A stretch of DNA of 64,000 bases, from NCBI RefSeq assembly GCF_009914755.1, contig NC_060936.1. One strand, written 5' to 3'. Below, piece by piece: positions 1-64,000 of the stretch; positions within the stretch are counted from its first letter, which is position 1; each line of letters starts with the position of its first letter. The position numbers were made by a program, and so were the translations under genes. The DNA is from the human T2T-CHM13v2.0 reference genome, Homo sapiens. The notes under the pieces were generated by a model, which did no database searches, had not been told where the DNA came from, and saw only the letters and a list, made by a program, of their open reading frames with translations.

Positions 1-2161
1 CATTGAGGCAGCGGTGAGGGCCCTGTTTGGGCTTGTTCTTGGAGAGGAGGAAGTTGAGTCACCCCAGACCATATTACTCCCTTTCACTTTCCCCAGGGAA
101 TTCAGAGACTTTTCCCTTTGGGAGGGGGAGAAGATGACCAGAACCCGCAGGGACTCAACTCCCCTGGCTTCAGCTGTCTGCTGCCTGCATCCCTTCACCC
201 CTTCACCCCTTCACCCCAGCATCTGATCATCTGTCCCTTCCCTGCTTCCAGGCCTTCTCTAGCCTGGTCTGGAAAGTGAGACGTAATATGGGGAAGACAG
301 CACGTGCTCTAGGGATGGGTGAGCTTGCTTCTCGGTGTCACCACTTCCTGTGTGTACAGTACAGAGCAAGGTGCTTAACTTTTAGAACCTTGACCTTCTC
401 ATCTATAAAATGGGTTGATGATGAGACTACTTTCTAGATGGGTTCAAGGAGCAACTGAAACACTGTATGAAGAGGTTTCAGGTCATTGTGTGGTGTGTGG
501 CGGGTGTGTTGGGGCCAGCTGAGTTTTGCATGGGATAATGATACCCTCTGGGGTGGCATAGCCATGCTCCTTGGCAGGACAATATGGGATGTGTACAGAT
601 TTTGGGTGTGCATGCCTGCGTCCTGTGCTCAGCCCCCATTTTTTCTGTGGGCCCTGGTTTTCTCTAGGCTTTGTTTTGGCTTTCTCTTCAGCAGAATGAG
701 GTGTTCTGTGTCTCCCACCAACCCCAACTTCCTCGGGGCAGGGAGCAAAGGACAGATGGGGAGTGAGCTCACAGCTCTGAGTGCTTTGAGATCGCAGCTG
801 AGGTCAGGGAGGAAAGAGGAGGAGGCGTGTTCTCTGCTTTTAGGATGCTCCCTTGAGACTGCATGTTTAAGCTAGATTTGAAACCTCTTACTGAGCTCTC
901 AAAAGGACCGCCAGGAGGAGACCTTTGGGGCCTGCAGTGGCCAGACTAGCTAGGGATCTGGTTGGGGCTATGATGGCCAGGACTTCTCACCTGGCCTTCT
1001 CAGGCAAGCCTGGGTGGGCCAGGGGTGATGGCGGTAGGAGCGGGCCTGGCTGCCTTCCTGAGGGCCTTGGCAGAGATGGAGTAAAAGATAAAAGTAGGAC
1101 CTGGGAATGGGGAGGAGGAGAGGAAAAACGCAAAGGGGAAAGGAAGGAGAAGGCACCAGGAAGGCTAGCTACTCTAGCACTGGGGGCTGAGCCCGCTTGG
1201 CTGGGTGCCTCGGGCCGCCTCCCTTCCTCTCTGCAGTGATTAAGACATCACCAGCTGCCTGTGTTCTTAGCCCCGCTGGCTCTCCGCTGCCAATAACAAA
1301 TGCATCTGGCTGGAATCTGGGTCATTAAAAAAAACAACCTGATATTTCTCTTTTTCCTTTACCCCCCGGCAATCCATCCTCTGGAATATAGCTGGAGCCC
1401 CCCAAAGAGAGGTCAGAGGTCGCAGAAAACCATGGTGGACATGTCAGCTGTCAGGGCCACTCAGGCAGCCAGCCAGCCACTCTTGCTGGATGTCTGTTTT
1501 CTGTTGTGTCTGAGTTGTTGTGAAGTGAAGGCCCCAAATACAGAGCGATGTGCCAGAGACAAGGGCTTACAGGTGGCCCTTCCCACCCGTGGGCGGCCGG
1601 GGGAGGCCGGACGGTGTAGTGGCTGTGATGGGGGCTGTGTGTGTAAGCTCGGAGTTGGACAGCCTTGGGTGTCAGTCACTGTTGCCTGTGTGATCTAGCA
1701 AGAATGTTCGACCTCTCTAGACTCAGTTTTGTTCCTTTTTGTGAACAATGACAGTGACATGCAACCTGCCCTGTGCGGTTGTTGAGTGGGATGCACAGGG
1801 ACTGTCCTGGCACAACACTCAAGGAAGGGTGGCCACTGCCTTAGTTTGTCACCATCATTATCCTATCTCTGTTGAGTGGCACCTCCTGCGGGAGCTGTGT
1901 TTGCTCAGCCGCAGTACCGACCCCCATCTCCCGGTGTGGGTCGGGCACCTGTCCAAGGCGGACCTTCTGTGAGGATGGAGGGAGGGCGCCTTCACCTCCT
2001 GCCTCAGGAGCCAAGAGTCAGCCAGACAGGCAGCTCTCTCAAATGGAGATCCTTTGAAGACTATAAAGATTTGTTTGTACATCTTTCTCTGGGATTTGAG
2101 AATATAGATGAGTAGAGAAAAATGGAGGGAAGGTGGAAGGGATGACTTAAAAAGGGAATGA

Positions 2162-2693
<532 letters not shown>

Positions 2694-3814
2694 TCAAAGA
2701 GGCCTTACTAGTAGTTACCTGTAACAGCTACCATTTCTGAAGCTGACACCGTGCTGTGCCGTGGCCCAGGCTCTGAACCTGTGCTACCTTATGTCTGACT
2801 GATTCCAAAGACTTCCGTGCTCTTAACCACTATTTTGCCCTTTACTGTCCCAGGCTGGTAACAGACCGAGGTGTCTCACTGGGAGTAAAGCACCCTCAGG
2901 GTTAGGCGTGGGTCTAGGGTGCATGGGTGGGCACCCCAGAGGCTGACCGTCACCTTCCTGACTCTCCAGCGGTGCCTGCATAGTCTGCGGCACAGCATAG
3001 CTCACAAATATTGGCCGAGATGCTTCTTTGGAGCAGGCAGAGGTGAAGCTTCGTCGATTCTGCTGCACCCGGGCCATTGGCTGGGAGGTGGAGGCATGGG
3101 AGAGGTCTGCAGAGGAATCCGATGTTGATATGTTTTCTTGGGACCCACTGGAGGACCCAAGCCCGGAGGCTTAGTCCTGCTGCCCTGGCCTGTGGGGGAT
3201 GTTACTGGTGTGCTGGGCCGGGGCTGTCTCAAGATAATATGAGACCTGTTTCCTGTGCTGCCGGGGAAGAGTGCACCACACCGCCCAGCACAGAGGGCTC
3301 TCGGTGGGAAGGCGGGCCCAAGGAGGGCTGTCATTTCTGGGTTCTTCCGTTCAGAGGCCAGGGCCCTTCCTATCTTAGACCTTGGATGAGGAACACATTG
3401 GCCTTTCCCTGTGAGGTGGTTCCTGACTCTGGGGCCATCCTTCATCCGTTGCTCTTTTCCAAAGATGCAGAGAGATATTTCCAGTCTCCTTTTATGGCTC
3501 GGTGACTGGAGAGCCCTGGAGACTCAGCATCAGGCTGAACTTTTGCAAGCCTGCTGGCTGTTGGTACGGGGAGGAGGGGAGAGAAGCCACAGGGACCGGG
3601 AGACTGGGTCGCCACCCTCAGCAGGTGGCCAAGACTTTCCAGGCTGTCCTGACTGCAGGCGTTGTTAGGGCAGTCCTCTTGTTGGGACCACGCTCTAGGT
3701 TTTGCACCCATCCTTTACTGGTCCCTTCCCTTATTCATTTATTCATTCAAATATCTGCTTATACTGGGAAAGACAAAAGCAAGGATGAAACAGTCTTTGC
3801 CTTGTCATGGCTAG

Positions 3815-4465
<651 letters not shown>

Positions 4466-6394
4466 TAAAGAGAAGTTTTAAAGATACCTGAGCACCTAAT
4501 TACAGCTTTCCTTTCGATGTTGTAAACCATGTTGTTTAAGGAACACGGGACAAGAGTGTATTGGAAAGAAAGCGGCCAGCTACCTTAGGTGCTCTGTTAT
4601 GAATGTATTTCCTTAGACCCACACAGGGTTCTCTAACTGTCTTTTCCTGAAAATTCTTCCAATAAGCATTTATTGAACTTTTACTATGCTCAAGGCACAG
4701 GGCTTGGTCCTGCTGGCATGCAGAAGGGGGGGACGTGGCCACAGCTGCCCTGGGAAGAGGGGGGCATGTGGAGGGGATCCCCATTTCCTATACACAGGGC
4801 CCTGGCTCCGTCACAGATGAGGCCTGGTTGGTCTTGGGTCCATAACTTGTACTTTCAGAGTCAGGAAGCAGATGCTGGCAGGCTTGGAAACCTCGTCCAG
4901 GTTGGACGGTGGTGGTAGCAGAGGGATGAGCAGCAAGTGCTTCCTGGGCATTTATCAGCACACGTCTCCAGGCGTAAGACCTTCTGTCTGCCAGGCTAAT
5001 GGGCCACCCCTGGCACCCCATGGCACTGCATTTGGATGGATTTACAGGGGTCTTGGCTCTCAGCCTCATCTCTGTTCCTTAAACCCGGCTGCCTCTCTGG
5101 ATGCTGCCCAGAGGTGACGCTGATCAGATTGTGTGGGGAAGCCTGTGTGATGGATGGCTCATTTTGTGTCCTGGGTCTGCAGCCCACATTCCTGCCAAGA
5201 GCATACCTGATGCAGGGCCCTTTCTGCAGTGGTCCTCAAGAAATATTAACTGGTAATGAGGACCAGAGACTGAGGTTCACCCGTGCTGGCTTCTTCAGGT
5301 CCTTGTTCTACCATGACTAATAGCCCTCTCCTTAAACCACCCCCCAGGTCCCACCCTGGGATGAAAGACCAGCTGACCCTGATCCTCACTGCAGGTTTGT
5401 CCTATGGCGGAGATCCCGAGGGGGCCCTAAGTCACAGCTTTGGCCATCCAGACCCGGGGAGCCATCACTGGAAAGTGCCTATCAGGCTAAGGCAGAGGGG
5501 TGGGGTGTGGGCGGGCTGTGCCAGCCCACCGGGCAGGTGAGGGACCTGCAGGAGCCGAGTGCCTGAGCTGTCCTCCCCTGTCTATTAACTCCCCATTAGC
5601 ATGCATCAGTGCCGTTGCCTCTATCAGTTTGATTTATGCCACTGCGGTTTTGCTTACAAATTAGAAGCCGCTATTGTGCTAGGTCGGCTTTAAAATCGAT
5701 GCAGAGTAATTGCAGTACATGGGTAGTTGGATGACATTAACATGAGAAATGTGCTGTAGTCGTCATCCTTGGAACAAACACGTCCAATTACAGTGAAATT
5801 CTGTGCCCCTTACCCGGCTAATTTGAACACAGCTCACCGCCAAGGCCTCCTCCAGCATGGCCAGCCCTGGGCAGAGATCGTCACGAATGGATTTGACGGG
5901 AATGGGGCTGGGGACTGTCATGTTGAAGCCCGGTGGAGATGTGGGACAGGGACCTCGTTTGTTCCAGAGCCTGTTCCAACCCTCCCTGGCTTTTGTGGCA
6001 TGTTTTCTATGCCGTTTGCTGCAAGGATGCGTTGGGCATGGAGTAACATTCCCGAGACCGTCCTGCAGTACTGCACGTGTGCGTGTCTGTGCTTTGGTTT
6101 GTCTGTGTGTCTACCTTGTTTTAGAGTAAAAAAGTGAATCTGAGGCCAGATCATCAGTCTGCACCTGCCTCTCCAGCAGTCCCTGCATTTCCTCACCTAT
6201 AAAATGGGAAGGGGAACACTCCTTATGGAGCTGGTTCAAGTATTGAGCGAGAGACCGGGACTACAAGTGTTTTCTAACACAGGGGCATGAATTCAGCCGT
6301 GGCGGCGGCAGCTTGTTAGGAGAGCGATCAGCCTAGGGGCTGATGGGGTGGCCAGGCGTCGGGATGGCATCCAGTCTTCTCTGTCTGCATGCTG

Positions 6395-6548
6395 GAGTCA
6401 TGTGAGAGATTTATAACAGAATAGGGATGCTGGGTTCCATCTCCTGAAATTCTGTGTCATTGGTCTGAGGAGTGTCCTGGGCATCTGGACACGGGAAAGC
6501 TCCCCAGCAGGGTCTCCTGTGCAGCCAAGGTTGAAGCTGCTTCCTAGT
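6395..6548. mobile_element. MER5-like hAT DNA transposon fossil
   Basis: gatgctgggttccatc...attctg...attggtctgagg...ctgggcatctg...aagctcccca...tgcagccaaggttga resembles MER5A/B; approximate boundaries. Confidence 0.6.
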
Positions 6549-9084
6549 CCATTTCTTGCTCTTCAGATGGATTTGTGCTTCTTTAGGTAGGACTCATCCT
6601 AGTAAAAAAAAAAATTTTTTTTCTGAATTGATAAGCAGGAAGTTCCTCCTTCCATCAAGTCAGAATCCTTACCGCCTCAGACATAGCCTACTCCTTCTTT
6701 TGTTAGCTGAGACATGGGTAGGTGGCCCTTCCATCTCTCTGTGTAGTAGGTGTCAGGCAGCATCTGGTTTCCCTTGGGACCCTTGTGCACTTACAGATGG
6801 GACCGGGAGGCTGTGGATGACCGAGGGTGGTGCTGCTCTGCTGGACACTGTGCTAGGCGCCCTCACGGGCTGGTGAAGTGGAGTAAGAGCCCTTGGAGAT
6901 CTGTGGAGCGTCAGAGAGGGGAGAGCAGAATGCAGTGAGTCTGGCCCTCCCTTTTTCACACACGAGGAAGCTAGGAAGAACCTACAGAAGGAAAGGAGCT
7001 TGGCTGGGAAATGCCAGTGAGCTGGGGGCAGAGGCGGAATCAGGACCCAGGCCTGGCTCCCGTTCAGGGTTGTTTTCCATGCTGGGGCAGCCCAGCTGGG
7101 AGAAGCGACCCCTGGACTGTGTATCTGGGGAAGCTGTGCCCAGAGGGGCAGGATCCGCGTGGTTGATGCCGAGCAGCCTGGGATCTCCGATGAGGCCTAG
7201 CGTCTGCTCATACCCAGATGCACGTACTGCGCCAGGGTGGCCGCGTGATGGGCGGGGGTAATGACAGCTGTCGGGTCTGGTTTGACGTCAGCACGGGCCC
7301 CCTGACAGATTTCCCGGTTCTGTCAGCTTCGCTTCAGCAGTGCTCTTCCTGTCTGGTAAAAGCAGATTTGTGTGAGATCGGCCCTCTTGAGGGGCTTGTG
7401 GGGGGCTGCTGCAGGGAACAGAGCTGTGGTCAGGATTACAGGGCGGCCACGCTCCCATGGCTCATCCCGATGGGGCAGCCAGAGCTTCAGAATTCATTCA
7501 GAGGTTCATCCAGCCACTCCACTGTGTGTGCAGCTGGTGGTGGGCACCTTTGCGGTGCACAGGATCCCATAGCCCATGCGGTCAAAGAGCTGCCATTCTC
7601 TTTGACAGTGGAACAGAGACAAAGAATCAATCATCCTCGCACCCTGTGGTCCGAGCTGGGTTGGAGGTAAACACAGGAAGCCGTAAGGGCACCCAGGAGG
7701 GGCCCCCAGCCTCCAGTTGGGGGACCGTGGGAAGGCTTTCATCCGACCCACAGCGCACAGAGGTGAATGATTTCAGGCGAGGCCTGGCTTTTTCTCCTGG
7801 TGTCTCTGTACCCTTAGCACCCGCCACTCCCCAGCCTGCCCAGGGGGCCTGGAGGACTGCCTCTCACATGTGCACGCACAGGACAGCCTGTCCTGTGCGG
7901 TGGCGGTCACAGCATTTTCTCTACCTTTCTTGAAAGTGAGGCCTGCAGAGACTGAAGGCGCTTGGAGGGAAGGTTGTCACACTCACGGTGGGGAGTGACA
8001 GCTTCTGGGCAGAACAGGAGTCATGCACGTGCAGAAGCGCTGGTCTGGGGGCAGTTTTCAGGCAGCTGCCAACCAAGCCTGATGCCTGTGGGATGGGGGA
8101 CCGTTGTTGCATCCTCGTGGGAAGATGAGCAATGTACCCCTGCACAGTGCCTGACTCATGCTTGGTTCCGGAGCTTAAGAAAGTGGGCAGACGGCCCCCC
8201 GCCCTCCACAATAACAGGAAGCCAGGGGCCGAGTAATTGCCTTAAGCCTGGGGAAGCAGAAGGGATTTTTTTTTTTTCAAATAGGTTTCGTATATCAGAG
8301 GGTCTTGTGACTAGGGCCCATCTTTACCCGTGGGCCACCAGGCTGAGAGAGGTGGACTCCCTAGAGAGGTGGACAGGTTCATTCTCAGCTGGAAGAACAA
8401 AGCCATGCCAGAAGGACCCAGAGGGACGGTCCATGTGCACACATTCTACCTGCTGGGCCAAGCTGGGAGCCAGCTGGGGACCGTTTTTTCTTTCCTTCTG
8501 AAGTCACAGTAAACCACACAGGGCCTGTTGATACTCTGAGCCTGACTCAGGGAGAGGGGTCAGAGTTGTGGTTCTGCTGTCTCTCCTGCCGAAGTCTGTA
8601 GGGAGAGGTGACATTAGAGGGGAGACTGGGGGAAAGGAGGGGACAGGGTTGCTCTGGCTGAGTGCAGAGGGAGGAGATGGGGTGTGATGGGGTGAGGGGA
8701 GGACGGTCGTGAGGGGCTGGTAGAGTTAGGAAGGCAGACATTTTTTATCCTCTAGTTGCACATAGCGGGAGAAACTCCTTTAAAGACCAGAGAAGATAAC
8801 CTGCCATTCTTGGTCTTTGTGCTTGGAAAGGAGTATTCTCAATTTGTTCACAAGTTCAAGGGGACGAGCCTGGGTATTAGGGAATGATCCGCTCTTGAAA
8901 GGTCAGATTCACATCCAAGAAGCCTTAGGAGGGCTTACTCCTGAATCCTCTGGCCGTGAGCATTCTTAAGGGGCCATGTAATCTTTTTTCCCTCCTTCTG
9001 GGTAAAATGCTGACTGCTGATTTCTTAGGGATGGAGGGTCCTAAGCCTCTGTAGGTGTGCTTGGATTTGAGGGTGTATATATAT

Positions 9085-9167
9085 GGCTGAGGCAGAAGGA
9101 TTGCTTGAGCCCAGGAGTTTGAGGCCAGCCTAGGCAACATAACAAGACCCCATCTCTTAAAAAAATT
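9085..9167 (+). mobile_element. FLAM/Alu monomer fragment
   Basis: ggctgaggcagaaggattgcttgagcccaggagtttgaggccagcctaggcaacata...ccccatctcttaaaaaaa. Confidence 0.85.
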
Positions 9168-9168
9168 T

Positions 9169-9221
<53 letters not shown>

Positions 9222-9222
9222 A

Positions 9223-9284
<62 letters not shown>

Positions 9285-9286
9285 TT
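9169..9286. repeat. Compound microsatellite (TA)n(TG)n...(TG)n(TA)n plus T-run
   Basis: Directly visible; ~100 bp of alternating purine-pyrimidine sequence. Confidence 0.97.
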
Positions 9287-9290
9287 CCCT

Positions 9291-9373
9291 CTTCGAACTC
9301 CTGGGCTCAAGCAGTCCTCCTGCCTTAGCCTGTCAAGCAGCTGGGACAACAGGCATACACCACTGTGCCTGGC
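9291..9373 (-). mobile_element. FLAM/Alu monomer fragment
   Basis: tcgaactcctgggctcaagcagtcctcctgccttagcc...gctgggacaacaggcatacaccactgtgcctggc. Confidence 0.85.
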
Positions 9374-10543
9374 TTCTCCTAATATGTGGTCTGAATCCTT
9401 CCCAAGAAGCCCGAAGGGTTTCCAACAGTATCCTTGATGGTAGAGAGAGGCCAGGTTATCCTCCCATTGGTTAGTGAGATACTGAGTGCAGAGAGGGAGA
9501 CCTGACACTTACCTGCATGTCTGGGTGGCTGAGGCTGGAACTGAATCCTCGTCCCTGGGCCTCTGCCTGTACCTACACTGCACTCTGTACTGTGTTGTAT
9601 CTGGCCCTCTGTATGCTGGCAGTAAACACCACAGTGGGCAAATCCAAATGATTGTTTAGTGGTAAAAAATTAAATGCAAGAGCTGAAGCCAACAGCAGTT
9701 TCATTGAACACAGGGAGACTAAGAGCCCCAGAGCAGCATCAGAAGTCATCGGCTGTACATGTGTCCTGGGCTGAATGTGTCCACCAGGGCTGCGCAGCCT
9801 GGGCCATTTTGCCCTGCTGGGGGCAGGCTTTGGAGAGCAGCTTTAACCCTCTGACAAGGGCTGGCTTCTGACAGCTCTAGGGCAGCCCATCATGGCCTGT
9901 GCTTCCTGGCCCTCTGAGACACTAAGGTCAGACGCCTGAAGGGACAAAGCTGTTTTTAGTGGGGAGACTCCCCGTGGAGGGTGAAATTTGCATTGCGTGC
10001 TTGGAGAGTGGCAAGTTAATGCTTCCTGGCAGCACCAGGAAGCCGCAGGTACCTGTGGACAGGAAAATGGGTCATGAGGGAGTGTTTGTGTGGCAGGCAG
10101 GCTTGCGTGCCAGGCCCGGCCCCAGCCTCCCCTTCTCACACGGACTCACACTCCATCTCCACTGGCCTCTGGCTCTTCCAGTCGGGCCACGTCCTCTCCA
10201 TGTGAGGCAGGGGACTTAGGTGTGCTCACTTGCAGCTGGGACTTGGTGTCCATGGGAGGCTTGAAGACAGGAGGAAGCCGGTTGGCAGGCCCCAGGGAGG
10301 GCTGGTCCTGCTCGGGTAGGCTGGGGTGGTACAGGTTTGACTTCTGCCGAGGTTATAATAACGATCTAACGATGACTGGTGTTCATGGGGTGCTTTCTGG
10401 CTCAGAAAACGCCTTCATATACGTCTCTCATTTGGTCCTTGTGGTCCTTTTCAAGGAAATAAGAAAGGCAGCTAAAATTCATTGAGCAATTACTATGTAC
10501 CAGGCACTATGCTAAATGCTTTGTCTGTATTAAAAAAATCCTT

Positions 10544-10867
<324 letters not shown>

Positions 10868-11203
10868 TCACATCCTGCTTTTCAGTCCCCATTTCACGCA
10901 TGAGGATACTAAATCTCAGAGGTGTTGGGGGACCAGTCACACAAGCACTAGGGGGAAGATCCAGGACTAGCTTAGGCAATCATTTCTGAGGCTTTGCTCA
11001 TGCCCTCCCCACCCCATGGGGTGGATGAAAAAGGCCCCACTATTGGCAGGCAGGCCTAGAAGTGAGTGCTCCTAGCTCTAGTGCTGAGCCCTGTGCTGCC
11101 TGGCTGCAGAGCAGCGCCCCGTTCTCCTTTCAGTCTCAGCGGGAGTTGATGTTGGTACAGTTGATGTTGCTGGGAGGTATCTTGGCACAGCTCCCTTCCA
11201 GGG

Positions 11204-11643
11204 TGTGTCGGTTTTCTGGGGCTGCTGTAACAAATTACCATACACTTGGTGGCTGAAAACAACAGAAGTCTATTATGTCACCATTCTGGAGGCCAGATGT
11301 CTGAAATTGAAGTGTTGCAGGGCCATGCTCCCTTCGAAGGCTCTAGGGAAGAATCCTTCCTTGCCTCTCCCAGCTTCTGGAGGCTGCCAGCATTCCTTGG
11401 CTTGTGGCTGCATCACTGCAATCCCTCATCTCCTCCTCCTCTGTATACCTCCCTTTGCCTCTCTCTCATAAGGATGTTCCTGTTGGCATTTAGCCCTCCC
11501 AGGTCATCCAGGATGATCTCCTTATTTCAAGATCCTTCATATAATCACATCTGCAAAGACCCTCTTCCAAATAAGGTCACATTCACAGGTTCCAGGGATT
11601 AGGACATGAAGTTATCTTTGGAGCCACCATTCAACCCATGGCA
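11204..11643 (-). mobile_element. MLT1 (MLT1C-like) MaLR solo LTR
   Basis: ggctgctgtaacaaattacca...aaaacaacagaa...ttctggaggccaga...aataaggtcacattcacaggttccagggattaggac...attcaacccatggca. Confidence 0.88.
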
Positions 11644-14600
11644 TAGAGCATCCCCAGCTACTGTGGGCACAGGGGACAGGGGTTGGGGGGTTGGTCCCAT
11701 TTCGGGCCCAGAGAGTTGTGGGGGCCACAAATCTGTACCAGCCTCCTACCAAGGGGCAGCAAATAGAATCAAGAAGATGAATCCCTGCCTTGGGTCTCAA
11801 CCTCATTGGTCTCGTGGCCTGGCCTTCGAGGTGCCTTTGACTGTGAACCTGCACTGGGTATGTGGCCCTCACTCTGCCTTCTTTCCTTCCATCCGTCCTC
11901 ATTTCACTCTTGTGTGGCTTCCTAATTATCTTGCTCCCAGCAAATCCCATGTATTCTCTCTCCCTTGTCCTCCCAGGATCAGAGGCTTTCCCCTTGCCTC
12001 TGGCCTGGCCGCCTTCTGCAGCATCCCTGTCTGGGGCTTACTGGCAAGTAGCTTTCACCAGGACCTATCCGTGTATTTGAGGGCTGTGGCCAAACTGAAG
12101 GCCCTAGATTCAGGGCTGGCTGGGGGTAGAGGATGCCTCAAAGATAGGGCTGTGTGCCATCTTCCTGCTGGGTTTTGCTGAACCCAGAGTGAGAGGAAGA
12201 AGGCCTGCAGCGGTTCATCGCACCTGCCAGGCACAGCTGGGGCTGACACAGCTGGGGCTGAATGCAAATGAAGCCCCTTCCAGCCATCTCTCTGCCCAGC
12301 AGCCTTCTCTCTGGCAGGCAGGCATGGTTGCACCAGCTTCCGTTGCATAGACATCTCAGGGACCCTGCTGCTGTGTGGGAAGCCAGAGTCCGACCTGGCT
12401 CCCCTGGGCTGGATACATTTGCCTCTTAAGCCCTGGGTTGGAGAGAATCCAGGGCTGGGTCCCCATCAAGAGACAAGAGCACAACGGAGCAGTGTGTAGA
12501 TACTTTTCTTTTTCTTTGTTTATTCCCCCTTCCTTTCTTCTCCTCCCATCATCTGTCTGGGACTTCTCTCCACGAAGCAGAAAACCTACTAGCTGGTTGT
12601 GTCCTGCATCACTCTATGGAGGCGTCCCCATCACTGGTCTCTCCCCAGGATTGCCCAGAGCCTATGGGGGACTCTGGGTGGAGATGCTTGGAAGGCCGGT
12701 GCCGGTTATAGGCATCACACGTTGTCCAGGAGGATGAATGTTTTTGAAGGTCAGCAGGACCCAAGTTTAGTTTCCAGGACTTCCTGGTGTTCAGCTGGAA
12801 GAGTGGATGAAAAGACAGGTCTTCCTGAGGCATAGTCTCACAGCCAGGCTTCCCCCTCCCTTGTGAGCCTGACTCCCCTGCCTGCATCTCACCGTCTCCT
12901 TTTTCCCTGCCTGCCTTCACCCCACCACCAAGAAGGTAGTGTTTTCTATTGTAGGGTGGCGCCCATAGGGACTTTTCTTTCATGTCCTGGAACTGAACGT
13001 CCCTAGAAAACAGTAAGTCATTTGCTTCTGCAAGCGTAGGTGCCCACGGAGCGCTCTTCAACACTTCGGAGTGTGGTCTTCTAAAGTGGGGGTGGCAAGG
13101 TTTCCTCAGCCCCTGGAGACCCTGCCTCATACCCAGGGGTTTTCCCCACACTGCTCTGGGAACTGAGGGGTAAGAGTCCATGCCGGCCTGTCCCACCAGC
13201 TGCCCTCAGTTATCTCCTTCCATCGGCAGCACACCCCCGTTCTCATCCACATGCAGCCCCTGCTCCGATCCTCAGTTCCCCCGAGGAGATATCAAGTTGT
13301 TGGAAGGCTCACCTGTCCTCGGCCCCCCTGGAGACCCCTGCAGGACTCCCTGGGGCCTCCTTGATCCCCATCTGGAGGCCCCCATTCAGTAGGATCTCAG
13401 TGCGTACCTTCCTGCCTGGAGGTGCGGAGATAGGGTTGGGAGCTGGGGGCGGGGGTGTATGCTATAAAGGGCCCAGTGTGACCTACATAAACCTTCTGCC
13501 TGGGAAGTGAAGGATGCCTTTAATTGGGAACGGTGCTTAGTCGAGAGAGTGCTTGCCTGGGTGTGTAAGGATTGTGGTTTTTTAAAAATAATTTTAATTT
13601 CTCGCCAGAGAATGCCATACATTCTTTCTTTCTACCCTGTGGAGTCTCTTATCGCCGCAGAAAGCAACAGAACAGCAGGTGCAGAAATGAGAGAGGCAGG
13701 GGAGAATGAAGGGAAGCGGGGCAGTCCCAAGTTCCCTAACTCTGTGACCTTGGGCCAGGCACTGCCCCTTTCTGGGCCTCAGAATTCCTGTCAGTTCACT
13801 TGAGCCCTAGGATACCTCTAGGCAGAAAATTCTGGTCCTGCTGTCACCACTGAAGACATCAAACATGCTCTGAGATGGGGAGTCAGCGAAGACAGCACTC
13901 CAGGCTGGACCTGGCCCCAGCCCGAACAGTCCTGCATCAGCCCCGCGTCACTACGGAGAGATGCCGTCGGCAGAGACTGAGAGGGAGCTAGTCAGATCCA
14001 GCCATCCCAGCCTGACCATCCCATGCCCCATGCCAGCCCACCCTAAAGAGGTCAACCTCAAGGGGCAGAGGACTGAGCCAGCAGGGGCGGGGTGGGTGGA
14101 AATTCACATGGAATTGGCCAGCCCCCATGCCAGGGCAACAGATGTTCGCTTTGGAGCCTGGATGGGGTTCGCTCCAGGTTGTGGGCGGGCGGCGCCTTCA
14201 GATGATCTCCCGGCTCGGGTTACTTGTTGGCTCTGGGCAGGGCCTTTCACTTTGGGGGCTGTCTGGCCTCCAGGATTCCTCCCACCTCTGCCTTTTCACC
14301 CGCTGTCGCGTGCATGCCCAGCCAGCAGAGCTGGCCACCTTGCCCCTGACGCTCTGAGCTCCCTGTGCCTGGGCCTGGCTCTCAGTGGGGCTGTCTCAGG
14401 CCAGGGCAGCGTCTCCCCTCTCCCTGGAAGTACCCTGCTTATCCTGATTGCAGCAGTACGGTTATTTGTGCCCTTGGAGGGATTAAGAGTCTGTAGGGCC
14501 TTCACCACGGGCCTCTTCCAGAGGTCCCTTCTGTCTGGTTAGGAACTGCAGTCCTGGATTTTTCTTTTTGGTATGATTCTTATGGGCCTGAGGATGGCAA

Positions 14601-15026
14601 ACTTTGGAATTTAAGTGGGCATAGAATTCCCAGCTACCAAGGTGCCCTTATGACCAAGTACCCGTTCCTCCTATATGGTAAATCCTGAGAAATGTGTGTA
14701 GTTTTCTCTTAAAAATATCTCCTCTCTTGATCGCTGGCTTCTGTTATGTTTTTTTTTTTTCCTACAGTGAGATATGTTTATTTTTAAGAATGCTTCCAAT
14801 AACCAGAGGATATGAAACCAGTTTAATTTTTTACCCCACTAAGAGATAAGGAGGAGTCAGAGGGAGGGATATGGACACAGCAAGAAGGATTTGGGTGGGA
14901 TCATCAGGGTAACTGAGGACCAAAAGCCCATCCCCTGCCCTGTTGCTTTCCGTCTCCTGCCTTCTGCTCCCTGCAATTGGTCCATGGAACTTTGAACTAA
15001 AAGAAAACTTAGAGGACATTAAATCG

Positions 15027-15180
15027 GGTGGTTTTGAGGCCAGCTTTGCATCGGAATCACCTGGGAAGGTTGCAGAACTATAGACTTGCAGTTCCTACCT
15101 CTAGCGACTGAGTTTGTTGGTCAGGAGTGGAGACTGGGCTGTTTGTTTAACAAGGTCCCCCAGTGATGCTGGCGCATCCA
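15027..15180. mobile_element. MER5A-like fragment
   Basis: gcatcggaatcacctgggaagg...tgtttaacaaggtccccagtgatgctg. Confidence 0.65.
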
Positions 15181-15729
15181 GCCCTCCCTGTCCTTGGAGT
15201 GGGATTTGGTGCATGGGTCTGGCGCAGCCCTGGCTCTCCCGTTCCTCAGACACAGGAAGCGCAGCTCCAGCCACTCTCAGTGGGCACCTGCAGGTGTACG
15301 TTCCCTGCCTCCAGAGGCTGCTCACTCCATTTGGGGAAGTTTTAGCCATAGGAAGTTTTCTTGCTGGGCCTGGATCTGTTTTTCAGAGCCACACAGAAAG
15401 ATTTTCCTTTCCCTACTTGGGGTCTGGCCTTCTCACAGGAGGACAGCTGTCCCACCTGTCCAGTCTTGTCACCTCTGTCTACATACTCTCTATTCCTTCT
15501 CAGGCTTTTCAGGTGCCTTTGCTGATCACAGGTGTGGGGAGGAAAGCCACCCAGGAATGGGGACAGAGAACTTGAGACTTTGCTGGCTAGGTCAAGCCGA
15601 TTTTTTCCCTCCAGGGCCACCTGTCGTCTCATTCCTTTCTGTCTCTTTTGGTAGCTTCAGCTTGAAGCTACCAAAGCTTGAATTCTCAAGCTTCCAGGAT
15701 TATGTAAATTAGTAAGGTTACAAGCATGT

Positions 15730-16300
15730 AAAATTATTAAGTGGTATTTGATAAATACAAAAGAATACATGTAAGTTACAAAGTTGTAAGAAACACTGTG
15801 GAATCCACCACCTAGCTGAATGTGGATTGTCACAACACATCACCTCTAGCCCTGCTCCGTCCCTGTCCCATCCCCTGGCGGAGGGCACCCTTCTCCTGAG
15901 GGCATTTTTATCAGCCTTTTGCCTTTTTATGTAATGTTGCCCCTCAGATGTTTCCCTAAACGATGCATTCTATAGTTGCATGTGCTTCTGAGCTGTGTAA
16001 AATGGTATTGTGCTACATGTAGCTTTCTGTAGCTTGCATTGCTTCTACTAAATATTGTGTTTCTAAGATTCATCCATGTAATGTTTGTACTTGTAGTTCA
16101 TTCATTTTCCCTGCTTTTTAATATTTCATTGTGTGTTCATTGTTACCAGTTTTTTGCTGTCACGAGCAAAGCTGCTGTGAGCATCTTTGACTGTGTACAT
16201 TTCTTTCATGCACATGAATAATAGTTCCTCTATGGCATACACTGGTGAAATCCTGCATCACGGGGCAAGGAGTTTTCCTCTTTTGAGAAATGCATCAGAT
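15730..16300 (-). mobile_element. Old L1M (L1ME/MC) 3' region
   Basis: AT-rich; tttctaagattcatccatgt...tgtagttcattcatttt...ttaccagttttttgctgt...aaagctgctgtgagcat. Confidence 0.75.
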
Positions 16301-17355
16301 CTCAAAGAAAAGAGCAGTCCTGTTGGCAGGGGTTGTGGGCTATAGAGGTGTGTCTGTCCTAGCCTGAGTAGCAGCCAGGTCTCTGCAGGGAATATTTCCC
16401 AAGCTGAGTAGCAAGAGCCAGGTTCCTTCCAGCACTCCCATCTGGGAGCCCCCACAGGCTGCAGAGAATAGCAGAGTTACTTTACACAGAGCGGGGATGA
16501 ATGGAGCTTGTGTAAACGTGGGTGTGTAGGGCTGAGACGTCCTCGAAGATCTAATTTACTGCCCTGCTTTCCCATCCTGGAACCTCTGCCAAGTGCCTAT
16601 AAAAAAGATGAAATATTTAGCCAAGATCGGGGAAGGAAGAATCAAGGCAGACTTTCACATTGGCCATGCTGTTGAGAAGGTGGTTTGGGCAGTTTTCTTC
16701 TACACCATCCCAGATTTAAATCCTGGCCATCCTTTGATTGTCTAGTTGAAATTCCATGGTCTGAATGAAATCTTTTTGTCCTCACATGCAGGCGTCTTAC
16801 CTTCCTCTGAATTTCTCAGGTGCACTTAACAGCTATGTTGTAGTTGAGACTATGGCCTTGAGGGCAGGGCCTTTGTTTCTTACTCTTTCATGACCCCCTC
16901 CCTCTGCTCCGGCCACCCTGCAGCACTGACATAGTAGTAGGTACTCATTAAATGCAAGCATTGATTGACCTGCCTGCAAACTGGGTGACAGGCTACTTTA
17001 TCATCTTTCCCGTTCCTTACCTCCAAAAGTAACATCCCAAGAGCTGTATTTCTGGGAGGCTGAGACACCTGTTTTGAAAAAGGCTTTCAGGTGCACTGTG
17101 CAGTGAGGGGCACATTCTAGGCCAGGCCTGCAGTCAGAGTGGAAGCGTGGAGTGGTCTGTGCTGCTCTCAGCACTCATTCCAGGATCAGCTGCTGATGGC
17201 AGGGCTTGGAGAAGGGCTGAATCCTAGCAACTCTACAGGAAAGAAGAAAAATATCATCTCAGTATCCCAGGTTTTCTCAGGCAGCAGAAGGCAGTAGTAA
17301 ACAACCCAGAGGGTCCTGAGTTGTCGCTGTTTAGGAAAAAAATATAGGTAAGTGA

Positions 17356-17658
17356 GGCCGGGCGTGGTGGCTTACGCCTGTCATCCCAGCACTTTGGGAG
17401 GCCAAGGTGGGTGGATTACGAGGTCAGGAGATCGAGACCATCCTGGCTAACACGGTGAAACCCCATCTCTACTAAAAAAATACAAAAAAAAAAATTAGCC
17501 GGGCGTGGTGGTGGGCGCCTGTAGTCCCAGCTACTCGGGAGGCTGAGGCAGGAGAATGACGTGAGCCCCGGAGATGGAGCTTGCAGTGAGCGGAGCTTGC
17601 AGTGAGCAGAGCTTGCGCCACTGCACTCCAGCCTGTGCGACAGAGCGAGACTCCGTCT

Positions 17659-17690
<32 letters not shown>
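17356..17690 (+). mobile_element. AluY with an internal 16-bp duplication
   Basis: Y diagnostics gagatcgagaccatcctggctaacacggtg and ggagcttgcagtgagc (x2); A31 tail. Confidence 0.95.

Positions 17691-17739
<49 letters not shown>
17691..17739. repeat. Pure (TA)24 microsatellite
   Basis: Directly visible after the AluY tail. Confidence 0.97.
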
Positions 17740-17742
<3 letters not shown>

Positions 17743-18589
17743 AGTGAATGAAGGAATGAGTGGAGTGAAGCGGCAATGAGTGAACGAGAGCACAGACCAA
17801 CAGCGTGCTGTAGTGGCAAGAAGCCTGGCCGGAAGCCTGGAGCCATGGGGTTCGCACGCTAGCATTTTCCTTACTTTTTGGGTGACATTGGAAAAACTGC
17901 CCAATGTCTTCTCAGCTTCCTTATCTGTAAAATGGGGCAAAAGTACATATGCCCCAGGGTGGTTGAGAAGATCAGAGGAGATCATGTTTGTGAAAGTTCC
18001 CACTTCCCTTGAGTCCTTGTCTAATGTCACCAGGGGCTACATGGATCAACAAGACTGTGTGTGACGAATGCGTGTGTGATTCCCTCACTGAGTAGGTTTG
18101 AATTTGGAAGGTGTCGACTGCATCCTGTCTCCCACCCTCTGATGATGGCTGGTTATTTCAGATGGGGAAGGCGGTGCCTCTGTGAACTGGGCTTGTCCTG
18201 CAGCCAGTTTGGTGCTTTCCCTGTGAGCTGGACTGTGTGAGGGCTGAGGGCTGACTCCAGCCAGTGGCACCTTCCCAGTTTGCCTGTGTGGGGGGACAGC
18301 AGGTGCCAATATGATTAGCTCTGGGGGCTTTGGCCTAGCTTGCCTGCAACAGCACTTAATTTGGGGGAGTCCAGCCAATCTTCTCAAATGAGGACTTGCT
18401 GAAGCCATGGCTCATGTTCCAGGATTCCCCTGGACCTGCTGCCGCTGGGGCGGCATGAGGGATCCTGATTCAGGGTTCCACAGCTCTGTCCCTGTGACTT
18501 GAGGCTGCAAACTTCCCCAGGGCTAGGGGCAGGCTCTGCTGTTGTTTCTGTTCCTTTAGCGTCCTCTGCAAGCCTGTGGTGTTTGGAGA

Positions 18590-18950
18590 AGAACAGTGCA
18601 CCTGAAGTCAGAAGGCCTTGGTTTGAACCCCCTGCTCTGCCTCCTGAGCAGCAGCTCTGTGACTCTGAGCCAGTTGCTTAATGTCTCTGAGCGTCATCTT
18701 CCTCACTGGTGGAGAGAAGACAATAATCTCTACCTTGAGGGAATGGTGCAATAATTTAATGTTAATTACCATTTATCTAGTACTTTCTGGGAGTGACAAA
18801 CACTTGGTAAACACTTTACAGGCATGATTTCCACAGCAAACCTGAGAGGAAGGTGTTATGCCCTTTTACAGATGAGGCAGCTGGAGCTCAGAGAGGTTAG
18901 GTAACTTGCCCTGGGCTGCACAGCTGGTAGGTTGCAGAGCCTGTTCACTT
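18590..18950. mobile_element. Two MIR elements in opposite (tail-to-tail) orientation
   Basis: + copy: tgtgactctgagccagttgcttaatgtctctgagc; - copy: ttttacagatgaggcagctggagctcagagaggttaggtaacttgccc. Many other MIR fragments seen (e.g. ~370-430, 20620-20720, 22880-23060, 25790-25930, 32200-32320, 35850-35970, 43830-43950, 47220-47400, 48710-48870, 60620-60740). Confidence 0.75.
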
Positions 18951-21596
18951 CAGCTGCCTGCCTCTGAGGCCCGTGCCCTTCGCTGCCACCAGGATGCTTC
19001 CTCCAGTAGATAAGATGATATGTAAAGAACGCCCGGCATGCTGTTGGCCGGATCTGAGTCTCACCCAGCCCGTGGAATTTGCTGAGAGACTGCGGCTTTC
19101 TGGGGACTGGAAAAAATGGAGGCGGGGGTAGAGAAGAGACGAGTAAGCCTGGGTCTGTGCTTCCCAGCCTTTGTAGGGGAATCATCTGAGAGTCCAGGCG
19201 GTGGGGTATTTTTGGTAGCAGGCTCATGACTCTTCTCCAGGTTCAGCAGGAGGGAGAGGGTGGGTAGTGACGTACAGGGATATAGCTCATTCTGCAAGTT
19301 CATGAAAAGCTCTGCAGGCTCAGATCCTGTCATCACTGGGCACCCTCTGGGTTCCTAGTACTGTAGGGCACATTTGAGCAATGTCATACAGATGTGGCCC
19401 TGCCCTTAGGGAGCACCTGGTTGTCAGATAGAAACGAGCACACATGTGAAATGACTGCGAGCAGCAGCCAAGGCAGTGAGCAGTGCGGTGTGAGGATTTG
19501 TGGGAGGGGCCATTGCTTTGAATGACTCATCAGGGAGGGCCTCCTGGAGTAGGTGGGGCGGCAGCTGAAGCATGGGTAGAATGTGTCCAGGAGAGAGGAG
19601 GGGCTGTGAGATACATCAAAAGAGAAGGCTCATCCCAAATTTGGGCCACGGGGTCATTGTATTATCCTGATCGATGTCATCCCCTTTGTCACATTTTTAA
19701 AGTCTCCTGTGTCAGCGGCTCTATAGGAAGCCCATCACACAGATATTCCTGGGCTTGCCTCCTGATGGGCTTGCCTCCTGATGACTTACGATCAAAGACA
19801 GGCTGGTGCCCACCTACGTGAAGTGTGACCTGCAAAGCATTCTGTGAGGCCGTTCTGGTCCCTGTATTTCCCACCTATTCTCCTTATACCAGGGCTACCT
19901 CTTGGCCACAGAACAGAGTGTCCCTCTGGCCGGGAGAGACCTCAAGTTGGCTTTGCCAAATTCCTTCCCTCCTCCCTCACCAAGGACACTCCAGTGGACA
20001 GCCAGAGCCTCTGCAGCCCTGTCCCACCCGAGGCAGGCTGCCGTGGAAGGGGCAGTGCTCTTAGCCCACTCTTCTTTCTCTGAGCTTGGCCTGCCCTCCC
20101 GGTTGGGCTGGAATCGAAAACCTGATTGATCTCTCCAGAACAAATGGCAGTTTTATGATGTAGGGTTTCAGCTTTCTGCAAGTCTCCCCCTCCCCAGGCA
20201 CAGAGAGGGCAGGGTCAGCTTGCCCCCTTCCCTTCCGAAGCCAGAGGTGGGCATTAGCTCCCTCCAGCTGTCCCTGAGTCCACACAGCCAGCTGCTGCCT
20301 GCTGCGAAAGGGCATTGCCACCACCATCTGCAGCTCATTTCCCTGGTGTGAATTTTGCAAACAACCTTCTTAATCATGTTTATGAACTCAGCATACATTT
20401 GCTGCAGGTTGAGTTTCCCGTGATGATGGAAAGCTTGGTTATAAAGCCAGCAGGTTGGGTTTCAAAATCCAGCCTCATTGTGGATCCTTCTCTACCTTCC
20501 TCTCGTCTTCCTTCCCTCCTCTTCCCTCCCCAGTCATCCTCAAGAGAAGGACGAGACTATTCCCTCATTTTCCTATGCTGTTTACAAAGCCCTTCTCTCT
20601 CTCTGGTAGAGAAGATGCATTATCCCCATTCTACAGGTAACAGTACCGAGGGTCAGAGACACCACGTGATCTGCCCAAGGCTCATGGTTAACAGCCACCG
20701 AGCTGAGCCTTGAACCCTGCTTCTGCATCTGTGTCCTCTGCTGTTCCCACTCTGCTGAGCAACTTTGACCTGGCTGGCATGACAGGCGCCCTCCCTGTGC
20801 ATCTCTCAAAGTCTTCTCCTGCCCCACCCTGGGGACATGTGTCCTGAGCACAGTCCGCAGCTGCCAGGGGCCAGCTTTGTGCTGAATTGTGGTTTGTGGC
20901 TTTTATTTCTTCCCACGATGCCCTTCGTGAATGTCATTGAGTTTATTAGGTCCGGCTCCTTCTCCTTTGCTAGCTAGGAATACCAAACCCTACGTGGTCC
21001 TGTTACCCAGAAAACATCGCCGACCCTTCCATGCCTCACGGGAACGGCCCTGGCTGAGAGTTGGGGCTTGTTGGGTTTAGATTCCAAAGCCAGCTATCCT
21101 TTATTCCCTGTTCGAGGAGAAAGACTCATGCCTTCATTTCTCCACTCAAAAAACGGGGTAAAGATTCTCTCTTTAAACCCTGGTCCCTACTGGGGCAGCA
21201 GGAAGGTGCACTGGGAAAGTCAGCAGAGGCCATCTGACAGCAGCAGCAGATGCACCGTTTAGTGCTTGGCGTCTGTTGAACTGGGCCTCTCACCCATGGG
21301 CATGCAGCATACGTAGGTGGGTGGTGGGGCCGCCCTTTGTGTGTGTAACACCTTCATTCCCAAGCTGTTTCCTTGCTTCATGTTCTCTCTGGTTTCCCTG
21401 AGAACATGCAGGCCCTCCCAAAGGAGGGTCGGGTGGCCGCCATCTCAGCCCAGAGAGGGGTAGGTGAGTTCCCACTGGCACCCAGCATGGCGTTAGACCT
21501 GAGGGTGCCCTGATTCATCCCCTGATCATGCCTTCTGTTTTCCAGGCCTGACTTCATCATCCTGGGAGGAAGAGAGCAAGTGCACATTCCTCCCTT

Positions 21597-21696
21597 GTGA
21601 AAAAGAGGGAGAGAGGCAAGGCGTAGAGGGGTGCCTGGTGGGTAGTGAAAAAGAGGGAGAGAGGCAAGGCGTAGAGGGGTGCCTGGTGGGTAGTGA
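21597..21696. repeat. Perfect 48-bp tandem duplication with GTGA microhomology
   Basis: gtgaaaaagagggagagaggcaaggcgtagaggggtgcctggtgggta x2, then gtga. Confidence 0.97.
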
Positions 21697-22492
21697 GTGG
21701 TGGGGCTCTGTTCTCTGTTGTCACGTTCTTGCTGGGAACGCTGGGCAGGAGCCTGCTTGGCTGGGACTTGGCCCCTCTCTGAGCCAGGCCTGCCCGTGAA
21801 TGCTGCCTCCCTGACTCAAGCCTGTCATCTGAAAAGCACACGCTGGCACACCCACACCTACACAGAGGGCAGCACCTTCTTTCCCCTCTTGGTCTTAACT
21901 TTTACCCTCATTAACATGATCATGATGGTGCCTGTATTCCCATTTCCTCAAGACCTCCATGGGCGAGCAGTGTCTGCCAGGCAGCCGCCACCTTCCCCGC
22001 TCCACTGCCCGAGTTGGATCCCAGCAAACGAGGTCAGAGAGAGAGGAGCTCATTTTTTGCCTTTTAGAAGTAGAAAGTCTCTTTGCCGGGTCTGCTGAGC
22101 TTTCATTTGGTCTGAACTGGGTAGAGGTTACTTGCATAGGTCAGCACAGACAGTGGCATTGCTGGGGTGGAAACCCAGGAGTGCTGGTTCCTGGTCTGCC
22201 CTCCTGGACTTATCCTTCTGGGAGGGTCATTGGAGCTTCCGACAGGGTCCTGATGGGGAAGGGTGGAAAAGGGATTCCTTGATGGGGAATAAGGAAGGAG
22301 CTGAGTGCAGGGGAGGAAAACAGCTGGGGATGTGGAAATTTTGAAAGGGAATAAAGCCAAAAAAACACTGACTATATAGGGGGGGGACGAGGGAGGGCAT
22401 TGCCACGACCAGAGGTGCAGAGGAGAGGCCTGACAAAGAAGGGCCAGGTGTAACGAATGACCTTATTTAGTCCTCCTGTCCCTATTACTCCC

Positions 22493-22690
22493 TTTTTTTT
22501 TTCCTTTTAGCTTTTTATTGTGGAAAATCTTAAACATTCACAAAAATAAAGCACATAATGTAGAGAACCCTTGCGTAACCCTCACCCGGCCTCCACAACC
22601 TTCCATTCCTTTATTTCCTCTACTTTCACCCCCTGTTTTCCTCCTCGAGTATTTTAAAGCAGGTCCCAGACATCCTGTCATTTTACCCAC
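22493..22690 (-). mobile_element. Old L1M 3'-end fragment
   Basis: T-run, tttttattgtggaaaatcttaaacat...ttttaaagcaggtcccagacatc...tcattttaccc. Confidence 0.65.
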
Positions 22691-23339
22691 AGCTACTTTT
22701 CCAGCTCCTTGAGGGGTGCGTTTGGAGTCCAGAGGCCCCGCTGCAGGCTACGGGGAGAGAGAGAGTTGTGTGGACGAGGTGGGAGAGTGTGAGGCCAGGT
22801 GGGGGAGCAGCCCGGGAGCATCGTGGATGGTCCTTGAGGCGTGCTCAGCCAAGGGGGCCAGCAGTCACTCTCGCTGATTGAGTGCTTGCTACGGGTGGGA
22901 CATTGCACTGGGTACTTCACACACTTCAGGTACTCATTCCTCAGCACAGTTAAGAATGGTGGGCTCAGAAGGGTCTGGTGACGTGCTCGAGCTCACACAG
23001 CTGGGCAGTGAGGAGGCCAGGATCTGAATCCGGGTCTCAGGACTCCAAAGTCCTGGTCTTGTCTGTCGCTATACTACCTCTGGGGGTGTTAAGACACAAC
23101 TGGCACTTGAGGGAGTAGGTGTTTAAACCCAGGGCTGTCTGGCTTCAAATCTATGATCCTTACACTACACCAGCCTGTCTCTGCTGCACTGTGGTGTTAA
23201 ATACGAGCATAATATGAACTTCTGTGATTTAATGTAGATTTTATATATTACAACAATAGCACTGAGATGGCGTGGACGTTGGAGAGTTGTGGCTTGCTGG
23301 CTGTTGCTGTAATTAGGTCTGTATAAAAAAAATAGTAGC

Positions 23340-24040
23340 GATCAGTAAACATGACAGAATGGGGAATATCACTAGTAATCAAAGAAATCCAAATTATGCC
23401 AACAATAGTATGCTATTTTCTTGCCTTTCACATGTGCATGGATTTTTAAACGGATAATTGCTAATATGATGGAGCTTTCTACTACAGCACTGGTTGGGTG
23501 TAAGGTGTTAAAACCTTTGAGGAAAATCACTTTGCAGAGGGTTCCAAGAGCCTTGAAAACAGGCTCATCCTCTGGCCCGTAACTGCAGCTCTAAGACTCC
23601 ATTCTAAGAAAACAATCAGAAATGCTGTCAAAGATTTTATGTGTTAGGGTGCTCATTAAGGAAGAATTTATAATAAAGGACAATTAAAAGCAATTTAGGT
23701 GTCCCACATTAGGGAGAATGGCTAAGTAAAGTATGATATGTGTGTGGATAAATGAGTTTGGGGAACGATTAAATGATAGGGGGAAAGTGTTCACACTGTG
23801 GCGTGGCATTTATATACTATGTATTATAGATGTCTAATTATATATTATGAACATACATACTGTAAAGTTTGCTCTTTTTGGTGTACAGCTGAGTTTTGAA
23901 AAACACAGTCATACATGTGTCAATATAATTTTAGGTGAGGAAAAATGGTATATGGTATGCTCCTAATTTTTAAAAACATATATGTCTACAAATACAACTT
24001 CATATGACCAGAAGGACATCAGTAAAGAGTGATCAAACTA
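23340..24040 (+). mobile_element. Old L1ME ORF2-end/3'UTR remnant
   Basis: tcactagtaatcaaagaaatccaaatta...ttctaagaaaacaatcaga...tgtcccacattagggagaatggctaagtaaagtatg; AT-rich island. Confidence 0.75.
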
Positions 24041-27000
24041 AGTGGCCCTGGAGAAACAGCCTGCATAATTTTAAACAAGCACTTTCCTTCTGGGCTCGTT
24101 TCTTCCCCGACATTCCGTGAGTGCCCTTATCCCAGTCATGGTCAGCATGGTGGGTGTGGGCTCTGAGCCGTGACAGGCGCTGACCTTGGGTGGAGGTCCC
24201 GGCCTTGCCAGTGTGCCCAGTGGGGCTGGGGAGGCGGCTGGGCACAGCGAGCCTGGGCTCCGGTGTGTGTCACTGGGCTCAGTATAGAATGGAATGCTGC
24301 TCACTGGGGCCGTGTCCTGGCCGAAGATCAGTGGAGGGCAAAGTCCTCTCCCCTGCCCCCTCCCCACCGTCTCTGCCATGCAGCTGCTTCGGAGTTGGGG
24401 CTCCAGCACACAGGGGGCCACTCGCCCTAGAGAAAGAGAAGTCCACTAGTTCTCCCAAAGACCGAGAATTCTTCCTTTTCCTCTGAGTGGGGTCAGCGAA
24501 TCGGGGGAGAGAACATTCTTGCTCCCCGCCCACCCTGCCACCTCTAATGTTCCTGAGGCCAGCATCAGGGGTCTCCCGGTTAGGGCTTCCTTGGACCCCT
24601 GGGGGTGACATTATTCTTAACTTTGTTCCCAGCAGGGAGAAGCCTGTGTGTGTAGTTGGTCCAAGCATCTAGAAGCTGCTCTTTCAAAGTCATGAGCTGG
24701 GTTGGGATGGGGTTGAGCTGCTTCAGGGCAAGGAGGCCCTTGCCAGCAGCCTGGGAGTGGCTCTGCCACCCGCCCTGCTCTAGGCTGGTGTGGGTGTGGC
24801 CCAGGCCCTGGACATGCCTTCTGCCCGATGCCTGGAGCCCTGGGATGCCACCCAGCCAGCCCCACCTCCCACCTCTAGCCAACAGCAAGCACAGCTCCCA
24901 TTCTGTAGATGAAGAGCAATAGCCTGGACATGTGACACGGCCAGTCCAAGCTCCCACAGTGAGTTCTGAACAGAGCCCAGAGTAGAAACTGGGTCCCCTG
25001 GTGGCCAGGTGTTTCTTTCCCCTTTGCCTGCCAGCTCCCCGAGGATGGGGACTGTCCCTGCTATCCTCTGCGGAGCCCAGCTGACAGCTCAGGGCTGCGT
25101 GTGGAGGATGTAATGGACAAGCAAGGGGCTCCAGCGGTCACCGGGCGTGACTCAGGCCTCAGCTGGAGGGGCAGCTGCCACAGTGGGGAGCCCCAGCTCT
25201 GCCCTGAACATATTGTGGAGCCTTGGACGCATTGCCCCCTCTCAGGGCCTAGCCACCTGCTGATCTCCCAAGGACTCATGTCTATTCTGGTTTCTTTCCT
25301 CCCAGGATTTTGAGTTGTGCTGACTGCCAGGCATCGTGTTTCCCTCTGGTGGCTGCACCACACCTCACACGTGTTCCCTGCTGTGCAGAAGTGATGTGTG
25401 GGCCTGTCATAGAGGGACCCTGTGGCAGGGCATCCAGACGGGAGCTCTGTGGGAGAACTGGGTCTCCAGGTCTCCTAACCAGTCTCTGAATCAGCCTGAG
25501 AAAGTTGGGGTGTGGATGGTACATTTGGAGGGATGAAGGAGCAGGGAGGATGCCATCAATGGACCTTAAAATCCAATGTAGAAAACAACCCAATAGAGTC
25601 ATCCCTGCAAGCATCATAGGATGCCTTGGTTTCCCTTGAGCTTTTCTACCGCCTTCCCTGTACCCGAGTTACTGTCCGTGGTTGAGTTCCCCATCTCGTT
25701 GTCTGCTGGACTCACCCATCATCTTTCCACCATCACCATCGCAGCCACTGTATGTGGAGTGTTTCTCATGGGCCGGGCACGGAGCTGGGTGCTTTACCAC
25801 CTCATTGAATTCCTGCTGCAGCCCCAGGAGGCAGGGGCTCCTGTTTTAACTTATGTTTTGCACATAGGGCGGCTCAGAGAAGTTAAGTAATTTGCTCTGG
25901 TTTCACGGCAGTTTGTGGTGCACCAGCTCTGTCTGACTCAAGCCCCTCACTCTTCCCATCAGGCTGCACCGATCCCCTCATCCCCACAGGGCTAAGCCCT
26001 GAGCCCAGGAGATAGGGCTGTTGGCTAAGCAGCTTAGGGCACAGCCAGATCACGGCACAGGAAGCTTCAGTCGTGGGGACCGATGAGGTGGAGAAGCAGC
26101 CAGGCATCGGCCCTCCTGCTGTCACCCTCCCTGGCTTCCTCTTCAGGGAGGGTGACAGCGTAGGGGTTGACACCCGTGGTCTGGTCTTGCCCAGGCTGGC
26201 TGAGGAGGGCCATGTAGGCCCCATTGATTTTCTGTCTCCTCTGATATGGGGTGTCAGGCAGGTGGAGAGCCCAGGCCAGCTGCTCTAGGCAGCAGGGGAG
26301 CGAGAGGTGACTGACCTCAAGGCCGCCACCTCTGAGAAGACTTCTCTTATTGTACTACCCCCTGCAGTCATCCTGGGGTTCTGCTGCCTCCACATGCCCT
26401 TTAGTTCTGCATTCCTGGGAACCAGGGCTTACCCGCAGGGTCTTGGCAGTCAGTCATAAGTTCTCTGGTGCCTGGCACCTGGGCCAAGGCTGCCCTTTCA
26501 GCTTGCCCGTTGGGACTGCTGGGTGTAAGCTTTAGCAGCAGGGCCTGTCTGGGAGCACTTTGTCCCCCACAGTGGACTCCAGGGTGATGGGTGCTTAAGC
26601 GATGCTGTTTTTGACCCCAACAGTCTTCTTGGAGGCAGGGAGATGTCTATGTCTGTGACGCAGCCTTCTTGACCCAGACTCTTGTCCCCTCCCCAAGAGA
26701 CTGCCAGCCACATGGGCCTTGGTCCCAGTAGGTAAGCGGGTCTTGGCTGGCCTTATCCTCCCCCTGCACTTCCCTTCTTTTTCTGGACCTCCAAAGCCCT
26801 TCAGCCACTCCCTCAAGGCCTGTGGACATCTCGGGGTGAGGTGTGTGGAAGCCCCACCTACTCCCGCTCCACCCCAGCCGGAAGGAGGCCATGTCCTTAT
26901 TCTCTGCCAGCCGCAGCCCTGGAGCCAGGTCCCAGCCCTCTGCAGATGGCGTGAGGTGCGCAGATGGGGGCAGAGGCAGCTGGTGACGTGGGCTGGGGCC

Positions 27001-27112
27001 TCTGAAGAATGGCCTGGCGAGGTCTGCTTTAGGAGAACGCACTCTCGAGCCACCTCACGCCCCACCGGACCACGCGCTGCAGGCAGACAGCGAGCGCCAG
27101 TAGCAGCAGGTC

Positions 27113-27126
27113 CCACCAGATGGCGA
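27113..27126 (+). promoter_or_regulatory. Candidate CTCF site (forward)
   Basis: CCACCAGATGGCGA vs consensus CCASYAGRKGGCRS (13/14), within a local CpG cluster. Confidence 0.55.
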
Positions 27127-28290
27127 TCCCCCAGCCACCCCCCTAAAGGGGACCATGTGGTAGATGGTCTCTTTAGTCAGGGTGTGAGACCCGGGTAATG
27201 GGGAGAGGGTTTGTGGGGGCCAGAGCTCAGCAGTAGAGAAGGGAGGGTGTGTGGTTCACTAGGCTTGCCTGCCCCAGCCAGGCTCGGTGGAGTCGGGAGC
27301 CTCGAGGGTTTTCCCTGCTGAGGCTCTTCCTCCCCTGCTCCTCCTGGGGCAGTGGACACAGCCTCATCTCTCAGCATCCAATATTGTGCTGTGGTAGTTT
27401 CAGGGGCCCCCTTCTGCCAACCTCTCTCTCTCACTCTGTGCGTTAGCCTCTTGACTCTGTGGGCATCCCGGTCTTTCCAAGGACTCTGTAGCAGCCCAGC
27501 CTATCTAGGTGCTAAGTGCTCCTGGGAAGAAGAGAGGAAGACAGACCACCACGTCCCCAGGTACGGCCACACTCCTCTCCAGCCCAGGCAGGTGCATTCC
27601 CTCTGCTTCTCTCTGGCAGCGCCTGGTTCTGGAACTCGGCACTGCTCTGACCAGACCATCCAAGCGAGTGAGCAGGTACCTGGACCAAAGCACGTTTCTT
27701 GCACCTGCCAGCCGGTGGAGCAGCCCTGGAAGGTGCCAAGCCCATTTCTGGCTCTCGGGCCTTGGCCAGGGGTGGTGCCCAGGGGGTGCAGGAAGGATGA
27801 CCCTGGAACCACTCCTGGGTCTCCACCCTGACCATGGAAAGGGAAGGCTGACTCTTGCCGAGGGAGAGAAATGGTTTTCAGTGTTCTTTTTCTCAGCCCC
27901 CTTTTGTGTGCTGCAAAGGAGGGAAGCAAGTTGAGTTGGCAGCCCAGGGGAAGGGAGTGAGGCGGGGGCAAAGTTTCCCCTTGATTTGCCATATGACCTC
28001 GGAACATCTCCTTGGGCCTGGGCCACCTGTAAACTGAGGAGGGAGAAGCCTGCCTGCCCCTTGTCCTCTCTGCCTGGCCTCCTTGCAGTATATCGGAAGA
28101 ATCAGAGCCACCAAAACAGTCATAAGAGGGGGTGGTGGAGGCATTTGGCTGCATCTCCCAACCCCCAACACGCTTTGCTCACAGCACCTGGGTGTGGTGG
28201 GCAGACCGGCCCGTGGCACGGAGCCATCGTCAGCATGGATGCTGTATCTTATCTGCATTTTTGGTAACTGGTGGAGGTCTCCAATTCCTT

Positions 28291-28425
28291 GTACTGGAGA
28301 GTCTTTGCTGGGCGGATTTGGGCATTCTCCTGCCCAGCCCGCCTTGCCTTCTGACTGTGGCGCAGAGAGGAAGGTGGGGTGGGCAAGAGAATGCCCAAAT
28401 CTGCCCAGCAAAGATTCTTCAGTAT
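28291..28425 (+). other. Long inverted repeat / RNA hairpin (55-bp arms, extendable inward to a ~9-nt loop)
   Basis: 28291-28345 is the reverse complement of 28371-28425 at 48/55 positions. Confidence 0.93.
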
Positions 28426-28432
28426 CTCCCTC

Positions 28433-28829
28433 TATATTGGGCTATTCTTGCATTGCTATAAATAAATAACGTGAGACTGGGTGATTTATAAAGAAAAGAG
28501 GTTTAATTGGCTCATGTTTCTGTAGGCTGTACAGGAAGCATGGTGCCGGCATCTGCTTGGCTTCTGCTGAGGCCTCAGAGAGCTTTCAGTCATGGTGGAA
28601 GATGAAGGGGGAACAGGCACTAAACATGACAAAAGCAGGAGCGGGTGAGATTGCGGGGCGGGGGGTGGTGCCACACACTTTCAAACAACCCAGTCTTGTG
28701 AGAACTCACGATTGTGAGGACAGCATCAAGGGGATGGTGCTACCCCATGATCTAGTCGCCTCCCCACTTCCAGCATTGGGGGTTACAATTCAATATGAAT
28801 TTGTGGGGACCAATATCCAAACTCTATCA
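28433..28829 (-). mobile_element. MST (MSTB-like) MaLR solo LTR with 5-bp TSD CCCTC
   Basis: gagactgggtgatttataaagaaaagaggtttaattggctca...ggctgtacaggaagcatgg...atccaaactctatca; CCCTC at 28428-28432 and 28830-28834. Confidence 0.92.
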
Positions 28830-29772
28830 CCCTCTTCCCCACCTTTTCCCAGCTCCAGCTCCCCACCCCACTCTTTGAGAGCTCTGCAGCCTTCGCTGAG
28901 GTCAGGAGAACTTTGGCTGCCTTGGCAGAAGGCCCTGAACACTGTTTCCTTCCTGAGGATGCGTCCTCTTTCCCTGGGCAGGGAAAGAGGCAGATGGACA
29001 TCTGGCAAAATTTCCCACTTGAGAAGTTTGGGATTCCGAGCCCATTCCCCCCTCAGTGCCAGGGAACAGTAGCCCAATTGTTCCAAACCCGTGTTCTCTG
29101 GGTCAGTGTGCCTACATCCCTCCTGACCATGACACTCCCATTCCTGGGCCTAATAATAGCCCCTTTTGGGGTAGGGCAGAGCAAAACTTGAGTTTGTGGC
29201 TGTTCAGATCCATATGGTATCTTCCCCAGCTCCGCTCTCTGAATACCGCTTCACCATCCCACCAGCCTGCCATCCAGGTGGCTCAGAGGAACTGCCCTAG
29301 GACCAGGGGGGAAGACATCTCTGCTTTGTAGCCTCACTTGCTTCCTGGGGCAGAGGGAACAAGACCAGGACCGTTCAGGGGATAGTGGCGTCCTGGGTGA
29401 AGTGGGGCAGGTTCCAGGATAGATTTTCTGCAATGTGCTTTTGGCCGCTGGGAGGATGGGTGGTCTGAAAAGAGCACAGCCTGGGAGAATGGGTGGAAGG
29501 GAGGGTGCCTGTTTTTCAGGGCAGAGAAGAGGAGCAATGTACTGTGCACACATGGAAGGCACCCAGGACACGTTCACTGTGTCGAGCATCGTCGGGTTTA
29601 TTAAGAAGGTGTCTTGGGAATGACTGTGAGCATGTCCTAGGCCTGGCCCTGAGCAGTTAAGGTTATAGCAGAAAGGACTTGACAAAGGCCCGTGAAACTT
29701 ACTAAAGGCAGAGTCAGAGAGAGGAGCTGCGGTGACAGCTGCTTGTGGCTGATGAGCATTACTGGCCGGCCG

Positions 29773-29786
29773 CCCCCCCCCCCCCC
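29773..29786. repeat. C14 homopolymer
   Basis: Directly visible. Confidence 0.9.
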
Positions 29787-31239
29787 ACCCGCGTCCCCAA
29801 GTAGAGTGAGTGCCAGTTGCCAGATGGTTGGAGTGTAAGCCAGCTTGGGGCAGGAGATGGGACCTAAAGATGTCTGGGGGTCCTTTCTGCCTTTGACTCT
29901 AAGTCTTCAGGGCAGGAGAAACCACAGGAGTGCTGAGAGAGCATCAGTTCAGAAAGACTTGCAGGGTCTCAAATCCTCTTCGGAGACAGACATGGGCGAG
30001 GGAAGACACCTTAAGAGAAATGGAGTTTTCCAGTCTACAGAGTACCCGTAGGGAGTACCCACTGAGTAGGTGTGACTTTGCCTGTGAGCCAGTCTAACTT
30101 CACGTCCATTGTCATCTCCTTTTGACGTTGGCCATCTGGTTTTGAGAATAGGCTGGGCGGTTCAAATCTCGGTCAGCCTCCTCCATGCTGGTGTCTAGCC
30201 CAGCCTCCTCTCCATGGATCTGTTGATGCCAGTTCGCTGCACAGGCTGTGCTTGTGGCTTCCCTGTCAACATCCCCCTGGGCTATTTGTTTCCCACTGCT
30301 GGGCTCCCAGACTCACTATTGAGAGGAGAAGCTCCCCCACCATCCTGCAGAAATGCTGACCCCTTGCCTGTCGCTTCTGTTGCTAGAACAGGGCAGCATG
30401 TACCTTCTGTGTGTGCATGCCAGTGGGGAAGCGCAGCGGGTCATGGAGGATGATGGATTAGAAGACTGCATCTTAATCAAATGACAGACTGACTGTCTGC
30501 TTGCCCCTTTCCCAGAGATGTGCTCAACCTCTCCGGATTAGAGCAACAGCCACTTCATTTTAATCAGGGAGCTAATGGCTCCCTGAATGCCTCTTTCCTG
30601 GCAATGTCTGTCCCCTGGGGATTTTGATGAGATTGCCCTCACATGACACTCATACTCCCTAGGTACTTTCCAGACTTCCTTCAAGGTGCTGTGGCCCCCC
30701 TAGGCAAACTCTCTACTTATTTAGCTTTGAAATTGTCCTGCCTTTTCTGAACAGATTGGAGGTATCATTCCTTGTGGGATAGACATGGGATAGAGTTTGT
30801 GAGGGCTGCAGAGGACCACTGGGGTGTAGCCCTTTCTTGGGGCTGCTGCTGTTTCTTTATGAAAATGTGTGCTCTCTTAGTTTCCTTCTGCCTTCTTGCC
30901 CTGGACTTAATGTTCCTGAACATTACACTCCTGATCTCCTGCCCTCTCTTGTTCTTCTCTCTTTCCTTGACAAACCTGCCCAGCCTCTTGGTTTCAGCTA
31001 TGGATTCTGATAATAACTTCTTACATTAAGTGCCTTTGTAGTTTACAGAGCATTTTTACGTCCATTACACTCATTCCTTACAGTGAGCCTGGGAGGTGGA
31101 ATAGATCATATATTTTTTTTTTTGGAGGATAAAATTGAGGCACAGAATGATTAAAGCCACAGTTTGGTTATGCCCCCTGCTCCCCAAAAGAATTTGACTT
31201 TGAGGTCACACAGTGTGTGGCTGAGCCCAGAACGGACCC

Positions 31240-32130
31240 TCCCTCACCACGTTTCCAGCTACATCTGGTGTCTCCATAAACATCTTCCACTGGTCTTGCA
31301 AACTTGTTTCAACTTCTTGCTTCAAAAGTCCTCCTTGGTCCTCTGGTTCGGTAATGGATCCCACCACCTGCCCAGCTCCCAGGCTGGAAACCTCTGTCTG
31401 CCCCCCTCCGTACCCATGCCGCCTCCCTGAGGCCCCTCCTGTCCGTCCCACCCGTTCCTGTGCATTTTTACTGCCATGCCCCTAGGCCAGGCCTCACTTT
31501 GCCCAGTCACTAGGTTGTTCCCTGATCTCCCTGTCCCTAGTTCCTCTTAGTTCATTCGATACAGGCGTGCCAGAGTCTGCTTCCCAGGGCCTTAGCCATG
31601 TTAACAGCCCTCTCTCTGCTTCTGCACAAGGCCCCACCACAGAAGCCGGTGGAATTCATGTTCCTCCATCTTGTCACCTGGACCCTCCAGCTGCGAGTCT
31701 TTCTCAATGACTCCAGGCACCCCGCGGGCGGTCAGACCTCACTGCTCTCTGTTCCAACCAGTCACACATGGAGCCTCCCAGGAAGTGTCACTTCCTGTCC
31801 CACTTCCTGCCCGCATGGCTCCTGCTTTCCTTCCTGCCCACCATTCTCTCCAGATCAATTACCCGTGCTCATTACCAGCCCTCCCCCTTTTCCTTAAAGT
31901 TTCTGTCTCAAACGTTGCTTCTTCCATGAAAACTTTGCTCTCTCCTCAAGGCAGAACCTCTGAATTCCTCTTGGCTTTGCCTCCCTCCTACAATCCTTCG
32001 TGCTTTTCACTCGTACCTTGGTCGTCTGTGCCCATGCCCGACGTTCCTGAGGGCCGAGCCCATGTCTGACTTGTCCACAAGGTCGGAACGGACTGTGGTT
32101 AGGGCTGCTCGCCGAGCACCTCCATATAGC
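31240..32130 (+). mobile_element. L2 remnant(s)
   Basis: Diverged L2 3'-region motifs (ccaccacctgcccagctcccaggctggaaacct; ttttactgccatgcccctaggccaggcc; gccagagtctgcttc); approximate boundaries. Confidence 0.55.
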
Positions 32131-33913
32131 AGGTGCTGTCTTAGGGCTTCACATATGTTTGGTTTCATCTCCAGATCATCCCTCCAGGGCAGACATCCTT
32201 ACCTTTGTTTTATGAATGAGGGAACAGGCCCAGAGAGATTATGTGATTTGTTCAAAGCCTCTGAGTGAATGATGGTGCCAGGATTTGAACTCTGGATGTC
32301 AGACTCCAAATCCCGCATGTTTTCCTCCTGCAATGCTGCACCTTGTTGATGAGTGGGGTTGATTGCCCCTTGTCCTCTCACCATGCACAAGGGCAGTGCT
32401 GGCTTAAAGGATTTCATTTTAAATCCCTTAAAATTAAAGGATTTTATTTCAAAGAAATTAAACTTTCCTCCATTTCTTTGAAGAAATTAGGACTACCCAT
32501 GCTGGGTCAGCAGTCCACCCATCGGGCATAGATGGTGGGTGGGGTGGGATGTTTCCTCCAGGGCTGTCTTTGAAGGTCAGAAGCGTCCAGTGCCCCTGTT
32601 TCCTGTCATGGCCCTTGTGTCTCTCTCCCTGGTGAGTTTATCAAAGTCCTCTGGATCTTAGCCATGTTTTTATCCTGTGCCACCCTGCATGGTAACGAGC
32701 CCCTTGCCTTTACCCATTGCGTAAAGCTCAGACGCCCTTTATTTGTCCTCAGATAATGCTTTCGAGCTTCAAGGGTTGCCTGGGGTTCTATTTCAGGATC
32801 TGTTAGGCAGGTCTGTGTTGGCCCTCTTCACTGTCCTTCATGATTTTGCAGACTCTGATCCAACCCCATCAGCCCTGTTTTTCCAGAATGGAGTTCATGC
32901 CTTTTTAGGGTTCACCCATCATGTCTCACTTTTTCACATGCCTCTTGGGTGTCTGGTGTATTTCATGTGTGAGAATGAGTCTCCCCAGAAGAGTGGGGTG
33001 CCCTGAGGGCAGGGCCATTATTCCCTTTCCTCTAGACCTGCCCACAGCTCCACACACAGGAAGACCTTCTCATTGCACAGGTAGCCCAAGACGCCCTGTC
33101 CTTCTCCCACTCCCAGGCCTGGCCAGCCCATGCTGAGGCCAGCTTCTCAGCAGCCACAGATATCACCCATCTCAGGTTGGCTGGCTCAGGGTGCAGTGTC
33201 CATGACACCAGAACCCTTTCCTGGTCCTGTGACGGAGCGCCAGAGGTATGCAGAGCTTGGCTTTCGGGTGACTGTTGGCTGCCAGGCCCGGGGAGCAGCC
33301 CGGTGAATGGCCATGATGGGCACAGCAGCCTGCCCTGAGGAAGGGCCTCGGGCCCTGAGAGGGACTGAGGTTGGACCGGGGTGACAGGGTGGCATATGGG
33401 GATGGCACTGGGCTCTGTTCCATGCACTCTCTCTTCTCCTTTCTGCCTCCTCCCGCTTCTGCCTTTCTTCCTCATCTTTATCTTCTTCTTCCTCCCCCTA
33501 CCCCTGTGTTTTGGGAGTTATCTCAGTCAGAGGCATGATCTAGTACTACCCTCTCCCCAGGTTAGTGTCTGAAGGATTTCAGTTGGTGACTTTGTGGCAC
33601 TGTGGGCTACTTAGAAGTTGTGGACATTTTCAAGATCAAAGGCTGTCTTTGGAGATGGCTGGGGAGACTTGGTGGCATGTAGAGCCCCAGCAGAGACCTC
33701 CTCCATGACTAAGCATTCAGCTTGCACCCGCTGTGTGCCGCAGGCTGTTCACAGGCCCCAGCAGTGAGCTGCCCCGGTGATGAAATCCCCTCGCATTGGT
33801 GGCATCCTCCCTGGTGGAAGGGTGCTGGGGGTGTGGGGAGGAGGAGGGGTAGGGTTGGGGACTCTGAGTGGCAGATCTCGACTAATGATGGTCATGTCTG
33901 AGAGGGGAGAAGG

Positions 33914-34090
33914 AAGTTCTTTTTTCAAAAGTTCTTTTTTCAAAAGTTGATTTCTGATTATAAAACTAGTATAGTCACTGGAGAGTACTGGAAATAATAG
34001 AGATATATGAAAATAGCATAAATTAAAGTCATTCACAATGCCATCATCTAGAGATAACCACCGTTCTGCTTCTGGTGAATTTCTAGGGCT
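33914..34090 (-). mobile_element. L1M 3'-end fragment with a 15-bp tandem duplication (aagttcttttttcaa x2) at its tail
   Basis: tttctgattataaaactagtatagtcactg...cacaatgccatcatctagagataaccacc. Confidence 0.6.
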
Positions 34091-37000
34091 GTATGTGTGG
34101 GAAGAGGTTCTTTTGTTGCAAAGGACATCTTTAGTTTTAAGGGACAGAGGGACACACAGGACGGTGGGTTCCAGCACCTCTGGCTGCCTGGGCCTCCTTC
34201 CTCTGACTGTTGGCACCAGCTGTCAGCCCCTGGAGGAATGGGCAGCCTGTCTGCACCGGCTTGAGCTCAGAGCTGGGATAGGAGCGTTATGCTGGAAAGG
34301 GGACCCGGCTCCCAGGGAGCCCCTAGTGTAGTGGAGAAATACGGAGCCAGAAGGGGCTGGGACCAACAGCTCACATGACAGCCCCTGCCTGAAGCAGAGT
34401 CCTGGCAGGGGGCCACTGGGCTTCCACCCAGACTTCTCATGGTGGGGACCTCATGGTTAAGCCACCACATCGGCCAGCTCTGGGTCCCTGCGTGAGTGAG
34501 GGTGAGGGGTCGTTTTTTACTTTGTAGCTTCTAGCACCTGGTCCCTGTTCTGCCCCACTAGAGTCTCATGGGGCAGACCCCATGAACCATGGAGCGCCCC
34601 CCGCACTTAAAACTCTGCATACCTCCATGTTCAGAGTTGCCGTGTCCCTCAAGTTCTCTAAGACCAGACGCCTCTAGTTCCTACCCAGTTCCTGTGGGGA
34701 ATATGATTTCCACACTCCCTGGTGCTGGTGTGGCCAGGGAGAGGTGTAGCCTCTGGCCAGGCTTCGTGGAGCAGGTGAGACTGGAATGGCGTTTAGAGGG
34801 TATGGTGATGGCAGCGAGATGGGGAAGCCCATTCCAGGCCAGGGAATGGCACGCAGGAATGTTCATCCGTGGCAGGTGTGTGCACAGGCCTGTGTGAGCG
34901 GGTGCTCTCTCCGGGGCCAGGGAGAAATCCCAGCCCCTGGGCTCCCCCCAGCCCCATGCCCTTATATAGCCGTCCCTGCACTCCCAGAGCTCCGGGGGTG
35001 GGGACGGAGCCCCCTCCTACTGTACACATGCGGGGAGCCTGCCGCTAGCTGGGCCTGGGCCGACTCTTGCAAGATCCTCTTGTCATCACAGCCGGAGTCA
35101 GCTGTTGGTTTGGGAAGCCTTCCCTGGTCCAATGTTTCACGGTGCGCAGCCAGAAATATAACCCTCCTGTTAGCCAAGAGCATGGGATCTTGGCAGGCAT
35201 CCGTGTGGCCTATTTTAAACTGAAGGGAACAGAAAGAGGTGCCTCTCAGGCTAAGCTGAGGACCCTTCCTTTGCAGGGCTGAGTGAGCGGGCTGCTGGGG
35301 GCGTGTCACTTTCTCCCTTGAGGGCCGGTGGACATCTGTTAGGGGGAGGGGGTGCAGAAGGTGGGAAATGGGGCTATTTCAGGGCAGTCTGGAAGAAGGT
35401 TTTCACGATTGCACGGCAGGCCCTAAACTCACATTTGGAGGCCTGGTTGTCATGCCCTCCCACTGAACTGCTGCGTGGCGTGTCCGAGTGAGCCACTGCA
35501 CCGCCCTGTTTACTCTCTCCCACCTGGAAAGCAGGGGCTCATGTGGATCTGACCCACCTCTCAGAAGTGCTCCTGTGTCCTCGGGGGTGGTGATCAACAC
35601 GTTCTGGGATGGCTACAGAGCCTGTCGTACTGCTTCATGTATTACAGTCTCTCTCTCCCACCAGCCCAAGCCTGCCCTAAGCAGGCCCGCGTTCCTAAGA
35701 AAACCAAATAAAAAGACGATAGGAAAAATGCAGTAAAGATCATTAAATTGCTTAGGAGGCTGCCTGCCGGCTCAGTGAACAAAGTAATAACAATCACTCA
35801 TGAAGGATGCAGTGGAGCCTGGTGCTTAAGATTTTGGATTCTGGCTTTGACCTGCCTAGCTCTCACCCTGGTAAGTTCCTTGACCTCTCTGGGCCTCGTT
35901 TCTCATCTGTGAATGGGGGTGACAGTGGCACCCACCTCCTCATAGGTTGTGGTGAGGATGCAGTGAGATAGTTGGTGGAAAGGAAGGGTGTCTGCCGCAG
36001 GAAGTGTTCGCTGAGCTCGGCCAGTGCCATGGGGTTTGCAGAACATCCTTGTAGACAGTCCCTGCGATGATGAAGCTCAGAGAGCACAGGCCAGCGATCA
36101 GCCCAGGTCCACTCGGGTAGAAATGGCAATCTTCATTAAAGGTCCACAGGGTGACAGGTGGGAATTGGGATCTGGCGACTGCCCTTGGACCCCTTTTATT
36201 GAGGGTGGGAGGCTGGTGGTGGTGGTGACAGGGTGTTTGTTCTGGAGGGAATGTGGGCAGTGTGTCCCTGGGAATGTTCTGTCTGCTGTGCGTGGGCCTG
36301 GTGGTGTGCCCTCCTGGCCAGGCATCAGCAGCACCTGTGGATGTTTGGAAGCCCCAGAACCCCAGGTGCGTGGCTGCAGCCCTGCAGACTCTCGTGCAAC
36401 AGGAGGTCCAGGGTGGAGCCTGTGAAAATGCTCAGGTGATTCTGATGCCCAGCAGGGGAGTGGAGGGATAAGGATGATAGCGTCAAATGGGGCTGGGAAC
36501 AAGTCCTGGCCCTCCTGCTGAGTCTTGGTTATCAACACCACCTCCTGTGACTGGTGTGAAGTGAAATGTAATGATGCATCCGGAGCACCCAGCCCCGAGC
36601 CTGGAGCACAGGCTGGTTCTGTAAATGGTGCTGACAGTAGTCACTCCTGCAGCACAGGCTGGGCAGGGGCCCATGCCTCTGTGAGGCCCTGCTTTGTTTT
36701 ATTGGGGTCAGGTGCTTACTACCTTCAGGACTCCAGCTTCTTTTCTGACCTTTTCAATGCTCAGACGCTCTCTTCCTTGCCCTCATCCCTGCCCCCTGCC
36801 CCACCCCCTCAATGCTGAGGGAGTCTCTTCATTCTAGAGGTGAGAAGCGAGGGAGAACTGCCCACAAGTCAACAGAAAATGGACGCGAGTGCCCAGCCTT
36901 GCCCCTTCCCCTGGGTCAGGCCTGTGGGCACCTTCTACACCAACCTTGTGCCCGATCCAGGTTTCCAGCTACATGCTGGACATTTCTTCACCAAAGTGAC

Positions 37001-38749
37001 AGCTAAAATGGATGACTCCTGGGTTCTGTCTTGTCCGTTCTGATGATGATGATGACAGCAGTATCCAGCCCTGTAGAACGTTCACCAGGCACCAGGCACT
37101 GCTTCAAGTGCTTTTTGTGTATTAACTTATTTTTGCTTTCTGGTGACCTTGAAGGGCATACTCTTAGTAAACCCGCTTAACATATATAGAAAATGGTTTG
37201 CACATGAACTGTGGGTCGTCAAGGGCTCTGTTTATGAGTATGCCTTCCCCAGTGCTGTCCTTATAATATTGATTCCAAGTCAGTTTCCATTAATGATCCA
37301 TGAATGATGTCCAGCATGCACCACGTATTTTCATGTGGACATTTCTGTCTACGGTTTGTGACCACTGCATGGGGTGGATGCATCATGCACACATGTGTGT
37401 TGACTGTTGAGTGACTTGTATTTGTCGGTTTCCAGGGGACAGGGGAGAGGCTGGAAGGAGGGCAGCAGCTGCCCTGTCGCCAAGAGATTGGCTTTGACGC
37501 CAATCTCCCCACCCTGTGAGCTTCCTGCTGCAGTCTTCAGCTCCCCTTTGTCCCCCAGAGCCCAAAATAGCAATGCACAATCAGGAGAGACAATGAGGAG
37601 CAAGGCACGCAGCTGAGCAGGAGGGCTGATGGGTGCAGGGACAGTCAACCTTGGGCCTTCCGGCCTGACTCTGTCTGTCCCGCCAGCTCCGGGCTTTTTA
37701 TAGAGAGGCTGTGTTAGGCGAGCCCGGGTGAGCTGTGCATGGACCTCATCTGACTGTGGCATGTGGACCCTTCGCAGAGGTGGCCTGAGGAGACATGGCC
37801 CCCAGGCTGACCTGGGTTTGAATCTCCCCAGCAGCTGACTGGCTCTGCCCACGGCCACATCACGTAATGGGAGCAGCGATCAGGGCAACTGAAAAAGGAA
37901 ACGGGCCGAGCCCAACCCAGCTCTATTATTAAACTTTTCTCCAGCACTTTCTCCCCACTCAGCCCTTTGCCACCATATTCCTGAGATTGTCCCTGTGCCA
38001 CCCCAAAGGCACATGGCCTTTGTAAGCTGGTGTGGGGAGGACGGCACGGGGGCCTGTGTCAATTCCATGGAAGCACCAATGGGATTTCTTTCTTGTTTGG
38101 TGTCACAGGGTAATTGGTTTTTAGAAAGAACTGGGGTGTCTAGCTCAGTAACCCAGAAGCCATAGACGCTTTTTCTTTTAGGTTACCCTTAGAATATGGT
38201 GAGTATCTTTCAAACGGACATGCTCTAGGCAAAGCCTTTGTGTAGACAAATAAATGAACCCATGAGGGTTTGGCTTTGTTGGAAATTGTTAGCATTCTCA
38301 TCCGTACAGAGATGAGAGCATGATTTGGTAGAGACGTAGATCGTGTGGCAACAAGCTGGACACCCCTTTGTACCTCTGATGTGGGAGGTCCCAGTAATCA
38401 GGATGTATGCTTGTGAGTTTTCTTGAGTTGAAAGCAACCCTTCTCTTGCCTGCTATGTCTTTCAGGCAGGGCTGTTAGCTGGTCACCCGCCTCTTGCAGT
38501 AGGTGGAGGTACCTCCTGCACCCAGATCTAGGCCGGTCCCCCATTGCCATAAATACCCCACTCCCACCCCTTTGCTGCTTTGGCCTTTCTTCAGACTGTT
38601 GGGTTGTCAGGAGCCAGAGAGGTGATGAAAGAATGAGAAAGAGGGAGGAGAGCTGTGGGGGCGGGGTCCCGAGGCCCAGTGGTGAGCTGGTGAGAGAGGC
38701 TGCAGGAGCCAAACCACGTCCGATAGCAGTCCTGGGGGCTTCGTAAGGA

Positions 38750-39310
38750 GCTGCCCTGGAAAGGCCGGGCCCCGCTGAGCGCAGCACTCAACTCATCAGA
38801 GATGACAGGACAGAGCCACTTAGGACCAGGGAAGGCACTTGCCGCAGGGGTCCGGCAGTCGCAGCCAGCATGACGGAGGCCCTGAGGCCAAGGCCACAGG
38901 CCTGGCGCCGGGCACCACATTGGGGTGGGAGGTGTCTGGTTCCCCCCAGAAGGCGAGTGGGTTATAAATAGCGGATGACGGGCTGTAGCGAGAGCTGCCT
39001 CTAGCGTAATCGTCGATTTCGGGAGCGGCCCGGCTAGGGCTGGGAGGGCCGGATGAGGTTAAATTCGGCCTTGTTGGCTGATTGGCATTTCTTGAGCTGG
39101 GTGCTAATCTCTTCAGGAGGTCAGATAAGCTCCCCAGCGGCGCCCCTGATCTTGACTTTGGTAGCTGGGTTAACTCTTTCGGGGGACTACAGAAAACCCC
39201 AAAGTCACGACTATTTCGCATTGCCTACAAGACAGCAGGAGCCATCATGGAGCTGGACTTCAAGAGGGTCCATCCAAGCGTGGGTTGGCTCCTGAAATAC
39301 ACGGCGACTC
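38750..39310. promoter_or_regulatory. CpG-enriched intronic element with MEF2/TATA site, half-CRE and CCAAT
   Basis: Dense CpGs against a depleted background; TTATAAATAG (YTAWWWWTAR) at 38962-38971, TGACG at 38976-38980, ATTGG at 39081-39085. Confidence 0.6.
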
Positions 39311-41889
39311 TCCCATATGGCCATCTCTCTGACGAGTCCATTCCCTGGGGAGGACTGTCCTGGGATAGTCCTGTAGTAAATGAAGAAATCAGCTTCTTCG
39401 CCCTGGGGAGTAGCTTAGATCCAGGGAGAACCTGGTTTAGTTGAATATCGAGGGTGAGTTGGGTGACAGGTACCAGGCAGGTGACATTGAAGTTTGGGTT
39501 TTCTTCTCATCCTGTCACCCTTCTCACAGTCTGATGAGTTAGGAGACCGCTCCCCACCAAGTTTCCAGCGACTCTTGTACTGTTCTCCAACCTTATAGGC
39601 AAGAGCAGAAAGTGCTGCTCTGTGGGTCTTGGGCTTTTGTACCTGAGTCTGCTGGTGGCATGACATCTCGCCAGTTCTGCAGGGAGTAAGGGTGGGTTTC
39701 TAGTCCTGCTTTCTCCTAGGGGTCTCGGAGGAAGCATGTGGGCAGTTCTCTGCTCTTTTTCCTTCGTGCACCTTGGGGTTTCAACCTGGTTTTCTCTTCC
39801 AGGTCCTACCCCATTTCCTCCCAAGTGGAGGATGCTGCTCTACTTCCTGCTGGGATTTATAGACCATACTATGGGTTTCTTGGAACCTCTTCTTTCCAGG
39901 ACTGTGAAATCTGGTTCCCATGGAGTGTCCCAGCCCCCGACGAGCCATCCTCTGCTTGATGGCTGCTGTCTCTGCAGCATCCAAGAACAACAGTGGCTGC
40001 TTGTCCTATTACAAACTCAACTGACTGAAACCTGCTGAGACACTGTGGGAATAAATTATCCCCAACAAGCTCTCTTGTGAAAAGCCAGGCCTGTCTCCTG
40101 CACCTCCTGCCCCCTCTTCGCTGGCATCTCAGCAGGGTTCCCAGAGGCAGCCTGCTGCCTGTCCTGTTCTCACACCCTTTCTACCTACTGTGATGGTTTC
40201 TTTCTAACCACAAGTGTGATAGGTCAAGAGACTTTGGGCGGGAGGGGTGGGGGGGCGGCGGGGAGGCGACTTGTGCAGCAGGTGCCCAGAGGTGGTGAGG
40301 GTCTGATTCATTCCTTCTGTTTCTTTTTGTGTTCATCAGAGAAAGAGACCTCAGAGGAGGAGGATCTTAGATGGTTCTGCAGGACAAGCAGGCCCTTCCC
40401 CCCAGGCAGAGGTGTGGCCTGAGCAAAGCCATGTTTGTGGGATGACAAACTTCCCTCCCTGTATTGTGGAGTAAGATGTTCACAATGGGGCTCCCTGGGA
40501 GATAAACCTGGGGTCAGCTCATGGAAGACCTTGAGTGCAGGGCAGAGGATTTGGGCTCCACTCATGGGCAGTGGGTGCCAGTGAAGCTCCTGAGCATGGA
40601 CATGGCATGGTGAAAAGCAATTGCAGGAAGAATGATTGAGGGGGTGGCAGAGGAGAGAGGTGCAGGGATGGCTTTGACAGTGTAGGGGTCTCCAGGGCTG
40701 GTTCGTCTGCAGGTGCAGCTTGCTCAGTCTCGGGCTGAGTCCACAGGCTCTGGGGGTTCAAGAAGGGAGAGCCTTGGCGAGATTCATTTTGTGTCTGAGT
40801 CCTGTGGGTCTAAGACATGTCCTTTCCATCCAGGGATATATTCTGGGGCCCAGAATCACCTTGGTGTCCTCTCCTTTGAGATGGGGAAAGAGAGGGCAGG
40901 CCCTAAATTACTGTGGGGAGGGAGACCTCAGTGAATGTCTCTGGCCTGGGTCATGTAGCTTGCTGTCTTCTGGCAGCAATGAAGAGTGGTCGTGGGAGCC
41001 TTGACTAACCCTGTTTTGAGCTGCTGCTTGGCATTTGAGACCACAATGTCAGGCAATCTTGTGGACACCATTTCTTATCTTCCCTCCTCCTCCTCCCACC
41101 AAGGCTGCAGGGAGCTTGGGGTAACTCTAGAACCCAAGCAGCGCTGAATAACATCATTCCTTGACCCACTCCCCTGCCCTCAAGTGCCGGCTCCCAAGAT
41201 CTTCTCCCAAGCCATGAGAATGGTGGGTTGACCTGGGGCCAGACTTCCCTTGGTTACTTCCAGCAGAGATTTATTGAAATCTCAATGCACAATGCGAATG
41301 TATTCATGGTCTCAGTGGACCAAGAGTGCCCAGAGGGCAGCCAGACTACATTGCCCCCCACTGTCTCTTGTCCTTAAGGTGGGATCCTGAGATGAGATGG
41401 CTGATACCCCAGTGATGGTGCCTCTAGGCAGCCCAACACCTGTGGAGCTAGAGGTTGGGCTGATTTAATTAGAAATAGAGTGTGGGTCTGAGCCCCCAGC
41501 CAGTATCCAGAAAGAAGGAATTTTACATGAATGTCCACTCTGTACTGAGCATGGTGCTTATTTAGCCTATTAGTTTGCTGCTATCATTTTCATTTTGTAT
41601 GTGAGGAATGAAGGCATAGAGAAGTTAAGTCACTTTCCTGAGTTTGCAGAGCCAGGACAGGTATTTCGCCTCACTGGAGTCCACCGCCTTCATAGCCCAA
41701 GTTCCTTCTTGCTCTTCTTTGACAGAGCTTTTCACAGCCTGCAGCATTTTCTCTTTGCCGTAACTCAGTACCCTGCTACCACTCCCAGGATCCTGGTGAT
41801 GCTCTAGAACTTTATTCATCATATACTAAATGGTACTTTAGAGGAAAGTTCTCAAGGACAGATTTCCAATCCCTGGTCTCCTCCCTCCC

Positions 41890-42600
41890 TCCATCCCTCC
41901 TTCTACAGGTATTTACTGAGCCCTTACCATGTGCCTGGCACAGTGCATCACCGTAGGGGTGCATGAGGAGCAAGTCAGGATCTCTCCTGTCACAGAGCTC
42001 ACGTTTAGCAGGGAAGACAGACAATGATAAATAAACACTTGAAGTAGTAACAGACTGTCACAAGAAACGGAAAGGAAGCAAGGAAAACTTGAAGGATAAG
42101 CATGAGCCAGCCATGTGACTACCTAAGGAAGATCATTCTGGAAAAAGGGAACACCAAAGGCAAAACAGAGTGATGGGCCTCGGACCCAGCAGAGGCCTGT
42201 GAGTGGGAACCCAGCACGGGGGTGGCGAGGAAGGCAGAGGCCAGGTCTTGTCGGCCGTGGGAAGGACTCTGTTCCACATGTGAGCAAAAACCACTGGAGA
42301 AATTTGAACAAGGACCATCCTGGCTGCTCTGTGGGGAATGGGTTTGGAGGAGCCAGAAGGGCTGCTGGGAAAACAGAAAATGATAGCAGTGTAGCAGTGG
42401 AGGTGGGGAGAGATGGATGGACTGGAGATGGGAGTTGGAGGCAGAGCTGGCAGGCCTCACTGATGGATGAAAGAGTCACTTGGTTCTCTGTAGCTTGAGC
42501 AGGAAGATTTCTGCTGAGAACCTAGTACGCGTGAGATGCCTGTGAGGCATCCAGGCAGAGATAACAAGGGGGCACGTGGGTGCAGGAGGCTGGAGCTCCC
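41890..42600 (-). mobile_element. L2 remnant
   Basis: tatttactgagccct-accatgtgcctggcacagtgc...ggaccatcctggctgctctgtggggaatgg...gagatgcctgtgaggcatcca; a second L2 piece at ~43010-43660. Confidence 0.7.
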
Positions 42601-45600
42601 AGGCAGGGCTGCCCACTCCGCTCGACGGGAGTCAGATGGGGGTGGCCCCTCAGGGCATTTTACCATCCTGTGCGGTGCTGGACATAGTTTTTGGCATAGT
42701 TTGTGCTTAATAAGTGACTATGGAAAGAGCAAGATGATGGCGTGAATGAGTTACCCGGACAAAGCTCATTAGCAGTCCCTGTTGTCACATGCCTTGGGGT
42801 GGGGATGCAGGTTTGTTCCCAGTGGATGTAACACCATTTCTGTGCCAGTGAAGAATTTGGATGTACTTGGTATTTGTAGGGATGGGGCTTGACCCTTGTG
42901 GTTCTTGACAGCAGAAGTGGAAACTTTTCCCCAGGGAACCAGCTGGGGCTACACAGAACAGGGCGAACCCTCATAGTCCCGTGCTGCTGGGAGCTGGCCT
43001 TCTGTGAAAACATAGTTCAGCTCAGAAAATATCTCTCGGGATCCTACTCTACGCGAGGCACCGTAGGAGATGCAAAATGAGCAAGATCCAGGCCTGCTTT
43101 CAAAGAGTTCGCTGGGGCAAGTCCAACAGCAGTGAATATCTGCAGGGCAAAATGTGTTCAGTGAGGGAAGTCAGGTGCTCCTGGAATACAGAGGTGGAGG
43201 GGCAGGGAGGGCGCAGGCCATGGGCCCTTCATGGAAATGATAGGCACTGCTGAGTGGTGGAGGGTGGAGGGAAGGGCGTGGCTGGTGGAGGACTCCCAGA
43301 GTAGAGGCATCAGCCCCAAAGACAGGGGGTGTGTTCCCAGAGGGATGAGGACCCTAGATTGCAGGTATAGTTGCAAAAGAATATGGAAATGATGAGCCTC
43401 TAGAGGCCTTGAAGGAACGCCATGATCAGCCATATCCCTTGGGTTGTAGGAGCCCTCTCGGGTCTGGAAGGTGTGATGTGCTCTGGGCAGAGTGATTGGA
43501 TTGTGGTGACAGAGAGGAGGTGGGGTGACCAACCCGAACTCCTACCCTGTGTTCTGGCCAAAGGGATGAGACTGGGAACCAGGTCGGGAGAGTGGAAAGG
43601 AAGAGGTGGCTGCAGGAGATTTGCGGGGATGTGGCCTAAGGATTAGCAGGTGGATGAAATGTGGAGGGTAATAGTGGTGATGGTGATAGTTAACTTGTAT
43701 GAGTACTGACTCCGCATTAGGCTGTGTTCTTGTTCTAAGAGCTTTAGAAGTTTTGTCCTATTTAATATTCACAACAGCTTAATATGGTAAGTACCGTATG
43801 CATTTTTGGAGGAGATAGCATTATTATCCCCATTTTACAGATGAAGATTTGGAGTCACTGAGGTCAGCTCACCCAGAGTTATATCTGGCAAGGGGTAGAG
43901 CTGGGATTCAGAACCTAGGCGCTGGCTCGAGCCTACGCTCTCAACCATGGGCCCCAGGTCCAAGCTGTGACTCCCGGCTGGAAGAATAGATGGAGAACTG
44001 CGTCTCCAAAGTAGGGGACACAGGCGGAGAAGCATGTTCAAAAGACTAGGACAGACACTTTGCCTCCGAAGATGTGACTCGGGGCATGCATGACACACAG
44101 GAAGTGGGCCTACTGCTTTTCAGTGCAAGCAGGGAGTTTCGGGCATTTTGCGATTTGAGAAGCAACGTGGGCACCCTGTTCAGGAAACCTTGGTTTTCAC
44201 CCTCATGACGAACTGGGAAAAGAAGCCCTGAGGGGTACCTGCACCTGGTGCAAGAGCAAGACCCTGACCCGTCCTGCATGTCCAGTGTCCACAGACTGAG
44301 GACACTGGGCTTTGTGTGACTGTGAGGGCACCTGACGCAGCCTTGCCCTTCCCCCAAGGATGCTCTGGCCTGGGTGGCACTGGCTAAGCATCCCCATTTC
44401 AGGGACTTGGTGACCCGCTTTTTGCGGAAGGGGCAGAGTCTGCAGGATTACATCGTTGGAGGTTTGCTTTTGCAACAGAGGTCAGAGTTTCCTGAACTGA
44501 AGCCAGACTCTAGCTCCCTTGAGCAGCTGGTGCCAGAAACCTTAAGGTTCTAGCTCCAAGTAAAATCTGGTTCTTTTTCTCTTGAATAATTTCTACTTCC
44601 AGAGATGCAAAGCCGCCACGTGGATGGCAGTGGCACTGCTCCCTGTTTGTTTGTGGGTGTCTGTTTTGTGGGTGCCTGGAGGCAGCACCCTAAATCCCTC
44701 CACTTGCAGTGTTATTTCTTTTGGCTCCCGTGCCAGCCTGTATCTCAAAAGTCACTCTTTTGAGAGCTGAAGGGAACGCAGAGCCACAAAGTGCAGGCAT
44801 CTGCATTCTGCCGTGCCCTCCTCGGCTCTCTCTGGCTGCTGCTCTTTTTTTTTTTTTCTGTTGAATAAGCAAAAGCAAGAGCAAATGTATTCCTCGGATC
44901 TCATATGAAAATGTGTAGTAATCGTTTCTTTTTGCTATTTTCAATATATTTCTGTTCTGTTCATTGAACTTTGTTCTCGGTGCCTCTTGCCAGCTCACTA
45001 TTTATCACATAGGTCATCCCTCCACCCTGCCGTTTGCCCTTTATGAAATGGCATCTTTCCCCCTCCAGGTCTTGGTGGTGGGAATGCTTATCCTTACCGT
45101 GTAGGGGTGGGAGGAGCGGAGGGAGGGCCTGCTGGGATCTGACTTAAGAGCCTCCCCCAGCCTGTAATTGGTCAGAGGCCGCGCACAGCTCCGCTCGTTC
45201 CAGGTGAGTAAAGCGCCTGGACTCAGACGTAATTGATTCTGACTGATATCCAGGTTGGGGTGTAATTAGCAGTCTTGATTTAATGGCATTGTGGCCTGAG
45301 ACTGCCATCTCCTCCCTTGTATTTAAATGGCCATTTCCCTCGGCAGGCAGGAAATTGGCATCAGACCTCGATGGTGGGACCCTGAGTAAGTCGCATCTCC
45401 GAGCCTCGGTTTCCTTAACCAGGGCCTTTGACCATGATGTCGTCTCACAAGGGGGCGAGCAGTAAATGGCAGCACGTCTCAGGCCCAGCTCACGTGACAC
45501 TTGGACATCACTTCCTGCCACTCTTAGGGAGGCAGATGTGCTGGGTTCCAGCCTCCTGGCTCTGTGGGCAAGTCACTTAGCCTCGGAGGCCTCTGCCTGC

Positions 45601-48600
45601 TCACCTGTGAAATGGACTCATAGCAGTTGCCTTACCTGTCTCATACAGCCAGGGAGAGGACTAAGCAGAAGCACAGTCATAGGTTCTTAGGGCTGGAGAG
45701 GGCTTTGGATATTATTAGTTTCAACCTTTTGTTTTATAGGTGGGAAAACCAAGGCTCAGAGGAGTGAGTGACACCCAGGATGACCTGGCCCGTTGGCAGC
45801 ACATAGTCAGTGAGCCGTGTTGTTTGGGCTTCATGACATCGCTTCGTCTAAAGGCTTACCTGTCTGTCAGCTCATAAGCATATGCGGAGAGGCGCACCTC
45901 TCCACGTGTGGCGGTGGACGGGCAGATGGCCCTTCTCCTCCATATGCTCTGGCCTGTATGAGCAGGAGGGTCTGAAGGAGGTGGTGTAGCAACGCACCGG
46001 CCTGGGGAGGCGCTCCTGTTGCTGAGCTGAAAACTTCTTTGCTTCAGCATTCCCACTTCCCTCCTTCACTCGGGCTCCCACAATCCATATATGTCTGTTT
46101 ATGAAAACCAGGGCCTCTCTGTGCCCAGCATTGTGCTTGATACTAGGGAATTGTGCAGAGAGGTCTGAAGGGAGGCAGGACAGGCACCCGGCAAAGTCAG
46201 TACTAACAAGGCAGGAGAACGTTCTGGGGCCGATGACGGCCAGTCGAGCCACTGCAGAGTGTTGGGGGGTGAGGGAGGATTGTGAGCCTGGAGGAAGAGG
46301 TGGGGCTTCAGCTGGGCCTTGATGGCTCTGGATTGGACCGAGAACAGTGCAAAGGGAAGAGGAAGGCTTTTTAGGTAGAGGGACATGCCGTGAGCGGGTC
46401 TGGAGGTGGAGGTGTGGAAGGTGCATTTTGTGAACCGGGTTTACAATGAAGAGCAAGGAGGCTCTGTGAGAGGAGCATTTTTATTTGCAGAGTTTTTATC
46501 AGGTAGTGATTGGGCAGGCAAGTGTCTCAGTGATTTAGGTCACCCAGCAGAGCACTTGGGACCGTTACTTTGGCTCAGAGCATTGCTGAGAGCCTGACTG
46601 TACCTGTCGCTGTGACACTTGGCTCACCCGCCTCGAGGATGTAATGGGGCCAGAGGGAGGCAGGTGACCTCCCAATCCTCCCCCTGTCTGAGAGGCCTGG
46701 GTCGAATGGGGCACAGGGGACCCGGGGAAGGGGGTGGGGACCCAGTCTTGCTTTGGATTTGCCTCGGCCCCTTCTGGGTCACAGAACAGCTTCCCGCCCG
46801 CCAGCCCGCCTCAACCCACCTCCTCTGGAGCTGGCTTTCCGCTTATCTTAATTTATTGATGAAAACTTGTTTTACGGTCCAGAGCACAGACGGCAGCAGC
46901 TCCCTGCCAAAAGAAAGCACGCCTGCAAATCGGGAAAACAAGCCGCCTCCCGGAGATGGGTGGCTGGGGACCGGCAGGACGGCAGAGGGAGTAGAGCCCA
47001 TCTGGGCAGACGCTGCTGCAGGCCTGGGTGGACAGGGCTCGGAGAGGCCCAGGAGCAGCCTCTGTGTGCCGGCTGGGGCCGGGGCAGTGCGGGCAGTGGC
47101 AGGACCTCCCTGCCTCTCTCCACCACAGGCTCCCGACTCACGGCTGGCCTCCGTAACCTAGGGAAGGATGGCTGCAGGCTATAAATACTCATAATGGCTT
47201 TCATTTATAGTTGTGTGCAAGGCGCCATGCTAGGAAGTTTATTTTCATGAACCTCATTTAATCCTGACGACGACTCTATGTGGTAGGTACCATTAATTCC
47301 CATTTAAAACATGAGCACCAGAGAAAAAGTCGTTTTCTGCGGTCCTGCTGGCTGGTAAACGAGGGAACCTGGAACTTTAACCGGGTCTACCTGGACCCAA
47401 GGCCAGAGTCAGCCACGGCTGTCTCTAACCCACACACTCCAGCTCTGGCCATTGTCCTATCTCACACTGCAGCCACCTCTCCAGCCTGGTGGTGTTGGTC
47501 CAGCTGGCCCGGCTATTCCCAGGGTAGGACCCTGTCTCACGATCTTGTGTGTGGTAGAAGCCAGCGCAGTGCTGGGCTCAGGGCAGATGTGTGCAAGGTA
47601 CCTGCTGAGTAACTAACTGGCTGGAGGATCCCATGGGCAGGTTACTCTTTTCCAAAAAGCAGAAATCCTTTCAGTGGCTTCTATGCTTTCCTCTGAAACT
47701 CCGCATCCTTGTGGGTCAAATAAGGAAATTCTCAACATTCTTGCTCACTACATCAGTGAGTTACAGGCACCGCGTGGAAAAGGGTCCAACTCCAAGGGCT
47801 CCAGTGTTTTCACCTGTAAAATGGGCTCCACTCAAGATCGTCATCACCGTTTGCAGAGACACGGTACATGAAAGCGCCCTCTGGAAAACAAATGGCAAAG
47901 CATTGTTATTATTTCCATGAGCTCCTGTTTTGTGGAGATACAGGTGCAAAAAGGTCCACTGAGCTGCAAATTTGTTTATTTTGTTCCTCCTTGCTTCCTC
48001 TTGGAGAGTGGTGGAGCCAACAGCTTTCACAGCTCTGGCAGAATCAGCAAAGCAGGTAGTCGCCCTCGGCTGGACTGAGCGTCTGTCCGCTGCCCCTGCC
48101 TGCTGTGGCCGTGCGCCCCCTCCTTTCCCCACGCCACCACCTGGGCTGTGTGTCTGGGTCCCTCCACTTCTTGGCATGCCTGTGTCACCTCCCCCAACTC
48201 AGGTTGGGCTAGAAATTTGTCGAACATGTTTGATAAAATGGAATCTTAGATCTTTCTCAGGTCTGTAGGAGGCAGGTAGAGGTTATAATCACAAGGGTCA
48301 TAGCAAATTGGGTTAAAATCCCAGCTCTGTCAGCTCCATGTGTGAGCTTAGACAGGATACTCAACCTCCTTGATCCTTTGTAAAGTCAGAGAAAATGATA
48401 GTGACTGCCCTGTATGGCATTTGTGGAAAGGGTGGGACTCAGTTCTTGGTGTGTGATACGGGCTCGGTTAATGCCAGCTTTCTCCTCTGCTTGGCTGCCT
48501 CCATCCCCACTAGTGTCTTCACCAACACTACTTTTTCATCCCGTCCTCCTCGGCTACAAGGAGCACTCCAGGCCCAGAGGCTTGTGTCTGCACACTCTAT

Positions 48601-50610
48601 CACAGCTAGCCTTCCTTTCTCAGAGTAGGGACGTGTCTGGGTGACACTCTTTCTGGCTTTCATGGGAAAGAGCCAGGCAGATGACCCAGATCCCAGCAGC
48701 AGGAGGTGGTGGGTAAGAATGTGGTTTTTGGAGTCAGATGTCCTGGGTTTCTTCACTGAACCTCGCTATGCTTGTGTTCTGTCATCTGCAAAATGGGGAG
48801 GACAAAGATGCCACTGGGTTGGGAGAATTAAATGAGGCTATAGAGGCAAAGCACTCAGACTAGCACTGGTGCACGATCGGCACTCGTCCACAGCCACAGA
48901 ACATGAGGAGGAAGGGCAGGGAAGGCGGGCCGTGGGCACTGGGAGCAGGTGCAGCTGTACCACGAAGAGCTCCGTGACCTGGGACACGTTTGTCTGGGGA
49001 AACTGTGGACAGGCCAGCAGCTTTCAACGGAGTAACCTGAATTGCCATGCACATGTTGCAAACAGGATGGGTCACAGTCTCCTGTGTGACCAGGAGAGCC
49101 CTGAAGTGGGCACAGTCTGGCACGGGGCAGGGAGGGATCTCAGGTTGTCACTTAAGTTGGTGCTGAGACCATCTCTGGCAGAGAGACCTGCGCTGAGCCA
49201 TCCCGTGTCCCCCATGAAGCATGTCAGAAATGCCAAAATGCTGGCGTGGGTGGACGCGGCTCCCGGCTGGCAGTATAAATAATCAGGCTGTGGGCACAGG
49301 ATCCCCAGGGAGAAGATGCTCCACATGTGGGCCCTGTCAAAGGGCTAGAGCTAGAGAGTGTGTGGGTGGCTGTGTTGGGGCCAGAGGTGGACCTGGTTGT
49401 CAGGCAGTCTTTCCTGATACCTATTTGTGTAATTATGGTGTTACTTGCTGAGCTAGAGCCATGGAAGATCACCCTCATTACATTATTGAAAGGGCCTCCG
49501 ACCTGCCATGGGTGGAGCCGAGGCAGCTCTGCCGAACGAGAGGCACCCAGTCATGAAGTCTTCACTGTGTGACTTTTCTTCACCTCTGGGGGCACCTCCT
49601 TTCCCAAAACAGGGAGAATGGAGCCCCCAGCCCCTTCGCCATCCTGAAGAATGAGTTACAGTCTCCTAGACGATTGGAGCTCTTTGCCAGAAGATGGTAT
49701 CCTTGTCCTGTTCTCCCTGCATTTTCCAAGGAGTTTGAGTAATAACACCTTGTACAGCATTTATATTCTGAGGAACACAAAGTGCTCGGCAGGCGGAACC
49801 CTGTTCATCCCCACGGTGTCCCTGAGTGCTGGGGAGGTGCTCTTCTCTCTCTGGTTTATCAGAGAAACATCTCAGAAAGGTTAAGTGGCTTGCCAGAGCT
49901 GCACTGCACCTCCTGCTCCCCTGGGCTCCAAGTCCTGAGGTCTGGGCTGCCCATGGTTCTGCCTTCTCTGGGAAGCCCAGGTAGCTGCCAGTTACATTGC
50001 CATCCTTGAAGGTTGGTTTCTTAAGCCCATCTTGCCTCTCACAGCAGCCCTGGCTTCACAATTACTGTGTGCTTTGATGCTGTCAGAAATGCCTTTCTCC
50101 CCAGAAGCACAAAACAAAACAAATGCAGGAAGGAAAAAATATGCTGGTGGTTGGAAAATCCTTTCTCAGACCCGTCTGACAAGCTATTCTGAGTTCTTGG
50201 TGCCTTCCCTTCCACTTTACAGTGACCTTGGGAGTTGAGACAGTGCCGTGTGCCGGGGCCTCAGGCTGCCTCCTCGTGGTTCCTCCCTGGGCAGCCGTGG
50301 CTCTGGGCATGCAGGTCATGAGAGCCACCTGACCATCCCCCACTCCTGCCCAACGTAGAGTGCCCACCCTGCACATCATGCAGTGTTACTGGGTGCGGGC
50401 GGCCTGAGGCTCCACGCTGCCTTCTGACCAGTGCTGACAAGTTCCAGAGTTTGGGGAAAAGGCATGTCGAAGGGTCCTCCTCACCCCCTACTCTCCCAGC
50501 AAAGGGCAGTCCCCTCCACCAGCTCAGGGAAGCGAAGCCTCCAGTGGAGGCCATGACTGGTTTGTCAGCCTCCCTCTTGGGAATTTCTTCCCCATGCCTA
50601 TTCCGTAGGT

Positions 50611-52084
50611 GCTGCAGCCTGCCCTCCGTGCATTCCTGCAGCCTACCCTCCGTGCGTTCCTGCAGCCTGCCCTCTGTGCGTTCCTGCAGCCTGCCCTCTC
50701 TGTGTTCCTGCAGCCTGCCCTCTGTGCATTCCTGCAGCCTGCCCTCTCTGTTCCTGCAGCCTGCCCCCTCTGTGTTCCTGCAGCCTGCCCTCTCTGTGTT
50801 CCTGCAGCCTGCCCTCTCTGTGTTCCTGCAGCCTGCCCTCTCTGTGTTCCTGCAGCCTGCCCTCTCTGTGTTTCTGCAGCCTGCCCTCCGTGCGTTCCTG
50901 CAGCCTGCCCTCCGTGCGTTCCTGCAGCCTGCCCTCTGTGCGTTCCTGCAGCCTGCCCTCTCTGTGTTCCTGCAGCCTGCCCTCTCTGTGTTCCTGCAGC
51001 CTGCCCTCTCTGTGTTCCTGCAGCCTGCCCTCTCTGTGTTCCTGCAGCCTGCCCTCCGTGCATTCCTGCAGCCTGCCCTCCCTGTGTTCCTGCAGCCTGC
51101 CCTCTGTGCGTTCCTGCAGCCTGCCCTCCGTGCGTTCCTGCAGCCTGCCCTCTCTGTGTTCCTGCAGCCTGCCCTCCGTGCGTTCCTGCAGCCTGCCCTC
51201 CCTGTGTTCCTGCAGCCTGCCCTCCGTGCGTTTCTGCAGCCTGCCCTCTCTGTGTTCCTGCAGCCTGCCCTCTCTGTGTTCCTGCAACCTGCCCTCCGTG
51301 CATTCCTGCAGCCTGCCCTCCGTGCATTCCTGCAGCCTGCCCTCTGTGCGTTCCTGCAGCCTGCCCTCTCTGTGTTCCTGCAGCCTGCCCTGTGTTCCTG
51401 CAGCCTGCCCTCTCTGTGTTCCTGCAGCCTGCCCTCTCTGTGTTCCTGCAGCCTGCCCTCCGTGCGTTCCTGCAGCCTGCCCTCTCTGTGTTCCTGCAGC
51501 CTGCCCTCCCTGTGTTCCTGCAGCCTGCCCTCCGTGCGTTCCTGCAGCCTGCCCTCCCTGTGTTCCTGCAGCCTGCCCTCCCTGTGTTCCTGCAGCCTGC
51601 CCTCTGTGCGTTCCTGCAGCTTGCCCTCTGTGCGTTCCTGCAGCCTGCCCTCTGTGTTTTTCCAGCCTGCCCTCTCTGTGTTCCTGCAGCCTGCCCTCTC
51701 TGTGTTCCTGCAGCCTGCCCTGTGTTCCTGCAGCCTGCCCTGTGTTCCTGCAGCCTGCCCTCTCTGTGTTCCTGCAGCCTGCCCTCCGTGCGTTCCTGCA
51801 GCCTGCCCTCCCTGTGTTCCTGCAGCCTGCCCTCCCTGTGTTCCTGCAGCCTGCCCTCCGTGCGTTCCTGCAGCCTGCCCTCCCTGTGTTCCTGCAGCCT
51901 GCCCTCCCTGTGTTCCTGCAGCCTGCCCTCTGTGCGTTCCTGCAGCCTGCCCTCTGTGTTTCTGCAGCCTGCCCTCTCTGTGTTCCTGCAGCCTGCCCTC
52001 CGTGCGTTCCTGCAGCCTGCCCTCTCTGTGTTCCTGCAGCCTGCCCTCTCTGTGTTCCTGCAGCCTGCCCTCTGTGTTCCTGCA
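50611..52084. repeat. Minisatellite/VNTR, 24-bp unit TTCCTGCAGCCTGCCCTC(TCTGTG/CGTGCG/TGTGCG/CGTGCA/CCTGTG), about 61-62 copies
   Basis: Directly visible; occasional 20- and 22-bp units; source of the five 410-591 aa repeat ORFs. Confidence 0.98.
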
Positions 52085-53739
52085 TAGGGATGGGAGACAG
52101 CTGTGCCCTCTTGCTCACTTGATCTGCCCAGGGTCTGCAGCAGAGGCTTGCAGTCTAGAGGCCACATCCTTCCATGCCCAAAGTGAGCAGGAGCTGCACG
52201 GGCTGGTAGGAGCTTGGGATTGCTGAGTCACAAGCGCTCCCTGTGTGGCCCTTTTTCGCTGCACCCACCCGCACCCCCTCTCGTGGCTGCACTGTGCATC
52301 CTCTGTCTGGGAAGAGCCCCTGGCCCCACTGCCCAGGCCCAGGATGGGCTTGATTGGGAAGAAGATGTGGTTTTGCCCCGCGTGCACAGCCTGTCCTGGT
52401 AGGGCTGCGGCGGCAGCGGGAATCGATGTTTATGGACTGGTGAATGATCACTCCTCTTCTACAAGGCTGGCAGGTGCTCTCTATTATCTGCTGCTCTTTG
52501 GCATCCCGGCCACACGTCATTTTGTGGTCCTTCTGAGGGCTGTTCCTCGGACTTTGTTCCTTCTGACAGCTTCGGCCCTACACCGGGCCCCCTAGGAGGT
52601 TCTGAACATGCCTCTACCTTCTTTTCCAGTTCCCCATGGAGGAAGAAGGCCTGTGGGTCAGTTTGAGAAGTAGAAAGATGCTGGCACCCAAGAAAGTGGA
52701 CTTAAGGCCCGCTGTCAGGTGGCCTGGGGATGGGGTATAGATGGAGGTGCGGGAGGTGACCTGCATCGTCCTGTAGCCTTTCTCCCAGAAAGAGGCATAG
52801 CTTATAATGGGGTGTGTGGGGACAGCACATGATAGATGCCCCCATCCCTCCCCTTCTCTGGTCCTTGCTATCTAGGCATCGCCGTGTTGGGGACTGGGCC
52901 ATCTCTCACCCATGCCTTCATCTTTGAAGCCCGGAACAGATTCAGGTTCTCCCTGCTCCCAGGGCTATACCAACCTAGAGTCTCACAGATGCCTTGATTG
53001 GAGCAAGCCCCCAGGCAGGGCAGGTGCCCCCCATACTGAGGCTAGGCCAGGAAGCCCAAACAGATGGGTAGCACTTCAACAGGGCCAACCCTGCTCCCAG
53101 CTAGGGGCCAGAGGACACCAAGCCCTTTGTGGAGCTGGGGGCCAGGACTGCTGGTGACTGGGCATTTATCCCACCACGCAGGGCCCTGACACCCCTGGAG
53201 GGGGGTAGGGGCTGTCCCCAAAGTCTCGGATAGAATCTCCTTCATCGTGGACTCTTCCACCCCAATATACACTTCGGGATTTTAGATTGCAAGAGGTGTA
53301 GGTATTGTAACAGGACTCACTCTCAACTGCTAGGGGTTTTGGTCAATTGGGGAAGGGTTACAAAGTTGGCTGGAGAGAATTGACAGTCTTGAAACATAAT
53401 TCAGGAGCTTTATAACTGCAGAGGCTTGCAGCCCCCAAACACGATGCCCCTTAAGTTTGGCCGTGGGTAGACATTCTCTCTTAGAACTGTCTCACATGGA
53501 GAATAACCCCATTCTGGTATAATCAAAATGTAACTGGGTTGTAGATATGCAAATGCTTTATGTAATGTTTATTTGGAGGAAAATTAGGCACAAAAATATG
53601 GGTGTCATCTCCCTGACACCTTTGTAAGTTGGTGAGATTAGGGGCTGCAAAGTGAAGGTATGAAGGTGAATTGGAGGCTTTGAGAGAAAGTGTGGGGTCC
53701 AACAGTAATGACCAAGGAATCATGCCATCTGGCTTGAAG

Positions 53740-53880
53740 TTATGCACCAGCTCAGTGTGAGACTAAACTGTGCTATGGCTGCCACTCAAGCCAATGGGGC
53801 CTTAGGCTGAATTACTAGAAGTATAGAGCTCAGAACGTAGGAGGGGAAGAGCTGGGTCCTACCATAGCTGGAGCCTAACT
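53740..53880 (+). mobile_element. L3/CR1 LINE remnant
   Basis: cagctcagtgtgagactaaactgtgctatggctgcc...gccaatggggccttaggctgaattactagaagtatagagctcagaac resembles the CR1/L3 RT 3' region. Confidence 0.65.
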
Positions 53881-54969
53881 TTCAGTTTGAGACAGGCCTG
53901 TTTTACTTGTTCTTAGTGGGCTTCTTGGGCAAAACTAGGATTGATGCATGTTAGCCACAGGGAAGTAGATTCTTGCATTAATAAGAAAGAATTCCTGGCT
54001 GATTAGAGGTATGCAGAAAAAAAAAAAAAAAGAAGAATGGAGTGCATTGTGGGATGGTGAGCATTCAGCCCCTGGGAGACCCGTGTGGCTGCATCCCACC
54101 CCATGGTTCCAAGGTGCTGTGGTCCTCCTACCTGCTGGGTGACTTCAGCAAAGATGTGTCTGTGACTTTGTCCCTTCATTTCTCTCCATGCAGAATTGGA
54201 GGCATCGTCTGCTCTCTTGCCTTCCCTGCCCCTCCTGCCTCTCCCTTTATGGCTGTGAGAATGAATGAGCTGCGGGGGCCCTTGGAGGCAAGGGGTGTCT
54301 GAAATACAAAGCAGCGGCTGCGCTCCTGGCACCGATGTATTGTCTCTGCTCCCCATGATGAAGTTCTTGGCAGGTCGGCTTCTTCCAGAGCCAGGCAGGT
54401 TCATTACTAGCCAGCATGTCAGGCTGTGAAATTAAAGCTGTTTTGGTTTTTTTCTTTTTTAAAAATTCTCCACATCCACTAATTTATTAAATGCCATTAA
54501 ATGTTGGGCCTGGCCTTGGCTCATAGAAACATTAGGGAGCACTCAGTCCTAGCATTTGAAAATTTCCTGCAAGCAAAAAGTGGATGAGGGTGTCAGGGGG
54601 GCCAGGTCAGGGGCCACCAGTGACATCTGATGCCAGAAGCCCAGGTGCCTTGTGGGGCTCTGCAGACACATGAGGCAGTGGGGATTAAAATAGGGCAGCA
54701 GAGGTGGGAGCAACCTGAGGGCACTGGGGGTTCCAGGAGTGGGGAAGACGGGGTGAAGAGGAGGCTGCTTTTTCAGGAGGATTTGCATGTCTGGGTCTGG
54801 TCCTGTTCCCCAGCTATGGCCCGCTCAGGCCCCTCCATCCATCCCCATCATTCATTCATTTATTCATTCCTCCAGCAAATATTTATCTAGTAATCCAGGC
54901 ATGTTCTGGGCCCTACAATGGAAGAAAAATGGATAAGACACAAACCTGGGTCCTGGAAGTGCATGTGTG

Positions 54970-55027
54970 TTTTTTTTTTTTTTCCCCAAAGTGCTGGGAT
55001 TACAGGCATGAGCCACTGCGCCCGGCC
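54970..55027 (-). mobile_element. Ultra-short Alu: 5'-most 44 nt joined directly to an A14 tail, with TSD
   Basis: T14-ccccaaagtgctgggattacaggcatgagccactgcgcccggcc; flanks gtgcatgtgtgttt / gtgtgtgtgtgttt. Confidence 0.88.
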
Positions 55028-56520
55028 GTGTGTGTGTGTTTAGTGAGGGTAGGCAGCAAGTCTACACAGAAGCCTGAGAGGTCCTAGGTGTGTCCTCTGC
55101 TGTGGGCCCGGCGCTGGCAGAGGAGTCATCCCTGGCGAGGGGCCGCTCCCACCAGTGGGAGACCGATGGGACCCATGAGATATGGGCAGTGGCTGCCCCT
55201 AGGATCTAAGCAGCATGGAAGTGGGTGGAGAAGCTCAGGACGGGGAAGCCCGAAGGGGGAATTGTGTCCCTCACCCCCAGAGAAATAGGATGCCTGCGTG
55301 AAACATACGTAACGACACGTGGCAGAAGCCTGTATTTAAACCACAGTCAGCATGGTTCAAACTGAAGACAAGGAAGACACCGTGGGGATATTAGCTAACT
55401 ACAAGACTTAACAAATGAGGTGAGGCTGGAGTGTGGGCTCACTGTATGGCCATAGCCTGACTGGGCCTCAGTTTACCTGCTGCGCGTATTGTGGATGGGC
55501 CCCTGGTGACAAAGAAGATCCTGATACAGCCTGATGACTTGAGGCTTTTCTCTGTGCTAGGGGCCTGCACCCTTTCCCTCCTCCGGAGTCAGGGCACGGC
55601 CCAGACCAGATCGCCCTGTGGGATTTGAAGGCGTTGCCAGCCCTGCTCTAGGCTCTGCGGATTTAACCACAAAAACAACAGACCCAAATCCTGGCCCTCA
55701 AGGAGGCCATTGGCAAATGTAAGGATGGGATTCGTCTTCTCAAATTTGGATGTGGATTTGTTTGTAGCCCTGATTTGAAGTTATTTTGAAATGCCTTCGG
55801 CTGGGGAAGGGGCAGGGGAGGCTTGGTACTCAGGCTGGCCCCTGGACCTGCACCTGCTCCGGGGAGGGTATCAATCAGGCCTGGACCACACCAGGAGTGG
55901 CTGGTGACCTTCTGCGGGTTGGTGCTAGCATTGCCTGGGGCCCAATCCCCTGAGTCACCCTGCCTCACCCCAGATTGTCCCATCGTGGGCTAGATTATAG
56001 CTCAGTCATCTCAGCTGAGACAAACCCCTGGTTTTGGAAGGGAATTTTCCCAAATGCCACCAGCTAAGCTCTCCGGCCCTGAGCTTTGGCTGTGCCACCA
56101 CAGACAGGCCTTGCCTCCTTCCTGTGCTATGTGCTGGGCTCCCTCCACCAGAGGCGGCTCCCCTGCCCTGCACCTCCCTCTCCTGCTCCTGCCGCACCCT
56201 CTCCCTGCCCGCTGCACTGGCTTCAGAGGTCAGCTTCCTGACTTCCCGCCCTCCTGCCTGTGCGGGGCAGGCCTGGCTCACCAAGACTTCATGGCCAACC
56301 TGTCTCTGCCATCACCTCCTCCCTCCTGCCCTTGCTCCCTCCCCGATCTCAGCCCCGGCTGTCCCCAGCTCACCAGCTGGCATCTTTGGGCATATCGCTG
56401 TCATTGGCTCTCCCTTCCCCACCGCTGGAGGGAACACATCAGATTCTTTCTCCAATGGCTGTTCTCAAGATGTTGGCAGCCCAAGGGTGGGTGCCTGGCG
56501 TGGGGGGATAGGGTAGGGGG

Positions 56521-56728
56521 CGGGGTTTCTCAAACTCTATTGACAATTGGGGCCAGACAGTTCTTGACTGTGTGGACTGTCCTGTGCACTGCGGGGTGTT
56601 TGGCAGCACCCCTGGCCTCTACTCACCAGGTGCCAGGAGCAGCCCCTCCCATTGTGGCAACCAAAAACGTCCCCAGACATGCCACATGTTCCCTGGGGAG
56701 CAGAATTGCTCCTGATTGGGAACCACTG
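56521..56728 (-). mobile_element. MER20 hAT DNA transposon, near full length
   Basis: cggggtttctcaa...ctgtcctgtgcactgc...cagcacccctggcctctactcac...caaccaaaaacgtccccagacat...gggaaccactg. Confidence 0.9.
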
Positions 56729-58092
56729 GGCTGAGGGCTGAGAGCACCATGTCTCAGACTCGGCTAAGACTGCGCCAGAGGGACCTAAGAAATGATCTCG
56801 TCCAAATCCCAAGTTTTAAAGGAAATTGGGCCTCCGAGAGCTAAAGAATCTTAAGGTCACACCAGGGAGCAGCATGATGAGAGAGGCATTTTAGGAAAAG
56901 AATCAGGCAGCTCTATGCAGGCTGGGCTGGAAACTAGAGGCCAGGGGCAGGGAGGGCAGTGGGGGCCGTGATCTGGACATGGGACCTGTGGCGAAGGCCC
57001 AGTCTTGGTGCCTGTCCCCTGTCAGTCGGAGGTCCCCTGGGAGCAGGTAGTGAAGGCTTCTGCACCAAATGCCAGAAACCAAGGTTTTGTCCCAGCCCAG
57101 CAGTGTGACTGGGGACTTCCTTGTCCCCCCGCTTAGCTTCCTGGAAAATCGAGGCGTGACCTTTGTGTTTTCTTCTTGCCGGGAGGCTCTGTTAGTGTTG
57201 GGCCATCAGAAGATGGGAGCAGAGAGCTCATCTCGGCAGGAGCCCCTTGAGGATGGGAGCGTGGCAGTGGGGATGTGCGTGGCACCCGCTGTACTGCACA
57301 GGCCTCCTCACTGGGCAGACGTGCACCATGCGTGGAGTTGTGCCAGGCGGGAGCTGTGATGGAGGCAGGAACAGGTTTGAGGGCTTGGAGAGGAAGCCTT
57401 CCAGTCCAGACTGCGCCCCCGTAGGGTAGGCCGCAGATCTTTCCTGGGGGCCTGGAGGACTTTGGACAGGAAATGGGAAAGGAAGCAGATTTGGGGACAG
57501 GGCACCAGCTGTGTTCCCTGAGAGGTAGAAGGCTCCCAGGTGGGTCTGGCAAGACCAAATCAAAGGATGTGGAGTGTGAAGTCAGAGAACCAGTTTGAAG
57601 AGAGGTGACCAGGTCCTGGAGTTTCTGACCTAAGAGGTTTTCCTAGGTAGAGGTACCTGAGCATCCCAGCACTTATCCCAGGAGGGAAGTGGAGAGAGGG
57701 CTCGGAAGGGGCCCCCCGCTGCAGGTACACCCACAGTGGGAAACCGCTTCAGGAGAAGGCTGTGCTTTGAGAACTTTTCCAGGCCCGAGAAGGGTCCGGG
57801 CTCTGAGCTCTGGGGTCCTGCGTGTCTCCAGCTGCAGCGTGTGGGGGCGCCCTGCAGCTCCCCTGCAGCGAGTACCTGCGGCAGTGGGGTTTCCGCTTAC
57901 TCATTCCAGGGTCTGGCTTTTAGAGCCATAAATCTTCAGCATGAAGATCATAAATTCTCCATGGTATGATTAATGAAAGAAAAATTGAGACGGCAGCATA
58001 GAAACTGACCAGATTGAAGAAAAGTCAGAGTGACTATTTGGATGAAAGTTTCAGCCATCGCCGGCGAACCCAGAGCTTCTGAACCAGCCTGG

Positions 58093-58110
58093 AGCGCCAC
58101 CTAGTGGCCG
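58093..58110 (-). promoter_or_regulatory. Strong CTCF motif (reverse)
   Basis: Minus strand reads CGGCCACTAGGTGGCGCT, a 14/14 match to CCASYAGRKGGCRS, within a CpG cluster. Confidence 0.8.
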
Positions 58111-58389
58111 TAGGCGGGGCTAGCCCCGTTCCCTGGCGAAGCTTTGTGATGGCCCAGTTGGGCGATGCTGTGGGTCTCAGTGTGCCCATTCTTTGGGAGC
58201 CCTGACCTGGTTCCATGTGGGGCTGCGCCAGGGGACAGGAGGCACAGGCCCACTCTCCACAGTGTGAAGGACCCAGGCAGCTGCTGGACGTAAGTCATTC
58301 GGACCCCCCTGCAGCTCCTTGCACTGTCTCTTGGTTAGTAATACGTGGCGGTGTCTGTTCCTACCTTTTTCTTCATGCACACCTTTCTG

Positions 58390-59300
58390 GTTCCCCATTT
58401 ATCAAAATCCTATTCATTCTTCAAAGCCCAGCAAGGCCTGTCAATGCCACCTTCAAAACATCTCAAATTGGACCATTTCTCACCGCTCCTCCGTAGCCTC
58501 CTGGTGTGAGTCGTCCCCAGCTCTCAAGCTGGTCTGGCTCCTGGGAAGAAAGAGAGGCTCGCAATTAGGCAGGGTAGGGATGCCCACGGGAAGGTGAGGG
58601 GAGGGGACAGACGCCTCCCTGAGGAAGGGCATCTCCTTCTTATTCCTCCACAAACCCAAGCCTAATCACAGCAGCCTCCCAGTTGCTCTCCTGGCCTCCC
58701 TCGGGCCCTCCCGCGGTCGCTTCTCCCAACAGCAGCCAGAGTGATCTGCTGAAAACCTCAGTGAGATCATGTCACTCTCCAGCTCTGGGACCTTCCCGTC
58801 ACACTGAGGACACTTGCACGTTTCCTTTACCTGCGAGGTCCCAGCTGGCCTGGCCCCCGGCCACCCTGCCTGCTTTGTCTCCTACCATGTGTCACCTCAC
58901 TCACTGTTGTAGCACACGGCCAGCGTGCTCCTCCTTGGCTGGCCAGGCTCCTTCCCACTCCGGGGCTTTTGCACCTGCTGTTCTCTCTGTCTGGAACGTT
59001 CTTCCCCCAGATAGTTATGTTGCTCCCTCCCCCTGTTTATTTGGGTTTTTGCTTAAACACCACCTCTTCCAAGACACCTTCGCTGCCCACACCCTCCCCA
59101 GTTATTTTCTGGCTCTTTACATTGCCTTATTTTTCTTCGTGGCGCATGTCAGCAACTGCAGTTACGTCATTTGTTGCTTACATAAGGTCAGTGTCTCCTG
59201 TAAGAATCTACTCTTCGTGAAGGCAGGGTCTTTGCCAGTGAGGTGTACCACTGTCTCCCCAGCTCGGAGAACAGGGCCTGGCACTGAATACGCAGGTGTT
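58390..59300 (+). mobile_element. L2 3' region interrupted by an inverted templated insertion at 58515-58660
   Basis: cagcagccagagtgatct...gatcatgtcactc...tttgcacctgctgttctctctgtctggaac...gaaggcagggtcttt...agaacagggcctggcac. Confidence 0.8.
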
Positions 59301-59471
59301 CACTTGGGTTTGTGGAGGAATAAGCGAAGGAGATGCCCTTCCTCAGGGAGGCGTCTGTCCCCTCCCCTCACCTTCCCATGGGCATCCCTACCCTGCCTAA
59401 TTGCGGGTTGCCCTGTCTCAGCCCTGAGCCTCTGTTTCTTCCCAGGAACCAGAGCAGCTTGAGAGCAGGGG
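58515..59471. repeat. Inverted duplication: 58515-58660 vs 59303-59471 with a 642-bp spacer
   Basis: 141/146 aligned bases identical, plus a 21-bp and a 2-bp indel. Confidence 0.95.
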
Positions 59472-60894
59472 CTGGGCTGATTCCTGGAGTCAGCATAGTC
59501 TGCACAGGCCCTGGCACAGAACAGCTGCCCGGGAAGTGCCTTTCCAGCAAGCAGTGCCCGGAGCTGGCCACCCACTTCACATAGCTTATTCCAATCTAAT
59601 TCTCACAGCAGTCCAATAGGAAGGGGATGATATTCTCACTCTGCATACGAGAGGTTTGCAAGCTCACACCACCAGGATAAGCTGGAGCCGGGAGTCCTGT
59701 TTGGGTCTGTGACTCCCAAGCCCTTACCACCTGCACTTTCACCCGGCATAGAATGTTCTCGTCCTCCATCTGCCCCTAGTCCACCCACCCTTTAGGGACT
59801 GCCTCCTTCAACTGGCTTCCATGACTGCGACAGTGATTGCCTCCTCTGAGCGCCCGTAGCGTTGACTGGGCACCAGTCCATCCCACCTGGGAGTGGTAGA
59901 TTTTGCACTTTGATTGCTCCCATCCAGCCAGAACAGAGGCCCCTGGAAAACAGGTCTTTAAAGTGGTTGTAGCTTTTCTGGCATGGCACACTGCATGCTG
60001 TAGGCACTCAGTAAATACTGTTTCACTGATTGATTGGCTCCTCAGACTCAGCACACTTCCCATGAGCTGGCGGAGGGAGTCGGGGAGTGCCAGCTATATC
60101 GAGCATAAAATAAGACAGATGTGGAGATTTGCAGCCGGTGAAATGGAAGCTTCCCCAGGTGGAGCTGGTGGCGCCGGCAGCCCCAGGGGTGCTGTTGGGG
60201 AGAGTTGCTTTTCGGTTTGGGGGCCGATCATGCCAGAGGCCAGCTTATTGGATGGGTGGTGAAGGCAGCCGTGGACTCCCACGTCCCGCACACTGGCCAG
60301 GCCCCCAGCCAGCCGATGACTACCTCCTTTCTCCATCTGTGGGAAATTGTTCTTCAGACTCCAGTGGACAAATGGCCCTTCGGGTCAGAGTAACAGGACA
60401 CAGTCGCTGGAAGTTCTGGCTCCAAGAAACCCGACTCCGAGGGTCCCTTCCCACCTCCAGAGATGAAGTCTTTCTTGCTTTTCCTGACCCCAGTTCTTCC
60501 CTCTCACCAGGCCTCCGTCTTGGACACTGGGGCCTCTTCTCTATCATGCAGAGTAACCTAACCACTCACATGTGTCCAGTACCTTCCATGTATTTGTTAC
60601 GCACTTTTGCCTCTGTGTGGTTTAATCCATCCTCAGAATGACCTGGGAGGCTCTTGAAACTGGCACAGTCTCCGTTGTCACATGGGGAGACTGAGGCACA
60701 GAGAGGCTAGGGGACTGTCTGGGTCACACAGCCGACATGCTTCGGGTCTGCAGCCCGACGGTAGTCCCGTTCTCACCTTGTCGGTTCTCACTTTGTCTGT
60801 GTCTCAGAGCATGGGGTGGGGACCTGCAGTGTTCCCAGGTCCATGGACGAATGTGAGAGCAGTGCCAGGCTAATGGGCTTTCCTTCCTTTCCAG

Positions 60895-61086
60895 CTCTGT
60901 GGCTGTGGGCTGCTGGGAGTGGGCATCTGGCTCTCCGTGTCCCAAGGCAACTTTGCCACCTTCTCCCCCAGCTTCCCTTCGTTGTCTGCAGCCAACCTGG
61001 TCATTGCCATAGGCACCATTGTCATGGTGACGGGCTTCCTCGGCTGCCTGGGGGCCATCAAGGAAAACAAGTGCCTCCTCCTCAGC
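60895..61086 (+). CDS. TSPAN9: Tetraspanin-9 internal coding exon, 192 bp (LCGCGLLGVGIWLSVSQGNFATFSPSFPSLSAANLVIAIGTIVMVTGFLGCLGAIKENKCLLLS; end of TM1, small loop, TM2)
   Basis: Acceptor tttccttcctttccag| with a CTAAT branch-like motif at 60870-60874; donor AGC|gtaagt; 64 codons, phase 0/0; tetraspanin GFLGCxGAxKE motif; matches my recollection of the human TSPAN9 protein. Confidence 0.97.
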
Positions 61087-61465
61087 GTAAGTTCTGTCCA
61101 AATCCCCAGCCCCTCCAACTCCTGATCTCCTTGCACTTGGACCCCTGGGACAGGCAAGACCTGGAATATTAGACACCTGGGTGTCCAACCTGAGCCCAGG
61201 GAAACTGCTTCTAGAACGTTCTAGGCTTGACCACACCCCTCCTCCTCATGGTTGGTTATGCCTACCCCTGGTTGTCCCTCCCACTCCCTGATTAGTCAGC
61301 TCCTTTATGTCCCTGTCCTAGCTATCTGGGTTTCCTCAGGAGGAGCTGGCTTCTCCCAGACCTGGGAAGCCCCACCTAGGCGCCGCCTGTCCCTGCCTTC
61401 CACACCCTCCTTGTCCTCAGCCCTGCCCATTACCACCTACCCATGCCTGGCCCTTTCCTTTCCAG

Positions 61466-61540
61466 TTTTTCATCGTCCTGTTGGTCATCCTCCTAGCAGA
61501 GCTGATCTTACTCATCCTCTTCTTTGTCTACATGGACAAG
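61466..61540 (+). CDS. TSPAN9: Tetraspanin-9 coding exon, 75 bp (FFIVLLVILLAELILLILFFVYMDK; TM3)
   Basis: Acceptor ccctttcctttccag|, donor AAG|gtaagc; 25 codons in frame with the previous exon; hydrophobic helix with the intramembrane Glu typical of tetraspanins. Confidence 0.97.
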
Positions 61541-62855
61541 GTAAGCCTTACCAGATGGGAGGGGGCATATGGAATGTCACTGCCCTTAGAGTTGGGCCAA
61601 GCAGGCCAGGGTCCCTTCCCTGGCCAGAGGAAGAGTGCTGGCAAGCAGCACCTGTGCAGAAAGGAACATGGAACCAAGGGTTGGGAAAGCTACCAAGGAA
61701 AGAGCAGATGGAAGGTTTTGATGGGGGCAGCACGGGGCAGGCAAATTTGGAGGATGGGAGAGTTGACTTTGTATAGTTCCAGGAAGTGGAATCCTCTGCA
61801 TGACCAGAGATGGCAGTGGGCTGCCTCTGGCGCTAGTGAGCTCCCTCTCACTGGAAGGAATTAAGCTACTTGGAGAAGGGATTCAGACCTCATCAGGTGG
61901 TTGGGCTGGGTGATTTGAGAGCAAACCATGAAAAACAAGGAGGAACTCTCTGGGCGACGCTGGCTGAGCAGGACTGAGGCACAGGGAAGCTCTGTTTCCT
62001 GCACTAGAGCCCTTGAGGACGGGCGCTGCTCCTGGGTTCAGGAGGATGGTGGGTGACCCCCTGTAACCTCGCCAGGCTGGGCAGTTCGCAGTCAAGAGCG
62101 AGGTTGGCCGGGATTTCAGTCTCTTGGGGCGTGGCAGGCCCTTTGGTACCATGCACTCCAGAACTGTGTAAGGAGCAGTTCTTGAAATAGCTGCCTGAGC
62201 CACACTGAAAGTTAGAGACATCGTTAGGATGAGAAAGAATAATCTTTTAGTTTTGCACTCGTGAAAAGGAAGAAAGAACAATTTTGAGAGATTTCTCTGT
62301 GCCAGCCCTGTTCTTGGCCCTTTTATGAGAATTGTTTCCCTTAATTCTAACAACAGCGCCATGAGTAGATGCTGCTGTTCAACATCGGGTAGAACAGCGG
62401 TGAGGGAGGTGAAGGTCACATGACCTGTCTTCCTCCCTCTAGTTCCCAGGGTGTGTTTTGAGAGGGGCAGTCTGTGGGGAAGCTGTGTAGTGGGGGGCGG
62501 GGGTGGCAGAGTGGCCTGTGTGTGTGGCTGGTCCTGGGATGGGGGAGTGGAGGCACGTGGTGTGTTTTTTTGCCTCTGGGTGTTACAGCCCTGGCCCTGA
62601 GTTTAGCTCTGCTGGGAGGCGGTGGGTGCACCAGGGCCTGCTGTATTCTGAAACTGGGAGTGTGTGCCTAACCCCGCACCTCTGTTGGGCCAGCAGAGGC
62701 CCCCACCCCAGTGGGCAGGGCCTTCCAGACCAGCTGCCTTCCCTGCCTTCCTCACTCCTCATCTGTCACCCACCATCCTGGGTGACCTGAGGTGGGCTGG
62801 AGAGACGAGCTGCGTCCTGGTTCCAACCGTCTCACTGTGTCCCTCCGCCTGGCAG

Positions 62856-62957
62856 GTGAACGAGAACGCCAAGAAGGACCTGAAGGAAGGCCTGCTGCTG
62901 TACCACACCGAGAACAACGTGGGGCTGAAGAACGCCTGGAACATCATCCAGGCTGAG
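62856..62957 (+). CDS. TSPAN9: Tetraspanin-9 coding exon, 102 bp (VNENAKKDLKEGLLLYHTENNVGLKNAWNIIQAE; helical start of the large extracellular loop)
   Basis: Acceptor ccctccgcctggcag|, donor GAG|gtgcgg; 34 codons; WxxIQ motif preceding CCG. Confidence 0.96.
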
Positions 62958-63671
62958 GTGCGGGCTGGGCCGCCCTGGTGGGGCCAGGCAGGGAGGAGGG
63001 GTGGCGGCCGGTACTTCTAGCTGCCTTCCCCGGTGACCTGGCCGGGCACCTGTGCTTTCTGGATTTTAGCCGGGAGTGGAGTGGTACCCACGGGGGCATT
63101 TGCCTGAACTGCTGAGTCAGATGTGATACAGCAAGGTACAGCCAGGGAGGGATGAGGATACAGGAGGGGCAGGCCTGAGAGAGCTGTGGCTGAGCTTTGG
63201 GATGAATGACTGAATTTATTTTAGCAACAGATTTGCCTCCATGATGGGGCTTGGCTTAGGTGAGGAGGCCCTGGCTCTAGGAGGAGAACAAGTCCATAGT
63301 CCCAGATGCTCCCATTTTAAGCCCTGGGGAGGGGCCGGCAGGGGGTTGGGTGGCAGTCAGCTTGGGACGGTTTACAGAAAGAGCAGAGGTGCTGGTGGGC
63401 AAGCACAGGGCTGAGCCAAGGGGCCCAGCCCGAGGGGTGGGCTGCATTGCCCTCTCCCGCTCTGGTCTCCAGGAAGGAGTGCTCACTCACTTCTCCAGTG
63501 GGCCCGGCTGAAGCCCAAAGAAGGGACAAGAAGCAAGCCCTTTGTCTCCTCCCTTAACTGCAGGGTGGCCACTTTTGCGGGGACTGGGGTTGGCCTGGGC
63601 AGGGGAAGGCCCTGGGGAGGAAGGGGCGGGCCATGGCATGTCTGACTGCCCCTTCCATTCCTGCTGGCCAG

Positions 63672-63803
63672 ATGCGATGCTGTGGTGTCACTGACTACAC
63701 AGACTGGTACCCAGTGCTGGGGGAGAACACGGTTCCCGACCGCTGCTGCATGGAGAACTCCCAGGGCTGCGGGCGCAACGCCACCACGCCTTTGTGGAGA
63801 ACG
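63672..63803 (+). CDS. TSPAN9: Tetraspanin-9 coding exon, 132 bp (MRCCGVTDYTDWYPVLGENTVPDRCCMENSQGCGRNATTPLWRT)
   Basis: Acceptor ttcctgctggccag|, donor ACG|gtgagg; 44 codons; CCG motif, PDRCC (PxxCC) motif, NAT N-glycosylation sequon; not present in the ORF track but in frame with the prior exons; the gene continues past the window. Confidence 0.96.
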
Positions 63804-64000
63804 GTGAGGCTGGGGATGGACCGCTTGGGTCCAAGAGCCCGTGTGTGGATGCCCCGGCACGGGGAGCCCTATAGGGGAGGCTGGGCCCGGGACACTAAGA
63901 GGTTGGCTGAATGTGGCGGTGGGGGGCTCACAAAAATAAAGCCAAAAGACAGGTGGAAAATGGGGGGTGGGGCTGGACCCACAGTTGGGAGAGTCAGAGG

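What the first reader, a model, noticed from the sequence alone, without database searches (positions are those of the whole stretch)
28291..28425. Long intronic hairpin whose mismatches favour pairing on the sense strand
Seen: 55-bp arms (28291-28345 / 28371-28425) differ at 7 positions, and pairing continues inward (cct/tctg with caga/agg) to a ~9-nt loop. In + strand (TSPAN9 pre-mRNA) RNA, 5 of the 7 differences are G.U wobbles (G28291, G28297, G28301, G28314, G28341), one is a C.A mismatch (C28330:A28386) and one is G.G; the - strand would carry five A.C mismatches. The termini (TA-CTG...CAG-TA) are the reverse of Tigger/hAT MITE ends and I recognise no TE. Known: ADAR prefers an A opposite C, and long stems can feed Drosha/Dicer. 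Inference: a foldback duplication that may now act as a miRNA/endo-siRNA precursor, editing substrate or splicing-modulating structure. Caveat: two of the wobbles are explained by ordinary CpG decay. The hairpin ends 7 bp from an MST LTR.
Basis: partly seen in the sequence, partly recalled or inferred. Interest (0 to 1): 0.8.

Follow-up and report, generated by a model that had tools for sequence, protein, structure and literature searches.

The report
Single-copy intronic hairpin, probably neutral
A strong 63-base-pair hairpin in a TSPAN9 intron is real and is not a transposon, but it looks like an old one-off inverted duplication that has been drifting neutrally, with no sign so far that it makes small RNAs or is kept by selection.

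Summary
The arms are 28291-28353 and 28363-28425, with a 9-nt loop. Of 63 positions, 53 are Watson-Crick, 6 G.U and 2 A.C on the + strand, and 2 G.G. The + RNA folds at -110.8 kcal/mol (z -13) and the - RNA at -96.5.

The hairpin is single-copy in the T2T genome. A same-length control from the neighbouring LTR gave 4,644 candidates. The palindrome ends are sharp. The neighbour is a solo MaLR LTR, 28433-28829, with its own 5-bp target duplication, so the hairpin is not LTR-internal DNA. No Rfam family reaches threshold.

The sense-strand G.U excess is not significant: binomial P = 0.11-0.14, and 8% of neutral simulations reach it. It also points the way intronic mutation bias already pushes.

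Best reading: one foldback or template-switch inverted duplication tens of millions of years old, one of tens of thousands reported in primate genes, since decaying neutrally. ADAR binding is plausible but untested. A canonical miRNA is unlikely because the stem is 63 bp, not about 35. No primate genomes, small-RNA data or editing data were available.

The parts
28291..28353 (+). Left (5') arm of the hairpin; keeps two CpGs (28313-14, 28340-41)
28354..28362 (+). 9-nt spacer / apical loop
28363..28425 (+). Right (3') arm. It is the reverse complement of the left arm with 10 differences in 63. Both CpGs are TpG here.
28428..28432 (.). Left copy of the 5-bp target-site duplication (CCCTC) of the neighbouring LTR; lies 3 nt after the hairpin
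   Evidence: read directly; LTR ends fixed
28433..28829 (-). Solo MaLR-type LTR (context, not part of the hairpin).
   Evidence: 7,337 first-look candidates; 40 scored, 74-82% identity; copies align to positions 1-397
28830..28834 (.). Right copy of the LTR target-site duplication (CCCTC)

Best explanation
The hairpin is the product of one inverted-duplication event in unique intronic DNA. During replication or break repair the growing strand switched template, or folded back on itself, and copied about 63 nt in reverse complement. That left a perfect palindrome with a 9-nt spacer. The two arms have since picked up about 10 point differences by ordinary neutral decay, including CpG-to-TpG changes, over tens of millions of years. 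TSPAN9 is transcribed from the + strand, so every pre-mRNA carries a very stable 63-bp stem-loop. That stem meets the structural needs of dsRNA-binding proteins, ADAR above all, but nothing in the sequence shows that it is kept for any purpose. Shown: the structure, its uniqueness, its sharp ends, its independence from the LTR, and the lack of a significant strand bias. Inferred: the mechanism of origin, the age and the neutrality.
For: (1) Symmetric arms with a 9-nt spacer and abrupt loss of complementarity at both ends, 0 of 6 flanking positions pairing. This fits one copying event, not two independent insertions. (2) Single copy. A 155-nt BLAST against the 3.1-Gb genome found 1 first-look candidate, itself. 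A 30-mer and a 24-mer with up to 3 mismatches hit only the two arms, with reversed-pattern controls at 0. A 155-nt control from the adjacent LTR gave 4,644 candidates, and 40 of 40 scored matched: the query's own locus at 100% and 39 other copies at 86-89%. The left flank 27600-28290 is also unique apart from one 43-nt match. (3) The LTR has its own CCCTC target duplication at 28428-32 / 28830-34, and other copies align to its full 1-397. The hairpin is therefore flanking host DNA, not element-internal sequence. (4) The arms differ by 8 transitions and 2 transversions in 63, K2P 0.185. A sequencing or assembly palindrome would be perfect, so this is real and old. Two of four CpG copies survive, which fits neutral CpG decay at that divergence (inference). 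(5) The strand bias is within neutral expectation and in the direction of known intronic mutation bias. (6) The kind is documented. Template switching makes whole hairpins in one step, with events of 28 to 83 bases described. It is credited with 31,007 new RNA stems in human genic regions since the primate ancestor, and only 57 of 6,054 miRNA-sized ones (0.9%) are annotated miRNAs (PMC10710096, passages and section 9). (7) No Rfam family reaches its gathering score here or anywhere in the window, and the hub's RefSeq table lists no MIR gene in the window.
Against: No outgroup sequence was available. The event itself, meaning absence of the hairpin in an ancestor and a four-point template-switch solution, was not observed, and neutrality rests on small counts. 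The G.U excess, though not significant, is in the direction selection on the sense RNA would give. The stem has 39 contiguous pairs counting G.U, 94% of positions paired and a short loop. Those values resemble the edited class of non-repetitive human dsRNAs (medians 30 contiguous bp and 87.5% paired) more than the unedited class (14 bp, 75%), so a biochemical consequence is quite possible. Template-switch events of this arm length are at the upper end of what the paper describes. The genome search scores only the best candidates and may miss copies below about 80% identity.
Confidence: 0.7

Rival explanations
1. The hairpin is an unannotated young miRNA or endo-siRNA precursor, processed by Drosha and/or Dicer from the TSPAN9 intron.
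For: The stem is very stable. It lies in the intron of an expressed host gene, where young template-switch miRNAs are enriched (abstract). A UG sits at the basal junction (28290-91) and CNNC motifs lie just 3' of the stem (read). Rfam gives hairpin-shaped sub-threshold hits to 20 miRNA-model matches on the hairpin.
Against: All 20 Rfam matches are far below gathering (best mir-3160, 45.9 against 80 bits) and occur on both strands, so they reflect shape and not kinship. The stem is 63 bp with a 9-nt loop. Pri-miRNAs strongly prefer a 35-bp stem and a loop of 10 nt or more, and the paper's miRNA-size class stops at 55 bp. The base rate is 0.9% of suitable template-switch hairpins annotated as miRNAs. 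There is no MIR gene in the RefSeq table, and TSPAN9 does not appear in that paper's dataset S1. The arms are unique in the genome, so there are no extended trans targets.
Confidence: 0.05
2. The hairpin is a selected ADAR substrate or other dsRNA-binding-protein platform, and pairing on the sense strand has been preserved.
For: Six G.U to two A.C on the sense strand, which is 14 kcal/mol more stable than the antisense strand. Contiguity and percent paired resemble edited non-repetitive dsRNAs.
Against: The bias is not significant and is expected from mutation bias. Only 4,597 of about 497,000 predicted non-repetitive dsRNAs are edited. No paper found links TSPAN9 to editing: one search returned 1 paper, an unrelated review, judged from the listing only. 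Being edited would not by itself show selection.
Confidence: 0.07
3. The hairpin is a relic of a palindromic MITE or other DNA transposon, possibly with TA target duplication.
For: The structure is a perfect-style terminal inverted repeat. TA dinucleotides sit at both ends (28292-93, 28423-24).
Against: No other copy was found in 3.1 Gb at the sensitivities tried (control). Arms only about 16% apart imply an age at which sister copies would still be 85-90% alike and easy to find. There is no 8-bp or TTAA flanking duplication. The TA ends are part of the palindrome itself and prove nothing.
Confidence: 0.05
4. The palindrome is much older and predates the LTR. Its arms have been kept similar by arm-to-arm gene conversion or repeated template switching, not by a young age.
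For: Template switching between imperfect arms can homogenise them (abstract of PMC13100816, seen in the listing). The LTR clock cannot order the two events: per-copy LTR divergence runs from 0.08 to 0.21 depending on the segment, against 0.09 per arm.
Against: The differences are spread along the whole arm, with no long identical tract beyond 15 WC pairs. This gives no sign of recent conversion.
Confidence: 0.1

Closest known systems
Template-switch-mutation (TSM) hairpins of primate genomes (Monttinen, Frilander and Loytynoja 2023, PMC10710096)
   Same: A one-step reverse-complement copy that makes a near-perfect stem in unique, transcribed, intronic DNA. Later point changes add wobbles and mismatches; 105 of 111 loci in that paper gained such changes.
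   Different: The event was not observed here because no outgroup was available. The arm of 62-63 nt is above the 30-55 bp class that the paper counted as miRNA-sized, and no small RNA is known from it.
Palindromic miRNA loci such as mir-3160 (best Rfam match)
   Same: A long, nearly perfect hairpin that reads as a hairpin on both strands.
   Different: The score is 45.9 bits against a gathering score of 80, and equally weak hits go to about a dozen unrelated miRNA models. This is resemblance of shape only.
Edited non-repetitive intramolecular dsRNAs (dsRNAscan set, Andrews and Bass 2025, PMC11838218)
   Same: Intronic, non-repeat, short loop, 30 or more contiguous pairs, high percent paired. 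It lies 3.25 Mb from the chromosome tip, close to the zone where the paper reports enrichment of non-repetitive dsRNAs.
   Different: It is shorter (63 bp against a median of 144 bp for edited ones), and no editing data were seen.
MITEs / miniature DNA transposons (for example MADE1-type miRNA sources)
   Same: Terminal inverted repeats that fold into a hairpin.
   Different: Single copy, no family and no target-site duplication beyond an uninformative TA.

Membership tests
Template-switch / foldback inverted duplication | Adjacent reverse-complement arms with a short spacer and sharp, symmetric ends | tested here: met
   62-63-nt arms, 9-nt spacer, 0 of 6 flanking positions pair
Template-switch / foldback inverted duplication | Locus-specific event in otherwise unique DNA (no repeat family) | tested here: met
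   positive control
Template-switch / foldback inverted duplication | Hairpin absent in the ancestor; the change is explained by a four-point template-switch path | not testable with these tools
   no primate or other mammalian genomes are held; one search states the genome has no relatives here
Template-switch / foldback inverted duplication | Event length within the range described | tested here: met
   63 nt against described events of 28 and up to 83 bases
MITE / DNA transposon | Many dispersed copies | tested here: not met
   only this locus. Sensitivity is limited to roughly 80-87% identity or more.
MITE / DNA transposon | Target-site duplication flanking the inverted repeats | tested here: inconclusive
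   the 8 nt on either side do not match and there is no TTAA; the TA at both ends is part of the palindrome
Canonical pri-miRNA | Match to a curated miRNA family | tested here: not met
   best score 45.9 bits against gathering 80; nothing at gathering in the 64-kb window
Canonical pri-miRNA | About 35-bp stem with an unstructured apical loop of 10 nt or more | tested here: not met
   63-bp stem and 9-nt loop; criterion as quoted in PMC10710096
Canonical pri-miRNA | Discrete ~22-nt reads with fixed 5' ends; Drosha/DGCR8 dependence | not testable with these tools
   no small-RNA or CLIP data are held
ADAR substrate | Intramolecular duplex with about 30 or more contiguous pairs and a short loop in a transcribed region | tested here: met
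   39 contiguous pairs counting 4 G.U; the longest pure Watson-Crick run is 15. Whether that paper counts G.U as pairs was not checked.
ADAR substrate | A-to-G mismatches between RNA and DNA | not testable with these tools
   no RNA-seq is held; literature search found nothing relevant
MaLR element internal region | Hairpin lies inside the element, between LTRs | tested here: not met
   the 5-bp duplication CCCTC brackets the LTR alone, and the left flank is unique DNA

The most novel reading that the evidence does not exclude
The hairpin is a primate-born, template-switch-made structure caught early in gaining a function. It would be either an unannotated long-stem small-RNA locus co-expressed with TSPAN9, or a site-selective ADAR target at A28386 opposite C28330, with the sense-strand G.U excess as the first trace of selection for RNA pairing.
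Probability: 0.07. Interest if true: 0.5.

Novelty: new member of a known kind. Interest (0 to 1): 0.25.

Why it matters
If the reading is right, this is one more example of the raw material that replication template switching leaves in introns. It would be useful as a clean, single-copy, non-Alu test hairpin for questions about ADAR, Drosha and dsRNA sensing, but it is not a new kind of element. It would matter more if small RNAs or selective editing were found. Its 63-bp stem lies outside the size class normally screened for new miRNAs, so a positive result would show that screens capped at 55 bp miss some loci.

Tried and rejected
1. LTR-internal origin. Rejected because the LTR carries its own target duplication and the left flank is unique.

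2. Relative dating against the LTR. A first estimate made the hairpin about 0.6 of the LTR's age. I withdrew it after a segment-wise recount showed the LTR clock running from 0.08 to 0.21 per copy, and after the 155-nt control showed 86-89% identity in one part against about 75% overall. The order of the two events is unresolved.

3. A profile search of the genome with a sequence-only model of the two arms (model R1). This genome does not accept that kind of query, so copies below about 80% identity remain untested.

Dataset S1 of the template-switch paper has no TSPAN9 or chr12 entry. Its PDF supplements could not be read.

6. Literature. Three search combinations turned up no description of this hairpin: TSPAN9 + intronic + miRNA (8 papers, 6 listed, titles and abstract starts only, none on this locus), TSPAN9 + RNA editing + ADAR (1 unrelated review), and a general non-Alu hairpin search. 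These three searches are the only basis for saying I found nothing in print.

7. Assembly artefact. Rejected because the arms differ at 10 of 63 positions.

Full report
**What is there**

Reading the window and the repeat finder show an inverted repeat with arms 28292-28353 and 28363-28424. The arms are 62 nt, 85% complementary, and 9 nt apart. Over 28291-28353 paired with 28363-28425 there are 53 Watson-Crick pairs of 63. Six positions are G.U on the + strand, two are A.C on the + strand (G.U on the - strand), and two are G.G. The six positions outside the stem on each side do not pair at all (0 of 6), so the palindrome has sharp ends.

**Folding**

- As + strand RNA the 155-nt stretch folds at -110.8 kcal/mol. 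Shuffles average -52.8, z is -13.0, and 0 of 200 shuffles fold as well.
- The - strand gives -96.5 kcal/mol, z -11.2.
- As single-stranded DNA the value is -60.5 kcal/mol, z -12.7.
- The stem persists in a 601-nt context fold, in both the MFE and the centroid structure.
- It is the only inverted repeat in the 64-kb window with arms of 30 nt or more and a spacer of 100 nt or less.

**Is it a repeat family?**

No copy other than this locus was found.

- A 155-nt BLAST query against the 3.1-Gb assembly produced one first-look candidate, the locus itself, plus its own reverse match.
- A 30-mer and a 24-mer from the arm, each with up to three mismatches, hit only the two arms. Reversed-pattern controls gave zero.
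- As a positive control, a 155-nt query from the neighbouring LTR gave 4,644 first-look candidates. All 40 scored matched: the query's own locus at 100% and 39 other copies at 86-89% identity.
- The 691 nt to the left are also unique, apart from one 43-nt match elsewhere on the same chromosome.

Copies below roughly 80% identity therefore cannot be excluded. However, arms only 16% apart imply that sister copies of a transposon of that age would still be easy to find.

**Relation to the LTR**

The 675 nt to the right contain a MaLR-type LTR. The search gave 7,337 candidates, with the 40 scored at 74-82% identity. Other copies align to positions 1-397 of window 28433-28829. The pentamer CCCTC occurs immediately before the LTR (28428-28432) and immediately after it (28830-28834). 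This is the size of target duplication I recall for this class. The LTR is therefore a solo insertion into host DNA, and the hairpin, which ends 7 nt away, is not element-internal sequence.

**Age**

The arms differ by 8 transitions and 2 transversions in 63 sites, K2P 0.185, about 0.09 per arm. At recalled primate neutral rates of roughly 1-2 x 10^-9 per site per year this means tens of millions of years, with about a two-fold counting error either way. The hairpin is therefore not human-specific.

Two CpGs survive in the left arm and both are TpG in the right arm. Two survivors of four is about what neutral CpG decay predicts at this divergence; this is my inference.

I first estimated that the hairpin is younger than the LTR and then withdrew that estimate. 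Segment-wise LTR divergence runs from 0.08 to 0.21 per copy, which brackets the arm value.

**The strand-bias claim**

The counts are right but they do not carry the inference.

- I simulated perfect palindromes built from either arm, each given 8 transitions and 2 transversions symmetrically. The + strand was at least 14 kcal/mol more stable in 8.3% and 7.5% of 400 runs each. Either strand was that much more stable in 19% and 16%.
- The neutral expectation is itself tilted the same way. [quoted passage not shown] The sense strand of this window has G+T = 0.53.

**Known RNA families**

With permissive thresholds, 20 of the 27 Rfam matches fall on the hairpin. All 20 are miRNA models, they occur on both strands, and all are far below gathering. 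The best is mir-3160 at 45.9 against 80 bits. Nothing in the whole window reaches a gathering score. These hits show a generic hairpin shape, not kinship. The hub's RefSeq table lists no MIR gene in the window.

**Mechanism and base rates**

Template switching during replication can create a whole perfect hairpin in one event. Events of 28 and up to 83 bases are described (PMC10710096, passages). That study inferred 53,666 such events in human genic regions since the primate ancestor. Of these, 31,007 made a new RNA stem and 6,054 fell in the 30-55 bp miRNA size class. Only 57 of those 6,054 (0.9%) are annotated miRNAs (section 9). Its spreadsheet S1 has no TSPAN9 or chr12 entry, and its PDF supplements could not be read. 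The present stem, at 63 bp with a 9-nt loop, lies outside the preferred pri-miRNA geometry of a 35-bp stem and a loop of 10 nt or more, as quoted in that paper.

For editing, a genome-wide prediction found about 497,000 non-repetitive dsRNAs, of which 4,597 are edited. Edited ones have medians of 144 bp length, 30 contiguous pairs and 87.5% paired. Unedited ones have medians of 75 bp, 14 contiguous pairs and 75% paired (PMC11838218, passages and Table 1). This hairpin has 39 contiguous pairs counting G.U (15 pure Watson-Crick), 59 of 63 positions paired and a 9-nt loop. It looks more like the edited class in everything except length. I therefore rate detectable ADAR editing at perhaps one in three, given transcription. 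That would be a consequence of the structure, not evidence of function. That paper's own density figures disagree with each other ('2 per megabase' against half a million in total), so I use only the table counts.

**Other roles**

A splicing role is unlikely on position alone. The nearest annotated exon in the hub table begins at 54194, about 26 kb downstream. Because the arms are unique in the genome, any small RNAs would have no extended trans targets.

**Verdict**

This is a real and striking but ordinary object. It is a single-copy inverted duplication in a TSPAN9 intron, most likely born in one template-switch or foldback event in the primate lineage and drifting neutrally since. The selection-on-sense-strand argument does not reach significance. 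The functional ideas remain untested and have low priors. Literature searches turned up no description of this locus; I saw only listings for those.

Noticed in passing
window 28433-28829 with 28428-28432 and 28830-28834: A complete solo MaLR-type LTR in minus orientation with an intact 5-bp target duplication (CCCTC). Its divergence from other copies is very uneven: about 0.08 per copy in the first 100 nt and about 0.21 in the last 200 nt.
   Followed up: partly
window 27600-27642: A 43-nt stretch matches C12:31102824-31102866 (minus strand) at 91% identity. It is the only other genomic match of the otherwise unique left flank.
   Followed up: no
window 1-54000: The sense strand is G+T rich (0.53) with a T-over-A skew of 0.09. 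This is the compositional signature expected of a long-transcribed intron.
   Followed up: partly
window 1-64000: No Rfam family reaches its gathering score anywhere in the 64-kb window.
   Followed up: yes
window 28474-28487 / 28683-28696: A 14-nt, 86% complementary inverted repeat lies inside the LTR with 195 nt between the arms. It is probably a chance match.
   Followed up: no
window 28366-28382: The right arm carries closely spaced G runs that could in principle compete with the hairpin by forming a two-tetrad G-quadruplex in RNA. This was read by eye and not tested.
   Followed up: no

What the first reader, a model, noticed from the sequence alone, without database searches (positions are those of the whole stretch)
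58515..59471. Inverted templated insertion into an L2, creating a hairpin and inversion-prone cassette 1.4 kb upstream of an exon
Seen: 58515-58660 is the reverse complement of 59303-59471, lacking 21 bp (gggttgccctgtctcagccct) and 2 bp. L2-like sequence runs up to 58514 and resumes at 58661, so the left arm is the derived copy, with no poly(A) or TSD. Divergence is uneven: 4 substitutions in the outer 46 bp versus 1 substitution plus a 2-bp indel in the inner 100 bp. Inference: a template-switch repair scar (FoSTeS/MMBIR or Pol-theta type), with the inner part possibly homogenised by gene conversion or recurrent inversion of the 642-bp spacer. In pre-mRNA it would form a ~100-146 bp non-Alu duplex near the 60895 acceptor.
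Basis: partly seen in the sequence, partly recalled or inferred. Interest (0 to 1): 0.72.

Follow-up and report, generated by a model that had tools for sequence, protein, structure and literature searches.

The report
Inverted local copy inside an L2
A 146-base stretch in a TSPAN9 intron is a backwards copy of sequence 642 bases downstream, most likely an old neutral DNA-copying slip of a known kind, and nothing shows that it does anything.

Summary
Window 58515-58660 (146 nt) is the reverse complement of 59303-59471 (169 nt). The copies differ by 5 substitutions, a 21-nt gap and a 2-nt gap. In the whole CHM13 assembly the sequence occurs only at these two places, so it is not a dispersed repeat.

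Profiles built from other genomic L2 copies show one L2 3' part running colinearly on both sides of the left arm. The L2's own tail continues 25 nt into the right arm. So the right arm is the source and the left arm is the derived copy. The 642-nt spacer keeps its ancestral orientation. There is no poly(A) and no target-site duplication.

This is the known "1-4-3-2" template-switch mutation (MMBIR-like templated insertion). It is long (146-169 nt) but within the reported range, where the longest is 318 bp.

Arm divergence of about 3.5% suggests a primate-age event, roughly 6-40 My, but this is undated without orthologues. The uneven divergence is weak (p=0.03, or 0.11 after removing an ambiguous junction). 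It does not require gene conversion.

A hairpin of about 137 bp is predicted in the pre-mRNA. Editing, inversion and any splicing effect could not be tested. This is an ordinary, probably neutral scar.

The parts
58429..58514 (+). L2 3'-part sequence immediately upstream of the insertion (profile positions 313-400)
   Evidence: second nhmmer hit, E 1.1e-3, colinear with the main hit; pairwise Smith-Waterman against copy L028 scored 123 versus shuffles 75+-13 (1 of 200 shuffles as good).
58515..58660 (-). Left arm: the derived inverted copy (146 nt). Its first 18 nt (58515-58532) also resemble the L2 sequence expected at this point, so the true outer breakpoint lies somewhere in 58515-58532.
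   Evidence: alignment. (interrupts the L2). (12 of 16 L2 profile positions 401-416 matched by 58515-58532).
58661..59302 (+). 642-nt spacer: the rest of the same L2 3' part, in ancestral orientation
   Evidence: 58667-59017, E 4.7e-40. (58730-59304, E 6.7e-53). (59123-59327, E 7.4e-13).
59303..59471 (+). Right arm: the source (169 nt). 59303-59327 is the terminal tail of the L2 in its native position. 59328-59471 is flanking sequence that is single-copy apart from the left arm.
59405..59426 (+). 21-nt segment (placement ambiguous by 1 nt) present only in the source arm
   Evidence: It does not form a significant DNA hairpin (z 0.74 and 0.08).
59325..59326 (+). CG dinucleotide present only in the source arm

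Best explanation
This is a single germline template-switch event of the '1-4-3-2' type in the four-point model (equivalently an MMBIR/FoSTeS-like templated insertion).

While an old L2 3' fragment in a TSPAN9 intron was being copied, the growing strand left its template inside the L2, at about 58514-58532. It re-primed on the opposite strand 0.8-0.95 kb downstream and copied about 130-169 nt backwards. That stretch was the flank beyond the L2 plus the last 25 nt of the L2's own tail. The strand then returned to the original template at or within about 16 nt of where it had left.

The result is an inverted repeat with an uninverted 642-nt spacer. The scar is most likely neutral.

What is shown: the repeat, its uniqueness in the genome, which arm is the copy, and the spacer orientation.

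What is inferred: the replicative mechanism, the age (primate lineage, order 6-40 My from about 3.5% arm divergence), and that the TSPAN9 pre-mRNA folds the arms into a duplex of about 137 bp that ADAR could edit.
For: - Inverted copy with 141 of 146 identical aligned columns.
- Only 2 of 2 scored genome-wide matches, both at this locus. The same holds for 59328-59600, and 58360-58514 matches only itself.
- L2 profile positions 313-410 and 422-772 flank the left arm colinearly.
- The L2-tail profile aligns through 59327, 25 nt into the right arm. The right arm is therefore in native context and the left arm carries a reversed copy of the L2's own tail.
- No poly(A) or target-site duplication.
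- Outer junction homeology: the donor's reverse complement matches 10 of 16 L2 profile positions at the exit point (binomial p 0.0016 at a fixed register) and the left arm matches 12 of 16. This is as expected for microhomology-guided re-priming.
- Literature, passages read: type 1-4-3-2 creates an inverted repeat and makes up 31% of high-confidence human-chimp events (PMC5453318). The longest template-switch event in haplotype assemblies is 318 bp (bioRxiv 10.1101/2021.11.26.470150). Germline MMBIR-type templated insertions occur in normal fibroblasts (PMC8421209).
- RNA fold: MFE -531.6 versus -353.2+-8.5 kcal/mol for 20 shuffles. In a 2.4-kb context there are 137 arm-to-arm pairs, helices of 12, 5, 13, 8, 26, 52 and 21 bp, and no G-U pairs.
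Against: - No outgroup sequence was available. Polarity and 'one event' rest only on L2 colinearity, and the upstream L2 hit is weak (E 1.1e-3).
- The copied length (146-169 nt) and the donor distance (642-nt spacer) lie in the long tail of described short-range template switches. Published scans use flanks of only 150-500 bp.
- The inner junction shows at most 1 nt of microhomology.
- The data cannot separate a replication-fork switch from double-strand-break repair synthesis.
- Nothing here shows that the RNA duplex forms in cells.
Confidence: 0.78

Rival explanations
1. This is double-strand-break repair rather than a replication error. A break inside the L2 was repaired by synthesis-dependent end joining (Pol-theta/SD-MMEJ type) or by out-of-register SDSA. 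One 3' end annealed to the nearby inverted microhomology, copied about 130-169 nt, and was then joined back.
For: The footprint is the same as above: an inverted nearby template, homeology at the outer junction, almost none at the inner junction (compatible with end joining), and possible loss of about 14-16 nt of L2 at the site. The error-rich outer 45 nt and the 21-nt skip would fit a low-fidelity, poorly processive polymerase.
Against: Templated insertions by end joining are usually much shorter than 146 nt. This is my own knowledge and was not checked in a call. The sequence alone cannot discriminate between the two.
Confidence: 0.15
2. The repeat is older than its divergence suggests. It is kept similar in its inner 100 bp by gene conversion between the arms, or by repeated inversion of the spacer.
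For: Substitutions are uneven: 4 of 45 outer columns versus 1 of 101 inner columns (Fisher p=0.032). The 21-nt heterology would be a natural barrier to a conversion tract.
Against: - The p-value falls to 0.11 when the first 18 nt, which may be native L2, are dropped.
- Three of the 4 outer differences are transversions. Two of them make the left arm match the L2 profile, which points to junction homeology or copying errors rather than slow divergence.
- The longest perfect identity is 52 bp.
- The spacer is in ancestral orientation.
Confidence: 0.06
3. Both arms are independent insertions of one dispersed repeat family, or are the terminal inverted repeats of a DNA transposon.
For: The outer part of the right arm plus downstream sequence (59431-59518) has a faint resemblance to an L2 3' end (E 0.056).
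Against: - Whole-genome search finds the arm only at these two places.
- The arms are 96.6% identical, whereas L2 copies match this one at 70-93% over short cores.
- The inner 25 nt of the right arm are the contiguous tail of the neighbouring L2. An independent insertion would not reproduce this in reverse inside the same L2.
- There is no target-site duplication.
Confidence: 0.01
4. The hairpin is functional. It could be a selected intronic dsRNA that tunes use of the 60895 acceptor, serves as an ADAR/dsRNA-sensor substrate, or yields small RNAs.
For: The predicted duplex is strong: 137 bp, and duplexfold gives -301.7 kcal/mol. The hairpin is transcribed in sense within TSPAN9 according to the hub's annotation.
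Against: - It lies 1,424 nt from the acceptor and flanks no exon.
- Rfam gives nothing above threshold in 57000-61200. The only hit is mir-1271, 21.2 bits against a gathering score of 80.5, and it lies outside the arms.
- No paper links TSPAN9 with inverted repeats (0 papers). The one TSPAN9 + A-to-I + intron paper concerns an m6A SNP in the 3'UTR.
- The mismatches are not compensated: 5 unpaired substitutions and no G-U pairs.
Confidence: 0.03

Closest known systems
Template-switch mutation, four-point model type '1-4-3-2' (Loytynoja & Goldman 2017, PMC5453318; passages read)
   Same: [quoted passage not shown] The original is kept and the spacer is not inverted, so a new inverted repeat or hairpin is created in one step.
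   Different: The fragment is 146-169 nt and the donor lies beyond a 642-nt spacer. Typical events are tens of bp within a few hundred bp. The longest reported is 318 bp (10.1101/2021.11.26.470150, passages read). The copy is not perfect: 5 substitutions and gaps of 21 nt and 2 nt.
Germline MMBIR-linked templated insertions (MMB-TI; Osia et al. 2021, PMC8421209; passages read)
   Same: Inverted nearby template, with microhomology or microhomeology at the switch point. They are found as inherited variants in normal cells.
   Different: Those were detected in short reads and are short. Here only the outer junction shows homeology (10-12 of 16), and the inner junction has at most 1 nt.
De novo hairpins and miRNA genes made by template switching (PMC8794818 and PMC10710096; search listing and start of abstract only)
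   Same: One-step creation of a long, nearly perfect RNA stem from non-hairpin sequence.
   Different: Those stems have miRNA-size arms and short loops. Here the arms are about 140 nt with a 642-nt loop, and there is no Rfam miRNA match in the arms.
Inverted Alu pairs in introns as dsRNA/ADAR substrates (my own knowledge; one such pair lies at 2347-2682/3852-4466 in this window, named Alu from recall)
   Same: An intronic inverted repeat that should fold into a long duplex in the pre-mRNA.
   Different: The arms are single-copy sequence, not a repeat family. They are shorter than an Alu but far more similar: 96.6% identical, against 72-83% for the Alu pair pieces.

Membership tests
Template-switch mutation type 1-4-3-2 | The inserted fragment is the reverse complement of nearby sequence on the same chromosome | tested here: met
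   141 of 146 aligned columns identical, donor 642 nt downstream.
Template-switch mutation type 1-4-3-2 | Switch-point order: exit and return points adjacent and upstream of the donor, donor retained, spacer not inverted | tested here: met
   L2 profile 313-400(410) lies before the arm and 422-772 after it, on the same strand; the donor is in native L2-tail context. Exit and return are 0-16 L2 positions apart.
Template-switch mutation type 1-4-3-2 | An ancestral or sister sequence lacks the copy (a derived state is shown) | not testable with these tools
   No primate or second human assembly is reachable. Polarity is inferred from L2 colinearity only.
Template-switch mutation type 1-4-3-2 | Short range and short length | tested here: inconclusive
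   The fragment is 146-169 nt with a 642-nt spacer. This is inside the reported maximum of 318 bp, but the donor is farther away than the 150-500 bp flanks used in published scans.
MMBIR/FoSTeS templated insertion | Microhomology at each template switch | tested here: inconclusive
   Outer junction: the donor's reverse complement matches 10 of 16 L2 profile positions (p 0.0016 at a fixed register). Inner junction: at most 1 nt. The pre-insertion L2 sequence is unknown, so exact microhomology cannot be read.
Retrotransposed copy or dispersed repeat | Poly(A) tail, target-site duplication, many genomic copies | tested here: not met
   no poly(A) or direct repeats at the ends; only the two local copies in 3.1 Gb. 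Caveat: the search scores only first-look candidates.
DNA-transposon terminal inverted repeats / MITE | Arms bound a mobile unit that recurs in the genome and has a target-site duplication | tested here: not met
   The arms are unique. The 'interior' is the continuation of the L2 that also lies outside the left arm.
Inverted-repeat (NAHR) inversion cassette | Both spacer orientations exist among haplotypes or species | not testable with these tools
   Only one assembly is held, and there the spacer is ancestral. The longest perfect identity is 52 bp.
ADAR-edited intronic dsRNA | Long intramolecular duplex in a transcribed strand | tested here: met
   Prediction only: 137 pairs and z -21. Transcription in sense is taken from the hub's TSPAN9 annotation.
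ADAR-edited intronic dsRNA | A-to-G mismatches in RNA reads | not testable with these tools
   No editing database is available. Literature searches found nothing on this intron.

The most novel reading that the evidence does not exclude
The arm is a readable fossil of how one germline template-switch proceeded. If copying began at the outer end, the first 45 nt were made with about 9% errors (3 of 4 of them transversions). The polymerase then skipped 21 nt of template, and the next 100 nt were copied almost perfectly. That would match an error-prone, poorly processive start followed by a processive phase, as proposed for MMBIR.

If ape orthologues all carry the same outer differences, those differences date to the event itself. 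In addition, the resulting 137-bp non-Alu duplex may be a lineage-specific hyper-edited dsRNA in TSPAN9 pre-mRNA.
Probability: 0.12. Interest if true: 0.45.

Novelty: new member of a known kind. Interest (0 to 1): 0.2.

Why it matters
If the reading is right, this is a clean and unusually long example of a short-range template switch. Polarity can be read from the interrupted L2 without an outgroup. It is useful as a teaching or benchmark case for tools that cap fragment length and donor distance. It also shows how a perfect-looking intronic dsRNA can arise in one step from single-copy DNA. It does not open a new question, and no function is indicated.

Tried and rejected
1. BLASTN of the flanks, arms and spacer against 28 fetched L2 loci found only the conserved L2 core (window about 58946-59070). 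It could not test continuity across the arm.
2. A 5-copy L2 profile reached only 58730-59304.
3. Pairwise Smith-Waterman of the upstream flank against three L2 copies was borderline. L028 scored 123 with 1 of 200 shuffles as good; L033 and L005 were not significant. I therefore fetched more copies and built larger profiles.
4. I considered that the 21-nt segment was skipped because it forms a hairpin in the template. This is rejected: DNA folds of both strands have z 0.74 and 0.08.
5. Rfam over 57000-61200 gave no family at threshold.
7. Literature on the locus: TSPAN9 + 'inverted repeat' gave 0 papers. TSPAN9 + 'template switch' gave 3 papers that, judging by their titles and the start of their abstracts alone (they were not read), have nothing to do with this locus. 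TSPAN9 + A-to-I + intron gave 1 paper, about an m6A SNP in the 3'UTR.
8. The 32-nt, 75% inverted match 58479-58510/59663-59694 was not pursued. I take it for chance.

Full report
**1. Is it there?**

Yes. The repeat finder on 57500-60500 returns 4 inverted pairs, and three of them are consecutive pieces of one repeat. A gapped local alignment joins them. Window 58515-58660 (146 nt) pairs with the reverse complement of 59303-59471 (169 nt) in blocks of 45, 79 and 22 columns.

The blocks are separated by two gaps. One is 21 nt, present only in the right arm at 59405/6-59425/6. The other is 2 nt, the CG at 59325-59326.

Five columns differ. Four are in the outer 45: arm positions 5 (A/T), 18 (G/C), 24 (C/T) and 38 (G/C). 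One is in the 79-column block, a CpG site reading ACG versus ATG.

Chance cannot produce this. The expected number of 79-mers with at most 1 mismatch among all position pairs in 3 kb is about 6e-39.

In the whole 64-kb window, the only other inverted pairs with arms of at least 40 nt within 5 kb are:
- pieces of an inverted repeat pair at 2347-4466, which I take to be Alu from recall;
- a 64-nt pair at 9293/10562;
- a separate small hairpin at 28292-28424.

**2. Is it a repeat family?**

No. The window's own genome (3.1 Gb, CHM13) was searched with the 169-nt right arm. It gave 2 matches from 2 scored candidates, the arm itself and the left arm. Searching with 59328-59600 gave the same two places. 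Searching with 58360-58514 gave only itself.

One caveat applies: the tool scores first-look candidates only and skips very common words. Very diverged relatives would therefore be missed.

**3. Which arm is the copy?**

The surrounding sequence is an old L2 3' part. Searching with 58380-59302 found 39 places elsewhere in the genome (41 matches; 66 candidates, 40 scored). Of these, 38 cover only the conserved core, query 563-716.

Single-sequence nhmmer against the 28 fetched loci extended the homology over query positions 296-914, which is window 58675-59293. No copy crossed the arm in that test, so I fetched more copies using two long ones as queries. I then built a profile. The first round gave 39 hits among 66 loci, and the second round aligned 73 pieces into a 779-position profile.

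This profile hits the window twice, on the same strand and in order:
- positions 313-410 match 58429-58524 (E 1.1e-3);
- positions 422-772 match 58667-59017 (E 4.7e-40).

So the L2 continues across the left arm, which is an interruption of it. The upstream hit is weak, but it is colinear. It is also backed by one pairwise comparison (L028: score 123, with 1 of 200 shuffles as good).

A second profile, of the L2 3' end with its tail (59 aligned pieces), matches 59123-59327 (E 7.4e-13). The L2's own terminal tail therefore runs 25 nt into the right arm. The right arm sits in native context and is the source. The left arm contains a reversed copy of the tail of the very L2 that it interrupts.

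The 642-nt spacer has the same orientation as the L2 piece upstream, so it is not inverted in this assembly. No poly(A) and no flanking direct repeat are visible.

**4. The junctions**

Profile position 400 aligns with 58514, and position 422 with 58667.

The profile consensus for positions 401-416 matches the first 18 nt of the left arm at 12 of 16 positions, with a 2-nt insertion. It matches the donor's reverse complement at 10 of 16 positions. At a fixed register, the binomial tails are 3.8e-5 and 1.6e-3.

Both differences between the arms in this stretch (positions 5 and 18) are places where the left arm carries the L2 profile's commonest base.

Two readings remain open:
- (a) 58515-58532 is the native L2 3' end that annealed to a 16-of-18 homeology in the donor. 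In that case about 129 nt were inserted and no L2 was lost.
- (b) All 146 nt were copied, and about 14-16 nt of L2 were lost.

Either way the exit point shows homeology with the donor, as expected for microhomology-guided re-priming. The inner junction shows at most 1 nt. Only an empty orthologous site can settle this.

**5. Mechanism**

[quoted passage not shown] That type creates an inverted repeat and made up 31% of high-confidence human-chimp events (PMC5453318, passages read).

Such events are usually tens of bp. However, 318 bp is the longest reported from haplotype-resolved human assemblies, and 90-125 bp from gnomAD clusters (10.1101/2021.11.26.470150, passages read). Inherited MMBIR-type templated insertions with inverted templates and microhomology or microhomeology are described in normal fibroblasts (PMC8421209, passages read).

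The present case is a long, relatively distant member of this known class. I cannot separate a replication-fork switch from break repair with templated synthesis. I give the replicative reading 0.78, counting MMBIR, and break repair by end joining or SDSA 0.15.

**6. Uneven divergence**

Four of 45 outer columns differ against 1 of 101 inner columns, giving Fisher p=0.032. If the 18 ambiguous nt are dropped, the figures are 2/27 versus 1/101 and p=0.11.

Three of the four outer differences are transversions, which is unlike ordinary germline divergence. This is weak: p is about 0.11 by my own arithmetic, assuming one third of substitutions are transversions.

Gene conversion of the inner part is therefore not needed. 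Junction homeology plus copying errors near a switch point, with the 21-nt gap as a second small switch, explain the pattern at least as well.

I tested whether the 21-nt segment forms a template hairpin that a polymerase might skip. It does not.

**7. Age**

Jukes-Cantor distance is 3.5% (5/146), or 2.4% (3/128). I assumed rates of 1e-9 and 0.5e-9 per site per year. These give 17.5 My (Poisson 95% interval 5.6-40) and 35 My for 5/146, and 12 and 24 My for 3/128.

If some differences were made during copying, the event is younger. If conversion acted, it is older. This is inference only.

**8. RNA**

TSPAN9 is on the + strand (hub annotation), so both arms lie in one intron. Folding 58495-59491 gives -531.6 kcal/mol, against -353.2+-8.5 for 20 shuffles.

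In a 2.4-kb context the arms still pair with each other. There are 137 pairs in helices of 12, 5, 13, 8, 26, 52 and 21 bp, with no G-U pairs. The duplex energy is -301.7 kcal/mol, and 58 adenosines lie in paired positions.

That is a plausible ADAR substrate by general knowledge. But the hairpin flanks no exon, ends 1,424 nt before the 60895 acceptor, and has no Rfam match. No data on editing, duplex formation or inversion could be reached, and no paper addresses this locus.

**9. Verdict**

The add-ons (conversion or inversion, and an effect on splicing) are unsupported or untestable here.

It is a new instance of a known kind of mutation and is probably neutral. Interest 0.2.

Noticed in passing
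window 28292-28424: A second hairpin in the same intron that is not a repeat family. It has 62-nt arms that are 85% complementary, with a 9-nt loop. It is unique in the genome and matches only itself in reverse. Rfam gives only sub-threshold generic miRNA-hairpin hits; the best is mir-3160 at 45.9 bits against a gathering score of 80. It may be another template-switch product.
   Followed up: partly
window 59431-59518 and 59499-59571: The outer end of the right arm and the sequence after it faintly resemble a second L2 3' end in + orientation (E 0.056). A weak mir-1271 match lies at 59499-59571 on the - strand (21.2 bits against 80.5, E 0.3). It is probably the same L2/MIR-tail-like sequence.
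   Followed up: partly
window 59901-60034: Another match to the L2-tail profile on the + strand (E 9.4e-5). Several L2/MIR-type 3' ends are therefore clustered upstream of the 60895 exon.
   Followed up: no
window 2347-2682 and 3852-4466: An inverted pair of repeats with 72-83% complementary pieces and a 1.2-2 kb spacer. I take them to be Alu from recall of the printed 57-nt arm. This is the ordinary kind of intronic inverted repeat, useful for comparison.
   Followed up: no
window 58479-58510 and 59663-59694: A 32-nt, 75% complementary inverted match just outside the two arms. It is probably chance and was not tested.
   Followed up: no
L033:1439-1560 (query): Most BLAST matches of other genomic L2 copies to this copy begin at query 190-254. 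That is around the L2 position where the left arm is inserted in the window. It may be a boundary of sequence conservation within L2.
   Followed up: no
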